Shown piece by piece: positions 1 through 59,171 of a DNA stretch of 59,171 nucleotides. Under the pieces are notes generated by a model. The model was not told where the DNA came from. It saw only the letters and a program-made list of their open reading frames with translations, and searched no databases. The position numbers and the translations under genes are program-made. This DNA comes from an uncultured delta proteobacterium (GTDB lineage Bacteria; Desulfobacterota; Binatia; UBA9968), in contig CAVYTU010000003.1 in assembly GCA_963771465.1 (NCBI GenBank), positions 1-59,171 of the forward strand, read 5' to 3'. How positions within the stretch are numbered: the stretch's first letter is position 1; each line of letters starts with the position of its first letter.

Positions 1-130
1 TTCTATCGCGTGATGATCCATACGCGAAGGCACAAGATCAAAAGCTTTACCAAAGCGTAATCCACACGCACATAGTAACTAGACACCACGGTCGCGACGT
101 AAAACCACAGCACGAAATTCACGATCAGGA

Positions 131-442
131 ATGGCAGATGCCACCACTTCATTTGTGTATTGTAAAACAAAAAATGATGGCACTTTTATAACGGGACGGT
201 TAGACGCGGCCGACGACTTGCTCTGGTTCTCGGTAAAGCCAGTTTGTCGTGGAGTAGTTATGGAAATCGTCGTAACTGACGAAGAAACTTTTTATGCCTT
301 GCACGACGAATTTAACTTGTCGATGTTGGTTGAAACCGTACCAGTTTCGTTGCAGCTACGGCAACGGGTTGACCAATTGCTTTTGATTCTCCAAGAACTC
401 GACGATTTGATCGAATCTGAAGGAGGACTGCTAATTCCCTAA
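131..442 (+). CDS. Hypothetical protein (island cargo)
   Basis: 103-aa ORF with AGGA just upstream of the ATG; no recognisable motif. Confidence 0.35.
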   Translation: MADATTSFVYCKTKNDGTFITGRLDAADDLLWFSVKPVCRGVVMEIVVTDEETFYALHDEFNLSMLVETVPVSLQLRQRVDQLLLILQELDDLIESEGGLLIP

Positions 443-533
443 TGCTCCTCGTTAAACAGTCTTTTACCGCTCGACGGCGAGAGCATTTGACCCTCTGCGC
501 ATACCCTGCCTGTCGGAATAAGCTCGCCAGCCC

Positions 534-1049
534 ATGAAGGTTGTGATCAGAATAACAGTAGAGCATTACGCGAACTTCGTTGCTGCGTGCGATACGGCTT
601 CTCCGGCACACGCTATCCTCACTGATGACCTTCTGTGCGACTTCAAAAGAATTGACCGAAATCGCCATGTGGTTAAAATCGTGTGCACTGAAAACCACGC
701 CTTAACTCTGCTCAGCGCCTCGGTCCGACACTGCCACTACGTCACAGGCACCGATCCGGCGTCGCGATTGATCGACGCAAAAATTCACAATTCGATGACT
801 GGGACGCGAATTGTGATGCTCAAAATCTCGCCCACGAACGAAAGTTTACAAGACCGGTCAGGAGCAGACCTTCATGATCTCGGGCATCAAGTTTTACGTT
901 TCTTGCCAAAAAAAAAAAGATCGACACTGCAACGCCTGGCCAATCGGACCGGTCAGTTCCTCGGATACCATAACGCAGGCAACGAGAAGTTTCAGGATGT
1001 TGTCTTCGTTGCACATGAGTTTAAGGACACGTTGAGCAGGGTCGGTTGA
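534..1049 (+). CDS. Hypothetical protein (island cargo; may be two small genes joined across an A11 run)
   Basis: 171-aa ORF; poly-A run at 908-918 gives KKK; no recognisable motif. Confidence 0.35.
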   Translation: MKVVIRITVEHYANFVAACDTASPAHAILTDDLLCDFKRIDRNRHVVKIVCTENHALTLLSASVRHCHYVTGTDPASRLIDAKIHNSMTGTRIVMLKISPTNESLQDRSGADLHDLGHQVLRFLPKKKRSTLQRLANRTGQFLGYHNAGNEKFQDVVFVAHEFKDTLSRVG

Positions 1050-1618
1050 GCGTGTTCAAACCAATGGCAAACATCACGTTCGCATCATTATGGCGTATGC
1101 GGCCCTAGTGATTGGTCGAAAGGTTCTTCGCAGGGAACGGCTCTAACCTAGCCGCTAAGAATCTAAGGTAACACGAACCGGAGCTAATAACCGAACTTAC
1201 CCACCCGGAAGTCGCGTGTGAAGTCGTGCCCGCAATTGCTACAGATGCGAGCGTCCTGGCTGATCCGGCGCGCACACCTCGGGCACTCTTTATACAATTG
1301 CTCATCTAGAAAAAGCGCCACGACCAATGCGAGGCCCGGTAGTAAAAGCCCAGCAATAAACCAAAGCGTCGCGTTGCCGCCTTTGTCACTCGCGGCTTTC
1401 GCGAGCCCTGGCCAGGAAGAGTACTAAAATCACGGCGAGCAAGACGTATCCGGTTTCGGGAGTCATGGCTTCCTCCGCAAAATGAGAATCGACAAAACCA
1501 TAGACCGCTCGGTTATCGAAGAAGAATGGCGAGCAGAAAGATTAATCACTTTGAGCGGCGGGCGTCAAGCCACAACCATAGGATACTTGCGGCGCCGATT
1601 CCCGCCCGTTAGTGTGAT

Positions 1619-2599
1619 ATGTTCCTATGCTCACGAAAGAAGTCGCTACAGCGCGAGCGCGTCCAGCCGGCATTCATCGAACCAATGTATGCCTCAGCCG
1701 TGCGCGAGCTGCCGGATGGCGACGCCTGGAGCTACGAGGCCAAGCTCGACGGCTACCGATGCCTCGTCGCCAAAGGCAGCCGCGGCGATGTTGTGCTCTG
1801 GTCGCGGCGCGGGAATCTATTCACGGCGCGATTCCCAGAGATCGCCCGTGCTTGCCAGGCAATGCCGACTAACACGATGATTGACGGCGAAGTGGTGGCC
1901 ATCGACGCTGACGGGCGAATGTCGTTCAACGCGCTCCAGCACAGCCGCTCGAAGACGCAGCTTCAATTCTACGCCTTTGACGTGCTCGCTTATCGTGGGC
2001 GCAGCACACTGCGGCTACCGCTGGAGCAACGACGAGAGCTGCTCGTGGACGCGCTGGCAAAGGTCCAATACCCGGTGATCCGCTCGACGCCATTTGACGC
2101 CAAACCCGCGGACCTGATCCGGGCCGCGAAAGAGCTAGAGCTTGAAGGCATCATCGCCAAGCGCAAGGACTCGCTCTATGAGCCGGGCCGGCGCAGCGGC
2201 GCATGGCTCAAGTACAAGATCAACCGCTCTCAAGAGTTCGTGATCGGTGGTTATACCGCGGGCAATCCTTTCGACGCGCTTATCGTGGGATGCTACGACG
2301 GCGCGGACCTAAATTTTGTGGCCAAAGTCCGCAATGGATTTGTGCCGCACGTTCGCCGCGAAGTTTTCAAAAGTTTGCGCACCCTGGAATCGGACCAATG
2401 TCCGTTCGCCAATCTGCCGGAGAAGCGGCGCACGATGTGGGCGCTGACCGCGAGTGAGATGAAAGAGTGTCGATGGCTGAAGCCTGAGCTCGTCGCTCAG
2501 ATCGAGTTCACGGAGTGGACGCCGGACGGGCACTTGAGACACGCTAGTTTCGCCGGATTGCGTGACGATAAAGAGGCGCGGGAAATAGTTCGGGAATAA
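1619..2599 (+). CDS. ligD: ATP-dependent DNA ligase, stand-alone LigD ligase-type domain
   Basis: Motif I EAKLDGYR, DGEVV, FDVL, EGIIAKR, WLKYK, and C-terminal OB-fold end EFTEWT..GHLRHASF.GLRDDK. Confidence 0.9.
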   Translation: MFLCSRKKSLQRERVQPAFIEPMYASAVRELPDGDAWSYEAKLDGYRCLVAKGSRGDVVLWSRRGNLFTARFPEIARACQAMPTNTMIDGEVVAIDADGRMSFNALQHSRSKTQLQFYAFDVLAYRGRSTLRLPLEQRRELLVDALAKVQYPVIRSTPFDAKPADLIRAAKELELEGIIAKRKDSLYEPGRRSGAWLKYKINRSQEFVIGGYTAGNPFDALIVGCYDGADLNFVAKVRNGFVPHVRREVFKSLRTLESDQCPFANLPEKRRTMWALTASEMKECRWLKPELVAQIEFTEWTPDGHLRHASFAGLRDDKEAREIVRE

Positions 2600-2868
2600 T
2601 TAGCTACGGGAGTATCATCTTAGAGATTTTATAGCTCTAACAGTTCAACGACATGTCAACCTGATCACGTCGACTAATTGCATCCTGACACATAAAGCTG
2701 AGTTTATTCTTTGGCGGTGCCACATATCCTGGGGCGTAGGGGTTTGATGATTGGGTAGCGCTGGCTCGAGCCCGTTCAAGAGCTCGATTGTGCTCTACTT
2801 GACTGTTGCCTCACATAGCAATCATGGCCTTGGAAAGCATTAAAACAAAGAAGGGAGACAAATAATTT

Positions 2869-4003
2869 ATGGCATGCGTTAGAAAATGGCGCGACAAGTG
2901 GGTTGTCGATTGGCGCGATCCGGGCGGTAAGCGCTTCATTGAAACCGTAGACGGCGACAGGGATGCGGCGAAAAGACGGCTGGGCGAAATACTCAAGAGC
3001 GGCGAACAGGCGGCGAGCAAGAGGTTAACTTTCCAGGGCTACGCGGAGAGCTGGCTTCAAAATCACGCCAAAGTCACGATCAAACAAAGCACCTATCTGG
3101 AGTATGAGCGGGCTTTGAAGGTGCATCTTTATCCCCTCTTCGGTTCAAAGCCGTTGGTCCGAGTGGCCCGCAAAATGGTGCGCGAGATGATCGCGACCAA
3201 ACAAAAGGCTGGGCTATCGCAATCGACTATCCGCAACATCCTGGCGCCGATGCGGCAAATGTACAATCAAGCGATCGATGACGGCGACGCATACGAAAAT
3301 CCGGCATCGAGAGTGGGAAAATTCAACAAGCGCAAAGATGCGACTGCGCAGCTAAACCCATTGACCCGCGAAGAGGTAAAAACGCTGCTCGATAAAACAC
3401 TGGAGAAAAGCCCGCACTGGTATCCCCTGCTGCTGTGCGCGACACGCACGGGGATGCGCGAGGGCGAACTGATAGGACTCAAGGGAATAGACCTGGACTT
3501 CCGCGGCCAGTTTGTTGAGGTCCAGCGGATTCTCTCCAGGGGCGAGCTTACCACCCCTAAGAACGGCAGGACGCGGCGCGTGGATATGAGCGGCCAGCTA
3601 AAAGACGTGTTGCAGGAGTCTACTAGCCAAGAAAAGAGCGGCGGCGCTGCGAAAAGAGATGGAAAAGCCGGCCGGCGAAAGACGGGACGCGGCGACGGTC
3701 GTTAACGAAGTTATGGAAGATTGGCTTTTCGCAACCCCGGCGCCACGAGCCGGCAGACAACTCGATCCAAGTAACTTGCGGAAGGTCTTTCAAAGCCTGC
3801 TCACAGCGGCCAAGCTTCGCCGTATACGCTTCCATGACCTGCGCCATACCTTTGCTAGCCTATTGATTCAACAGGGCGAGTCCTTGGCGTATGTGCGCGA
3901 CCAGCTAGGCCACCATTCGATTCAGATTACGGTTGACACCTACGGCCATCTTGTACCCGGCGGCAATCGGCAAGCCGTCAATCGTCTGGATGATGTTAAC
4001 TGA
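2869..4003 (+). CDS. int: Tyrosine recombinase/phage-type integrase, frameshifted near 3620
   Basis: ORFs 2869-3705 and 3659-4003 together give TGMREGEL (R), TPKNG (K), HDLRH, LGH and DTYGH (Y); ends 134 bp from the tRNA-Arg 3' end. Confidence 0.9.
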
Positions 4004-4136
4004 AAATGTGGAAAGAACCGAAGAGTCGAGCGCGCCGCCGAAGCCTAAAAATTGTGGATAAGCGGCGCAGTGGAAACAAATTTGGAAACAATTGGAAAGA
4101 AGACTAGATTGGGAACGGGTAAGCGATTGAATTTGT

Positions 4137-4213
4137 TGGCGCGCCCGGAGGGATTTGAACCCCCAACCCCCAGATTCGTAGTCTGGTGCTCTGTCCAATT
4201 GAGCTACGGGCGC
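4137..4213 (-). tRNA. tRNA-Arg(ACG)
   Basis: Reverse complement GCGCCCGTAGCTCAATTGGACAGAGCACCAGACT-ACG-AATCTGG...GGTTCAAATCCCTCCGGGCGCGCCA, 77 nt with encoded CCA. Confidence 0.97.
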
Positions 4214-4220
4214 TTGTTTG

Positions 4221-4281
4221 ATTCCAGATTACAGATCTCAAACTCCAAATAGTGTGAGATTTGGAATTTGGAATCTGCAAT
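4221..4281. repeat. Inverted heptamer tandem repeats in the tRNA spacer
   Basis: ATTCCAG ATTACAG ATCTCAA ACTCCAA AT facing ATTTGGA ATTTGGA ATCTGCA AT. Confidence 0.7.
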
Positions 4282-4298
4282 TAAAGCCTCTCGGTAAG

Positions 4299-4390
4299 TG
4301 GCGGAGAGAGAGGGATTTGAACCCTCGGTACGGAATTAACCGTACACACGCTTAGCAGGCGTGCGCCTTAGACCACTCGGCCATCTCTCC
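4299..4390 (-). tRNA. tRNA-Ser(GCT)
   Basis: Reverse complement GGAGAGATGGCCGAGTGGTCTAAGGCGCACGCCT-GCT-AAGCGTG with long variable arm, ending GGTTCAAATCCCTCTCTCTCCGCCA. Confidence 0.97.
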
Positions 4391-4553
4391 GTGCCGGTCC
4401 AATTTCGCTTCCGGCTTACTTAGCCGCGGAAGCGCGCAGCTAAAATTTGTGCAGTCCCCGCACAAAGTTAACTGTTCACAAGGTTCGCTAAAACTAGCAT
4501 AGGAAGTTGCGCTATTCTACAATCGAGACCGGCTATTCATGCGCCGCGCAACG

Positions 4554-4591
4554 AAAAAAGGAGCCGGCGGTACGTGACGTCCGGCTCCTTT
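4554..4591 (-). terminator. Rho-independent terminator of the ABC operon
   Basis: AAAAAAGGAGCCGG...CCGGCTCCTTT hairpin with U-tract on the minus strand, ~25 bp past the stop codon. Confidence 0.8.
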
Positions 4592-4615
4592 CCGTGAAAC
4601 AAAGTAATTACTTTG

Positions 4616-5782
4616 CTAACCTTCCCAAATCGGCTTCACAAAGGTATCGAGCCACTTCTTCGGATCTTCCAGAAAGAGCGTATCCGTAACCGGCAGAGTC
4701 TTTGCGCCTTTGCCGAACGCCGATTCGATCGAGGTCTTCGATTTGAAATCGTTACGCGCCGATTCGCGGCCGACTGAATCGATGGTTGTCTGGCCCTCGT
4801 TGGAAATCAACCATTCGGCAAACAGCTTGGCCGTATTCGGATTGGGCGACTTCGCGTAAATGCCGGCCTGGCGCGGGAACAACACCGGCGGAATAGTCTT
4901 TACATAACTCACCGGCGTGCCTTTATGCATTTCTTCCATGACATCGTGCAGCAAAGCCGGCATGGCGATGTTGTATTCACCCGAGATCATCAGCCGAAAC
5001 ATGGCACTCGTGCTCTTGTGCACTGGCACATTGAGAGCTTTCAGTCCGGTCAAGAATTTTTTGAATCGCGCCTCATCGTTCCATTGAGTCTTCAACCCGG
5101 CGAGCATCGAGCTCAGCGGTCCCGCCCGCATCGGATCGTCGAGCGCGATCATGCCTTTGTACTTGGGATTGGCCACCTCTTCCCAGCTTTTGGGCGCTTC
5201 GGCCAGTTTCATTTTCTTGGTGTTGAACGCCAGCGCCTGGATCTGCAGGCTTACGGTTGGCAGCGTCGGATCATGCAGCAGCAAGACATCTTTCTGCACG
5301 GTCTCGTAGGGCAAGATTCCGCCAGCGGCGCGGATGACCGGCGGCGCGTTATCGGAAAGCACGACATCGAAACTCGCTTGGCCGCCTTGGAACTCGGTCA
5401 GAACACGCGTAACGATTTCCGGGTTGCGGCCCTGCCAGTAGGTCGCCTTGATTCCTGGATACCGTTTCGTGAACGCGTCGGTGATCACTTTGAGATGCTC
5501 CACATCCCACACTGAGTAAACCACTAAATTTCCTTCTTGCTTGGCCTTCGGATACAGCTCTGCGCTCACCTGGGCAAACGCCTTGGCAGCGTTGGCGGTC
5601 GCCGCCGCGCTGGCGGTCTCCTTCCTGACCTGTCCGCCGGGCTTTTTGGCCGCCTGCGCAGGCGCTTTCACGGCGTCCTTCGCAGCTTCTTTCGTCGGCG
5701 CTTTCTCGGCCGCGAACGCGGTGCCGAAAAGGCAAATCGCTGACAGCGCGATGGTCGTAATCATCGTTGGTTTCCTTCGCAT
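4616..5782 (-). CDS. ABC transporter substrate-binding protein (Fe(III)/polyamine-binding class)
   Basis: Signal peptide, Ala/Lys-rich N-terminal extension, AKQEGNLVVYS, PKSWEEVANPKYKG, PNPNTAKLFAEWL; GGAGG RBS before ATG 5782. Confidence 0.88.
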   Translation of the reverse strand: MRRKPTMITTIALSAICLFGTAFAAEKAPTKEAAKDAVKAPAQAAKKPGGQVRKETASAAATANAAKAFAQVSAELYPKAKQEGNLVVYSVWDVEHLKVITDAFTKRYPGIKATYWQGRNPEIVTRVLTEFQGGQASFDVVLSDNAPPVIRAAGGILPYETVQKDVLLLHDPTLPTVSLQIQALAFNTKKMKLAEAPKSWEEVANPKYKGMIALDDPMRAGPLSSMLAGLKTQWNDEARFKKFLTGLKALNVPVHKSTSAMFRLMISGEYNIAMPALLHDVMEEMHKGTPVSYVKTIPPVLFPRQAGIYAKSPNPNTAKLFAEWLISNEGQTTIDSVGRESARNDFKSKTSIESAFGKGAKTLPVTDTLFLEDPKKWLDTFVKPIWEG

Positions 5783-5823
5783 GCTATCCTCCCCTGGTTT
5801 GAATTCGTTGATTTGACGAACCG

Positions 5824-7521
5824 TCATAGACTAAACTTCATTTTGAAAGCGAATTTAGCCACAGACACCGCAACAATCAAGATAATTAAATAGATCACCC
5901 CGCCCGCGGCAGCCTCCGCCCACTGGCCGACGCGGAAATATTCAAACAACGTGACCGGGCCGTATTCTAATCCCGGCGCCGTCAACAGCACCGCCACGTC
6001 GACGTTACGGATCGCTTCGATGAAAATATAAAAGAGCGCGCCGCCCACGGCGGGCTTGAGGATCGGCAGAGTGATTCGGAAAAAAACATGGCGCCACTTC
6101 GCACCATGAACCCACGCCGCTTCGTCGAGTTCCTTGTGAATATTGACAATGGCGCCGGAAGCATTGCGGAACGCATAGGGGAAGTAGGCGACGAATAGTC
6201 CCAAACCGAGCGCCCAAAGGCTATTGTAAAGCGGCGTACCGACAAAAATAATCACCAGCCCCACCGATAAGACCAGCGGCGGAAAGGCCAGCGGCAAGGT
6301 ACCGATAAACTCAAAGATCTTGGTGCCGAAAGCGCGCGTGCGATGAATCGTAAACGCCATGACGATACCGAAGAGCACGGTGATCAAGGCGATCACCACA
6401 GAGAGCAGAACTGAGTTGCGCAAGCCTTGAATAAAGCTCGCATGGCGCAGTACGGTACGATAGTTTTTCAAACCCATGTGCGACGGGAAGCTCATGAAAG
6501 TCTCGTAGTCAAAGTAAGGAATGATCGAAACGACGATCAAGACGACGAACGGAATAGCGATCCCGGCGAGAAAATAAAGGCAGACGGCGGCAAAAGTGAC
6601 GTATTTCCACGGGCCGATATCGATCACGCGGACACGATAACCTTTACCCGTGATCGTCGCGTAGCGCTCGGAGAAGCGCGTCGCTCGGACGTAAAAATAG
6701 AGCGTGATCACCGACATGACGACGAGCACGACGCTATACGCGGTCGCAAGTCCGGTATTGAATTCGAGAGCCATGGAATCGTACACACGGCTGACAAACA
6801 CCTTGATGTTGCCCGGTGTTCCCTGCAAGACCGGCGTTTCGAAGGAGCGCAACGCGCGCAGAAAGTTCAGCACGAAGGCGGAGATGAACGCCGGGATCGC
6901 CAGCGGGAACGTGATCTTGAGCATAGTATTTACCGGCCGGCTGCCGGCGATGTAGGCGCTCTCTTCTAACGACGGATCGAAGGAGAGAAACACCGGCAGC
7001 AAGAACAAATAACCGAGCGGCACGCAGGCGATGCCGAACACCCAAATCATGCCGGTCATGCTAAAAGCGTTGAACACCGGATAGCTGATGCCGAGGAACT
7101 GTTCGAGCATGCCATTTAAGATGCCCGACTTCGGCGCCAGCAGTAAAATCCAGGCGATGTTCTTCATGATCGGCGGCATCAGCAGTGGATAGAGCGGCAT
7201 CAACTCGACCAAGCCTTTGCCAGGAGTATTCGTACGCGCGACGATCCACGCCAATAGTCCGCCCAGGCCGGTTCCTAACAGCGCCGAACCGCCGGCGTAG
7301 ATGACCGAATTGCTGAGCATGGGCCATATGTCTTTATCGGCGAAAACGCGCAGGTAGTTGGCGGCGTTGAGGCCGACGGTGAAGCCCAACCTGCCGCTGG
7401 TCAAGCTGCGCCACAACACCACCAACACGGGGGTAATGATCACCACACCGGCAACCGCGCTGGCACAAAGTGGAAAAAGACTTCCCTGCCGCATGGCAAG
7501 CCGGTTTGCTTTCCAGGTCAC
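5824..7521 (-). CDS. ABC transporter permease (FbpB/AfuB-type, two repeats)
   Basis: Multi-TM protein with two EAA loops (LEESAYIAGS, LDEAAWVHGA). Confidence 0.92.
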   Translation of the reverse strand: MTWKANRLAMRQGSLFPLCASAVAGVVIITPVLVVLWRSLTSGRLGFTVGLNAANYLRVFADKDIWPMLSNSVIYAGGSALLGTGLGGLLAWIVARTNTPGKGLVELMPLYPLLMPPIMKNIAWILLLAPKSGILNGMLEQFLGISYPVFNAFSMTGMIWVFGIACVPLGYLFLLPVFLSFDPSLEESAYIAGSRPVNTMLKITFPLAIPAFISAFVLNFLRALRSFETPVLQGTPGNIKVFVSRVYDSMALEFNTGLATAYSVVLVVMSVITLYFYVRATRFSERYATITGKGYRVRVIDIGPWKYVTFAAVCLYFLAGIAIPFVVLIVVSIIPYFDYETFMSFPSHMGLKNYRTVLRHASFIQGLRNSVLLSVVIALITVLFGIVMAFTIHRTRAFGTKIFEFIGTLPLAFPPLVLSVGLVIIFVGTPLYNSLWALGLGLFVAYFPYAFRNASGAIVNIHKELDEAAWVHGAKWRHVFFRITLPILKPAVGGALFYIFIEAIRNVDVAVLLTAPGLEYGPVTLFEYFRVGQWAEAAAGGVIYLIILIVAVSVAKFAFKMKFSL

Positions 7522-7552
7522 GCTGGCAATTCTCCTGGGAACTTTTTAAGCA

Positions 7553-8683
7553 CTAGGTAGACGAGTGTTGAGGTATGAGGCTGATGGCCGACTTCTCGAT
7601 GCAGAGAAAAACCTTGCCGCCCTCGCCGTTGACGTTGATCATCGGGCAGAGCCGATGGGACGTGACGACAACCTCCTTGGTGCCGATCTGCACCCGGTGG
7701 TCGGTCAATCCACCGCGATACTCCCGGCTCATCATCGCACCTTCGAGAACATTGATTGCATCGCTAGAGAATTTTTCATTGCTTAGCCGTAAATCGCCGT
7801 TCTTGATCACGACGCTGCACGGCCCGCTGGAAAATCCACTCTTGGGAGCGGCGCAGATCAGCGTCGCATTGTCGAACTCGGGGACCTGCACCAAACAGTC
7901 GCCGGCCTCGACCCTGACCACGTTGCCCGCGACCAAAGTCGAATGGCCAATGAACGACGCCACGAAGGGATCGGTGGGTTGATTGTACATCTCATCCGGC
8001 GAATCATACTGCAAGATTTTTCCAGCGTTCATCACGATGACTTTATCGGAAATAACGAAAGCCTCTTCCTGATCATGGGTCACGTACAACGCGCTGATGC
8101 CGACTTTCTTAATCAGTTTCTTGAGTTCGACGCGCATCTCTTCGCGCAGCTTGGCGTCGAGATTGCTCAACGGCTCGTCGAGCAGAATCAAGCGCGGCTC
8201 CAGGACGATACTGCGCGCCAAGGCAACCCGCTGCTGCTGGCCGCCGCTCAACTGCGACGGGTAACGCTCTTCGCGTCCGCTCAACCCGACGAGATCCAGA
8301 GACGCCAACACCCGTCGCCTAACCTCATCGGTCGGGAACTTGCGCAGGTTCAATGCGAAGGCGACGTTCTTAAATACCGTCATATGCGGCCACAGCGCAT
8401 AGCTTTGAAAGACAAAACCGATCTCGCGGGAATAGGGCGGGACGAGAATGCCGCCCTCGATGGACGTCTGGACCTTACCGCCGATGGAAATCGATCCCGC
8501 ATCAGGAATTTCCAGCCCAGCGATGGAGCGCAACAAAGTCGTCTTGCCGCAACCGGACGGCCCGAGAAAGGCGAGAATTCCTTTCTCGAACTCAAAGCTG
8601 ACGTTGTCGAGAGCCTTTAGATCTTTGTAAAGTTTGGTAACGCCTTCAACTTTTAAAATTGCCATGTTTGATCCCAGCGCCAA
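7553..8683 (-). CDS. ABC transporter ATP-binding protein (FbpC/PotA-type)
   Basis: GPSGCGKT, LSGGQQQRVALAR, LLDEP, VTHDQEEA, C-terminal TOBE-like region. Confidence 0.95.
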   Translation of the reverse strand: MALGSNMAILKVEGVTKLYKDLKALDNVSFEFEKGILAFLGPSGCGKTTLLRSIAGLEIPDAGSISIGGKVQTSIEGGILVPPYSREIGFVFQSYALWPHMTVFKNVAFALNLRKFPTDEVRRRVLASLDLVGLSGREERYPSQLSGGQQQRVALARSIVLEPRLILLDEPLSNLDAKLREEMRVELKKLIKKVGISALYVTHDQEEAFVISDKVIVMNAGKILQYDSPDEMYNQPTDPFVASFIGHSTLVAGNVVRVEAGDCLVQVPEFDNATLICAAPKSGFSSGPCSVVIKNGDLRLSNEKFSSDAINVLEGAMMSREYRGGLTDHRVQIGTKEVVVTSHRLCPMINVNGEGGKVFLCIEKSAISLIPQHSST

Positions 8684-8927
8684 TCACCCTCCGCAAGATA
8701 CACGCCAACGTCATTTCGGTGCAGCTAGGTCTTACTCTAAACCGATGTAAAACTAAATAAGGCCACCGAAAAAACAGCCGATCCCGAGCGTCAAAACTCA
8801 ACGCCAGCTAACGATGTTCGGCACGCCCGCTCGAAAAGGCGCTCATTTCTAGGCAGGGCCTGCCGGAAAATTAAGCGCGCGTCCATTAATGTCGGGAGCC
8901 GCGAACAACTTCAACAAGCGCAGATAG

Positions 8928-11386
<2,459 letters not shown>

Positions 11387-11459
11387 TATGCTTTACTAAA
11401 GTTGGCGCTAGAGGCGTGGAAGACTGAGATGAGGGTGCTCGCATTCGAATTGTGTGCCA

Positions 11460-12863
11460 CTAAGCCAACATCACCTTCTGCTGGTACTTGGCGATCTCGA
11501 CATTCCACTTGAGCCGTTGGCGAATCATATCGGCCAACGCATTCGCCCCAGCCGCTTCGCCGTGTACGACATACGTGGTTTTCGGCGCTTTTGGAAATGT
11601 GCCTAACCAGCGCATGATCTCGCCTTGATCCGCATGGGCGGAGAAGCCGTCGAGCACTTTGACTTTGGCGCGCACTGGAATGACTTCGCCGAGCATTTTG
11701 ATTTCCTTGGCGCCATCTTGAAGCGACCGCCCGCGCGTCCCCTCGGATTGATAGCCGACAAACAGCACCGTGGTCTCCGGATTAGGCAGGCGATGTTTCA
11801 AATGATGCAATACCCGCCCGCCCGTTGCCATGCCGCTGGCTGAGATGATGATCAGCGGGCCTTTTAGATTATTGATAGCCTTCGACTGCTCCGGCGTTCG
11901 GTCGACGATCATATGGCGTGAGCTGATGGGACAACTTTCATGATTGCGCAGTTGCGCCATCTCGAAATCGTGCTCGTCGATGTGTCGGCAATAAATCTCC
12001 GTCGCTTCGATTCCCATCGGGCTATCGACATGCACCGGAATCACGGGAATCTCGCCTTCATCTTCCATCTTGCGAATGGTGTAGACCAAGTCCTGAGTTC
12101 GGCCGATGGCGAAGGCGGGAATGATCAAGCAGCGATGCTCCGCCGCGGTTTCTTTGATCACCGCGCGCAACGCGTCTTCCGAATCTTTCGGATGGTTTCG
12201 ATTGCCGTAGGTCGACTCGATCAAAAGCCAATCGGCGGCCCTGCCAGGCTCAGGATCCTTGAGAATCGGCCGGTCGGAGCGGCCAAGATCGCCCGAGTCG
12301 ATCAAAGTTTTCTGCTGGCCATTCACTTCAAAGCTAAAGCGCGCCGATCCCGCGCCGAGAATATGACCGACGCGGCCAAAGTCGAGCACGACCCCCTTGG
12401 CCACTTCGACTTTTTCGCCGAAGCGGACCGGCCGCAAAAGTTTCAAAGCCGCCTCGGCATGTTCGACAGTGTAGAGCGGCAACGCCGGCGTATGCTTCGA
12501 GTAACCTTTACGATTGGCGTAGCGTGCTTCTTCTTCTTGCAGATACGCCGCGTCGGGCAACATCACGCGCAACAAATCGCAAGTGCCGGGAGTAGCGAAT
12601 ACCGGACCCCGAAAGCCTTGGTAGACAATCCGCGGCAAGTAACCGGAATGATCGATGTGCGCGTGGGTCAAGACCACCGAGCGCAACTGCGCCAGATCGA
12701 TGGGCAACGGCGCCCAGTTTCTTTGGCGCAGCTCTTTCAATCCTTGGAACAAGCCGCAATCGATTAAGACTTGATCGGAATTGTGCGAGAAGAGAAACTT
12801 CGAGCCGGTGACGCCACCCGCGGCGCCCAGAAACTGTAACGTCGGTGCTGCTGCATTCGCCAT
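11460..12863 (-). CDS. MBL-fold beta-CASP nuclease (Ysh1/RNA-specificity domain family)
   Basis: GAAGGVTGS, DCGLFQG, THAHIDHSG, GHILG, ESTYG, SAHADQ, VHGE. Confidence 0.92.
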   Translation of the reverse strand: MANAAAPTLQFLGAAGGVTGSKFLFSHNSDQVLIDCGLFQGLKELRQRNWAPLPIDLAQLRSVVLTHAHIDHSGYLPRIVYQGFRGPVFATPGTCDLLRVMLPDAAYLQEEEARYANRKGYSKHTPALPLYTVEHAEAALKLLRPVRFGEKVEVAKGVVLDFGRVGHILGAGSARFSFEVNGQQKTLIDSGDLGRSDRPILKDPEPGRAADWLLIESTYGNRNHPKDSEDALRAVIKETAAEHRCLIIPAFAIGRTQDLVYTIRKMEDEGEIPVIPVHVDSPMGIEATEIYCRHIDEHDFEMAQLRNHESCPISSRHMIVDRTPEQSKAINNLKGPLIIISASGMATGGRVLHHLKHRLPNPETTVLFVGYQSEGTRGRSLQDGAKEIKMLGEVIPVRAKVKVLDGFSAHADQGEIMRWLGTFPKAPKTTYVVHGEAAGANALADMIRQRLKWNVEIAKYQQKVMLA

Positions 12864-13209
12864 CGAATCTCATCCTCTCCGGAAAAGCGATTCTAACAGC
12901 TATACAGAGCTAGAAAAGATGCGCAAGCTTGGCGGCTCTAACGACACGCGATCTTCGATTTTCAAGCCTCAACGGATCGCAGTATTTTTAAATGGCGGAA
13001 ACACCAAGATCGCCAACGTAGACTTTGGCTCGTTTACAACTCCCAGTACCACCATCAGAAATCTTCTTACACCTTACGCCCTCATCGAGATGCCAGGCCC
13101 AATGCCGTGAACCTCAATGTCACGTCACGGGGTCTATGACCGTCTCATTCGTGAGAGTTGCAAAGATCTGGAATAACTCTTGCCCGCTGATATAGTCGCC
13201 GAGTCTGAT

Positions 13210-14832
13210 ATGGAACCCTTTAGCCCGCAATTTTTTATTTTGACCTTGGCCCTGGTTGGCGTGGTGATTATCATCGCGGCGCTTCTATCCGGCTTCATCG
13301 ATCGCAGCGATATTCCTCAAGTCGGTGTTTTTCTCGCGCTCGGCGCGATGCTCGGTCCCGCCGGATTACAACTGCTCGACGTTTCCCTAAATTCACCGAT
13401 CCTGCGAGTCGTTGCGACCGTGAGCCTCGTGCTGGTGCTGTTTACCGACGCGGTCAGTCTCAGCATCGCAGAGATCCGCCGTCATCGCCTTTTGGCGTTT
13501 CTTGTAATCGGGCCTGGCACTTTGCTTTCGGCGACGCTCATCGCGCTTGCGGCATGGATGCTTTTGGATTTTTCGCCGGCGTTGGCGGTGATGATCGGCG
13601 CTGCACTGGCATCGACCGATCCGGTGATGCTGCGCGGTTTGTTGAGACGTCCGGGTCTTCCTGAAACGGTGCGCCTGGCGTTGCGTCTGGAAAGCGGCTT
13701 GAACGATATCGTCTTGCTGCCGATTATTCTCATCGCCATGGCCGTGTTGAGCCACAGCAATCTTTTCGGCGTCGAATCGGCGCGCCTTGCGCTTGAGCTA
13801 TTTCTCCTCGGGCCCGGAGCCGGTGTCACGGTGGGTTTACTGGCGATTGGAGCGCTCGAATTGGTGCGGCGCAAAACCGGCGTGCGCCGCGACTACGAAT
13901 CTTTATACTCGCTGGGCGTGGCGTTTACCGCTTATGCGGCGGCCGAAGCCGTACACGGTAGCGGCTTCTTGGCCGCTTTCTGCGCCGGCTTGACGATTGC
14001 CGCTCTCGACGTGGAACTATGCGACTGCTTTCTCGAATATGGCCAGACCACCGCGGAGATGACGTTGCTCTTCACCTTCATCCTGTTCGGCAGCTCGCTC
14101 ATATGGCAAGGGCTGCTCGTGCTCAACCCAATGACGATACTTTTCGCCGTAGCCGTGGTGTTGATCCGGCCGATCGTGTTCCTCTTGTCGTTGTCGCGCA
14201 CCAAGCTAGAGCGCCGCAGCTGTTTCTTAATCGCCTGGTTCGGACCGCGCGGCCTAAGTTCCTTACTCTTGATCCTCGTGCCGGTATTCGCCAGCGTGCC
14301 AGGCAGCGAGCAGTTGTTTGTCGTTTGCTGCCTCGTCGTGCTGCTCTCGGTGGCACTGCACGGAGGCTCGTTGATGTTACTGGGCCGAACGCCGCCGCCC
14401 GCTTCCTTGAGCACTGATCAAATCGACACGGCAACGCCAAAAGCCAATGACGGCGCGCCGCGTCCAAGCGCCGTCGAGAACGACAGCGATGGTATATCGC
14501 TCGAAGAACTCCGCGCGCTGCAATCCTCCAGCGCTCCCTTGTTGATCGTCGACGTCCGCGCCGAGACCAGTTTCAACTCCAGCCCATTTCAAGCTCAAGG
14601 CGCGCTACGAATACCCGCCGATCAAATCGTCCGCCGAATCGCCGAACTCAACGTGCCGCGCCAAACCTCGATCATTACGTTCTGTGCTTGACCGGACGAA
14701 GCCACCAGCGCCCGTGCGGCGCAGGAACTCAAACGAGCCGGATGGCAGCGCGCGCGGGCGCTGATCGGCGGATGGGACGCTTGGCAAGCCGCCGAACTAC
14801 CGATCGAGAAGAAGCCAAGTCTGGATGTCTGA
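13210..14832 (+). CDS. CPA1/NhaP-type cation:proton antiporter with C-terminal rhodanese domain; probable selenoprotein (TGA at 14689-14691 read as Sec)
   Basis: STDPV, ESGLND and WFGPRG antiporter motifs; rhodanese IVDVR..AQGALRI..ITFCA-TGA-PDEATSARAAQELKRAGWQRARALIGGWDAW continues in frame to a stop at 14830-14832. Confidence 0.85.
14692..14722 (+). promoter_or_regulatory. Candidate bacterial SECIS element
   Basis: GCGCC-CGUGC-GGCGC stem-loop at 14708-14722, starting 17 nt after the UGA, with GU at loop positions 2-3. Confidence 0.55.
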
Positions 14833-14936
14833 TGGCGCGCGACTTGCTCGCTTTAAAATCTAGATTTAGAAAAACGTCATGCCGACTCAGCTGTATTCTC
14901 ACGCTAGAGGGAGTCAGAGGCATTTGCGATGTTATT

Positions 14937-15025
14937 TGGCGGAGGGGGCGAGATTTGAACTCGCGGCCCACGAAGTGGGCGCCGGTTTTCAAGACCGGTG
15001 GATTAAACCGCTCTCCCACCCCTCC
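14937..15025 (-). tRNA. tRNA-Ser(TGA)
   Basis: Reverse complement GGAGGGGTGGGAGAGCGGTTTAATCCACCGGTCT-TGA-AAACCGG with long variable arm, ending GTTCAAATCTCGCCCCCTCCGCCA. Confidence 0.95.
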
Positions 15026-15162
15026 GAGACATGAAATTGGCAGGACACACAGACCGACTAGAATTGCGGCCAACAACGAACCGACGCGTAGAATAACGAT
15101 TCGGAAATACGGTTACAAGATCGACAGCCAACTTTGCTATCAAATGATGCTTAATCTTAGGC

Positions 15163-15204
15163 TTGACATGATAGCCCTTACCTAGTCATTTTATGACCAT
15201 GACT
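15163..15204 (+). promoter_or_regulatory. Toxin-antitoxin promoter/operator
   Basis: TTGACA at 15163 and palindrome TAGTCAT-ttt-ATGACC-ATGACTA overlapping the antitoxin start. Confidence 0.5.
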
Positions 15205-15450
15205 ACCGTGGATGTAGCGACGTTAAAAGAGAAGCTGAGCTACTACCTGGGCTTGGTTAAAATGGGGCAAGAAGTTGTGGTCACGTCGCATCGCCATCCA
15301 GTTGCCCGGATACTGCGCACTGATACTCCGACCGTGCGTATTGTGGAACCGAGCCGGCCGGTCAAGGATCTTTTGAAGATCAAAGGTGTAAAGCGCCGAC
15401 GCTCAGTTTCCGCTGTGGAAACCCTGCTAAGCGATCGCAGACGCCGTTGA
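15193..15450 (+). CDS. Phd/YefM family antitoxin
   Basis: TVDVATLKEKLSYYLGLVKMGQEVVVTSHRHPVARI pattern; its stop overlaps the toxin start. Confidence 0.88.
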   Translation: MTMTTVDVATLKEKLSYYLGLVKMGQEVVVTSHRHPVARILRTDTPTVRIVEPSRPVKDLLKIKGVKRRRSVSAVETLLSDRRRR

Positions 15451-15895
15451 ATGTCTATCTTCCGTCGTTCTTCGCATCCTATTGTCCTATTTCGAGAACC
15501 CAATCGAATACAATCGAATAGATTCTGGGGGCAGTGGTGATCGCGCCTACAGTAGCGCACTTTGGCGCATCGAAGCTCTTCGTACGGTGGATCGTTTACG
15601 GCTGCTGCATGAAATCACCGATGTCGAAGTGGCTGATCTTGTACGAGATATACAAACCACGCACGACACCTTCGCGATCTGCCCGGTAGATGAGCGAATC
15701 TTGCAACGGGCCAGCGAAACTTTCCCGACCGTTGTTGGCACGCTTGACGCAATCCATCTCGCAACCGCCATCTCGATACGCGAGTCCAGCAATATAGATT
15801 TTCTCCTTACTCATGATTCTCAGCTTGGCACAGCGGCCCGAAGCGTCGGCTTAAACGTCAGTAGTCAATCGTTAATAGACTTCTGTCCAGTCTGA
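15447..15895 (+). CDS. vapC: VapC/PIN-domain toxin; 5' end locally corrupted
   Basis: TTG start overlapping the antitoxin TGA; WRIEA, GTLDAIHLATA, LTHDSQL..AA; short tandem duplications (caatcgaata x2) disrupt the frame at ~15460-15530. Confidence 0.8.
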
Positions 15896-16715
15896 GCGTC
15901 GAGTAATGAAGCTTCAGATGATGCGCTACCTCCACCTGGCTATAACCATGTTCATTGACCGCTTTCGCAATCGTCTGGTCCCGTTTCGATCTCTGTTTGT
16001 CTTTTGCGCCGAACAGTCTCTGAAGCGTCGGCCGGCCGATCAGCCGCTGCCCTCTGGGGATCTCTTGGATCCTCTCATATCCTCTCACATGCCCCTTGAG
16101 CGCTTCGGCGAAGCCTTCCTCCCCCAGTAGACTCTGCGCTTCTAAATTCTCCCATATCGAGGCTCGCCCGATCCCTTCGCTGACAAATTGACGATATTTG
16201 TTCTGCGCCGATCCTCGCCGGTTGCCAAACTGCCCCAGCACTTCGTCGATCATAAGACACCCTGAGGCCGGCGATTGACCGGCGGTGGCTCGATAGCTGC
16301 TCCAGGCCCATTCCCTAGGACCCTTCGCCATGCCTGCAGCCACCGGGTTAAGCACCACGTAGCGACAGACTTCGAGAAAATGGCTGTCTTTCTGAATCAA
16401 AATCCCCTTAAACCGCCCTTGAAACAAATGCCCCACCCGGCGGTGGCGCCGGTTATACGTTTGGGTATACACCCCGTTTAACTGGCGCATCCCTTTGGAC
16501 AAGTTGGCATCGGCGGTCTCCACCACCAGATGGTAATGGTTATCCATCAAACAGTAGGCGTGGCACAGCCAGTGAAATCGCTCGATCACCTGCGCCAGGG
16601 TGTTCAAGAACAACTGACGGTCGGTATCGTCCCTAAAGATCGCCTTGCGTTCGTTGCCCCGGGAGGTGACGTGATACAACGCTCCGTCGTATTCGATCCG
16701 TAATGGCCGCGCCAT
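15858..16715 (-). CDS. REP-associated tyrosine transposase (RAYT, Y1_Tnp) with C-terminal HTH
   Basis: MARPLRIEYDGALYHVTSRGN, YCLMDNHYHL (HUH), GHLFQGRFK, YVVLNPV.AG, WSSY. Confidence 0.9.
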   Translation of the reverse strand: MARPLRIEYDGALYHVTSRGNERKAIFRDDTDRQLFLNTLAQVIERFHWLCHAYCLMDNHYHLVVETADANLSKGMRQLNGVYTQTYNRRHRRVGHLFQGRFKGILIQKDSHFLEVCRYVVLNPVAAGMAKGPREWAWSSYRATAGQSPASGCLMIDEVLGQFGNRRGSAQNKYRQFVSEGIGRASIWENLEAQSLLGEEGFAEALKGHVRGYERIQEIPRGQRLIGRPTLQRLFGAKDKQRSKRDQTIAKAVNEHGYSQVEVAHHLKLHYSTLRLDRSLLTIDY

Positions 16716-16762
16716 GCCAACGACCCTACGTCAATCAATCGAGAAGATCAAGATTCAAGACC

Positions 16763-18014
16763 TGAGCTGGCCCGGGTTTAACGGACAGTTAATTAGGAGA
16801 CAGTTTGACCGATTCGTACTGCATCGGCGTTTGATAATTCAATGACTGATGAATTCGTTTGCGATTGTAAAACAGTTCAATGTACTCGAAGATTTCCGAT
16901 CGAGCCTGATCCCGCGTGTGATAGTCCCGGTGGTGAACGATCTCGTTCTTTAGCGAACTGAAGAAACTTTCAGCGACCGCGTTGTCATAGCAGTTGCCCT
17001 TGCCGCTCATGCTGCGCAGCATCCCGTATTTTTTCAGCAGTTCTACGATAACTCCCACTGGAGTACAAAATCCCCTGGTCGCTGTGGTGAATGAGGCCTG
17101 GCTTGGGCCGGCGTTGCTCCACCGCCATCATCAGGGCCTCATTGGCAAGCTCCTGGTTTGGACGATCCTTCATGGACCAACCCACCACTAAACGGGTATA
17201 TAAGTCGATCATCACGGCCAGGTATAACCAGCCCGAGCGCGTTGGGATGAAGGTTACATCGGTCACCCAGATCTGATCAGGGTAAGCGGCTGTGAAAGGC
17301 CAGCGTAAAAGATTGGGCGGTGCAGGCGCCGTGTTACGGGCCTGATAGGCCAGTCTAAATTTGCGTTTGCGCCGCGCCTCTATCCCTGCCTGCTCGCCTG
17401 AGCCGGGCGACTCGATGCTTTCCGCACACCGTCCCTGATTGCTGTAAGGTCCGCCACGTCTTAGTGGCACCATAAGCCTCTTTCATCTCCAGGTGGATCT
17501 TGCGAATCTTTTTGAGCAGAACACTGATCCTCGGCGGCTGCGCTCACACTCCTCACGCACCTGCCAGTCGTAATACCCACTGCGGCTGACCTGTAACACT
17601 TGGCACATCCGCTGTGACGTGAAACTCTTCGCGGTTAGCTCGCACAAAGGCGTACTTCACTTGAGCTCCTTGGCAAAGTACGCGGCTGCCTTTTTTAAGA
17701 TGTCGCGCTCCTCTTTGACTCGCTCCAACTCCTTGCGCAGTCGAGCCACCTCATCGTTGCTTGCCCGATCCTCGTCCTGATCCAGGGAAAGCTTCTTCGC
17801 CACGCTGACTCATCTGCTCTTTCCACTTGTAGAGCTGATTGCGCCGCACTCCCAGTTCGCGGGCGAGATCTGCTCGGCGGCTTCTGCGAGGTCTCTAGCA
17901 ACCGCACCGCTTCTCGTTTGAACTCGGCGCTAAATCTCTTGCGCTTCGTCATCGAACACCTCCTTCAGGGCTTTTGACCCCTTTCTTGGTGTCCGTCAAA
18001 CCCGGGCTAGCTCA
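16763..18014 (-). mobile_element. IS3-family insertion sequence, 1252 bp
   Basis: 25-bp TIRs TGAGCTGGCCCGGGTTTAACGGACA and TGAGCTAGCCCGGGTTTGACGGACA; OrfA KRFSAEFKREAV; A6G slippery site at 17690-17696; OrfB WVTDVT, HSDQG, GNCYDNAVAESFF; 3-bp flanks acc/gcc; several extra frameshifts. Confidence 0.93.
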
Positions 18015-18015
18015 G

Positions 18016-18061
18016 CCTGACCCCATTTTCCCCACATTTTCCCCATGTGACCCCATTTTCC
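18016..18061. repeat. RAYT-adjacent repeat (TGACCCCATTTTCC copies)
   Basis: cctgaccccattttc cccacattttcccca tgtgaccccattttcc; joins with CAAGACC on the other side of the IS3. Confidence 0.6.
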
Positions 18062-18177
18062 GCATTTTGATTTAACGGATCGGTGATCGTCGCAACTTAG
18101 TTGAATAAACTCGTGCGGCTTTCAAGGAAGAGAAAGCATACAACCAACGACTGTTCTCAGCTTTCGATGGTCTGGAG

Positions 18178-18585
18178 TTACTGAACCAACCGCGGCGGCG
18201 GTTGCAAGACTTCCACCGGCAGCGAGCCGATATGCTGGCCGTCGCTGTGAAGGGCGAATTCGTAGGCGCCCGGTCCGGGAATCGTTAGCTGTTCCAAGCG
18301 CAGGTTAATATTGGCATGGCAAAGGCCAGTAATACTATTTTCACCAATCGCTTGATGTTTGAGCTCGGCACGCATCACCGACGTCCCTTCAACTCGCCGA
18401 AACTCAACCGTGAGCGCGTGCTCGCCTTCAGTATCGCAGCCGACTTGCGCAAACAGCCAAAACGTCGGCAACGGGGCGCGAAAATCGATGACGAGAAAGC
18501 GGTCGAAGACTCCCATGAGACTGAACTTGCCAGTCTTTTCCTCCCGCACGTCGTCGCACAAGGTCGCAAGAAAAAGTTTAGCCAT
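18178..18585 (-). CDS. Hypothetical beta-rich protein (DUF6941-like)
   Basis: LCDDVREEKTGKFSLMGVF...PGPGAYEF pattern. Confidence 0.65.
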   Translation of the reverse strand: MAKLFLATLCDDVREEKTGKFSLMGVFDRFLVIDFRAPLPTFWLFAQVGCDTEGEHALTVEFRRVEGTSVMRAELKHQAIGENSITGLCHANINLRLEQLTIPGPGAYEFALHSDGQHIGSLPVEVLQPPPRLVQ

Positions 18586-18648
18586 AGGACTTCAATTGCA
18601 AAGTTGTAGCGACCGCCTTCGAGCGGATGGAAACGGAAAATCAAACTT

Positions 18649-19921
<1,273 letters not shown>

Positions 19922-19930
19922 GCAGATTCC

Positions 19931-20297
19931 TTAACCAACCTCGAATGCGTTTTCGATATGCTCGATCACAGGCGCGCCGCCGGGCCACGAGATCCCGACG
20001 ACATCAAAGCGGGCGTCGCGTTGATCAAGCTTGCGCTCGTGCAAGAAAAATTGCGCTGCCTGAATCATCTTGTGCTGTTTATGCGCCTCCACCGCCTCGA
20101 ACGGTGAGCCGAAGCTATCATCGGTACGGGTCTTCACTTCGACGAAGACGATCACTTTGCGGTCGAGCATGATCAAATCGACCTCGCCGGTCTTGCACCG
20201 ATAATTACGCTCGACCAGCTCGATAGCCTTTCTTCTTGAGAAATCTCTCGGCGATCTCCTCGCCTTCTTGACCCAGGCGCTTTCTAAAGAAACTCAC
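19931..20297 (-). CDS. yraN: YraN family putative endonuclease, frameshifted near 20220
   Basis: LGQEGEEIAERFL..GY, then ERNYRCKTGEVDLI, FVEVKTR, RFDVV, HIENAF; GTG start overlaps the rnhB stop. Confidence 0.9.
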
Positions 20298-21028
20298 GGA
20301 TTTTTCACCAAACAATCAAACTCAAGCTGCTCGACCTTGGTCACTTCAATCATCAGATCGCGAACCGGTGCAAAGCTCTTTCTGTGGATCGGCGACGGTC
20401 CATGGCGACGCAAGGCTGCAAGATGCGCCGCGCAGCCGTAACCCTTGTGATCGGCAAAACCGTACTCGGGATATTGCTTATCGAGCACGACCATTATCGC
20501 ATCACGGGCAACCTTGGCGACGATCGAAGCCGCGGCAATCGATAAACTCAATTGATCACCTTTGACGATGGTTTTCTGAAAAAATGATGGCGACACAGAA
20601 AAACTCAGCCCATGAAACAAATTGAGGGGAATCGGTTGCTTGCCGTCGATGAGCAAACAATCGGGCCGACAACTGAGCGCGCTCAGCGCCTTGGCCATCG
20701 CCAAGAGGCTCGCCTGCAAAATATTGATGCGATCGATTTCATCGAACTCGACAACGCCTAAACCCCAGCTCAAAGCATTTTGCTGAATCAGCGGCGCCAA
20801 CTTTTCCCTTTGCTTAGCCGTGAGCAGTTTCGAATCTTTGATTTCCTTGTGATGAAACTCACGCGGCAAGATTACCGCGGCGGCGACCACCGGACCCGCT
20901 AGCGGTCCGCGGCCGACTTCATCGACGCCGGCAACGACTTGGAAGCCACGCCCATACGCATCGTCCTCGAAGGCTCGCAAGGAGCGCCGTCTCCGCGCCG
21001 GCAAACCTAATCGCAACTCACCTTTCAT
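20294..21028 (-). CDS. rnhB: Ribonuclease HII
   Basis: GVDEVGRGPLAGPV, DSKLL, LIDG, KGD..SIAAASIVAKVARD, HKGYG, HRKSF. Confidence 0.96.
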   Translation of the reverse strand: MKGELRLGLPARRRRSLRAFEDDAYGRGFQVVAGVDEVGRGPLAGPVVAAAVILPREFHHKEIKDSKLLTAKQREKLAPLIQQNALSWGLGVVEFDEIDRINILQASLLAMAKALSALSCRPDCLLIDGKQPIPLNLFHGLSFSVSPSFFQKTIVKGDQLSLSIAAASIVAKVARDAIMVVLDKQYPEYGFADHKGYGCAAHLAALRRHGPSPIHRKSFAPVRDLMIEVTKVEQLEFDCLVKNP

Positions 21029-21143
21029 GTTGGAGCATTTTTAGCCAAAAGCACTGCTAATGCAAATAAAATACAGCGTTATTGCACCTACCGGCCCGCG
21101 CAGCCGCGTTGGCATTGCCCCGGCCATGTGTTAAAAAAACTCC

Positions 21144-21431
21144 ATGAAACTTACCCGTGAAGAAGTAGCGCGCGTCGCGCTACTGGCGCGCCTTCGTCTC
21201 ACTGCCGACGAAGCGAGCGCGCTGACCGATCAGCTTGATCATATCTTGGTTTACATGGACAAACTCAATCAGATCGACACGGCGAACATCGAACCTTTCA
21301 GCCATGCCCTCGACAGCGCCCATGCCTTGCGCCCCGACAAGGTGACCAATCGGCCCAACGCGGACGCGTTATTGGCCAATGCGCCGGACCGCGACGAGAC
21401 GTTTTTCAAGGTGCCGAAAATCCTCGAATGA
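21144..21431 (+). CDS. gatC: Asp/Glu-tRNA amidotransferase subunit C
   Basis: VALLARL...LANAP....FKVPKILE; first gene of gatCAB. Confidence 0.95.
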
Positions 21432-22885
21432 ATTTGACCGCGCTCACTATACACGAAGCCAGTGACAAGCTGCGCCGGCGCGAATTCTCGTCCGTCGAAC
21501 TCACCGCAGCGGTCTTCGAGCGCATTGCGGCAACCGACGACAAGGTTCGTGCGTATCTGACTCTTGCCCACGATCAAGCGATCGAACAGGCAAAGTCCGC
21601 CGATGAAAAACTGAAAAGCGGCGCAAATCCGGCGCCATTATTAGGTATCCCCATCGCAGTCAAAGATAACTTTCTTACCAGGGGCTTGCGCACGACTTGC
21701 GCATCAAGGATTCTTGGCGATTTTATTCCGCCGTACAACGGCAGCACCGTCGAGCGACTGCTCTCCGCCGGCGCCGTCATCGTCGGCAAGACCAATTTGG
21801 ATGAGTTCGCGATGGGATCGTCGGCCGAGAACTCAGCATTCTTTCCGACGCACAACCCATGGAATCTCGATCGTATACCGGGAGGATCGTCAGGCGGCTC
21901 GGCCGCCGCGGTAGCCGCCGATCTGTGCATCGCCGCCCTCGGCACCGACACTGGCGGTTCGATTCGCCAGCCGGCGGCATGCTGCGGCGTGGTCGGACTA
22001 AAGCCGAGCTACGGCCGTGTCAGCCGTTACGGTATCATCGCCTTTGCTTCATCGATGGACCAAGTCGGACCGCTGACCAAGGACGTGCGCGACTCGGCAT
22101 TGCTGCTGCAAGCGATTGCCGGCCACGATCCGGCCGATTCTACTTCTGCAAATCAATCCGTGCCTGATTACAGCGCTGCGTTGAATGGCAACATTAAGGG
22201 TCTTCGCATCGGAATCTCTAAGGAATACTTCGTCCCAGGCATGCAACCTTTGGTGTACAAAGCGGTGCAAGATGCGATCCGCGAGCTAGGAAAAAATGGC
22301 GCGGTGATTGTTGACATTGCGTTGCCGTACACCGAATACGCCGTAGCCGTCTACTACATCATCGCCACCGCAGAGGCGAGCTCCAATCTGGCGCGCTACG
22401 ATGGCATGCGCTTCGGCCACCGCGCCGACGCGAAAGATCTTACGGATACGTATATGATCAGCCGTGACGAAGGATTCGGCGCCGAGGTCAAGCGCCGCAT
22501 CATGCTCGGCACCTACGTCCTGTCGGCCGGCTATTATGACGCTTACTATCTCAAAGCCCAGCGCGTGCGCACGCTGATCAAAAATGATTTCGACGAAGCC
22601 TTCAAACGTTGTGACGTGATCCTCACGCCAACGGCGCCGACGACTGCATTCAAGATCGGCGAGAAAATCCAAGATCCGCTGCAAATGTATTTATCGGATA
22701 TTTTCACGATCTCGATCAATCTGGCCGGTCTACCGGCAATATCCCTGCCTTGTGGGTTTGATGGCGAGAACATGCCGATCGGCCTGCAAATCATCGGCAA
22801 GCATTTTGACGAAACCACCGTGCTGCGAACCGCGCATGCCTACGAGCAAGCGACGCAATGGCACACGAGGAAACCGACATGTTAA
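21428..22885 (+). CDS. gatA: Asp/Glu-tRNA amidotransferase subunit A
   Basis: [51 protein letters not shown]. Confidence 0.97.
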
Positions 22886-22987
22886 TGGATAATGGAAAAT
22901 TGATAATGGATAACGAAAGAGATTCGCTCTCGGGTCGACCTCCGAGCTTTTTCATTCTCCATTCTCCACTCTCCATTCTCCATTCTC
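22884..22987. repeat. Inverted heptamer tandem arrays between gatA and gatB
   Basis: (AATGGAT)-like x5 at 22884-22918 and (CATTCTC) x5 at 22953-22987, around a CTCGG...CCGAG hairpin. Confidence 0.8.
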
Positions 22988-23006
22988 CGTATCGGAGCTT
23001 GCGACG

Positions 23007-24455
23007 ATGAAGTACGAACCTGTCATCGGCCTCGAAGTCCACGCCCAACTGCTCACCGAGTCGAAAATCTTCTGCGGCTGTTCGACCCAGTTCGGCCGCG
23101 AGCCCAACGCCAACACCTGTCCGGTTTGTGCCGGTTTTCCCGGTGTCTTACCGGTGCTGAATAAGAAGGTCGTGGAATTCGCCATCAAAGCCGGCTTGGC
23201 AACCCACTGCCAAATCGCTCGGTCGAGCATTCTCGCGCGCAAGAACTATTTTTATCCCGACTTGCCCAAGGGCTATCAGATCAGCCAATACGAGCTGCCG
23301 GTCTGCGCCAGCGGCCATATCGATATCGACTTTGACGGTGCGTCGAAGCGGATTCGGTTGACGCGTATTCACATGGAAGAAGACGCCGGTAAAAATATCC
23401 ATGACGCCCACGGCGACTCCAGCCTGGTCGATCTCAACCGCGCCGGCGTGCCGCTGCTGGAAATCGTCAGCGAGCCCGATATGCGGTCGGCGGCGGAAAC
23501 CGGCGCCTATTTGCGAACGCTCCGAGCGATCCTGCAATATCTCGCCATCTGCGACGGCAACATGGAGGAAGGCAGCTTTCGTTGCGACGCCAACGTCTCG
23601 GTCCGGCCCGAAGGAACGTCCGCATTGGGCACGAAGATCGAAATCAAAAATCTCAATTCCTTCAAAGCCGTCGAGCGTGCCATCGAGTTCGAAATCGAGC
23701 GCCAAAGCGACACCCTTACCGACGGCGGCAAACTATTACAGGAAACTCGGCTGTGGGACGAGCACCGGGAAGAAACCCGTTCCATGCGGTCAAAAGAATC
23801 GGCGCACGACTATCGTTATTTTCCCGATCCCGACCTGCTGCCACTGGTGATCGATGAGCCATGGATAGAAGCCGTGCGCGCTTCGTTGCCGGAGTTACCC
23901 GCCGCGCGCAAACAGCGGTTTGTTTCCGAGTATGGCCTGCAAGCGTACGATGCGGAACTGCTCACCAGCCGAAAGGACATCGCCGACTATTTTGAAAACG
24001 GGCTAAAAATTCACGCCAATCCGAAAGCGCTTAGCAACTGGATCGTCGGCGATCTCTTTCGCGTCTTGAAAGATAAGCAACTCGATAATCAGCTTTATAT
24101 CGACACTTGGCCGGTATCGGCGACGCACTTGGCGGAATTGGTGCAGCTCATCGATCAAGACAAGATCAGCGGGAAAATCGCCAAGAGCGTGTTCGAAGCG
24201 CTGCTGGATTCAGACAAGTCGCCGCAACAAATCGTCAGTGAAAAAGGACTGGAACAAGTTTCCGATAGGGATAGTATCGAGGCCGCTGTCGATCAAGTCT
24301 TGGCGGCCAACGGCAAACAAATCGAACAATACAAATCGGGCAATGAAAAAGTCTACGGCTTTCTCGTCGGCCAGATCATGAAGGCGACCCAGGGCAAAGC
24401 CAACCCGCACAAGCTCAACGAAATATTGCGCGCGAAGCTAAAAGCCAAGGATTAA
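23007..24455 (+). CDS. gatB: Asp/Glu-tRNA amidotransferase subunit B
   Basis: [58 protein letters not shown]. Confidence 0.97.
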
Positions 24456-24460
24456 CGATT

Positions 24461-26737
24461 TTACGGAATCGACGTGCGCGCTTCGGGCCGATAGGCTTGG
24501 GGCAAGTTGATGATGATTCCATTCATGCCTTCTTGCTTGAACGTCCGGAGCTGGCGCTCGGCATCGTCGCGCAGGGGAAAATTTCCCAGCCGCACGCGCA
24601 GCGCTCCTTCCGCTCCGGCTTCCGTCAGCGAAACTGCATAGCCGCGCTTCTCCATCGACTCGGCCCAACGCTGAGCCTTTTCTTTGTCGCTGAACGCCAG
24701 CTGAATGATAAATCCCTCCAGGGATTTCGCCACGGGTCGCGCTAAAGCTGGCTTGGGCGGCGCGGCTTCAAGAGGCTTGTTGGTCAGCAAAGCCAATTGC
24801 TCGCCCGCCTGCGATTCGATGGGCTTGGACGGTGCAGTGAACATTGGCTTTGACTCAACGACAGGTATCGCTTCAGTTTTAGCAACAGCTGCCGGCACAG
24901 CCGGTTTTGCTGGCGTAACAGGCCGTGCGGCTGGTTCAGTCGCCTTCACAACCGGTACGGCAACGATCTCCGGCTTGGCTGCCGCCATCGTGGGCGGGGC
25001 GGATTTTGTCTCGCTGGGTGCCGGGTCAGTTCTTGCTTCGCTCGTCGACGCAGGCGGTTTTGTCACTGTCGATGGCTGCAGCGGCTCGACCCTTTTCATC
25101 GCCGCTGGCGGCGCCGCAATTTTCTCTTGTCTCGGCGTCGTTAGCGCCGGCGCTGTCTCCTTGGCCACGAGTGGCGGTTGGTTTTGCCACATTCACCGGT
25201 ATCGAGGGTTTTTCTAGTTCGACTGACGGCGACGGTGAGGGGAGTTCCGCAACTGGCGGCGGGACCGTAATGACTTCCGGCGCTTTCCTAGCTACCGGCG
25301 GCGGCGCTGCTGTCGGTTTTAAACTTTCTATCTGGGGTTGCTTAGTCGGGATAAGTTTTTCCGCACTGACAGCAGCGGGCGTCGGGGCGGCAACTTTTGC
25401 CGGGTCCGGCAAAACTGGCACCGGCGCCGTGACAACAAGCGCAGGAATCACGGCTGTCGGTGTCTTCGCAACCGGGGGCTTAGGTGTTGCGCTTTTTACA
25501 GATCCCTGAGGGCTGGTCTCCGGCGTCGCAGTGCTTAGTCCATCATTATTATTCGCGGCTGTTGGCGGCAAGGATGATCGAACCGGTGCGGTCGCGATGT
25601 CTTGAACCGGCGCCGGCACCATCGGTTTCACCGGCGCCTTCGATACCTGTGGCGCGACCGCCGCTACCTCGGGTTGGAGTTCACCGACGGGTTCCACCGG
25701 CGCCTCCACCGATTCGGTCAGTGCTGGAGCGCGATCGGGTTGTTTATTGATGGCGACTTCTACCGCGCGCGCAGCCTCTGCCGCCTTTGCTGCTGGCTCT
25801 TTCGTCGAAGCAGCCACGGGCTTGGCGGCAACTGCCGGTGACTTTTGCGCCGGTGCTGTCGACGATTTAGCTTCCACTTTGAGCTCACGCAGCTCCGGCT
25901 TTAAAGTCGCTGCGACGGTGACTCCGGCTTCTTGCCAGGCTCAATCCGTGGTGCCACCTTGGGCGTTTTTGCTGCCGCCACCGCGGTTTCCTGGGATGCC
26001 GCTAAGGCTGGCACGTCCGCCAGATTATCTTCGCGGATCGCCGGGCGAAAATCCGGCCGCGCTTCTTTGGGCTGGTAGGAAACCAAGTTGAGCGGCCCGT
26101 CCTCTTCAACAGCGAAAATCACCGCGTCGGCGAGCAGATCGTTTTGGTTGATCTCTTGACGGATAAAATTGCGTACACGTTCCTTGGAAAAGTAGACTAT
26201 GGCGCGCTCCAGCATCACGCGATTGCCGGTCGTGTCCGCCACCACGGTGCGCCATGCCAGATTCAATCCGTAGCCGCTTAGCTCCCGATCTTGATACATG
26301 TCGCCGTCACCGTTAAGAATTCCCAAGATCTCTAAACCGTAAAGGGTAAAGAGCCGCTGAATTTTTTCGCTATGCTCGCCTTTGATTTCAAATGTCTCCG
26401 GCGTGGCCAATACAACCTCCAGATATCGCTCATCGGCGGTTTTGGTTGCCGAGTGGGTATAAAAACCGATGCCGCCCACCGACGAGATATTGTTGGCGAA
26501 CTGCAGGGACGCAGTTTTTGAGTTTCGCGTAATTCGCTCGACCAAGCGATCCAAGTTGTCTTTATATTTTACCCCCAGGTATCTAGCTTTCGTCGTGCTG
26601 TAGTAGGTCGCCGGAGTAGCAATCAATCCCGTACTCGCGGGCTTTTTCGCCGCATTATCATCTAACAGCGCACAGGCTCCGAGTAAAAGCCCCATTGCCA
26701 GGATAAATGGTTGTAATATTCGACAGATATTCATCAT
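24461..26737 (-). CDS. Lipoprotein with N-terminal globular domain, long Pro/Ala-rich linker and C-terminal SPOR domain; two apparent frameshifts
   Basis: Lipobox LLLGAC; three consecutive ORFs (26782-25901, 25877-25026, 25192-24461) with continuous composition; SPOR FIIQLAFSDKEKA...RVRLGNF..RDDAE. Confidence 0.75.
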
Positions 26738-26775
26738 ACCTCCAGTAGCCCGAAGGCGACTGAACGAAAGTTTTC

Positions 26776-26803
26776 TTGACACGTTTCGGCGATAACCTAT
26801 AAT
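26776..26803 (+). promoter_or_regulatory. Sigma-70 promoter of the ATPase/activator operon
   Basis: TTGACA-N16-TATAAT, 90 bp upstream of ATG 26894. Confidence 0.75.
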
Positions 26804-26893
26804 GAAACGGCTTTTTGAGGACTATACCGCGACTATAAGTGTTGCTGCTCCTAAAGACAACTATTTTCTAAACCAGAATCGAGAGAAATTGGT

Positions 26894-28357
26894 ATGGCCA
26901 TCGGCGAGCTTTTACGAGCTAAGGGAATCATTTCCACGGAGCAGCTCAACAAGGTGCTCCAACAACAGAAAATCGCCGGCGGCAGGCTCGGCGATAATTT
27001 GGTCGCACTCGGCTTCATCAGCCGCGGCGATCTTGAGGCGATTCTTCAAGAACCTCCGCCGGTCGCCAAAACCATCGAGGCTACCGGGTTGGAGACTAAC
27101 TTCTTACTCAACTCGATGCTCCGCCTCATGTACATCTCGGCCTTGCAGACCATTCCCGAGCTTTCCGAACAGATCAAGCTGACCCGGCCCATCGTCGAGG
27201 ATCTGCTCAATTTTGCCAAGAAGGAATCGCTCGTCGAGATCCGCGGTCCGTCGGAAAAGAATATCAACATCCTACGCTACGCGCTTACCAATGCCGGCAA
27301 AGAACGAGCGAGTGAAGCCTTGCGCGTGTGCGAATACCTCGGTCCGGCGCCGATACCGCTGGAAGAATATCAGACTCAGGTTCAAAAGCAGACAATTACC
27401 AATGAGGTGATCAGCATCGACAAGCTGCAGAAAGCGATGTCGCACTTGGTGCTTTCCGATGAAGTCGTACGCCGCCTCGGCCCAGCGTCAAACTCCGGCC
27501 GGGCGATCTTGATTTACGGCGCTGCTGGCAACGGCAAAACCTCCATCGCCGAGGCGCTGGTGAGCGCTTTCGAACAACCTGTTTACGTCCCCTACGCCAT
27601 CGAAGTCGACGGTCAAATCATTAAAATCTATGACCCATCGGTGCACGTAACGTTTCCCACCAGCGCCAGCAACGGCCACCGCAGCGATGCCAATTCGATG
27701 TTTCTGCCGCACCTCGAGCATGACCCGCGCTGGGTGCGTTGTACGCGGCCCTACCTGATCACCGGCGGTGAATTGACCCTGGACATGCTCGACCTGGACT
27801 TCGATGTGCATTCGAAATATTACGAGGCGCCGTTGCAGATGAAAGCGATTGGCGGCATATTCGTAATCGATGACTTCGGCCGCCAGCGGGTGCGGCCACA
27901 CGAGTTACTGAACCGTTGGATAATCCCTCTCGAACGAAAAATTGATTATCTGACTCTGCACACTGGCAAAAAGTTTTCCGTGCTGTTCGATCAATTGGTA
28001 ATATTCGCAACCAACTTTCCGCCCGAGGAGCTGATGGACCCGGCCCAGTTACGGCGCGTTCATTACAAGATGAAAATCAATCCGCCGACGGTGGATGAGT
28101 TCAAGGAAATCTTCCAGCGCATTTGCGACTCTTATGGGCTGGAATTGACCGAAGATGTGATGGCCTACTTACTCAATTCTTTTTACATCAAATACAAGGT
28201 GCCGTTCGCCGGATTTCATCCGAAATTCATCGCCGAGCACGTCATCGCCGCCTGCAACTATTTCGGCACGCCACCGCAAATCTCGCAGCAACTCCTGGTC
28301 GACTCGCTTGAAGACATGGTCATTCTTTCCAACGGCACGGCGGCGGAGCCTGCCTAG
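26894..28357 (+). CDS. AAA-family ATPase with N-terminal MshEN-like (c-di-GMP-binding) domain
   Basis: N-terminus IGELLRAKGIISTEQLNKVLQQQ...RLGDNLVALGFIS; Walker A GAAGNGKT; GGELTLDMLDL; Walker B VIDDFGRQ. Confidence 0.85.
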   Translation: MAIGELLRAKGIISTEQLNKVLQQQKIAGGRLGDNLVALGFISRGDLEAILQEPPPVAKTIEATGLETNFLLNSMLRLMYISALQTIPELSEQIKLTRPIVEDLLNFAKKESLVEIRGPSEKNINILRYALTNAGKERASEALRVCEYLGPAPIPLEEYQTQVQKQTITNEVISIDKLQKAMSHLVLSDEVVRRLGPASNSGRAILIYGAAGNGKTSIAEALVSAFEQPVYVPYAIEVDGQIIKIYDPSVHVTFPTSASNGHRSDANSMFLPHLEHDPRWVRCTRPYLITGGELTLDMLDLDFDVHSKYYEAPLQMKAIGGIFVIDDFGRQRVRPHELLNRWIIPLERKIDYLTLHTGKKFSVLFDQLVIFATNFPPEELMDPAQLRRVHYKMKINPPTVDEFKEIFQRICDSYGLELTEDVMAYLLNSFYIKYKVPFAGFHPKFIAEHVIAACNYFGTPPQISQQLLVDSLEDMVILSNGTAAEPA

Positions 28358-29638
28358 ATGGCCAAGCCGCTCGCGTTGATTATTCACGCCGCCGATACGT
28401 CCCTGACGGGGATCTCGAAGCTGGTCGAAGCGCGCGACTGTTCGGTGCACGTGAGTCGATCCATCGAAGAAGCAGAGCGCGTCCTAGCGGCATTCCCGAC
28501 CGAACAACAAAAGTTCATTTTTGCCGATCTGTCGTTATGCCAGGGCGCGAGTTGGCAGGGACTGACGGAGCGGCTACGAAGAAATGCGGACCACCTAGCG
28601 TTGGTGTGTTACGATCCTAATCACATCCAAACGCTTTACGGATTGTTCGGACAGCTCGGCCAACCGCCGGCAGACTCGAATGGCGCATTTGGGCTTAAGA
28701 CGCCGCAGATGATCGGCGACACGCCGGTTTTTCACGAGATTCTCAATTTGGCGAACCGCTATGCAATGCACGATATTACGGTTCTGATCACCGGTGAAAC
28801 CGGCACCGGCAAAGAGGTCATGGCGCAATATATTCATTCCCATGGACCGCGCGCCAATAAACCGTTCGTGGGCTGCAACATGACCGCCATCCCAGAGACG
28901 TTGGTTGAAAGCGAGCTGTTTGGCTATGTCAAAGGCGCGTTCACCGGCGCGGATCGCAATAAGAAAGGCTTTGTCGAAGCGGCCGAGGGCGGCACACTTT
29001 TCCTCGATGAAATTGGCGAACTGGCGCCGTCGATCCAACTCAAACTGCTGCGATTTCTTGAAACTCGCCAATACTACCGAGTGGGCGAACCGATACCCAA
29101 GACCTGCGACGTGAGGATCATAGCCGCAACCAATAAGGAACTCGAAGAAGCGATTCAAGGAACCGGTTTTCGTAAAGATCTGTACTTCCGACTGAACAGC
29201 GCGCGGATCATTCTGCCGTCATTGCGTGAGCGCCGAGAAGACATGATTCTGTTGATCGCGAATTTTGTCTATCAAGCTTGCAGCCAATTTCAAAAACCGC
29301 TGAAAAAACTCAGCAGCTCGGCAAAGGCGCTGTTCCTCGATTATCCCTGGCCCGGCAACATCCGCGAGCTCAAAAGCGTGATCGAAAGCGCGGTCATGGT
29401 ATGCGACGGTGAGTACATGACGATCACCGACCTGCCAATGAATCTGCAACACTACGCCACCGGCCATCGCGAAGAGATCGGCAGCCGAGCGATTAAGAAT
29501 ATCGAAGAAGGTGAACGCAGCGTCATCGAAGATGCGCTGCGACAAACCAGCGGCAACAAAGCTCGAGCGGCAGAAGCGCTGGGGATATCGACGCGCACAC
29601 TTTATCGCAAATTGGATAAGTTCGGCTTAGGCGGATAA
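28358..29638 (+). CDS. Sigma-54-dependent enhancer-binding protein (atypical receiver-like N-terminus, Fis HTH)
   Basis: [51 protein letters not shown]. Confidence 0.93.
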
Positions 29639-29861
29639 ATACCTCGCCGGCAGTGCCAAAGCGAGGGATCCCCGCTCGGTTTCATAACCCACCCTGCGCT
29701 TCAACCCATAGCTTATTTCTCTAAGAAAACCACAAACATAGCGAAAAATTTGCGGTACAAATTTGTTCGCCAATAACACAGTTGGTGGAATTATCGAGTA
29801 CTTGCGGGACGATATTCGCCGAGTATCTCTGAAATTACTGGCATTTTCTGCTGACTATTGG

Positions 29862-29877
29862 TGGCAACCATTTTGCT
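29862..29877 (+). promoter_or_regulatory. Sigma-54 (-24/-12) promoter
   Basis: TGGCAA-CCATT-TTGCT with exact GG-N10-GC spacing, 60 bp upstream of ATG 29938. Confidence 0.65.
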
Positions 29878-29937
29878 TAGATAACTGCAAGCGCTCCAGA
29901 CCCTACTCGATTACTCTGACTAGGGACAACGTGCATC

Positions 29938-31473
29938 ATGCTACCGGCAGAAAAACAAGAAAATCGGCAGTCCGCGGTCGCGGCGAACTCAGACGTTTCA
30001 GCCGCAAGCGGATTTGGCAAGGTGTTAGGATCGATCCAGGGCCTGCAACAGCGGCTCAACGATTTTACCCTTGACGATATCATCGGAGCGGAAAAAAACC
30101 TCAGGTCGCTAATGCAACAGGTTATTTTCATGCGCGACCGTCTCGACACCATCGCGGAGCTGAAGCCTGTGCTGACGAACGCGAATCAGTTGATTCTCGC
30201 AATCCCAGAGGAAAATTTTGACCTGGTTGGTCCCGACAGTTTAGATAAGCATCCGAAGCTCCATGCCATCGTCAAAGCACATAAATTCATTCGGTTTCAG
30301 AAACTAATGAAAGCCGCCCGAGCCAGCGCGGACGCCGTGTCTTTCGACGCTGATGCGGGCATGCTCCACCTCGACCACACCGCGCCGCATAACCTGGCGG
30401 CGCCGTTACGCGACGAGACAACTCAGGCTCAGGAATTTTTCGCTGGCGAGCTATCTCCCGGCATCACGGAAACTCTCACTCCGATTGGCGCAACGGATCG
30501 CGGTCAAGCGATTGTTATCGAAGCTCCTGCCGACTGGGCTTTTGAAACGGCCAATAGCGAGACGAAAAATTCGCCGACAGCTAGCGCTGAAACCGCCCTC
30601 GACTTCAAGCTAGTGAGCGCAGACGAAAGCTCGCCGGTGGACGCCGACGTTAAACTCTTCGGCGGCCAAGACGTGGCCGATGCCAACTCGAACGAGTTAC
30701 CTTCTCCTGAGTTACCAACCGACGCCGTGGTCGAAGCTCCGACCAGCGTTGCAACTCCAGCCGCGGCGTTGATCGAAGCGCCGGAAAAATCATTGGTGAC
30801 GCAAGCTCAGCCCATCGCGCCTTCAACGAAGATTGACGCGGGTGACTCAGAGAAACGCAGGCACCTGTCGCGCAAGGAGAAGAAGCAGGCGAGACAAAAG
30901 AAACAAGTCGAAACGGACAGCGTGCTCGATGAATCGAAGGCCATGGTTCCGGCCGACGGCAAAGTCAACCGACAGCTCCTCGACGACTTGATCGAGAACT
31001 ATGGCGACTTCGCCAAGACGCCGAATTTGCCTGCCCCGGTTGAAGCGCCGAAGCTAGCCAATATTAAGTCTGTCGAGCCGACGGTAATGCCTGCGCCCGA
31101 ATTCGAAAAGCCGGACGAGTCTCGCAGTGTTCACAACGTGCAGAAAGCCGGCGAACTCGATCGCCAACTCAAGAAAATTATCAAAGACTACGGCGAGTAC
31201 GATCTCTATTCTAAGCCAAGGCCAATAAACCTAAAGATCGGTGGCATAGTCGTATTCGTGGTATTGGGTTTAGTGCTCGGCGGCCTTTATCTCTTCAAAG
31301 GCCCCGCCACGGTGAGCTCGCCGCCGAGCCACAGTGTGACGCAACCGTCCCAGGCAGCGCCGGCCGATGCGCTCAAACCCACACTCGATGCCAAGCGCAG
31401 TGGCGCCGGCAACCGCGGCAATCGCGATGGACCAGCAGCGGCGGCAAAAACAGTCACGAAACAAAATAATTAG
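29938..31473 (+). CDS. Hypothetical membrane-anchored protein (coiled-coil N-terminus, acidic disordered middle, one TM near the C-terminus)
   Basis: 511-aa ORF; TM IGGIVVFVVLGLVLGGLYLF; repeated motifs LDDLIENYGDF and LKKIIKDYGEY. Confidence 0.75.
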   Translation: MLPAEKQENRQSAVAANSDVSAASGFGKVLGSIQGLQQRLNDFTLDDIIGAEKNLRSLMQQVIFMRDRLDTIAELKPVLTNANQLILAIPEENFDLVGPDSLDKHPKLHAIVKAHKFIRFQKLMKAARASADAVSFDADAGMLHLDHTAPHNLAAPLRDETTQAQEFFAGELSPGITETLTPIGATDRGQAIVIEAPADWAFETANSETKNSPTASAETALDFKLVSADESSPVDADVKLFGGQDVADANSNELPSPELPTDAVVEAPTSVATPAAALIEAPEKSLVTQAQPIAPSTKIDAGDSEKRRHLSRKEKKQARQKKQVETDSVLDESKAMVPADGKVNRQLLDDLIENYGDFAKTPNLPAPVEAPKLANIKSVEPTVMPAPEFEKPDESRSVHNVQKAGELDRQLKKIIKDYGEYDLYSKPRPINLKIGGIVVFVVLGLVLGGLYLFKGPATVSSPPSHSVTQPSQAAPADALKPTLDAKRSGAGNRGNRDGPAAAAKTVTKQNN

Positions 31474-31492
31474 CGAAGGGTTGGACATAGAC

Positions 31493-31813
31493 ATGAAGAA
31501 CGATTTGCAAAATCTCACCGAAGACATCTCACGGCTCTACGAGGACATCACTCAGAAAGCCGAGGCGCTGGGCCAAATTGACAGTATCACTCGGCTCTAT
31601 GACGAGTTGCAGTCACAGTTGACTAGCATTTCCACAGAGGAAGTGGATCTGCTCCAGAGCCAAATCAAATCCACTCTTGAACAGATGGTCGGCATCAGCA
31701 AGAGCCTAGCCGTTATCAAGACATTGAAAGTGACGTTGAACGGCCACGACGAATTCGCCGACATCACGAAACGAGCCCAGGGCGGAAAAGCTCGCGGTTT
31801 GGAAGAACGTTAG
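31493..31813 (+). CDS. Small coiled-coil hypothetical protein
   Basis: ATG 31493; heptad pattern with internal repeat ISRLYEDI / ITRLYDEL. Confidence 0.75.
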   Translation: MKNDLQNLTEDISRLYEDITQKAEALGQIDSITRLYDELQSQLTSISTEEVDLLQSQIKSTLEQMVGISKSLAVIKTLKVTLNGHDEFADITKRAQGGKARGLEER

Positions 31814-31841
31814 TCCACCGCGCTGACCACGGACCGACACG

Positions 31842-32636
31842 ATGCAAGGTAATCTCTCCCAAATCAGCCTGACTGACCTGCTGTTGCTCACGACCACCGG
31901 AAAGAAGTCCGGCGTCTTGAAGCTTGCTCAGGACAAAGAAACGGTCGAAATATTTTTGGCTGACGGGAATATCGTTCACGCCGTCTGTCCCATCGGCGAA
32001 GGCGAAAAGGCGCTCCTTTATCCCGTTACCTGGGGCGAAGGAACGTTTAATCTTTTGGCCGATGTTACGGCGGCAAAAACCACGATCCAAAAATCCGCCG
32101 CGGAAATCCTCGACGAAGTGCGAGCGATGACCCATGAGTGGGAGATCATCTTAGAGCTGATTCCCACGGGAAAAGCAATTTTTCGGATCGCCGATCTGGG
32201 CGAAGAGCAAACCGGTCCGATCACAGTGCCCAACGTCGGTTGGCGCATCCTCAGCAAGCTCGACGGCGTGCGTTCAGTGCAAGAGGTTGCCGAAGTGTTG
32301 CGTATTCCTTTTGCGTATGTCGCCAAGGTATTCTACAACCTGAATAAGTCCGGCCTGATTGAAATCGCGGCGCCGGTTAAAAAACCGGTCGTCGACATTG
32401 TGCCGCCGGCGTTGCTAACTCGCGTTACCGGAATCTTGACCGAAGTGATGGGGCCCATGGCGCCGCTGGTATTGCGCGATCAAATCGAAGCCCTGGGCGA
32501 ATCGCGGGATAGTTTTCCTGAATCAAAGCTGGATGACCTCATCACACTGATTAGCCGCGAGATCGCTGACGGCAAACTCAAAAACCATTTCGAGGAGTCG
32601 ATGTTTCAAGAGATCTCCAACTTCAAACAGTTCTAG
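31842..32636 (+). CDS. DUF4388 (PATAN-like) domain protein with winged-helix region
   Basis: MQGNLSQISLTDLL....KKSGVLKL....EIFLADGNIVHA...W.EGTF; WRILSKLDG.RSV.EVA. Confidence 0.85.
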   Translation: MQGNLSQISLTDLLLLTTTGKKSGVLKLAQDKETVEIFLADGNIVHAVCPIGEGEKALLYPVTWGEGTFNLLADVTAAKTTIQKSAAEILDEVRAMTHEWEIILELIPTGKAIFRIADLGEEQTGPITVPNVGWRILSKLDGVRSVQEVAEVLRIPFAYVAKVFYNLNKSGLIEIAAPVKKPVVDIVPPALLTRVTGILTEVMGPMAPLVLRDQIEALGESRDSFPESKLDDLITLISREIADGKLKNHFEESMFQEISNFKQF

Positions 32637-32668
32637 CTGCGGGATACTAATCCTCAGGAGGAATTTTA

Positions 32669-33442
32669 ATGGCGCAAAATACAGCTACCGCCGAAAGCTC
32701 CAAATTCGTGAAGCCGGAAGCCGCCCATTGGCAGCGCGGCGGATTGAAGTGGAAGATCAGCTCGACCTTTAGCGGCTTGATCTTGGTATTGGGACTTTTG
32801 GTGATCGGGATTGTCTATTACTTCACTAACAACGCCCTGGAGAAACAAGTCGAGCTACGCGCCACCGCCATCGCCACCAACCTCGCCGACGCCGCCGCTG
32901 GCTTTGTGTCGCGCAAGGGCACCCTGGAACTCGACGCGCTGGTCGCCAAGTATGGCCGGCTCGACGGCGTCGCCTATGCTTTCGTTCAAGATCCCAAGGG
33001 AGAAATTCTTGCCAGCAGCGTGCAGCCTTTTCCGGTGGAACTCAAAGACGCCGGCGGCTCCAGCAGCGCAACGCGTCTGACTCGATTGCGCGGCAAGGAA
33101 ATCTATGAGACCCGGACAGCGGTACTCGACGGTCAGCTCGGCACGGCGCGGGTCGGCCTTTGGGCACAAACGGTGAACGACGATATGCGTGCGACGCTGC
33201 TGCCGATTGTCGGGCTCATTGTCGGGTGTTTGGCGCTCAGCATTGTCTTGTCCGTCATGCTCGCGAGCAAAACGATCCGGCCGATCCTGGAGTTAAAGGC
33301 GATCGCCGACGATATTAGCCGCGGCCGGCTCGATACCTCCGTATCGATTCAGAGCAACGATGAGGTCGGCGAGTTGGGCCGCTCGCTTGAACGCATGCGC
33401 GCCAGTCTGCGCGCGGCGATGATTCGCTTGAACCGAGATTAG
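32669..33442 (+). CDS. Two-TM sensor-like protein ending in a HAMP domain, with no output domain
   Basis: TM1, extracytoplasmic domain, TM2, then RPILELKAIADDISRG...DEVGELGRSLERMR and a stop soon after; AGGAGG RBS. Confidence 0.85.
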   Translation: MAQNTATAESSKFVKPEAAHWQRGGLKWKISSTFSGLILVLGLLVIGIVYYFTNNALEKQVELRATAIATNLADAAAGFVSRKGTLELDALVAKYGRLDGVAYAFVQDPKGEILASSVQPFPVELKDAGGSSSATRLTRLRGKEIYETRTAVLDGQLGTARVGLWAQTVNDDMRATLLPIVGLIVGCLALSIVLSVMLASKTIRPILELKAIADDISRGRLDTSVSIQSNDEVGELGRSLERMRASLRAAMIRLNRD

Positions 33443-33452
33443 TAGGAGTGCA

Positions 33453-34832
33453 ATGATGCTTTTAACGAAGGGAAAATCAATGAAAAACCAATTATACAGA
33501 ACTCTAGCTGCGGCCCTAGCGACGGCCATTACTCTGTCCGGCGCGGTTTCACTGGCCGCCGACCGACCGCTGCAAAAGATCAACGTGGCTTACAGCTCGA
33601 TCTCGGGCAACGTGTCGCCGTTATGGGTGACCCAAGACAGAGGTTTTTTTCGCAAATATGGTCTCGAGGTGCAAGCGATCTTGATCGAGTCCGGCACCAC
33701 CACGGCGCAAGCTTTGGTGGCGGGCGATATTAGTTTCGCGTCAGTTGCCGGTCCAGCCGCGATCCAAAGCAATCTGCGCGGCGCCGACGTCGTGATCATC
33801 GCCGGCGTCATCAACACCCTGACGTTTCAGCTCTACACCGAACGGGGCATTACCCGGCCGGATCAATTCAAAGGTAAATCCTTAGGCGTAACCCGGTATG
33901 GCTCGGCGACCGACTTTGCGATGCGCTACGCCATTGAAAAATACGGCCTGGACTCCAACAAGGACGTCGCTATTCTACAGCTAGGCAATCAACCGGCGCA
34001 GCTCGCGGCGCTCGAAGCCGGCCGCGTCCAAGGCGTGATGCTCTCAGCGCCCACATCGTTGCGCGCCAAGAAGCTCGGCTTCCCCATGTTGGCCGACTTG
34101 CAAATGCTTGGTTTGGAGTACCAACACACCAGCATCGCGACGACCAAAGCCTTGCTCAAATCGAAGCCCGAACTGGCCCGCGATTTCATGCGCGCCTACA
34201 TCGAAGGCATCCAATACGCCAAGACCCATCGCAAAGAAACGATGGATATCTTGGCTAAGTACTTGCGCACGGACGACAAGGATATTCTGGACGACACCTA
34301 TGAATCGATCATTATGACGCTGGTGCCGGAAAAGCCCTATCCGACCATGAAAGGCATACAGATCATCCTGCGCGAGTTCGGCGCCAAAGATCCCGTAGCG
34401 CGATCAGCGCGGCCGGAACAGTTTGTCGATCTGAGCGTGGTCAAGGAATTGGACAGCTCCGGTTTCATCGATCGCGTGTATAAACCCGGCGCGGTCGCGA
34501 AAGTGGCGCCAGCCGTGCCGGCAACACCGAGCAGGGATAAGCCGCCGGTGCAAATCGTTGAAGCCAAGTCCAAGCCGGCCGCCACCGAAGAAAAAGCCAA
34601 ACCGGTCGCCAAGCAGATACCGCCGGCCAGCGAAAAAGCGCCCGTTGCCGCTGCCAAAGCCAGCGGGCAGCAATACGCCGTCAAACCTGGCGACACGCTG
34701 AGCAAAATAGCCGAACAATTTTATAGCGCCACCGGCAAGTGGGAAAAGATTTACGAGGCCAACCGCGAGGTGCTGAAAAATCCCAACTACATCTACGTCG
34801 GCATGAAACTGGTCATTCCCGCTGACGGATAA
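33453..34832 (+). CDS. NMT1/THI5/TauA-like substrate-binding protein fused to a C-terminal LysM domain
   Basis: Signal peptide; GFFRKYGLEV, FKGKSLGV..YGSATD; Pro/Ala/Lys linker; YAVKPGDTLSKIA..FY...W.KIYEAN...NPNYIYVGMKLVIP. Confidence 0.9.
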   Translation: MMLLTKGKSMKNQLYRTLAAALATAITLSGAVSLAADRPLQKINVAYSSISGNVSPLWVTQDRGFFRKYGLEVQAILIESGTTTAQALVAGDISFASVAGPAAIQSNLRGADVVIIAGVINTLTFQLYTERGITRPDQFKGKSLGVTRYGSATDFAMRYAIEKYGLDSNKDVAILQLGNQPAQLAALEAGRVQGVMLSAPTSLRAKKLGFPMLADLQMLGLEYQHTSIATTKALLKSKPELARDFMRAYIEGIQYAKTHRKETMDILAKYLRTDDKDILDDTYESIIMTLVPEKPYPTMKGIQIILREFGAKDPVARSARPEQFVDLSVVKELDSSGFIDRVYKPGAVAKVAPAVPATPSRDKPPVQIVEAKSKPAATEEKAKPVAKQIPPASEKAPVAAAKASGQQYAVKPGDTLSKIAEQFYSATGKWEKIYEANREVLKNPNYIYVGMKLVIPADG

Positions 34833-34858
34833 GACAAGCCCTCGTTAGCATCACCGAT

Positions 34859-34899
34859 AAAAAAGCGCCGGGCGGGTAAAGCCCTCCGGCGCTTTTTTT
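34859..34899. terminator. Bidirectional rho-independent terminator
   Basis: AAAAAAGCGCCGG...CCGGCGCTTTTTTT between convergent operons. Confidence 0.85.
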
Positions 34900-34928
34900 G
34901 CGTTTTGCAGCTCGATAGTGAATAAATT

Positions 34929-35012
34929 TTCACCACGAAGGACGCGAAGAGCACGAAGTTCGGAGTCTCAATCGTCCAAACCCTTCGTGTCCTTCGTGCT
35001 CTTCGTGGTGAA
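34929..35012. repeat. Palindromic element with 9-bp periodicity
   Basis: TTCACCACGAAG-GACGCGAAG-AGCACGAAG ... CTTCGTGTC-CTTCGTGCT-CTTCGTGGTGAA. Confidence 0.85.
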
Positions 35013-35036
35013 GTCGAATTTTCTCACCCGTGCATG

Positions 35037-36035
35037 TCAGCCGACCAGCTTCTTAATATCGGCGAAGGCATCGATGACCCGAAAGTCTTGCCGATAACGA
35101 TCGATACTTTCGCCGAGCTGCTCGATCTTTTCGTCAGCCAAGTTGCCGAGAAAATTTCCCGCTTCTGTTAAATACTTTACCTTGCCCGGTTCGATCTTCA
35201 TCAGCCGCGCCGCGGTGGCATCGACGGCGACTAGGTCGTCACCGAAGACCAGCACGCCGCTATTTTTCGCCTGTCCCTGCAGTGGCCCATTGCCTTCCAT
35301 GCCGACGATGCCATCGACGATGGCGAAGCGTGGCAGCGGCAACGAGCTATTGATATCGACGATGCTGCCGTTGATGCCAGCCCAATGCAGCGCATTCTTG
35401 GGCCAGCCATAGATCGATCCCGGAATGACGCCGAACATATTTTTTAAAGATAACGTCACCCCGGCCCAATGGTGGGTTTTGAGTTTGGGCATGGAGACCA
35501 GCAAGTCGGCGTTGTACAAAGTCTCCGGCAAATATAACTGCCTGAAGTGGGTGAAGCTGCTCTTGAGCTGTGTCAGACGCACGTCGTCGTTATTAAGATC
35601 GACGTAGCGCACGCGATGTTCGCGGACCACATCGTAAAGTCCGGAGGCGGTTAGCAGATATTCGTTGTCGCGGCGATGGCCCGGCCCTTCGGCGACGATC
35701 ACCTCACGCGCACCGAGAGTTTTAAAGGCATCGATCGCCGCCTCGACCAACGCCGGGTGGGTGTTGATCACGCCTTTAGCGTCAAACTCCACCAGGTTGG
35801 GCTTCAAGAGCACCCGCTTGCCGTTTACTTGTAGGCGACAGAGCTGAATGCCCCGCTGAATGACATCGCGCAGCGGTTTGCCGTAATCGGCGGCAGCCAA
35901 TATCGCCACTTTCGAGCTCGCCGGCCGGATGAACGCTTCGCGCGTCCAGCGCTGCTCGCGCTCGCAGGCGCCCACCAACGGCGCCATCGCCGCCGCAGCG
36001 GAGGCTTTGAGAAAGTCACGTCGATTCATATTCAT
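35037..36035 (-). CDS. DUF362-domain protein with Tat signal (possible lipoprotein)
   Basis: NRRDFLK twin-arginine motif, LVGAC lipobox-like end; VLLKPN, THP, PKLKTH..AGVTLSLKNMFG, DGIVGMEGNGP, D.VAVDA. Confidence 0.88.
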   Translation of the reverse strand: MNMNRRDFLKASAAAAMAPLVGACEREQRWTREAFIRPASSKVAILAAADYGKPLRDVIQRGIQLCRLQVNGKRVLLKPNLVEFDAKGVINTHPALVEAAIDAFKTLGAREVIVAEGPGHRRDNEYLLTASGLYDVVREHRVRYVDLNNDDVRLTQLKSSFTHFRQLYLPETLYNADLLVSMPKLKTHHWAGVTLSLKNMFGVIPGSIYGWPKNALHWAGINGSIVDINSSLPLPRFAIVDGIVGMEGNGPLQGQAKNSGVLVFGDDLVAVDATAARLMKIEPGKVKYLTEAGNFLGNLADEKIEQLGESIDRYRQDFRVIDAFADIKKLVG

Positions 36036-36038
36036 TCC

Positions 36039-36944
36039 CTAAACCCGAAAGTGACCGGCGCCATCGGCCAGAGCCAAAATCGCCAATGCCAACGGCTTGG
36101 TCTCGCCGAGAAACTTAGTTTTGGCAAAGCGTTGCTCGATGGACCTTTTAAGCGCTGCGCCATCTCGTTCATAAAGCGAGTAGCAAATCGTCGCCCAACT
36201 CAGAGCCAATCCGGAGTCCACGCTCTTCATCATCTCGCCAAGCGCAAGCAAGCTCACCTGATTTTCCTGGCGCTGGCGGCGCTCCCGCGTCGCGATCAAC
36301 GCCAATGCCGTGGTGTCGGGGTAAGCCCATAACTTTTCATCGTAGACCTCCGAGTTGCCGGAGTTCCAACCGCCGCCGTCGCACATGCGGTCATAGAGCA
36401 TCAGCTCGGCCTGCTCGATCCTCTGTTGGAGCGTACTCGCCGGCAGATGCGCTTTGAGTTTTTTCACCGCGATCATGAAATAACTGGTCGGCTCGACCCA
36501 ACTAAAATTACCGGTCGTCCACGGCCAACCGATCAGATCTTGGTTTAAGCGGACGACTTTTTTTTGCCCAGTTACAAAGAGGATGAGCTTAGCCAATAGG
36601 CCCGGCTTGCCGCCTTCTTGCTCAAGCGCCCACTGGCCGGCTTTGACCACCTGAGCGCGATACTCCGGCGCGCTGGCCAAAGCGATAATAGCGATGGCCG
36701 TGGCCCATGACGGCCCCTTGGCGTATTCGTTGATCGGCCAACTGCCGTCGCTGTTTTGCCGCGCGATCAACCAGCGCATTCCCTTTTGCAACGGCGCGGA
36801 AGCGACCGAATTGTTGCCAAGCGACTGGAGGGCCAAAACTGAGAGCCCCGTCATCTCCGTATTGCTACGCTTGCCCAAAACGGCGCCCCACCCGCCGTCC
36901 GGGTTTTGTAGGGTCAACAATAGGCGCACGGCTTCGTCCAACAT
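36039..36944 (-). CDS. Prenyltransferase/squalene-cyclase repeat (alpha/alpha toroid) protein
   Basis: QW-like repeats QNPDGGWG, QNSDGSWP, DGGGWN; GWPW....SWVEPT; YPDTTALAL. Confidence 0.82.
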   Translation of the reverse strand: MLDEAVRLLLTLQNPDGGWGAVLGKRSNTEMTGLSVLALQSLGNNSVASAPLQKGMRWLIARQNSDGSWPINEYAKGPSWATAIAIIALASAPEYRAQVVKAGQWALEQEGGKPGLLAKLILFVTGQKKVVRLNQDLIGWPWTTGNFSWVEPTSYFMIAVKKLKAHLPASTLQQRIEQAELMLYDRMCDGGGWNSGNSEVYDEKLWAYPDTTALALIATRERRQRQENQVSLLALGEMMKSVDSGLALSWATICYSLYERDGAALKRSIEQRFAKTKFLGETKPLALAILALADGAGHFRV

Positions 36945-36954
36945 GATTAAAACT

Positions 36955-38667
36955 CTAGGGCTTTCCTAAACGATAAATGCGATGCATGCCATCGGTGCTG
37001 GTGAAAACATTGATCGCCTGATCGCCATAAGATTTTACCAGTTCATCGAATAACTTTAGGCTCACTTTGCCTTCGGCATAGCCTTGCATCGGATCGATGA
37101 TCAGATAATTGACTTGCAACTTTACCAGCTGGGGTTTGATCTCGTCCACGGAACCGACGTCAGGTTGCGCATTGCCATAGGGATAAAAGTAAGTCGCCGG
37201 CCGGTGCAGCGCGGGGCGGATCGCTCGGCGGCCGGTATAGAGATAATACATCGGATCGTAAGCCGTGGCGAGAACCGCGTCCCGCGGCGTTTGCTCCCGT
37301 ATCCAGGTAAAAGTCTCTTCGAAACCTGCCCAGCTATAGGGCACGCGATTGCCGTAGAGTCCGCGCGTGGTGCGATCGTCCCCGGCCAGCAAGTAGGCGG
37401 ATAACCAGAAAGCATTCAGCGACAAAATGATCAGCAGCGGGCACCACGCCGCCCTTGCAAGCAAAGCGTAGTTTGCTGCGTCAGGCAAAGCTGATGCGAG
37501 CCAAGTGCGCGCCTGGCCGCAACCGCGAAACAAAAACAGCATCAAGATCGGAATCAGCGGCGCCAAGTAGCGCCCCGGATGAAACGGCCAAACCAAGAGC
37601 AACGCCAGGGAGGAAAGAAAGAGGCTCAAAGAAAAAATTTCATGGCGCCTAATCGACACAACCATACCCGTCACCGTCAGTAGCCCAAGGACAAGCGCGA
37701 GTCCCGGCACCAGCGGCGTGAGATAAAGCAGCTCGAAGCTGTCGATCAAGTAGCGCGCATTGCCGGCGATCACAGTCAAATGCTGCGAAACGCTAAATAG
37801 CTTCGCACCCGTCGGATCGTAACCAGCGTAATAAGCGAACAAGGAATCAACCGGTTGCGCGGCATGGAACCAAAGCCAAATAGACCATGGCCCCAGCAAG
37901 CAGCCAACGCCAAGGACAAAAACCATCGCGCCGCGCCAACCGCGGCGTACGAAGGCGTAAAGCACTCCAGCAAATACCAATGGCAGCGCCGCGATCCGCG
38001 TGAGACACGCGAGGCCGACAACGCCAGCGAGAACCAAGAGATGCAAGAGAGACGCACTGACTGCCGTGTGACTTCCCCCCTTTGAAAAAGGGGGGTCAGG
38101 GGGGATTTTAAATTTTGCGCGCTGCAAAATCCCCCTCAATCCCCCTTTTTCAAAGGGGGAAGGTTCGGGCGTCCGGCTACACAGCGTCAACGCGATCATG
38201 GTAAGCAATACCACCACCAGATCGCTCAGAAGATAATCGGTGTAGCTGAAGATGATCGGATTGGTGCAAACCAGCACAGCGAATAGAACCGCCATGAATC
38301 GTGAACTGCTAGAACTCCGGCGAAAGTATGCCACGGCGGATAGGAAAATCGCCACCAGTATCACGACATTCAGCGACTTGAGCAAGGCGATATTTTTTGG
38401 AAACGAGGGAGCTAAACGCCAAGGAAACGATACGAGGAAAGAAAAGAGAAAAGGATATTTGGTCTGCGCCGGAGCGCCCGGCAAACTTTCGATGCGGTAG
38501 CCATTGCCCTCGCCTAGGGCTTTTGCGGCCACGGCGTAAATCCCGTCGTCGTGAAATAAACCAAGAATCTGCTTATTGGCGCCCCAGAAAGCGGCACTGC
38601 CGAGCAGCAGAGCTAAAATGATGACGGGCGCGGAATAGAAGTTAACGATCGACTCGGAGCGCTCCAT
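36955..38667 (-). CDS. Multi-TM GT-C-like (ArnT/PMT-like) glycosyltransferase
   Basis: HDDGIY after TM1, KYPFLFS, LLSD, LTR, RYLAPL, soluble C-terminal domain. Confidence 0.7.
   Translation of the reverse strand: MERSESIVNFYSAPVIILALLLGSAAFWGANKQILGLFHDDGIYAVAAKALGEGNGYRIESLPGAPAQTKYPFLFSFLVSFPWRLAPSFPKNIALLKSLNVVILVAIFLSAVAYFRRSSSSSRFMAVLFAVLVCTNPIIFSYTDYLLSDLVVVLLTMIALTLCSRTPEPSPFEKGGLRGILQRAKFKIPPDPPFSKGGSHTAVSASLLHLLVLAGVVGLACLTRIAALPLVFAGVLYAFVRRGWRGAMVFVLGVGCLLGPWSIWLWFHAAQPVDSLFAYYAGYDPTGAKLFSVSQHLTVIAGNARYLIDSFELLYLTPLVPGLALVLGLLTVTGMVVSIRRHEIFSLSLFLSSLALLLVWPFHPGRYLAPLIPILMLFLFRGCGQARTWLASALPDAANYALLARAAWCPLLIILSLNAFWLSAYLLAGDDRTTRGLYGNRVPYSWAGFEETFTWIREQTPRDAVLATAYDPMYYLYTGRRAIRPALHRPATYFYPYGNAQPDVGSVDEIKPQLVKLQVNYLIIDPMQGYAEGKVSLKLFDELVKSYGDQAINVFTSTDGMHRIYRLGKP
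38072..38162. repeat. Intragenic palindromic (REP-doublet-like) element
   Basis: CTTCCCCCCTTTGAAAAAGGGGGGTCAGGGGGGATTTT at 38072-38109 and an inverted near-copy at 38126-38162. Confidence 0.85.
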
Positions 38668-38679
38668 AACGATCGGAGC

Positions 38680-39713
38680 TTATTTGGCTAGACCCAACTC
38701 CTCGTCGATGATCGCGGCAAAAGCCTCGACCGGCTGAGATCCGGAAATCTCCCGGCCGTTAATAAAAAACGCCGGCGTACCGGTGAGGCCGAGATTGGCG
38801 CCCTCGTTCAAATCCTTCTGCACAGCAGCTTTGAACTTGCCGCTCGTGAAACATTGCTCGAAAGACGCGAGATTCAACCCGACTTCCTTAGCCGCGCTCT
38901 TGAGATCTTCAGACGCCCAGCTTCGGCGCCTGTGCGTAAAGCTGGTCATGATAATTCCCAAAACTTGCCCTGATCCCCAGCACAGCGTGCCGCTTCCGCC
39001 GCCGGACGCGCTTGAGGATGGATCTCCTCCAGTGGAAGATCCTTGTGCACGAGCTTTACTTTCCCGTCGTAACGCTTGAGCAGTTCCAGGAATGTTGGCT
39101 GGACAGTTTTACAGTAGGGACATTGATAGTCTTCGAACTTAACGATTGTAACGGCGGCCTTTTCCGCGCCCCTCAGCGGCGCCCCGGCAAACGCCACCTC
39201 CGCGCGATATACTGAAGGTGGCTTCAGATACGTCGTGACTTTGGCCTTGGAGCGAAGCGCTGTAAAAAATTCCTGTTTTTGTTTTTCAACCTTTTGTTCG
39301 CGTAGGAAGTCGCGAATCTGATCAGAGACCTTGGCCAATTCAACCCGAAGCCGACCTTTATTGCTGTCATAAAAACCTTGTATCTCGTTCTCCGCGATCG
39401 GTGGAACCTTGCTGTTCACTTCCTGCTCCAACAGCGTCGACACCGACACGTTTCGATTCTTCGCTTCCTTAGTCAGTAAAGTTGCACCGATGTATTCGTC
39501 GAGCTTCTGGCGCTCGAGTTTATAAAGTTGCTCGCGTGCCTTGGACAGCGCTTTCCCACCCGAGCGGTCTAAATCCGCTCGAGTGATTGCGGTCCCGTCG
39601 ACTTCCGCGAGCTTTTGAGACTCGTTTCCAGGACGACAGCCCAACGCCGGCAAAATCGTTACGCCGAGCAAAAAACAGATAAACCAACCTGTACATGAAG
39701 AAATTTTATTCAA
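38680..39713 (-). CDS. DsbA-family thioredoxin-fold lipoprotein with SurA-like N-terminal helical domain; frameshifted near 38950
   Basis: Lipobox LPALGC; FEDYQCPYC; HKDLPL..IHPQA..AAEAA; GTPAFFING; start position approximate. Confidence 0.85.
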
Positions 39714-39798
39714 GAAATAACGGATTGGCTGCACAAGCAGCCAATCCGTTGAGAGTGACGCAAGTTCGATGGATAAAAGCAGGGGTTGGTCTAAACCC

Positions 39799-40825
39799 CT
39801 ACATATTTTTTGCCTTCTCCCGCACCAGCCTGTGCGAAAAACACAGACTAGAACTAAGGTCATCGAGGGTTTGGTTGCAAACGACGTCGGCCACGATGTA
39901 TTTGGGATTCCCGGTGTCAACAATCGATTTCGGTCTGATTTTGGCGAAATCCGTGATTCTCGTCGGATTATTCGGATCACAATTGCCGCCACCGCCGATC
40001 ACCGGAATGATCCACCAAGTGTTAGGCCATCCGTTCGCTGAAAAAAAGTCCTCCGCTGTCTTCAAAACAGTGTTGACTTGCCCTTTATTTTGGCAAATTG
40101 CAGCACCTATCGCGAGCGTGCCGCTTATTGTATTGCCCGAGCAGGTTCCGGCGGTCTCGAAACCTGCCTTGATATCGGGTGCTCCCGATGAACAATCGAA
40201 AAAGGTCGTCCAGCAAGCGTTCTCGCCAGCCGGGTTCTCGGCATCGTTAGTCGGGTGTTGCATCTGTATCTTCACGTCGTTTACTTGAGTGCTGCCATTG
40301 CAGACCCCCGACCACAACGCTATCGGAATCGCCGGCTTCGTTTGTATTGTCGCGACCGCACTAACGTCGACATCCTTAGTCCCCGCAGTAGTGACGCCCA
40401 GTAAATTCAGCAGCGGTGTTAAAAACATGGGGGTGGTTATTGCACTGTTATTGGTGGCTGTCTCCAGCGCTACTCGCACGCCATTGGCTGTGTTGTATGT
40501 TTTCCGCATAATTAGTGATCGTATTAGTGGCATAATCGTATTGAACGTAGCTGACATTAGCGGCTTTAATCGGATTGGTTTGAATTTCGACGTAGTTATT
40601 TGTCGAATTGAAACCCATCGCTCGGTTTTCAACCTGCGCAGCGACACGAGACGGCAACCCCGACACTGCGGCTAGCGCCGCAGCATCCACCGCGGCTTGG
40701 CCCTGATTTCGAACATACGTCAGCTGACCCGTATCCAAACCAAGGCCGACCATTATCAAGAGAACGACAATCATGAGTGTCGCAAATACTAGAACTGACC
40801 CCCGTTCGTTTTTTATGATTTGCAT
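39799..40825 (-). CDS. tadG: TadG/Tad-domain pilus-associated protein, frameshifted near 40500
   Basis: NERGSVLVF..., LDTGQL...QAAVDAAALAA; Cys-rich C-terminal domain in the second ORF. Confidence 0.82.
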
Positions 40826-40847
40826 ATAGTCTCCTGAATTTGTCGCG

Positions 40848-41348
40848 CTACGAATGCGTGCCGGTGGCCGTTACGTTTGTACAAGCGGTGGTTGTCGAAC
40901 CGGTTCCACCATTCTTATCGGGCTGGCGTTCATAACGCATCCTTGTTGTCCGAGTAATTAGCATCGAATTTGGAGGAGTAATACCGAGCAAATACATTAG
41001 CCGATACAGGGTAAAGGTATATGTTCCCCGGGCGACCACTTCAACAAACTGCGCGCACTCCGGGGCACCGTCCCCGTAAAGTTTTACCGTAACGTCCTTG
41101 TTTGGCGTTACCAACAACTGCGGCAAGTTAGCGAAAATATCGTCGGCCACGCCGTCCGCTAAAGTATCATCCAAAGCATTAGTGCTGGACGCGATCCGCG
41201 CACCGTCACGTACCGCGTTTTGGGTGATATGACCAGCGAAGATCGACATCCCAAAATCGAACGGGACATACAAGGCTACCAACAACACGGGCGTGATTAG
41301 AGAAATCTCGACTATGCTTTGACCTTTGCGGTTGAATATTGATTGCAT
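40848..41348 (-). CDS. tadE: TadE-like pseudopilin
   Basis: RKGQSIVEISL...AVRDGARIA. Confidence 0.88.
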   Translation of the reverse strand: MQSIFNRKGQSIVEISLITPVLLVALYVPFDFGMSIFAGHITQNAVRDGARIASSTNALDDTLADGVADDIFANLPQLLVTPNKDVTVKLYGDGAPECAQFVEVVARGTYTFTLYRLMYLLGITPPNSMLITRTTRMRYERQPDKNGGTGSTTTACTNVTATGTHS

Positions 41349-41373
41349 AAAAACCTCGGCGCGGCTGCCTAAA

Positions 41374-41913
41374 CTAACATTGATGCTCCCAACGCATACG
41401 GGTCTCACGAGTAATGGGGGTGGCATTCAAATCAGACTGTACTTTGATGAAATTCAAAAGCTGATAGAAAAAGAAGTTGTAGCTTCCCCTCACCCGAACT
41501 CGCACCATCTGGTTGCACGCGCCACTACCAGGAACTAATTCTACAAGAACCCTCGCATTTGAAAACGCGGCGCACTTCACTTCGCCGACTCCCAGCGCGG
41601 CAGGTTCGGTCAAGAAGGCAACCGAAAGTCTCCTGCAGGTTTCTGTTGTCACGTCAGTAATGGCGGCAGCATTAAACGGACTCGGGGTAGCCGATCCGAT
41701 TCGAGCCCCCTCCCTAGCTGCACTCGACGCGATCTGACCCGAGACGAAGGCGAGTCCGAAATCGGCGGGTATCCAAGCGATGATCAAAAGCAACATAAAG
41801 ACCAAGGTGAACTCAACCGTGGCTTGGCCTTTGTTCCGATTAGAGGAGTCCTGCAAAAGTGCTTGCGGGCGACGACTACTTGCCAGCTTCGATAAATCTA
41901 ATTTCATTTTCAT
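41374..41913 (-). CDS. tadE: TadE/TadF-like pseudopilin
   Basis: NKGQATVEFTLV...AAREGARIG. Confidence 0.88.
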   Translation of the reverse strand: MKMKLDLSKLASSRRPQALLQDSSNRNKGQATVEFTLVFMLLLIIAWIPADFGLAFVSGQIASSAAREGARIGSATPSPFNAAAITDVTTETCRRLSVAFLTEPAALGVGEVKCAAFSNARVLVELVPGSGACNQMVRVRVRGSYNFFFYQLLNFIKVQSDLNATPITRETRMRWEHQC

Positions 41914-41964
41914 GGTATTCACCCGACGACCTCCTCCCAAAGTGAAACCACCACCCCAAAACAT

Positions 41965-42363
41965 TTAGCCAATCTGGCTGAGACGCGTATCTCGCAAATC
42001 ATCCATCTCAGACGTCTCGGCTAGGGATATTTCTAACTCGTCGCCGATCTCGGTGCGTGACTTTCGAATCGTTCCACTCGGCAATTCGAGCACGCTATAA
42101 CCTCTCAAATGAACGCCGCTTATGCGGTGCGGCGACATGCCGGAAATCAAGCCTAACACGTGGCAAGCCTTGTTGAGGAAAACCACATCGATGGGAAACT
42201 TCATTCCAACGGTATGTATCCCTTTGCTCGGCATCAGCCACAACGCTTCTTCCGGTGCCAGGTTTCTGCGCTTCAACAAGCCCACCAAGCGGGTTAAGAA
42301 ATTATCCGCCTTGCGCACCTTGGTCGCGAGCCACGTCTTCTTGGTTAAATTAATTACCGGCAC
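41965..42363 (-). CDS. DUF192 domain protein
   Basis: ADNFLTRLVGLL, IHTVGMKFPIDVVFL, SVLELPSG. Confidence 0.88.
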   Translation of the reverse strand: MPVINLTKKTWLATKVRKADNFLTRLVGLLKRRNLAPEEALWLMPSKGIHTVGMKFPIDVVFLNKACHVLGLISGMSPHRISGVHLRGYSVLELPSGTIRKSRTEIGDELEISLAETSEMDDLRDTRLSQIG

Positions 42364-42374
42364 AACGCTCTATC

Positions 42375-43316
42375 CTAATTAGCCAACGGATCCGAGAGCA
42401 TCTTTATAATCCCCAACCCTGGAGGGCCTAAGAGCAATATAAATATCGCCGGGAGAATAAAAAACACCAATGGAAAAATTAACTTAATTACCGTCTTGCG
42501 CGCGGCTTCCTCGGCCGCCTGGCTGCGCTTGTCACGCATGGTTTCGGCGTAAACCCGCAACGCACGGGATATGCTACCACCCATTTCTTCAGTTTGCGTT
42601 AGAAATGTCACCAGTTGTTTAAACTCGTCGATACCTACCCGATCTGCCAAACGGAGCAATGCCTCTTTACGCGCGGCGCCGGCCTGCATCTCCTGGTTGG
42701 CGAGCATGAGTTCTTCACCAAGCGCCAATCCTTGCGAGTTCTGCTCTCGCCCAACGCGATTGAGCGCGGAATCGACGCCCATACCGGCCTCGACGCAGAC
42801 AACGATCAAATCAAGAGTGTCGGGCAGAGTCTCCTTCATCTGCCGGACCCGGGCGCGGGATTTACGAAAAACCGTGAGCGCTGGGAGCATATAGCCAACC
42901 GCGGCGCCAACCCCCCCCAGCATCAGAAAATCGCTCATTGAGGAGTTGCTCGTCATCGCAACGGCCATGCCACCGAAACCGAAGGCGGCGGTTAGGAAAA
43001 TTCTCACGCCCCAGAATATCCGCACGGCTCGATTTCCGCGGTAACCAGCCTGATGCAGACTGCGACTCATGGAGTTAAATCGTTCCGGCATCTCCTTATC
43101 GCCGAAAAAGAAATTAGTCACCTGCTCCCAGATGGTTATTTCATCGTTTTCATGCAGCCGGATCGCCGCGCGAGCTTGGGACTGAGCGTTGATACTTTGC
43201 AGTCGTTGCTGAATGACATCGTCGGCCACCGGTGCGCGTGACGCGACCACAAAGTAAACAATCCCGGAGATCAGTCCAAAAAAGCCAACAGCGATTAATA
43301 ATTCCATGGCAATCAC
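42375..43316 (-). CDS. tadC: Tad inner-membrane platform protein TadC
   Basis: LPDTLDLIVVCVEAGMG..., AEEAARK..IKLIFPLVFFILP. Confidence 0.92.
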   Translation of the reverse strand: MIAMELLIAVGFFGLISGIVYFVVASRAPVADDVIQQRLQSINAQSQARAAIRLHENDEITIWEQVTNFFFGDKEMPERFNSMSRSLHQAGYRGNRAVRIFWGVRIFLTAAFGFGGMAVAMTSNSSMSDFLMLGGVGAAVGYMLPALTVFRKSRARVRQMKETLPDTLDLIVVCVEAGMGVDSALNRVGREQNSQGLALGEELMLANQEMQAGAARKEALLRLADRVGIDEFKQLVTFLTQTEEMGGSISRALRVYAETMRDKRSQAAEEAARKTVIKLIFPLVFFILPAIFILLLGPPGLGIIKMLSDPLAN

Positions 43317-44291
43317 CTAAATATGGATCTTTATAATCTTACGGAAAACTAGAATCCCGCAGACTTCCAAAACCAATGCCGCCGCCAACATGGCGCGGCC
43401 GGCCGGCGCGGCCATGAACTCATTCATCATTTGCGATTCACGCATAAACATGAAAACCGCAAGAAACGGCGGAACTGAGCAAACGGTCCAGGCGCTGACG
43501 CGGTTCTGAGCGGTAAGGCTCTTGATCAACCGCTCGATACGGAACCGGTCGCGAATAATAGACGACAGCTTGTTGAGTAGCTCCGCCAAACTGCCACCGA
43601 CCTCCCGCTGCACCATGAGCGCGGTATTAAATAAGCGAACCTCGGGCAGGTTCATACGCTCTTCGAACTTGAGCAGCGCATCCGCCAGCGGCAGTCCGAG
43701 ATTCACTTCTTCAATAAAAACTGAAAATTCTGTGCCCATGGGATCGGGCATTTCCTTGGCGACAAAAAGCATTGCCTGCGTTAGCCCTAAGCCAGCTTGC
43801 AGACTCTGGGCGATCATATCGAGCCCATCGGGAAATTGCTCAAGGAATTTTCGCAATCGTTTCCAAATGATGAATTGCAAATAAACATACGGACAACACA
43901 ATGCGATCACGGCGAAGATCATGCAGGCTATAGTCGCCTGGCCCAGCAACGAAGCGAGAAAGAAAGTGACGCCTCCGGCACCGAAGGAGCAAAGCAGGAA
44001 GAGTCCAGGAGTCATATCGACGTTGGCTCTTTCCAATAACAAGTCGATGCGGCGAATGAATTTGATGCGGGCTAAATAGTCGTTTAGCCAGGGAAGTTCA
44101 CTGTAGACCGCGTTTTTCAGCAAGCTTTGAATTTCTGATTTTGACGCATAGTCGAGCTTGCCGATGGCAGTCAAACGTCGTTTGATGCGAGCCTGAGCCG
44201 TATCCTGAACTGCCATGGGCAGCATGAATAGGATCACAATCAAGGAAACCGACGCTAGAAACGAGAAAGTGACAATGAGCAGTAAACTCAT
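43317..44291 (-). CDS. tadB: Tad inner-membrane platform protein TadB
   Basis: [34 protein letters not shown]. Confidence 0.92.
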
Positions 44292-45679
44292 AATGGTCTT
44301 CTCTTAGCTCCCATGGTTACGGGTAGAAAATGAGTATTCGGAATCTTGAAGCCGTAGCGCTCCAAACGGTCCATAAACGACGGCATGACGCCAGTGGCAA
44401 CGAATTCGCCGACAACCTTACCGTTCTCAACGCCGCGCTGATCGAACTTGAAGATCGTTTGAGTGGTGATGGTGTTGCCTTCCATGCCGGTGACTTCGGA
44501 CAATTCAATGACCTTTCTACTACCGTCATTTAAACGGGTCAGCTGAACGATCACATCGACCGCGGAAGAAATCTGTTCGCGCAATGCGCGCTCCGGCAAA
44601 TTGATTCCGGCCATCAACATCATGGTCTCGAGTCGGGAAAGCGCATCGCGTCCGCTATTGGCATGCACCGTACTGATTGAACCGTCGTGACCCGTGTTCA
44701 TTGCCTGCATCATGTCCAGCGCCTCGCCGCCGCGCACCTCGCCGACAACGATACGATCCGGTCGCATACGCAACGCGTTACGGACAAGATCTCTAGCGGT
44801 GACGCTGCCTTGACCTTCGATATTCGCCGGACGGGTTTCAAGGCGCACCACATGCTCTTGTTGCAACTTCAACTCGGCGGAATCTTCGATCGTAACGATT
44901 CGTTCATTTTCCGGAATGTAGTTGGACAAGCAGTTCAGCAGCGTCGTCTTGCCGGCGCCCGTACCACCGGAAACAATCATGTTCAACCGAGACTTGACGC
45001 AAGCCGCCGCCACTTCGGCCATTTGCGGCGGGATTGAATTGAACTGGATTAAATCGTTCATGGTTAAGCGCTCGGCGCCAAATCGCCGAATCGAAAGAAT
45101 CGGTCCATCTAGCGCAAGCGGCGGAATGATCGCATTGACACGCGAACCATCGGCTAAGCGGGCATCGACCATCGGCGAGCTTTCATCGACGCGCCGGCCG
45201 ACCCGCGTCACGATGCGTTCAATGATCTGCATCAAATGCGCATCGTCACGAAAGCGCACATCGGTCTTTTCCAGCTTGCCATAACGCTCGACGAAGACGA
45301 GGCTCGAAGAATTCACCAATATGTCTGAAATCTCCGGATCCTTCATCAAGGTTTCCAGCGGCCCAAGTCCAAAAACTTCATGCTGGACCTCCATCACCAA
45401 TCGATCACGATCCACACGGCTGAGCGGAATCGCTTCGGCCATCACCATGTCTTCGAGAATGCGCCGAATTTCAACGCGCACGCGCTCCATCTCGAGATTG
45501 GACAGCTTCGTCAGGTCGAGAGTATCGATGAGCCGGCGATGGATTCGCAGCCTAAGATCCTGCAAAACTACATCAGGGTTGGTTGTCTGAACGGCGCGGA
45601 ACGGCGCCCGAGACCCGTCGCCGTTGGCTCTATCCGCGTCCCAGCGCTCTCGATCCGTTTCGAAGGAAGGATTCTTCAT
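44288..45679 (-). CDS. tadA: Tad pilus assembly ATPase TadA/CpaF
   Basis: [52 protein letters not shown]. Confidence 0.96.
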
Positions 45680-45691
45680 AATACAAACTCC

Positions 45692-46912
45692 CTATTTATT
45701 GAGTCCACGCACCGGTGGCAAAAACCTTCCGAACAAGCCCGCTCTCCCGCCGTCTGCTACTTCCCCCCGTGCCGCACCAACCAGCGCAAACGTATTGACA
45801 ACCGCATCGGTAAGCCCGGAATAACTCTTTGCGATATCCGATCTCGAATCGCAATCCTGCAGCGAAAACCCCTGATTTACGGCGGCGATCGCCACCGGAT
45901 AGTTATTAGGCAAGGTCCAAAAAACCTTGACACCGAGAGCTTTCTCGACCGATTCCAACGTCATCAACTTGCTCTTAACATATCGATTCAAAATCAGACG
46001 AATCTTTTTGTCGTAAATACCCATGCGCTCGAAAAGCTCCAATGCACGATGGGCGCTTTTCAAAGAAGGAACGTCCATTTCCGTTATGAAAAGTATCAAG
46101 CTCGCCTTGTCGAGCACCAGCGCGAGCATGTCGTCAAATTCCTTGGGCGTGTCAACCACGACGTAATCAAATGACTGGGCGAGCACGTCCAAGATTTCTT
46201 CGATATCAGCCGGTGTGATGCGGCGCGCGTCCTCAGCGTAGAAAGGCTCGGCCAAGATGCGAATGCCCGACGCATGCTTGACTAATGAGCCGTCTAAAAA
46301 TAGCGGATCGATTCGTTTTAAATTCTTGACGAGATCCAAAATCGTGTACGACGCATCGAGATTGAGAAAGCTGGTCACCGAGCCAAACTGCAAGACGAGA
46401 TCAACTAAACAAACCGACCGCTTCTGTGCCACCAGACAGGCCGCGATATTCGTTGCCGCGGTCGTTGATCCAACGCCGCCCTTGTTCGACGAAACGGCGA
46501 TAATATGGCCGCGCTCCACCGCCTTGGTCGTATGAACATCGACCTTCTTGCGAATGGCGTCGAAGGATTTCAGAACCTCATTCCAATTAAAGGGTTGAGC
46601 AAGAAACTCTTCAGCTCCAGAACGCATCGAGCGCAAAATCGTGTCTGGCGCGGCGGTCGGCGAAGTCATAACCAATCTTGCATTGGGAAACTTAAGCTTG
46701 ATGTCTTCGGCGACTGCGAAAGACCGCTCCGGGTCGCGGTTGATATCTACCACCGCGACTATTGGACCACTACGCGTCTTAAGCGCGTCAACAACCTCGC
46801 CGTAACCATATACCCGCGAGTCAACCGACACCGAAACTTCTTTTTCGAGTTGCTGGCGCAAGGAAGCTAGCGCTAGGCTATCTTCGCCTATCAAACAAAT
46901 TGGTAACTTCAT
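45692..46912 (-). CDS. cpaE: TadZ/CpaE (atypical receiver plus MinD-like ATPase)
   Basis: MRSGAEEFL, KGGVGST, DLVLQFG, FDYVVVDTP. Confidence 0.92.
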   Translation of the reverse strand: MKLPICLIGEDSLALASLRQQLEKEVSVSVDSRVYGYGEVVDALKTRSGPIVAVVDINRDPERSFAVAEDIKLKFPNARLVMTSPTAAPDTILRSMRSGAEEFLAQPFNWNEVLKSFDAIRKKVDVHTTKAVERGHIIAVSSNKGGVGSTTAATNIAACLVAQKRSVCLVDLVLQFGSVTSFLNLDASYTILDLVKNLKRIDPLFLDGSLVKHASGIRILAEPFYAEDARRITPADIEEILDVLAQSFDYVVVDTPKEFDDMLALVLDKASLILFITEMDVPSLKSAHRALELFERMGIYDKKIRLILNRYVKSKLMTLESVEKALGVKVFWTLPNNYPVAIAAVNQGFSLQDCDSRSDIAKSYSGLTDAVVNTFALVGAARGEVADGGRAGLFGRFLPPVRGLNK

Positions 46913-46985
46913 CCCAATGATTCGCTATGCCATATCACCGACGTCAATCTCACCGCAATAGTTCTAGAATCACTCAACATGAATA

Positions 46986-48509
46986 TCAGGGGATTGTCGC
47001 TCCCGGCATCATGGATTTCTTACCATCGCCCGTGCCCGGTAGGGGAACTTGCCGCATGTCAGAGTCATCAAATTTATCCATCGATGGAAGCTGCGGCCGT
47101 TCGCCTGGTTTCATGGTGCGAACTACCCGCGGCGTAATCACGAAAACCAACTCTGAATCCTTGTTCTGGAAACTGGTGCTCCTAAAAAGGGCACCCAAAA
47201 TCGGAATATCACCCAAAAAGGGGAATTTCGCGAGATCTTTAACCACTCGTTGATCCAACAGACCACCGATGATAAGGCTCTCACCCTCCTTTAGTTCCAC
47301 TCGGCTCACGGTACGGCGAGTGATAAAGCTTGGGAAGCCTCCTACTAAGGGACCCAAATCGCTAACCTCTGGAAATACCCGAAGATCGATTCTATCCGAC
47401 TGCGTAAGCGTTGGAATAAAATCAAGCCGGACACCGAACGGCTTATAGAGCACTGTACTGGTGAATGCGGCGTTGGTGACGACCGGGACTTCCCCACCAG
47501 ACAAGAATCCGCCGCTCCTACCATTTTTTACCACGAGTCTAGGCTGAGCTAAGATCTGCGCGATGTCCTTATTCTGTAACATGCGATACAGGGTAGCAAA
47601 GGAGTATGCGCCGCTGACATACGAGAAGGCTCCCGTTGCGGGAGGGAATGTACCAATGCTCTCGACCACGCTCCCAATGATTGACTGTGTTCCAAGTGAG
47701 CCAAAAGCCGAGCTTCCAATGGCTGTCAAGCTTTTTACGTTAGGAAAACTTTGAGCAAAATTAAAGCCGATATCTCGGGCCTTGGTCATCGACACATCTG
47801 CAACTACGACATCCAGCTCAATTTGCCGGAATTCTTTAATAACCAGCATGTCGATAACACCGTCAATCGTCTTCTTGTCATTCCAACGATAAGAATCGGT
47901 AAGCGATTGTTCCTCGTTGAACGATAAGGTGCCACCACCGGCAAACCCGGTGCCCGAGCTGGAAATCTGCGCCAGCGGACTAGAACCGAAAGTGACGTTC
48001 TGGCTCGACGATGGGCTAACCTGTGCCGGCGGCTTTGGCGGGAGGTAGCTTATGACAATTTCCAATACTCGATCGTAGACAACCTCATTGGAAACTTCAC
48101 CTCTAAGGACGAGCGATGGACCAGACGTCGAGATCTCGACTTTCTCATTTGGGAAAATGGTTCGTAATTGTCCACGCAAGGCGGAAATATCCGGTCCGAC
48201 GACCAAATCGTAGTTAGTCACATCCCCTTTTTCATCGAAAATTATCAGCGAAGTCGTGCCAATGGCTTTGCCGTTGATTAACAATTGGCTTGGTGCAACG
48301 ACTAAAACATCGGCAACAGCAGGCTGCGAGACCGATACCCGCTTTGCTCTTTCAGCCAGCCGGAATACCATCGATTTATTAATTGTAACCGATATCGTTG
48401 GCGTGACCTGCTGCTGAGCCGCGCTCCCATGCGTTGCCACTGACAGTGTAAAGACCAGCGCCAAAGCTAACTTATTTAGCCGCCGCCTGACTAAACAACG
48501 GTTGATCAT
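46986..48509 (-). CDS. cpaC: Tad secretin RcpA/CpaC
   Basis: RVSVSQP.VADV, GK.IGTTSLI, FLSGGEVP, YKPFGVRL, PFLGDIPILGALFRS, ELVFVITP; RBS before ATG 48509. Confidence 0.93.
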   Translation of the reverse strand: MINRCLVRRRLNKLALALVFTLSVATHGSAAQQQVTPTISVTINKSMVFRLAERAKRVSVSQPAVADVLVVAPSQLLINGKAIGTTSLIIFDEKGDVTNYDLVVGPDISALRGQLRTIFPNEKVEISTSGPSLVLRGEVSNEVVYDRVLEIVISYLPPKPPAQVSPSSSQNVTFGSSPLAQISSSGTGFAGGGTLSFNEEQSLTDSYRWNDKKTIDGVIDMLVIKEFRQIELDVVVADVSMTKARDIGFNFAQSFPNVKSLTAIGSSAFGSLGTQSIIGSVVESIGTFPPATGAFSYVSGAYSFATLYRMLQNKDIAQILAQPRLVVKNGRSGGFLSGGEVPVVTNAAFTSTVLYKPFGVRLDFIPTLTQSDRIDLRVFPEVSDLGPLVGGFPSFITRRTVSRVELKEGESLIIGGLLDQRVVKDLAKFPFLGDIPILGALFRSTSFQNKDSELVFVITPRVVRTMKPGERPQLPSMDKFDDSDMRQVPLPGTGDGKKSMMPGATIP

Positions 48510-48528
48510 GAACCCTCCCCTTCCAAAA

Positions 48529-49359
48529 TTAGAATTCCACCACATTTCGATTGCTACCATGAATTACTTCCACCCGATACTTATCCGGCGGCGGTTGCGT
48601 CACCGGGCCACCTCCTGGTTTGCGCGTCGTAGATGCCGCCAACGCCAAGAGATCTCGTTTGTTGCTACCGATCGTTTTAGTTTCAGCCTCATCACCGAGA
48701 CCACGCAGCGCCATTGCGATCTGACCCTCTGAAGCAGCCAGAGTTAGCTTTTCTACTTCCTCTGGAGTCAACTCCAGTGTAATCGAACGCGCCAGTTGCG
48801 GTTTGCCATCTTTCTGCTCCGTGCTTTGAGCAACTGAAAGGACTCGCTTGTTCTGTAACACTATTTTTGAAATTTTTGATTCTTGATTTGCACCCAAAGG
48901 CGAGGTGGTCAGGATGATGTCAACGCGGTCATCTGGAACAATAAAACCACTGACACCGATAAGTTCATTAACCCCCACCGCAAGGGCGCGTTTTCCGGCT
49001 TCCAGTCGAACGGTTAGCCCGGCACCCTCGCCGGCCAACCGTGACTCCAAAATTGGCTCATTCGCTAAAATCTTTACGCGGTTCACTTTGCCAACAACCT
49101 GCTCGGGCGATGAGAATGCACCCGTTGGCACCGAAGTTTTCGGCCAAGGGGTGGTTTTAATCAATCCCTTCTTTATCACCTCGTCATTAATGGTCGTGCC
49201 AGGAGGAATATCTTGCGCCGCCACGACAATATTTTGGGTCGACGCTTTCAAACTATCCGACTCTTTTTGTCGATCGCTGAGAAAATTGTATATTCCATAC
49301 GCAGCAATAAGCCCAAAAAACACCGCAATCACCAGGGCAATCTTCAACCTATTTTGCAT
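48529..49359 (-). CDS. cpaB: Flp pilus assembly protein CpaB/RcpC
   Basis: SAF domain VVAAQDIPPG; GVSGFIVPDDRVD; VLQNKRVL; TLELTP. Confidence 0.93.
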   Translation of the reverse strand: MQNRLKIALVIAVFFGLIAAYGIYNFLSDRQKESDSLKASTQNIVVAAQDIPPGTTINDEVIKKGLIKTTPWPKTSVPTGAFSSPEQVVGKVNRVKILANEPILESRLAGEGAGLTVRLEAGKRALAVGVNELIGVSGFIVPDDRVDIILTTSPLGANQESKISKIVLQNKRVLSVAQSTEQKDGKPQLARSITLELTPEEVEKLTLAASEGQIAMALRGLGDEAETKTIGSNKRDLLALAASTTRKPGGGPVTQPPPDKYRVEVIHGSNRNVVEF

Positions 49360-49442
49360 ACCCGCTCCTCATCTAACGTGGTTAATTGGTTAAAACCGAC
49401 CATTCGCGCCCGAAAACTCAGTTCCCATTCGAATTACCTTGT

Positions 49443-49982
49443 CTAGAAACCAGCCCATTCCCCGGAGCGATCAAAATAATATGCGATAATCGTTCCAGCA
49501 GCGAACGCCACACCCCAGGGAACGGAATCGCTCCTATTGACAGTTCGCTGTTGTACTGGCTTCGGCAACACGCTTCCCAAACTGACGACCGCCAACTTTA
49601 GATCTAGCCACATCTCCCTCACGCGAGAGAAACGAACTGTGCCGACAATCGCATAACCAAACGCAATCACACCCGCAACAAGCGCTGAATAGAAAAACAC
49701 CCGGGGCAGCCAATTGACCCCCAGCAGTCCACCCACCACTCCGAAATATTTTACATCACCTGCGCCAATCCAGCCACAAGCGAAAGGCACCAAAAGCACG
49801 CTGACACCAACGACGATCCCGAGAATACTTTGGAGCAAATCGCTACCACCACCTATCGCATTCAACAGCAAACCGGAAAATAATCCAATCAAAATCAGCC
49901 AATTGGGAATCTTTCGGATCCTATAGTCAAGGAAGGCCGATAAACCACTCACCAACAAGACCGCTACGTCAATAAGCGCCAA
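49443..49982 (-). CDS. cpaA: Prepilin peptidase TadV/CpaA (A24)
   Basis: D..IRKIPNWL, IGAGDVKY, VPWGVAFAAG. Confidence 0.92.
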   Translation of the reverse strand: MALIDVAVLLVSGLSAFLDYRIRKIPNWLILIGLFSGLLLNAIGGGSDLLQSILGIVVGVSVLLVPFACGWIGAGDVKYFGVVGGLLGVNWLPRVFFYSALVAGVIAFGYAIVGTVRFSRVREMWLDLKLAVVSLGSVLPKPVQQRTVNRSDSVPWGVAFAAGTIIAYYFDRSGEWAGF

Positions 49983-50074
49983 AGGTTTAAAACACCATTA
50001 TTGAATTTTCTCAAGCTACACTTCATCCGAAAAGTTGTCAACAAAATTTCCGCGGAGACCCACCTGAACAATAA

Positions 50075-50112
50075 CGTGGCTCGGCGGTGAGAAAACCCAC
50101 AACCGAGCCACG
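50075..50112 (-). other. Stem-loop downstream of flp (mRNA stabiliser or attenuator)
   Basis: CGTGGCTCGG...CCGAGCCACG 10-bp perfect stem between flp and cpaA. Confidence 0.6.
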
Positions 50113-50138
50113 CAGTTGATGTCACTCACAACAGTGAC

Positions 50139-50333
50139 TTACGAACTAGCATCACACGCCGACGGAGTACCAACGCAAGCAGTAACCTTGCTCCAACCAC
50201 TGGCCAATTGACTACCAATATTCGTGCTCTTGATCGCCACCCAGAAAACTAAGGCCACTAGAACAACGATGAGAGTATACTCAACCAAGCCTTGCCCGTC
50301 CTCTTCGACTAACAAACGTTTCATGAGCTCCAT
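50139..50333 (-). CDS. flp: Flp family type IVc pilin
   Basis: EEDG^QGLVEYTLIVVLVAL Flp motif; ATG 50333 after GGGGTG. Confidence 0.93.
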   Translation of the reverse strand: MELMKRLLVEEDGQGLVEYTLIVVLVALVFWVAIKSTNIGSQLASGWSKVTACVGTPSACDASS

Positions 50334-50404
50334 ATTTAATTCACCCCCTTTCCAAATTTTATCGTTTTTTGCCATTTTGTTTTTTGTTCCACGCCGTGGG
50401 ACAA

Positions 50405-50420
50405 AGCAGATTGCATGCCA
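50405..50420 (-). promoter_or_regulatory. Sigma-54 promoter of flp-tad
   Basis: Minus strand TGGCAT-GCAAT-CTGCT with GG-N10-GC spacing, ~70 bp upstream of flp. Confidence 0.7.
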
Positions 50421-50827
50421 AGTCCTGCACGGCTAGAAATTCAGTAAGTTGCCTGTCTTGACCCCTCGAAGACACCGGGGATCTTGACAAATATGACAGT
50501 CGGTCAGTTTTGAGTGTCACAAATTGCACGATAATTCGGCAGCCGGTGTGGAAACCCGAACGGCGGGAGCAGAGTGAGGAATCTTGAAAGAAGAATCGTC
50601 AACTTCCCGAATAATATCGTCATTGTGGTTAAATTCAGCAAAATAGCCGTTGACTTGTAAAGCTGAGTTAAATTATTTTAGGACTTCCTAGCCCTGGGTA
50701 TACATATTGCGTCTACGCCGTGCGTTGAAATTACCATTCAGCACGATTCATAACGCAATATCATTGGATCTTCATATTAGGGTACGGTAACCACCCGGAC
50801 CATATTGAATTAAAGGAAGTTTAAAAA

Positions 50828-51784
50828 ATGAATAGTGAGACAAGCGCGCCCCCGCCATTAACCGTACTCGTCATCGAAGATCATCCTGATCAGCGCGACC
50901 TGCTAGCTATCGTACTGCAGCGGGAAGGCTATAAAGTAGTCACCGCTGCCAATGGGGTCGAAGCGCTTGAAAAACTCGAATCAGAAAATATTCAGATTGC
51001 TCTTTCAGATATCATGATGCCGAAGATGGATGGGTTTGAGCTCATCAAACGAATTCGCAGCAATCCCGCGCTCAAGAGCATCTATCTCATTTTAATTACC
51101 GCACGTATCCAAGAAGGTGATCGGGTTCGAGGTCTTGATCTTGGCGCGGACGACTATATAACTAAGCCCTTTTCGTTCTCTGAGCTGCTGGCGCGTGTGC
51201 GGGTCGGCTCTAGAGTCGTGCAGTACCAACAACATCTGGAATATCAAACCCAGGTGGACTCGCTCACCGGGCTTTATAATCGCCGCGCATTCGAGAAGAA
51301 AGTCCACGAAGAATTCGAACGCTCAAAACGTTATCACAGCCCCCTTTCACTGCTGATATTGGATATCGACAACTTCAAGACCATCAACGACACTTACGGC
51401 CATCACGGTGGTGACGCCGCGCTGGTGAAGATATCCGAAACTTTTCGCGAGAAAACCCGTCAGAGTGATTTTCCCGCTCGCTATGGCGGCGAGGAGTTCG
51501 TACTGATTTTGCCGGAGACGGACGAGGAAAATGCTATTCTAGTTGCTGGTAAGGTTCACGATGCGATTCGATCGTGCGCGTTCGGCACCTCCACACGTTC
51601 GTTTACGCTAACCGTTAGCATTGGTGTGGCCTCATCATCGGCAAGATACTATTCGGATTGGCGCGAGATGCTTAACGACGCTGATCGCGCTCTTTATGTC
51701 GCAAAGAATACCGGAAAAGACCGCGTCGAAAATTGGGATCCGGAAAAAAAAACTAGCCTGATTCAGCCATCCGCGCATCCCTGA
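50828..51784 (+). CDS. Response-regulator diguanylate cyclase (REC-GGDEF)
   Basis: IED, SDIMMPKMDG, TKPF; DSLTGLYNRR, DIDNFK.INDTYGH, I-site RQSD, RYGGEEF. Confidence 0.95.
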   Translation: MNSETSAPPPLTVLVIEDHPDQRDLLAIVLQREGYKVVTAANGVEALEKLESENIQIALSDIMMPKMDGFELIKRIRSNPALKSIYLILITARIQEGDRVRGLDLGADDYITKPFSFSELLARVRVGSRVVQYQQHLEYQTQVDSLTGLYNRRAFEKKVHEEFERSKRYHSPLSLLILDIDNFKTINDTYGHHGGDAALVKISETFREKTRQSDFPARYGGEEFVLILPETDEENAILVAGKVHDAIRSCAFGTSTRSFTLTVSIGVASSSARYYSDWREMLNDADRALYVAKNTGKDRVENWDPEKKTSLIQPSAHP

Positions 51785-51789
51785 TCGAT

Positions 51790-52995
51790 ATGGCGCTCCG
51801 CAGCGTACTTTCCACGGCCGTTGCCCTGACCACCCTCGCCGTCGGAACCCCATTTTTTGGCAACGACCAATGTTGCGGATTTAGTTCCGCCTTCAACTTA
51901 GTTCAGACGAGCGCGATCGCGGCACAAACACGCCAAGCCGGCAAACCGCCGGCGGGCGATGACACTGTATTTACTCGCATCGATTCCGCGCGAAAGGCCG
52001 CAGGCTTGAACAGCGAGCTTTTAGTCTACGGCGCCATAGTTTTCTTGGCCCTAATCATCATCGGACTGGTACTGATCAGCGCCGCCGCCAAGTCAAAAAG
52101 CAAAACCGAAGCATTGCTCGACTTCCTTAAGCAGGAAAAAGAGAAAGCCGAAAATCTTGCCAAGTTGAAGTCGGAATTTCTCAATCAAGTTTCCCACGAA
52201 CTACGCACGCCACTCGCGGTCATTATAGGTTACATCGAGTGTATGACCGATGGACTCTATGGGGAAATGGAATCCAAGCATCAGGAAATTCTTCAAGTCG
52301 TCGCCAAACAGTCAGCACATCTGAAAAACATGATCGATCAGATCCTGATCTATTCGCGATTGGAAGCCGGCAAGCAGCCGGTAAAGATCGAAGACTTACA
52401 ACTCACGAAGGTCGTAAGTGACATGAGAGACACTTTCGACTTCTTATGCCGTCAGAAAGGGTTGGAGCTACGTTGGGAACTGATGCGAGAGTCGATGATG
52501 ATTCGTAGCGATGCGATGCGCCTTAAGGAAGTCATAAGCAACCTCCTGCAAAATGCTGTAAAATACACTGACCGTGGTTCGATCACGGTACGTGTAGAAA
52601 CGTTGCCAGTAACAGATTCCATCATGGTTGAAGTAAAAGACACCGGAATGGGCATTTCTGAACAACACTTAACCAGTATCTTCGAACCCTTCATGCAGGC
52701 CCACAAAACCTCAACCACCCATTCGCGCGGTGGCATTGGGCTTGGGCTAAGCATCGTAAAAAAGCATCTTGAGCAGATTAAAGGCACAATTACTGTGGAA
52801 AGTGAGCTCAATAAGGGCTCTACATTTCGAATTGTTCTGCCCCGAAACTGCGATAAAGAAACGTCCACAACTTCGTGGCTTTGGAGGCGTTTCAAACTTC
52901 CCTTTGCACAGTCTCCCGCTCACGCGCCGATCGTTACGTCACGCGCCAACTCCTCCAGACAAAAGACCGTGGACACCGGCCACGCCATCAGTTAG
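51790..52995 (+). CDS. Membrane histidine kinase (HisKA + HATPase_c)
   Basis: SHELRTPL, NLLQNAVKYT, DTGMGI, FEPF, GIGLGLSI, GSTF. Confidence 0.93.
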   Translation: MALRSVLSTAVALTTLAVGTPFFGNDQCCGFSSAFNLVQTSAIAAQTRQAGKPPAGDDTVFTRIDSARKAAGLNSELLVYGAIVFLALIIIGLVLISAAAKSKSKTEALLDFLKQEKEKAENLAKLKSEFLNQVSHELRTPLAVIIGYIECMTDGLYGEMESKHQEILQVVAKQSAHLKNMIDQILIYSRLEAGKQPVKIEDLQLTKVVSDMRDTFDFLCRQKGLELRWELMRESMMIRSDAMRLKEVISNLLQNAVKYTDRGSITVRVETLPVTDSIMVEVKDTGMGISEQHLTSIFEPFMQAHKTSTTHSRGGIGLGLSIVKKHLEQIKGTITVESELNKGSTFRIVLPRNCDKETSTTSWLWRRFKLPFAQSPAHAPIVTSRANSSRQKTVDTGHAIS

Positions 52996-53084
52996 GGTCG
53001 CCGCAGTCGAAGTATCGTCCCAACTTTTTAGCTCCACGTGGCGGCTCGGTAAACCACAAGCTAAGAAAAGAGACCGACGATCCT

Positions 53085-54644
53085 ATGCCCTCGTCTAACA
53101 TACCTCGTTTCATTGGAGCCCTGCTCCCATCTATCAGCAACCTGGTATTTGTCGCGATTCTGTTTGCACTGGTGTTCGGCCCGGGAAACGGACTGCTCAA
53201 TGACGGGGATACGGGTTATCATATTCGCGCTGGGGAAATCATTCTGCAAACCTGGCGCGTACCAAGCCAAGATATATTTTCGCACCACCAACCGGCCCTC
53301 CAATGGACGGCCCACGAATGGTTGTCCGAAGTTGTTATGGCACTTGTATACAAGCTTTCCGGTCTCACCGGAGTGGTACTTTTTTTCGCCTTTTTGCTTT
53401 CACTCACTCACTGGCTGCTCTTTGGGTCGCTTCGCTCAAGGTCGAACAATGTCATTTTAGTTACTCTCATCACACTTCTGGCGACCGCGACTTCATCGAG
53501 CCACTGGCTAGCACGACCCCACGTTTTCTCGTTCCTATTTACTTTGAGCTGGTGCCATCTTCTGGATCGCTTCCAATACCGCAACCAGCGTACGCTGATT
53601 TTTTTGCCCCTGATCATGGTGCCCTGGGTCAATCTCCATGGCGGCTACTTTATCGGTCTCGTGCTAATCGTCGTCTACCTCCTGGGTAACCTCTTACATT
53701 CCCTTGGCACCAATCGAACGCAAGCGCTAGAGCATTGGCATAAAGCCAAACACTTGTTCGGCCTCTTGGTCGTTACGATCTTGGCTTGTCTGATCAATCC
53801 GCTTGGCTATGAGATTCTGCTGTTTCCTGGTCGCCTCACGTCCGATCGGTTTATCATGGATCATGTCACCGAATTCTTGTCGCCAAACTTTCACGACGTA
53901 CTGCCGTTTAAGTACATGCTACTAGCAACCATCGCCGGTTTAGCCCTAGCGCGCCATCGCCTAAACTTGATCGAGGTCGGTTTAATTGTCTTGCTGTCCT
54001 ATATGGCGCTGTATTCAGCGCGATATGTGTCCCTATACGCGATCATCGTCGCGCCGTTGTTGTTGAAGACCACCGAAAGCATTTTAACAGACCTGCCTTC
54101 GGTAGTGTTGAAGTTCATTCAAAAGCGCAATCAGCTTTTAGTGAACATCGACACCAACCTCAGGAGTCCACTATGGCCGATCGCCGGCATTCTACTCGTT
54201 GTTAGCCTAGCGCTGCTGAATAGCCTTCAGTTCAATTTCAGTGAGAAATCATTCCCACTGGCGGCGGTCAAGTTTCTCCAGCGAGAAAATGTCGCCGGGA
54301 ATATGTTCAACAACGATGAATTTGGTGACTACATTATCTTTGCCGCCTGGCCGCAGTACCGTGTATTCATGGACGGTCGATCCGACATGTATGGCGAAAA
54401 ACTCGGAAGTGCTTACTTGAAAGTCGCCAACGCACAACCGGGCTGGAAAGACGTCCTGAAGCACTACAATATCGACTGGGTCATCTTCGACACGAATTCA
54501 GCTCTGACTGCGGCCCTTCGCGAGCAAACCGACTGGCAACCGATTTATACTGACAAACTCGCAACCATATTTGTCAGAAAAGGCTCGGCAAACGATCGCT
54601 TACTGGCACACATCCCAGAGCCATTGTTTGGCGGCATGAATTGA
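53085..54644 (+). CDS. Multi-TM GT-C-like membrane protein
   Basis: DGDTGYHI.AG after TM1, WTAHEWLSE, ARPH, WVNLHGG, INP.G, FMDGRSDMYG. Confidence 0.65.
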   Translation: MPSSNIPRFIGALLPSISNLVFVAILFALVFGPGNGLLNDGDTGYHIRAGEIILQTWRVPSQDIFSHHQPALQWTAHEWLSEVVMALVYKLSGLTGVVLFFAFLLSLTHWLLFGSLRSRSNNVILVTLITLLATATSSSHWLARPHVFSFLFTLSWCHLLDRFQYRNQRTLIFLPLIMVPWVNLHGGYFIGLVLIVVYLLGNLLHSLGTNRTQALEHWHKAKHLFGLLVVTILACLINPLGYEILLFPGRLTSDRFIMDHVTEFLSPNFHDVLPFKYMLLATIAGLALARHRLNLIEVGLIVLLSYMALYSARYVSLYAIIVAPLLLKTTESILTDLPSVVLKFIQKRNQLLVNIDTNLRSPLWPIAGILLVVSLALLNSLQFNFSEKSFPLAAVKFLQRENVAGNMFNNDEFGDYIIFAAWPQYRVFMDGRSDMYGEKLGSAYLKVANAQPGWKDVLKHYNIDWVIFDTNSALTAALREQTDWQPIYTDKLATIFVRKGSANDRLLAHIPEPLFGGMN

Positions 54645-54934
54645 AAAACAAATCTTAGCAACATCCATGCGCCCCAAGTGACCGATGACACCATTCCAAG
54701 TCACTTCCTGTCGAGTCGGCGCAGTTTTCACTCGATTGTAAGTCAACAACGGTCACCAGCGAACGGCACGCTTTATGGGAACGTCCATAGGTGCAGATTC
54801 TCCAACGGCATTGACAAAATTGTCTTGACGTAAGCCGCCGCCGTCAACCGGCAGTGATAATAGTTGGCGCATCTTCGGCAGTCCTTATCACTCTCTTTTC
54901 CTTTCTGGACCATTTTCGCCGGCAAACACGTCCA

Positions 54935-54950
54935 TGGCACACCCATTGCT
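54935..54950 (+). promoter_or_regulatory. Sigma-54 promoter of the EAL gene
   Basis: TGGCAC-ACCCA-TTGCT, a full match to the -24/-12 consensus. Confidence 0.78.
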
Positions 54951-55058
54951 CATTTCGACTACGGCTCGTCAGGCTCAGATTATTTGCCCCTCCCATTGAA
55001 CGTGTCGAAGGGCGGAAGTCGCTGCACTAAGCGTTGGATAGCTAGTGAACGATTCAAG

Positions 55059-56402
55059 ATGAACGAAACAATCGGTTTATACCCGACTGCCGCAGTATCC
55101 GACTCGGAATTTGCCCTACAGATCCGGCAAGCAATTTTATCGGCCAAGCATACAATTCCAAACGTTGCTGTTCTACTGTTCGCCTTGGATAACGACAGTA
55201 ACGCATCGGTGCCAGCGAGCGAATCGTCCGCGGGAATTCACAATTCAATTTGTATGCGCTTGCGAAACGCGCTCCGTGATGCCGACACGGTCGCAGTTTT
55301 GAGCTCCGGTCAGGTCGGCGTCCTTTTACAGGCTGTATCGGGACCACAAGATCTCGAACGCGTCATCAATCGGCTTTTGCTCCGCGTGGCCGAATCGATT
55401 CAGATCGCTGAGCAATCCGTGGTCATCACACCGCGAATCGGCGCGGCGCTCGCTCCCGAACACGGCGAAAGTGTTCACGAGCTTCTCGATTACGCGCAAA
55501 GAGATCTAGAAAAGTCCAAGACTGCGATCCAACCGTATTCAATCAATGCACCTCTACCGCAAGCGCTAGTTTCTTCGCGTCAGTGGATGGGCGAGCTTCG
55601 ACAGGCGATAGTCACGGATCAATTGTTCCTGACCTATCAACCCAAAGTGAGTCTGCAACATCAAGAGGTAACCGGAGTCGAAGTTTTGGTTCGTTGGCAG
55701 CATCCAGAGCATGGCATCATCGGGCCAGATCACTTTATTCCATTCGCTGAACGCACTGGACTTATCATTCCAATGACACTTTGGGTTTTGCAACAATCGC
55801 TGCTTCAATGCCGCGCCTGGAATGATCTCGGCTTGGACACAAACATTGCGGTCAATTTATCCATGTGGAATTTGGAAGCCCAGGAGCTTCCGGGCCAAAT
55901 CGCCGCGTTACTCTGTGATACCGGCGTATCACCAGAGAATCTGGAATTGGAAATCACCGAAAGCAGCATTATGACCGACCCCCAAAGGGTGATTCGGACT
56001 TTGAGTCAAATTCGCAGCCTCGGTGTACGCTTTGCGATCGACGATTTTGGCACAGGCTATTCTTCCTTCGCCTATCTCACCAAACTGCCTGTGTCATGCA
56101 TCAAAATTGACAAATCGTTCGTCCTTAACATCGATACTGATCGCGACAGTTCCGTGATCGTTCGGTCAATTATTGATCTGGGTCACAACCTGGGTCTCAA
56201 AGTGGTCGCCGAAGGAGTGGAAAGTGCTCGCGCAAAAGCGATATTACAGGGGTTCCAGTGTGATGAAGCACAGGGATACCATTTCTGCCGGCCCGTGGTA
56301 GCGGAAGCTATGACGGAGTTTCTCTCGGCACCCCCAGCCGTGGTGACCGAGCAGGTGAGTAAGGAAACTGAGAGCTGGCTGCCCCTCGATCCAGCTCATT
56401 GA
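55059..56402 (+). CDS. c-di-GMP phosphodiesterase (degenerate GGDEF + EAL)
   Basis: YQPK, EVLVRW, AVNLS, ELEITE, IDDFGTGYSS, KID, AEGVE, QGY; GGDEF site reads SSGQV. Confidence 0.92.
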   Translation: MNETIGLYPTAAVSDSEFALQIRQAILSAKHTIPNVAVLLFALDNDSNASVPASESSAGIHNSICMRLRNALRDADTVAVLSSGQVGVLLQAVSGPQDLERVINRLLLRVAESIQIAEQSVVITPRIGAALAPEHGESVHELLDYAQRDLEKSKTAIQPYSINAPLPQALVSSRQWMGELRQAIVTDQLFLTYQPKVSLQHQEVTGVEVLVRWQHPEHGIIGPDHFIPFAERTGLIIPMTLWVLQQSLLQCRAWNDLGLDTNIAVNLSMWNLEAQELPGQIAALLCDTGVSPENLELEITESSIMTDPQRVIRTLSQIRSLGVRFAIDDFGTGYSSFAYLTKLPVSCIKIDKSFVLNIDTDRDSSVIVRSIIDLGHNLGLKVVAEGVESARAKAILQGFQCDEAQGYHFCRPVVAEAMTEFLSAPPAVVTEQVSKETESWLPLDPAH

Positions 56403-56529
56403 GCCAAACCGACGTGGAAATAGATCCCGCGGTCGCGGACCGCAGATAATAAGCTTGACTTATTGTCAGTTCCCGAACAAAATGAGGCGGTTCGATATAC
56501 TCGTGATCGAAAATTGAAAGGGTCACAAC

Positions 56530-56871
56530 ATGAAAAACCGAATCGTTTACCGACTAAGTGCCGCGATTTTAACACTCAGCCTTTTGACGCTCCCGACGGT
56601 TGTGCGCGCGCAACAAGCTCCGGCGCAAGATGATGGCGGCGTCTTCGTCCTGGGCAGCATTTTGTATTCGATTATCCATTTGCCGTTGAAGCTCGTCACC
56701 TGCGTCGGCACCCAAGCTGGAGCTGCGGTGGCTTACACTGCTACTTACGGCGTTCCAGGACATTATGATGGCGGGACCAATGGCAAAGACATTGGCGAAG
56801 TCGCTCGTCGTAGTTGCACGGGAGCCTGGATTATAACGCCGTCGCAAGTGAAAAGTGATTTCGGGAGCTGA
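56530..56871 (+). CDS. Small exported hypothetical protein
   Basis: Signal peptide ending VRA; two Cys; followed by a terminator-like hairpin. Confidence 0.75.
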   Translation: MKNRIVYRLSAAILTLSLLTLPTVVRAQQAPAQDDGGVFVLGSILYSIIHLPLKLVTCVGTQAGAAVAYTATYGVPGHYDGGTNGKDIGEVARRSCTGAWIITPSQVKSDFGS

Positions 56872-56934
56872 TCGAGCTCCTAATTGTTGCTCGTCTTAGA
56901 GTTCTAGTTCTCGCAACTCCTGCCGTAAGTCTTC

Positions 56935-56973
56935 GAAGCCGTGCATGCCAACAGCATGCACGGCTTCCATTTT
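56935..56973 (+). terminator. Probable terminator
   Basis: GAAGCCGTGCATGC-caaca-GCATGCACGGCTTC followed by cattttg. Confidence 0.7.
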
Positions 56974-57192
56974 GCCGAATGATCGCCTTTTTTCAATAAC
57001 AGTGCGAATTGGCATAATTGCAGCAAATGGTTATGAGTTTATGGAAGTTTTTAAGATAACATGAGCCACAGGTGAAACGTTGCGTCCATCGGCAACCCTA
57101 ACAAGCTGTCGAAAGTACCACTTGGTTAGCCATTGCCAATGTTCATTCGCCCTCTCTCACTTAACGTTTCCAATTGAAAGGCGCTATAGACA

Positions 57193-57221
57193 TTGACAGC
57201 GTTTTACACCGCCTCTAAAAT
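57193..57221 (+). promoter_or_regulatory. Sigma-70 promoter
   Basis: TTGACA-N17-TAAAAT, 55 bp upstream of ATG 57277. Confidence 0.72.
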
Positions 57222-57276
57222 ATTATTGCAAGATGGGTTTAAAAATTGGAAAGTCGGTTAACAAACCGTAGATTCA

Positions 57277-58053
57277 ATGTTTGACCATTATTTCGACGTC
57301 TTTCTCGCGGACACGCCTGATAGCAAAAAAATCAATTATCAGGTTCGCTATCAAGTCTATTGTCTAGAAACGGGCTACGAGGATCCGGAAACGTTCCCAG
57401 AGAAGATGGAGTATGATTCCTTCGACGATCGATCGGTGCATTTTATTGCTAGAGCGAAACAGACGGGTATTTGGATCGCCGCTCTTCGGTTGGTTGTCGG
57501 CCCGATGAATGAACTACCGATCAATCACGCCGCGGTCATCGATACCAATCGCTTGCTGACAATTATGTCAGCTGATTCCGTAAAGGACTTCGATCGAAGC
57601 GCTGAGATTTCGCGTCTGTCCGTCGTGTCAGACTTTCGCCGACGAAAGCAGGAACGAGACGTTCCGTTTCAACTACCTTGGAACAATGACGAGTCTATCA
57701 GCGACGTCGCCGGCGATCCGTTTCAGGAACGACGAAAGGCGCCGTGGCTCATGCTCGCGCTGCTTTACGCCGCGCGCGACTACAGCGAACAACACGGCAT
57801 AAACTACTGGTTCTTTCTTACCCCCAAAGCGCTGGCAAGAATATTCAAGGGACTGGGGATGCAACTGGAAGTAACCGGGCCGGCCTGCGAACATCGCGGC
57901 ACTCGTTTTCCCCACGTCATCAAGATTCCGAGCGGGTTCGACAACTTCGAGATCAAGTATCCGGGATTGGGCAAGACGATTCCTCGCTCCAACCGCTACC
58001 GCCTGTTCTCAGAAGTCGACAATGAAACGGCTAAACTTCGCGCCGCTGTTTAA
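57277..58053 (+). CDS. GNAT-fold acyltransferase (PEP-CTERM/exosortase-associated or FeeM-like N-acyl amino acid synthase family)
   Basis: ADT.....YQVRYQVYC.E.GYE, E.DSFD.RS.H, AEISRL.V...FRRR, G...EHRG.R.P. Confidence 0.8.
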   Translation: MFDHYFDVFLADTPDSKKINYQVRYQVYCLETGYEDPETFPEKMEYDSFDDRSVHFIARAKQTGIWIAALRLVVGPMNELPINHAAVIDTNRLLTIMSADSVKDFDRSAEISRLSVVSDFRRRKQERDVPFQLPWNNDESISDVAGDPFQERRKAPWLMLALLYAARDYSEQHGINYWFFLTPKALARIFKGLGMQLEVTGPACEHRGTRFPHVIKIPSGFDNFEIKYPGLGKTIPRSNRYRLFSEVDNETAKLRAAV

Positions 58054-58100
58054 TCCCTATTTACAGAAGTGAAAATCGCGAATGAACCATCGGTAACACT

Positions 58101-59027
58101 GTGAATTTTTCTAGCGCCGAGGCCTTTGAGCGAAACATTGGACTCATCTCATCGGCCGAACAAAAGACCTTAAGCGATTCACTCGTCGTCATCGCCGGTT
58201 GCGGCGGAGTCGGCGGCTTGCATGCGCACACCTGCGCGCGGCTGGGAATCGGCCGCTTTCGCATAACCGACGCCGACACGTTTTCCGCGCCCAACGTCAA
58301 CAGGCAGATCGGCGCGACTGCTCACACCATCGGCATGAAAAAAGTCCAGGTCACAGCCGAAATGATCCGATCGATCAATCCGGACGCGTCGGTAGAAGTC
58401 AGCGATGGATTTATTGCCGCGGATAACGCCGCGGCATTTGTCAGCGGCGCCGACTTAGTCATAGACGGTGTTGATTTCTTCGCGCTATCTGCGCGCCGGC
58501 AACTGTTTGCCGCCGCGTGGCAAGCTAACGTCCCGGCCCTCACCGCGGCGCCGTTGGGCTTTTCGGCCACCCTGCATGTCTTTGCCCGAGGCGGCATGAG
58601 TTTCGACGACTACTTCGACATGAACGATGGACAAGAACCATTCGAACAGTTGATGAGATTCATTGTTGGGTTAGCTCCAGCTGCGCTGCACTTGCCGTAC
58701 ATGGATCTAAGTTCAATCAATATTGAATCCGGCCGAGGTCCATCAAGCATCCTCGGCTCTCAGATGGCCGCGAACTTGGCGGGTGGTGAGGCTATCGCCA
58801 TCTTACTGAAACGTCGCCTTGCCATGCTTGCACCTGAATACTTGCAGTTCGACTGCTATCGGCAAATTCTGTGCAAGCGAAGCCTGAGCGGCGGCAATCG
58901 AAATTGGCTCCAACGCATAAAGAGAAAAATACTGACGAAAAAATTCCGTGCCCTCGGACTCGACCAAGCCTTTCTGAACAAAGCCAACGCAGTGAACATA
59001 ACCTCTCCGGTCAAGCGCGGCGTATAG
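58101..59027 (+). CDS. ThiF-family adenylyltransferase
   Basis: F.RNIGLIS..EQ..L, IAGCGGVGG, DADTF...NVNRQ, GMKKV, IDGVDFF. Confidence 0.88.
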   Translation: MNFSSAEAFERNIGLISSAEQKTLSDSLVVIAGCGGVGGLHAHTCARLGIGRFRITDADTFSAPNVNRQIGATAHTIGMKKVQVTAEMIRSINPDASVEVSDGFIAADNAAAFVSGADLVIDGVDFFALSARRQLFAAAWQANVPALTAAPLGFSATLHVFARGGMSFDDYFDMNDGQEPFEQLMRFIVGLAPAALHLPYMDLSSINIESGRGPSSILGSQMAANLAGGEAIAILLKRRLAMLAPEYLQFDCYRQILCKRSLSGGNRNWLQRIKRKILTKKFRALGLDQAFLNKANAVNITSPVKRGV

Positions 59028-59171
59028 CATTGATAATCTTTTCGCATCCATGAAGTACGATAACCGCGAATCGAATCAAATCGGAAAAAGTCGATAAGGA
59101 ACTGCTGTGGGTTTCTCCGCTGGTTTCTTCCAACGCCTCGCGCGCGCCGGCTCCCTAGCTCCATCTGGTGA

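Follow-up and report, generated by a model that had tools for sequence, protein, structure and literature searches.

The question raised by this locus is whether a reading frame that stops in the middle of a protein domain really ends there and, if not, what the complete protein could be used for. In the window, that is the whole stretch of 59,171 nucleotides analysed (contig CAVYTU010000003.1 of an uncultured delta proteobacterium), the frame 13210–14832 of the forward strand contains an in-frame TGA at 14689–14691, directly after the residues I-T-F-C-A, and continues beyond it for 46 codons (PDEATSARAAQELKRAGWQRARALIGGWDAWQAAELPIEKKPSLDV) up to a second TGA at 14830–14832. Mechanical ORF calling and the public annotation both end at the first TGA, and the window contains at least one gene split between frames, which would speak for a true stop due to a nonsense mutation or pseudogene, an assembly error or natural truncation of the gene. 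The first-pass annotation proposed another solution, in which TGA encodes selenocysteine (Sec) in a NhaP-like transporter fused to a rhodanese domain.

Since orthologues open with MEPFSPQFF or MEAFSPQFF, the gene start was set at ATG 13210 (the mechanical ORF begins with TTG 13180), and the whole antiporter-rhodanese gene (13210–14832, +) comprises 540 codons including one UGA for putative Sec494, followed by the terminal TGA. Its first part (residues 22–388; 13273–14373, +) corresponds to profile positions 2–369 of 375 in Pfam PF00999, Na_H_Exchanger, with 128.3 bits against the gathering threshold of 26.2, and is assigned to Na+/H+ exchanger membrane domains of the CPA1, NhaP type also by the match to PaNhaP and by the AlphaFold2 model, which has 13 transmembrane helices in the transport domain. 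It is followed by a variable linker (residues 397–425; 14398–14484, +) that is probably disordered, with AlphaFold2 pLDDT below 50 and a length differing widely between orthologues. The C-terminal part is a rhodanese domain (residues 431–528; 14500–14793, +), predicted to be cytoplasmic, recognized by Pfam PF00581 (36.1 bits, gathering threshold 22.2, profile positions 2–102 of 102) and by NCBIfam NF041203, and modeled by AlphaFold2 with pLDDT of about 90. The full-length match to PF00581 was obtained only with TGA 14689–14691 read through. It spans this triplet, which therefore splits the domain in two, and both the sequence and the Pfam match thus confirmed that the TGA falls mid-rhodanese and that the 46-codon continuation belongs to the same domain. 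The UGA is the last codon of C492-A493-U494 (14683–14691, +), a predicted Cys-x-Sec center in the active-site loop.

The TGA turned out to be highly conserved. Among 61 related genomes compared, it occupies this position in all eight that hold the codon column, and the relative G301, 45% identical, reads LYCA-TGA-THEATSARVA. The distance from TGA to the stop is exactly 46 codons, with no indel, in eight of eight related genomes, so the downstream frame is conserved as the annotation's reading implied, and in these genomes the ratio between synonymous and non-synonymous changes of codons is similar downstream and upstream of TGA. The tail L-x-G-G-W-x-A-W is present in all Sec forms listed. On a wider scale, one-genome-per-species contigs gave 374 relatives, and the best 80 of them have TGA in 73 cases, spanning at least eight phyla, versus a Cys codon (TGC/TGT) in seven. 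Together with five Cys-form database proteins (P0079, P0080, P0081, P0085 and P0086) this is the TGA/Cys alternation anticipated for a Sec codon. The Cys-form orthologues read FC[AD]CPNEETS at the active-site loop, and of the 150 best representatives retrieved with the rhodanese domain as a query 71 contain C-x-C-x-x-[ED]-x-x-[SA], in agreement with the earlier statement that related domains carry YCxCPxExxSA here. Contigs bridging codon 14689–14691 were assembled independently from metagenomes, and those from three DNA runs (X1–X3) and one RNA run (X15), belonging to four studies, revealed no other letter at these positions, which speaks against an assembly error; run X1 had no coverage over 14410–14519 and this part was not interpreted. 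In 75 genomes TGA was found together with the frame of 46 codons behind it and with the hairpin described below, and the Sec form is carried by a cultured acidobacterial isolate (locus L094). Such recurrence of all three predicted elements is far beyond chance, and the predicted antiporter-rhodanese fusion is a widespread family, common in soil bacteria, rather than a peculiarity of one genome.

For bacterial SECIS elements there is a published window of distances between UGA and the stem-loop. The hairpin GCGCC-CGUGC-GGCGC, noticed at first pass 17 nt downstream of TGA, was located at 14708–14722 (+), with its 5′ arm GCGCC at 14708–14712, loop CGUGC at 14713–14717 and 3′ arm GGCGC at 14718–14722. 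It begins with the 17th base after TGA, the stem taking positions 20–24 and 30–34 from the U of UGA. The hairpin is written within codons S500-A-R-A-A504. It is a putative SECIS, a stem-loop that follows UGA closely and whose apical loop, with the consensus CGKGY, contains G/U. None of the 75 Sec forms, which represent 64 distinct 48-mers, lacks any of the five core pairs, and a formal count gave 310 paired cells out of 310 over 62 distinct rows, with only 23–53% of cells paired in slid controls. Double-sided (compensatory) changes were registered at three core pairs, the covariation score of the stem was reached by none of 500 shuffles, and the third codon positions are nearly frozen at stem codons +6, +7, +9 and +10 (entropy 0–0.18 bit, against 1.6–1.9 bit at Ala codons elsewhere). 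In the seven Cys forms only 2, 2, 5, 3, 1, 2 and 4 of the five core pairs are formed, the single complete set belonging to L077 and including wobble pairs. The folding energy of the 60 nt after UGA was indistinguishable from that of shuffled sequences (z = −0.51; 54 of 200 shuffles fold equally well), and thermodynamics was therefore dropped in favor of covariation. An Rfam scan of 14600–14850 with E up to 10 returned no family match.

The machinery for Sec insertion, which the first-pass annotation suggested to look for, was found completely. The genome encodes tRNA-Sec (76.7 bits, anticodon tca), and profile scores reach 614 bits for selA, 359 bits for selB and 376 bits for selD. These three genes are adjacent on contig 14, and selD itself contains an in-frame TGA, being a Sec-containing selD. 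In other genomes checked, selA exceeded the cut-off in five of five with the Sec form versus two of five with the Cys form. With 75 genomes sharing a TGA that is accompanied by the conserved frame, the covarying hairpin and frozen synonymous sites, with the same triplet in independent contigs and with complete Sec machinery, the probability that TGA acts as a true stop is very small indeed. The gene is very probably an intact selenoprotein gene, predicted to encode a 540-residue NhaP-type antiporter with a C-terminal Cys-x-Sec rhodanese domain; on this evidence, all of it comparative, Sec decoding at UGA 14689–14691 and the predicted domain architecture come close to certainty. The initial idea of a NhaP-like transporter with a Sec rhodanese was thus borne out by the Pfam domains, the TGA/Cys alternation and the SECIS.

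Among solved structures, PaNhaP comes nearest to residues 12–370 (4cz8/4cza, E 8e-11; the third entry is 4cz9); it likewise has T-D-P, E-x-x-x-N-D and G-P-R-G stretches in alignable positions. S-T-D-P of the present protein (residues 135–138; 13612–13623, +) is aligned with A-T-D-P of PaNhaP; across 30 fusions S135 and D137 never change and T136 and P138 hardly do, and following the PaNhaP/MjNhaP1 literature we assume an ion-binding role for this stretch. E-S-G-L-N-D (residues 161–166; 13690–13707, +), with E161, G163, N165 and D166 invariant in 30 fusions, is aligned with E-x-x-x-N-D and presumably holds the “ND” motif of electroneutral CPA1 antiporters. G-P-R-G (residues 345–348; 14242–14253, +) has its identical counterpart in PaNhaP. 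Taking T-D-P and N-D as the ion-site motifs and G-P-R-G as the stretch holding the conserved Arg, all these predicted elements of the CPA1/NhaP type are present and invariant or nearly so in the 30 fusions. The predicted activity is Na+(K+)/H+ exchange, a label in which Na+ and K+ specificities are left undivided. From direct reading of the sequence, the predicted cytoplasmic loops of the antiporter are rich in basic residues.

The best NCBIfam transporter matches (NF003716 and NF003715, residues 12–393) point to K+/H+ antiporters of the NhaP2/CvrA/YcgO type, where the transport domain is also followed by a cytoplasmic tail. However, none of the antiporter equivalogs reached its cut-off (141.7 against 355 for NF003716, 134.7 against 309 for NF003715 and 80.8 against 471 for NF003714), and the tail is a Sec rhodanese instead of theirs. 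Regulation of YcgO is reportedly the subject of a 2026 preprint. PaNhaP differs in having neither the C-terminal rhodanese, nor Sec, nor the C-D-C motif found here at C271-D-C273 (14020–14028, +), where TM10 is predicted to end on the cytoplasmic side, and residues 267–283 align with a longer, unrelated loop of PaNhaP. This motif, L-C-[DE]-C-F, is present in 30 of 30 fusions and in none of 10 non-fused CPA1 paralogues.

The best NCBIfam match to residues 422–535 is NF041203 (rhodanese_LYCAU), sharing with our domain the rhodanese fold and the active-site motif [LF]-[YF]-C-[AST]-U-P-x-E (F-C-A-U here, L-Y-C-A-U in G301). It differs in that this model of 126 positions scored 89.6 bits against the protein and 86.2 bits when run against the genome, below the curated cut-off of 115, and in that the domain here is the tail of a 13-helix antiporter. 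In the AlphaFold2 model the active site consists of strand 487–491, loop 492–497 with C492 as its first residue, and helix 498–509. The catalytic Cys of PDB rhodaneses aligns with C492 in some alignments and with U494 in others, and PDB alignments provided no solved structure with a C-x-C loop near enough to fix the catalytic residue. A region-restricted protein search with the rhodanese domain found only close relatives, while the search among all representatives returned mostly multi-rhodanese and standalone proteins and resolved no further Cys-form antiporter fusions. The domain may serve in redox reactions or in sulfur/selenium transfer, as the first-pass annotation suggested.

What this domain does on an antiporter is the less certain part. 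SelB and tRNA-Sec very probably decode UGA 14689–14691 as selenocysteine under the direction of hairpin 14708–14722. The predicted product is an antiporter of the inner membrane (NhaP type, CPA1; Na+(K+)/H+) with 540 residues, in which a flexible linker ties the 13-helix transport domain to the cytoplasmic rhodanese domain with Cys492-x-Sec494. We take this domain for a sensor with a regulatory role and not for an enzyme in its own right, at a chance somewhat below even. Oxidants or sulfane sulfur would then turn Cys-x-Sec into a selenenylsulfide or a persulfide/perselenide adduct, and the pair could possibly exchange with C271-D-C273 at the cytoplasmic end of TM10, so that ion/proton exchange would become coupled to the cytoplasmic redox state. 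Co-occurrence and predicted topology are what suggest both this mechanism and the partnership with C-D-C. Prediction of docking between the rhodanese and transport domains with four natural Cys-form proteins gave no answer (score 0.02) and has no weight either way.

In a genuine selenoprotein the domain may also work as a catalytic sulfur/selenium transferase or reductase, the antiporter merely anchoring it or providing an ionic environment with transport itself unregulated. This is a possibility of some substance, since the rhodanese fold exceeds the Pfam threshold and standalone C-x-C and C-x-U rhodaneses of 100–200 residues are common (of the 71 representatives with the motif, 45 have no more than 200 residues), from which it follows that the domain can function without a transporter; Sec, according to reviews, usually occupies catalytic redox sites. 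We nevertheless hold such a role to be less likely than that of a sensor, because the fusion is strictly kept across at least eight phyla, the C-D-C motif in the transporter is specific for it, and the loop U-P-[DN]-E-A-T is acidic, lacking the basic residues of thiosulfate-type sites. Active sites of thiosulfate-type rhodaneses are typically basic. The acidity of the active-site loop (P-D-E) makes it a poor fit to an anion-binding sulfurtransferase, yet gives no positive support for a sensor.

On one predicted side of the membrane there are four chalcogen ligands together with an invariant Glu, which allows a different view of the same residues, in which Cys-x-Sec, possibly with C271-D-C273, binds or senses soft metals (Cu, Hg, Cd, Zn) or metalloids and the antiporter answers metal stress. 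The window has a gene for a heavy-metal P-type ATPase 1.8 kb upstream, and a review ties predicted transporter selenoproteins mostly to metal/metalloid resistance, with Sec as a possible metal ligand. However, this ATPase is not a conserved neighbor elsewhere and no flanking cluster spans phyla, while no metal-binding family of Pfam or NCBIfam was matched in the domain, which makes metal sensing unlikely. Clustering of flanking ORFs at 81 loci revealed no cluster across phyla and no hint of a pathway; the clusters obtained are lineage-restricted (peptidase S58, GntR regulator and acyltransferase at 15, 13 and 13 loci, respectively).

The position of the Sec codon 3′ of a complete transport domain means that termination would leave the transporter intact, and UGA may serve mainly as a selenium-dependent switch between the full-length protein and, when selenium is absent, a 493-residue transporter without the folded tail. 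The excess of Sec over Cys forms (73 vs 7, the best 80 of 374) also looks unusual if Cys could simply substitute. Such a switch is compatible with the redox sensor preferred here, but as the main function it seems quite unlikely, since the conserved 46-codon tail and the SECIS indicate selection for read-through and not for termination.

The same active-site design is used elsewhere in this genome. Two DedA (VTT)-rhodanese proteins are encoded on contig 14 (230095–231066) and contig 19 (34168–35301), with VLYCS-U-PNEA[ST]SARVA, TGA, a 16-nt spacer and the hairpin GCGCC-CGKGU-GGCGC. They resemble the fusion in all these elements and differ in the membrane partner, PF09335 in place of PF00999, and in lacking L-C-D-C-F. 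Where metagenome contigs of other genes match the present gene in this region, the match runs from 14689 to 14722. Since the Cys-x-Sec domain with its built-in SECIS is carried by both DedA proteins as well, it may represent a portable module for membrane transporters. A further conjecture, which we put forward with considerable doubt, is that the Cys-x-Sec rhodanese, with SECIS in the helix of its own active site, serves membrane proteins driven by proton motive force (NhaP antiporters, DedA) as a portable sensor cassette dependent on selenium and, in the antiporters, gates ion/proton exchange via selenol-thiol exchange with C-D-C.

The first-pass annotation named no characterized example of this fusion, and the fusion appears undescribed; the C-x-U rhodanese type is already catalogued as NF041203. 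In the 2022 and 2026 reviews the C-x-U rhodanese selenoprotein (“form 3”) is a predicted family of unknown function, and the words “antiporter” and “exchanger” do not occur in the main text of either. One of these reviews lists further selenoproteins with a transport function (E1-E2 cation ATPase UxxC, YeeE/YedE, mercuric transport protein, SO_0444 Cu/Zn efflux and SaoP), which are likewise membrane transport proteins with Sec in a short Cys/Sec motif, predicted by computation only. As far as the review describes them, however, their folds and the placement of Sec are different, and none is a cation:proton antiporter or bears a rhodanese. In the literature searched, the antiporter fusion was not described, although it may be listed in supplementary tables of selenoproteome papers; nor was the C-D-C motif, or the TGA+SECIS cassette shared with DedA fusions. 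Truncation by standard annotation proved to be the rule: of the 120 database proteins (clusters) closest to ours, 109 end exactly at F-C-x, and because databases cut them at the Sec codon, the rhodanese domain and the fusion itself stay invisible to domain databases.

Thus, a large and phylogenetically broad family of soil-bacterial antiporters is truncated in public databases, and its recognition would make a cation:proton antiporter one of the few selenoproteins among transporters. Selenoprotein gene finders should profit from a compact TGA+SECIS cassette that recurs in different genes, and the Sec form in a cultured acidobacterial isolate makes the prediction experimentally tractable. The fusion points to a possible link between selenium/redox chemistry and pH/ion homeostasis. 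If the sensor cassette is real, it would be the first instance in bacteria of ion transport under redox control by selenium, and a widespread one among the Acidobacteriota, Binatia and Chloroflexota of soil.

The open reading frame starting from ATG 13210 on the plus strand (mechanically it begins at TTG 13180) runs through ...N-V-P-R-Q-T-S-I-I-T-F-C-A to TGA at 14689–14691, past which 46 further codons are open in frame up to a second TGA at 14830–14832. The read-through product comprises 540 residues with two Pfam domains, Na_H_Exchanger at residues 22–388 (128.3 bits) and Rhodanese at residues 431–528 (36.1 bits). The latter match covers profile positions 2–102 of 102 across the TGA, which therefore sits mid-way in a complete domain. 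The best NCBIfam match of the tail was NF041203 ‘rhodanese_LYCAU, rhodanese-related (seleno)protein’ with 89.6 bits, which is below the curated cut-off of 115. The first-pass annotation had proposed a selenoprotein here from the sequence alone. Its coordinates, peptide and downstream hairpin proved correct when the ORF, the read-through frame and the hairpin were re-read, and its interpretation was as right as its observation: the antiporter-rhodanese gene is a real selenoprotein gene.

Among 61 related genomes (the window's own and 60 others, no claim resting on the unpublished G005 and G035) the selenocysteine (Sec) column was present in eight and contained TGA in all of them: six full-length orthologues with 94, 93, 92, 90, 69 and 67% identity, one contig-end fragment and the window itself. 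Two more genomes had only N-terminal fragments of the gene, ending at contig ends. In all eight cases exactly 46 codons without indels separate TGA from the final stop, and synonymous/non-synonymous codon differences downstream of TGA were similar to those upstream (11/14 versus 13/20 for the 69% orthologue). Of 400 further genomes sampled evenly from the phylum, only one had the fusion; this copy is 45% identical and reads V-V-L-Y-C-A-TGA-T-H-E-A-T-S-A-R-V-A. Contigs from four studies (three DNA metagenome runs and one metatranscriptome run) also covered positions 14689–14691. No other letter was reported there, and several of these contigs bridge the Sec codon. For practical purposes, a true stop and an assembly error can both be dismissed.

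The SECIS hairpin GCGCC-CGUGC-GGCGC occupies positions 14708–14722, 16 bases past the TGA. All five pairs were formed in 75 of 75 Sec forms (64 distinct 48-mers), and a formal count over 62 distinct rows gave 310 paired core cells out of 310. Three of the five pairs showed double-sided changes (C-G to U-A twice; G-C to A-U once; C-G to U-A once), and G-U intermediates were also present. Two of the compensatory events replace residues (A-to-V with A-to-T), and another, AGU with GCA, is silent on either side. The covariation score was reached by none of 500 shuffles, and in the control, where the partner was slid by 1–3 columns, pairing fell from 91.7% to 23–53%. Stem codons are nearly fixed (Ser AGC 72/74, Ala GCC 70/70, Val GUG 65/65, Ala GCG 64/65), with third-position entropy of 0–0.18 bit versus 1.6–1.9 bit for Ala codons elsewhere in the alignment. 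In seven forms with a Cys codon (TGC/TGT) in place of TGA, the number of pairs formed, out of five, was 2, 2, 5, 3, 1, 2 and 4, so the hairpin tracks TGA rather than protein sequence. Folding energy by itself was not unusual (z = −0.51), and Rfam gave no match to the hairpin region. Low synonymous variation was also observed at codons +2 (AAC 44/47) and +3 (GAA 67/74), within 14692–14700, and codon −1 (14686–14688) is nearly always GCU or GCC, perhaps because codon context influences UGA recoding in addition to the hairpin.

The window's own genome encodes tRNA-Sec with anticodon tca (76.7 bits) and, side by side on the plus strand of its contig 14 (197319–201637), selA (614 bits), selB (359 bits) and selD (376 bits), the last carrying its own in-frame TGA (K-A-A-G-U-A-A-K-L-G). 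selA exceeded the cut-off in all five other Sec-form genomes checked (three phyla as labelled) and in two of the five Cys-form genomes checked; it was not found in the remaining three, which are possibly incomplete. Comparative evidence shows that codon 494 receives Sec in a SelB-dependent manner. In a rival reading of the gene's function, selenium would decide at this codon whether a truncated or a full-length product is made.

Insertion signals of the same kind were found in other genes. Two ORFs on the minus strand of the same genome, each with one in-frame TGA, combine DedA (VTT domain, PF09335) with rhodanese: contig 14, 230095–231066 (L022:1450–2421), and contig 19, 34168–35301 (L023:1465–2598). 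Both read V-L-Y-C-S-TGA-P-N-E-A-[ST]-S-A-R-V-A, with a spacer identical to that of the antiporter gene and the hairpin GCGCC-CGKGU-GGCGC; throughout the genus there are orthologues with one TGA, and similar ORFs of 335–386 aa, also with one TGA, are present in many of its genomes. Since the hairpin is encoded by the domain's own S-A-R-V-A helix, the domain and its decoding signal move as one unit. The depth of metagenome contigs peaks two- to ten-fold over exactly 14689–14722, and many contigs match solely from the TGA (14689) through the end of the 3′ arm (14722), with unrelated flanks and ...L-Y-C-T preceding the TGA. The TGA–SECIS cassette is therefore common to other genes, and its nucleotide sequence is conserved between different genes of soil communities. 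Three more rhodanese-like ORFs of the window's own genome have one in-frame TGA each, at the active-site position or beside it, and may represent further selenoprotein forms: contig 15, 1030886–1031185 (plus strand, A-L-Y-U-A-C-P) and 847492–847734 (minus strand, V-F-T-U-G-T-G-A-Q-S), and contig 13, 191094–191402 (plus strand, D-L-Q-U-D-L-S).

A pattern search over one genome per species gave 374 relatives. The best 80 of these loci, with the whole protein covered in each, belong, as labelled, to Binatia, Acidobacteriota (Pyrinomonadaceae, Bryobacteraceae and one cultured isolate among them), Chloroflexota, Verrucomicrobiota, Planctomycetota, Nitrospirota, Armatimonadota, Gammaproteobacteria and others, and have 73 TGA versus 7 TGC/TGT in the Sec column. 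In a FastTree phylogeny of 81 proteins, the root of which was not established, the Cys state requires two changes, and one Cys pair is nested within a Sec-form Bryobacteraceae clade. One Sec-form copy (L129, TGA within 3676–3720) lies on a contig labelled Candidatus Gracilibacteria, a lineage that reads TGA as glycine; it clusters with Chloroflexaceae copies in the tree, so this contig may be mis-binned. Of the 120 closest protein-database clusters, 109 terminate precisely with F-C-x (F-C-A in 107); the others comprise five full-length Cys forms (FC[ADT]CP[ND]E) and six fragments. The 109 are gene calls truncated at TGA, named ‘cation:proton antiporter’ or ‘NhaP-type antiporter’. Antiporter selenoproteins form a family that is found widely among soil bacteria and whose annotation is systematically wrong.

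In the window, a heavy-metal P-type ATPase (8928–11386, minus strand) is apparently split over two overlapping frames, one with YHS and two HMBD domains (10562–11386) and another with E1-E2 ATPase and HAD (8928–10679); either a frameshift or an indel from assembly may account for the split. Directly downstream of the antiporter gene lies tRNA-Ser(tga) (14937–15025, minus strand), followed by a weak Phd/YefM-like antitoxin with a PIN-domain toxin (15193–15895, plus strand), an IS200-like transposase (15858–16715, minus strand) and an integrase-core ORF (16985–17473, minus strand), so that this region looks mobile or variable.

Among solved structures the closest is that of PaNhaP, an antiporter of Pyrococcus abyssi (4cz8/4cza, E 8e-11), whose A-T-D-P, E-S-I-F-N-D and G-P-R-G align with S-T-D-P (135–138), E-S-G-L-N-D (161–166) and G-P-R-G (345–348). 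These stretches, which make up the ion site in NhaP-type antiporters, vary little or not at all across 30 aligned fusions. The AlphaFold2 model (30 sequences, pLDDT 79.3, pTM 0.69) has 13 helices, a low-confidence linker (397–425) and a confident rhodanese fold with strand 487–491, loop 492–497 (C-A-U-P-D-E) and helix 498–509. Loops after helices 3, 5, 7 and 11 read as rich in basic residues, which places the C-terminus, and hence the rhodanese domain, in the cytoplasm; the C-terminus of NhaP structures is likewise cytoplasmic. Comparative evidence shows an NhaP-type antiporter that is intact and whose cytoplasmic tail is a rhodanese domain with a Cys-x-Sec centre. The canonical catalytic Cys corresponds to C492 in some PDB alignments and to U494 in others. 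In rival readings to the sensing role proposed below, the tail would be a true transferase or reductase, or its Cys-x-Sec a soft-metal site. Another conserved pair of cysteines, C271 and C273 in L-C-[DE]-C-F (14020–14028), is present in 30 of 30 aligned fusions, where the model's long helix 268–303 is predicted to begin on the cytoplasmic side. The motif was found in all 120 closest database proteins (117 by stretch scan, three of shifted length by sequence reading) and was missing at the aligned position from ten of ten non-fused CPA1 paralogues of related genomes; these counts leave out the best 80 of 374 loci, found partly via L-C-[DE]-C-F. Given such co-occurrence, the loop motif may act in concert with the Cys-x-Sec centre.

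Rhodanese-related selenoproteins have been known since metagenome papers of 2005 and 2007, and C-x-U rhodanese-like ones are a predicted family, appearing as ‘COG0607 form 2, CxU’ in a 2022 review and as ‘form 3’, NF041203, in a 2026 review. The words ‘antiporter’ and ‘exchanger’ are absent from the main texts of both reviews, and the transporter selenoprotein list of the later one includes no cation:proton antiporter. Full-text literature searches gave no description of the antiporter-rhodanese fusion among the papers listed, though supplementary tables may list the family. With this fusion, a catalogued selenoprotein domain gains a new architecture. The tail of the fusion would sense oxidants or sulfane sulfur via a selenenylsulfide or persulfide/perselenide state, perhaps with a relay to C271/C273, and would modulate transport. 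The antiporter selenoprotein offers clear, testable hypotheses on function.
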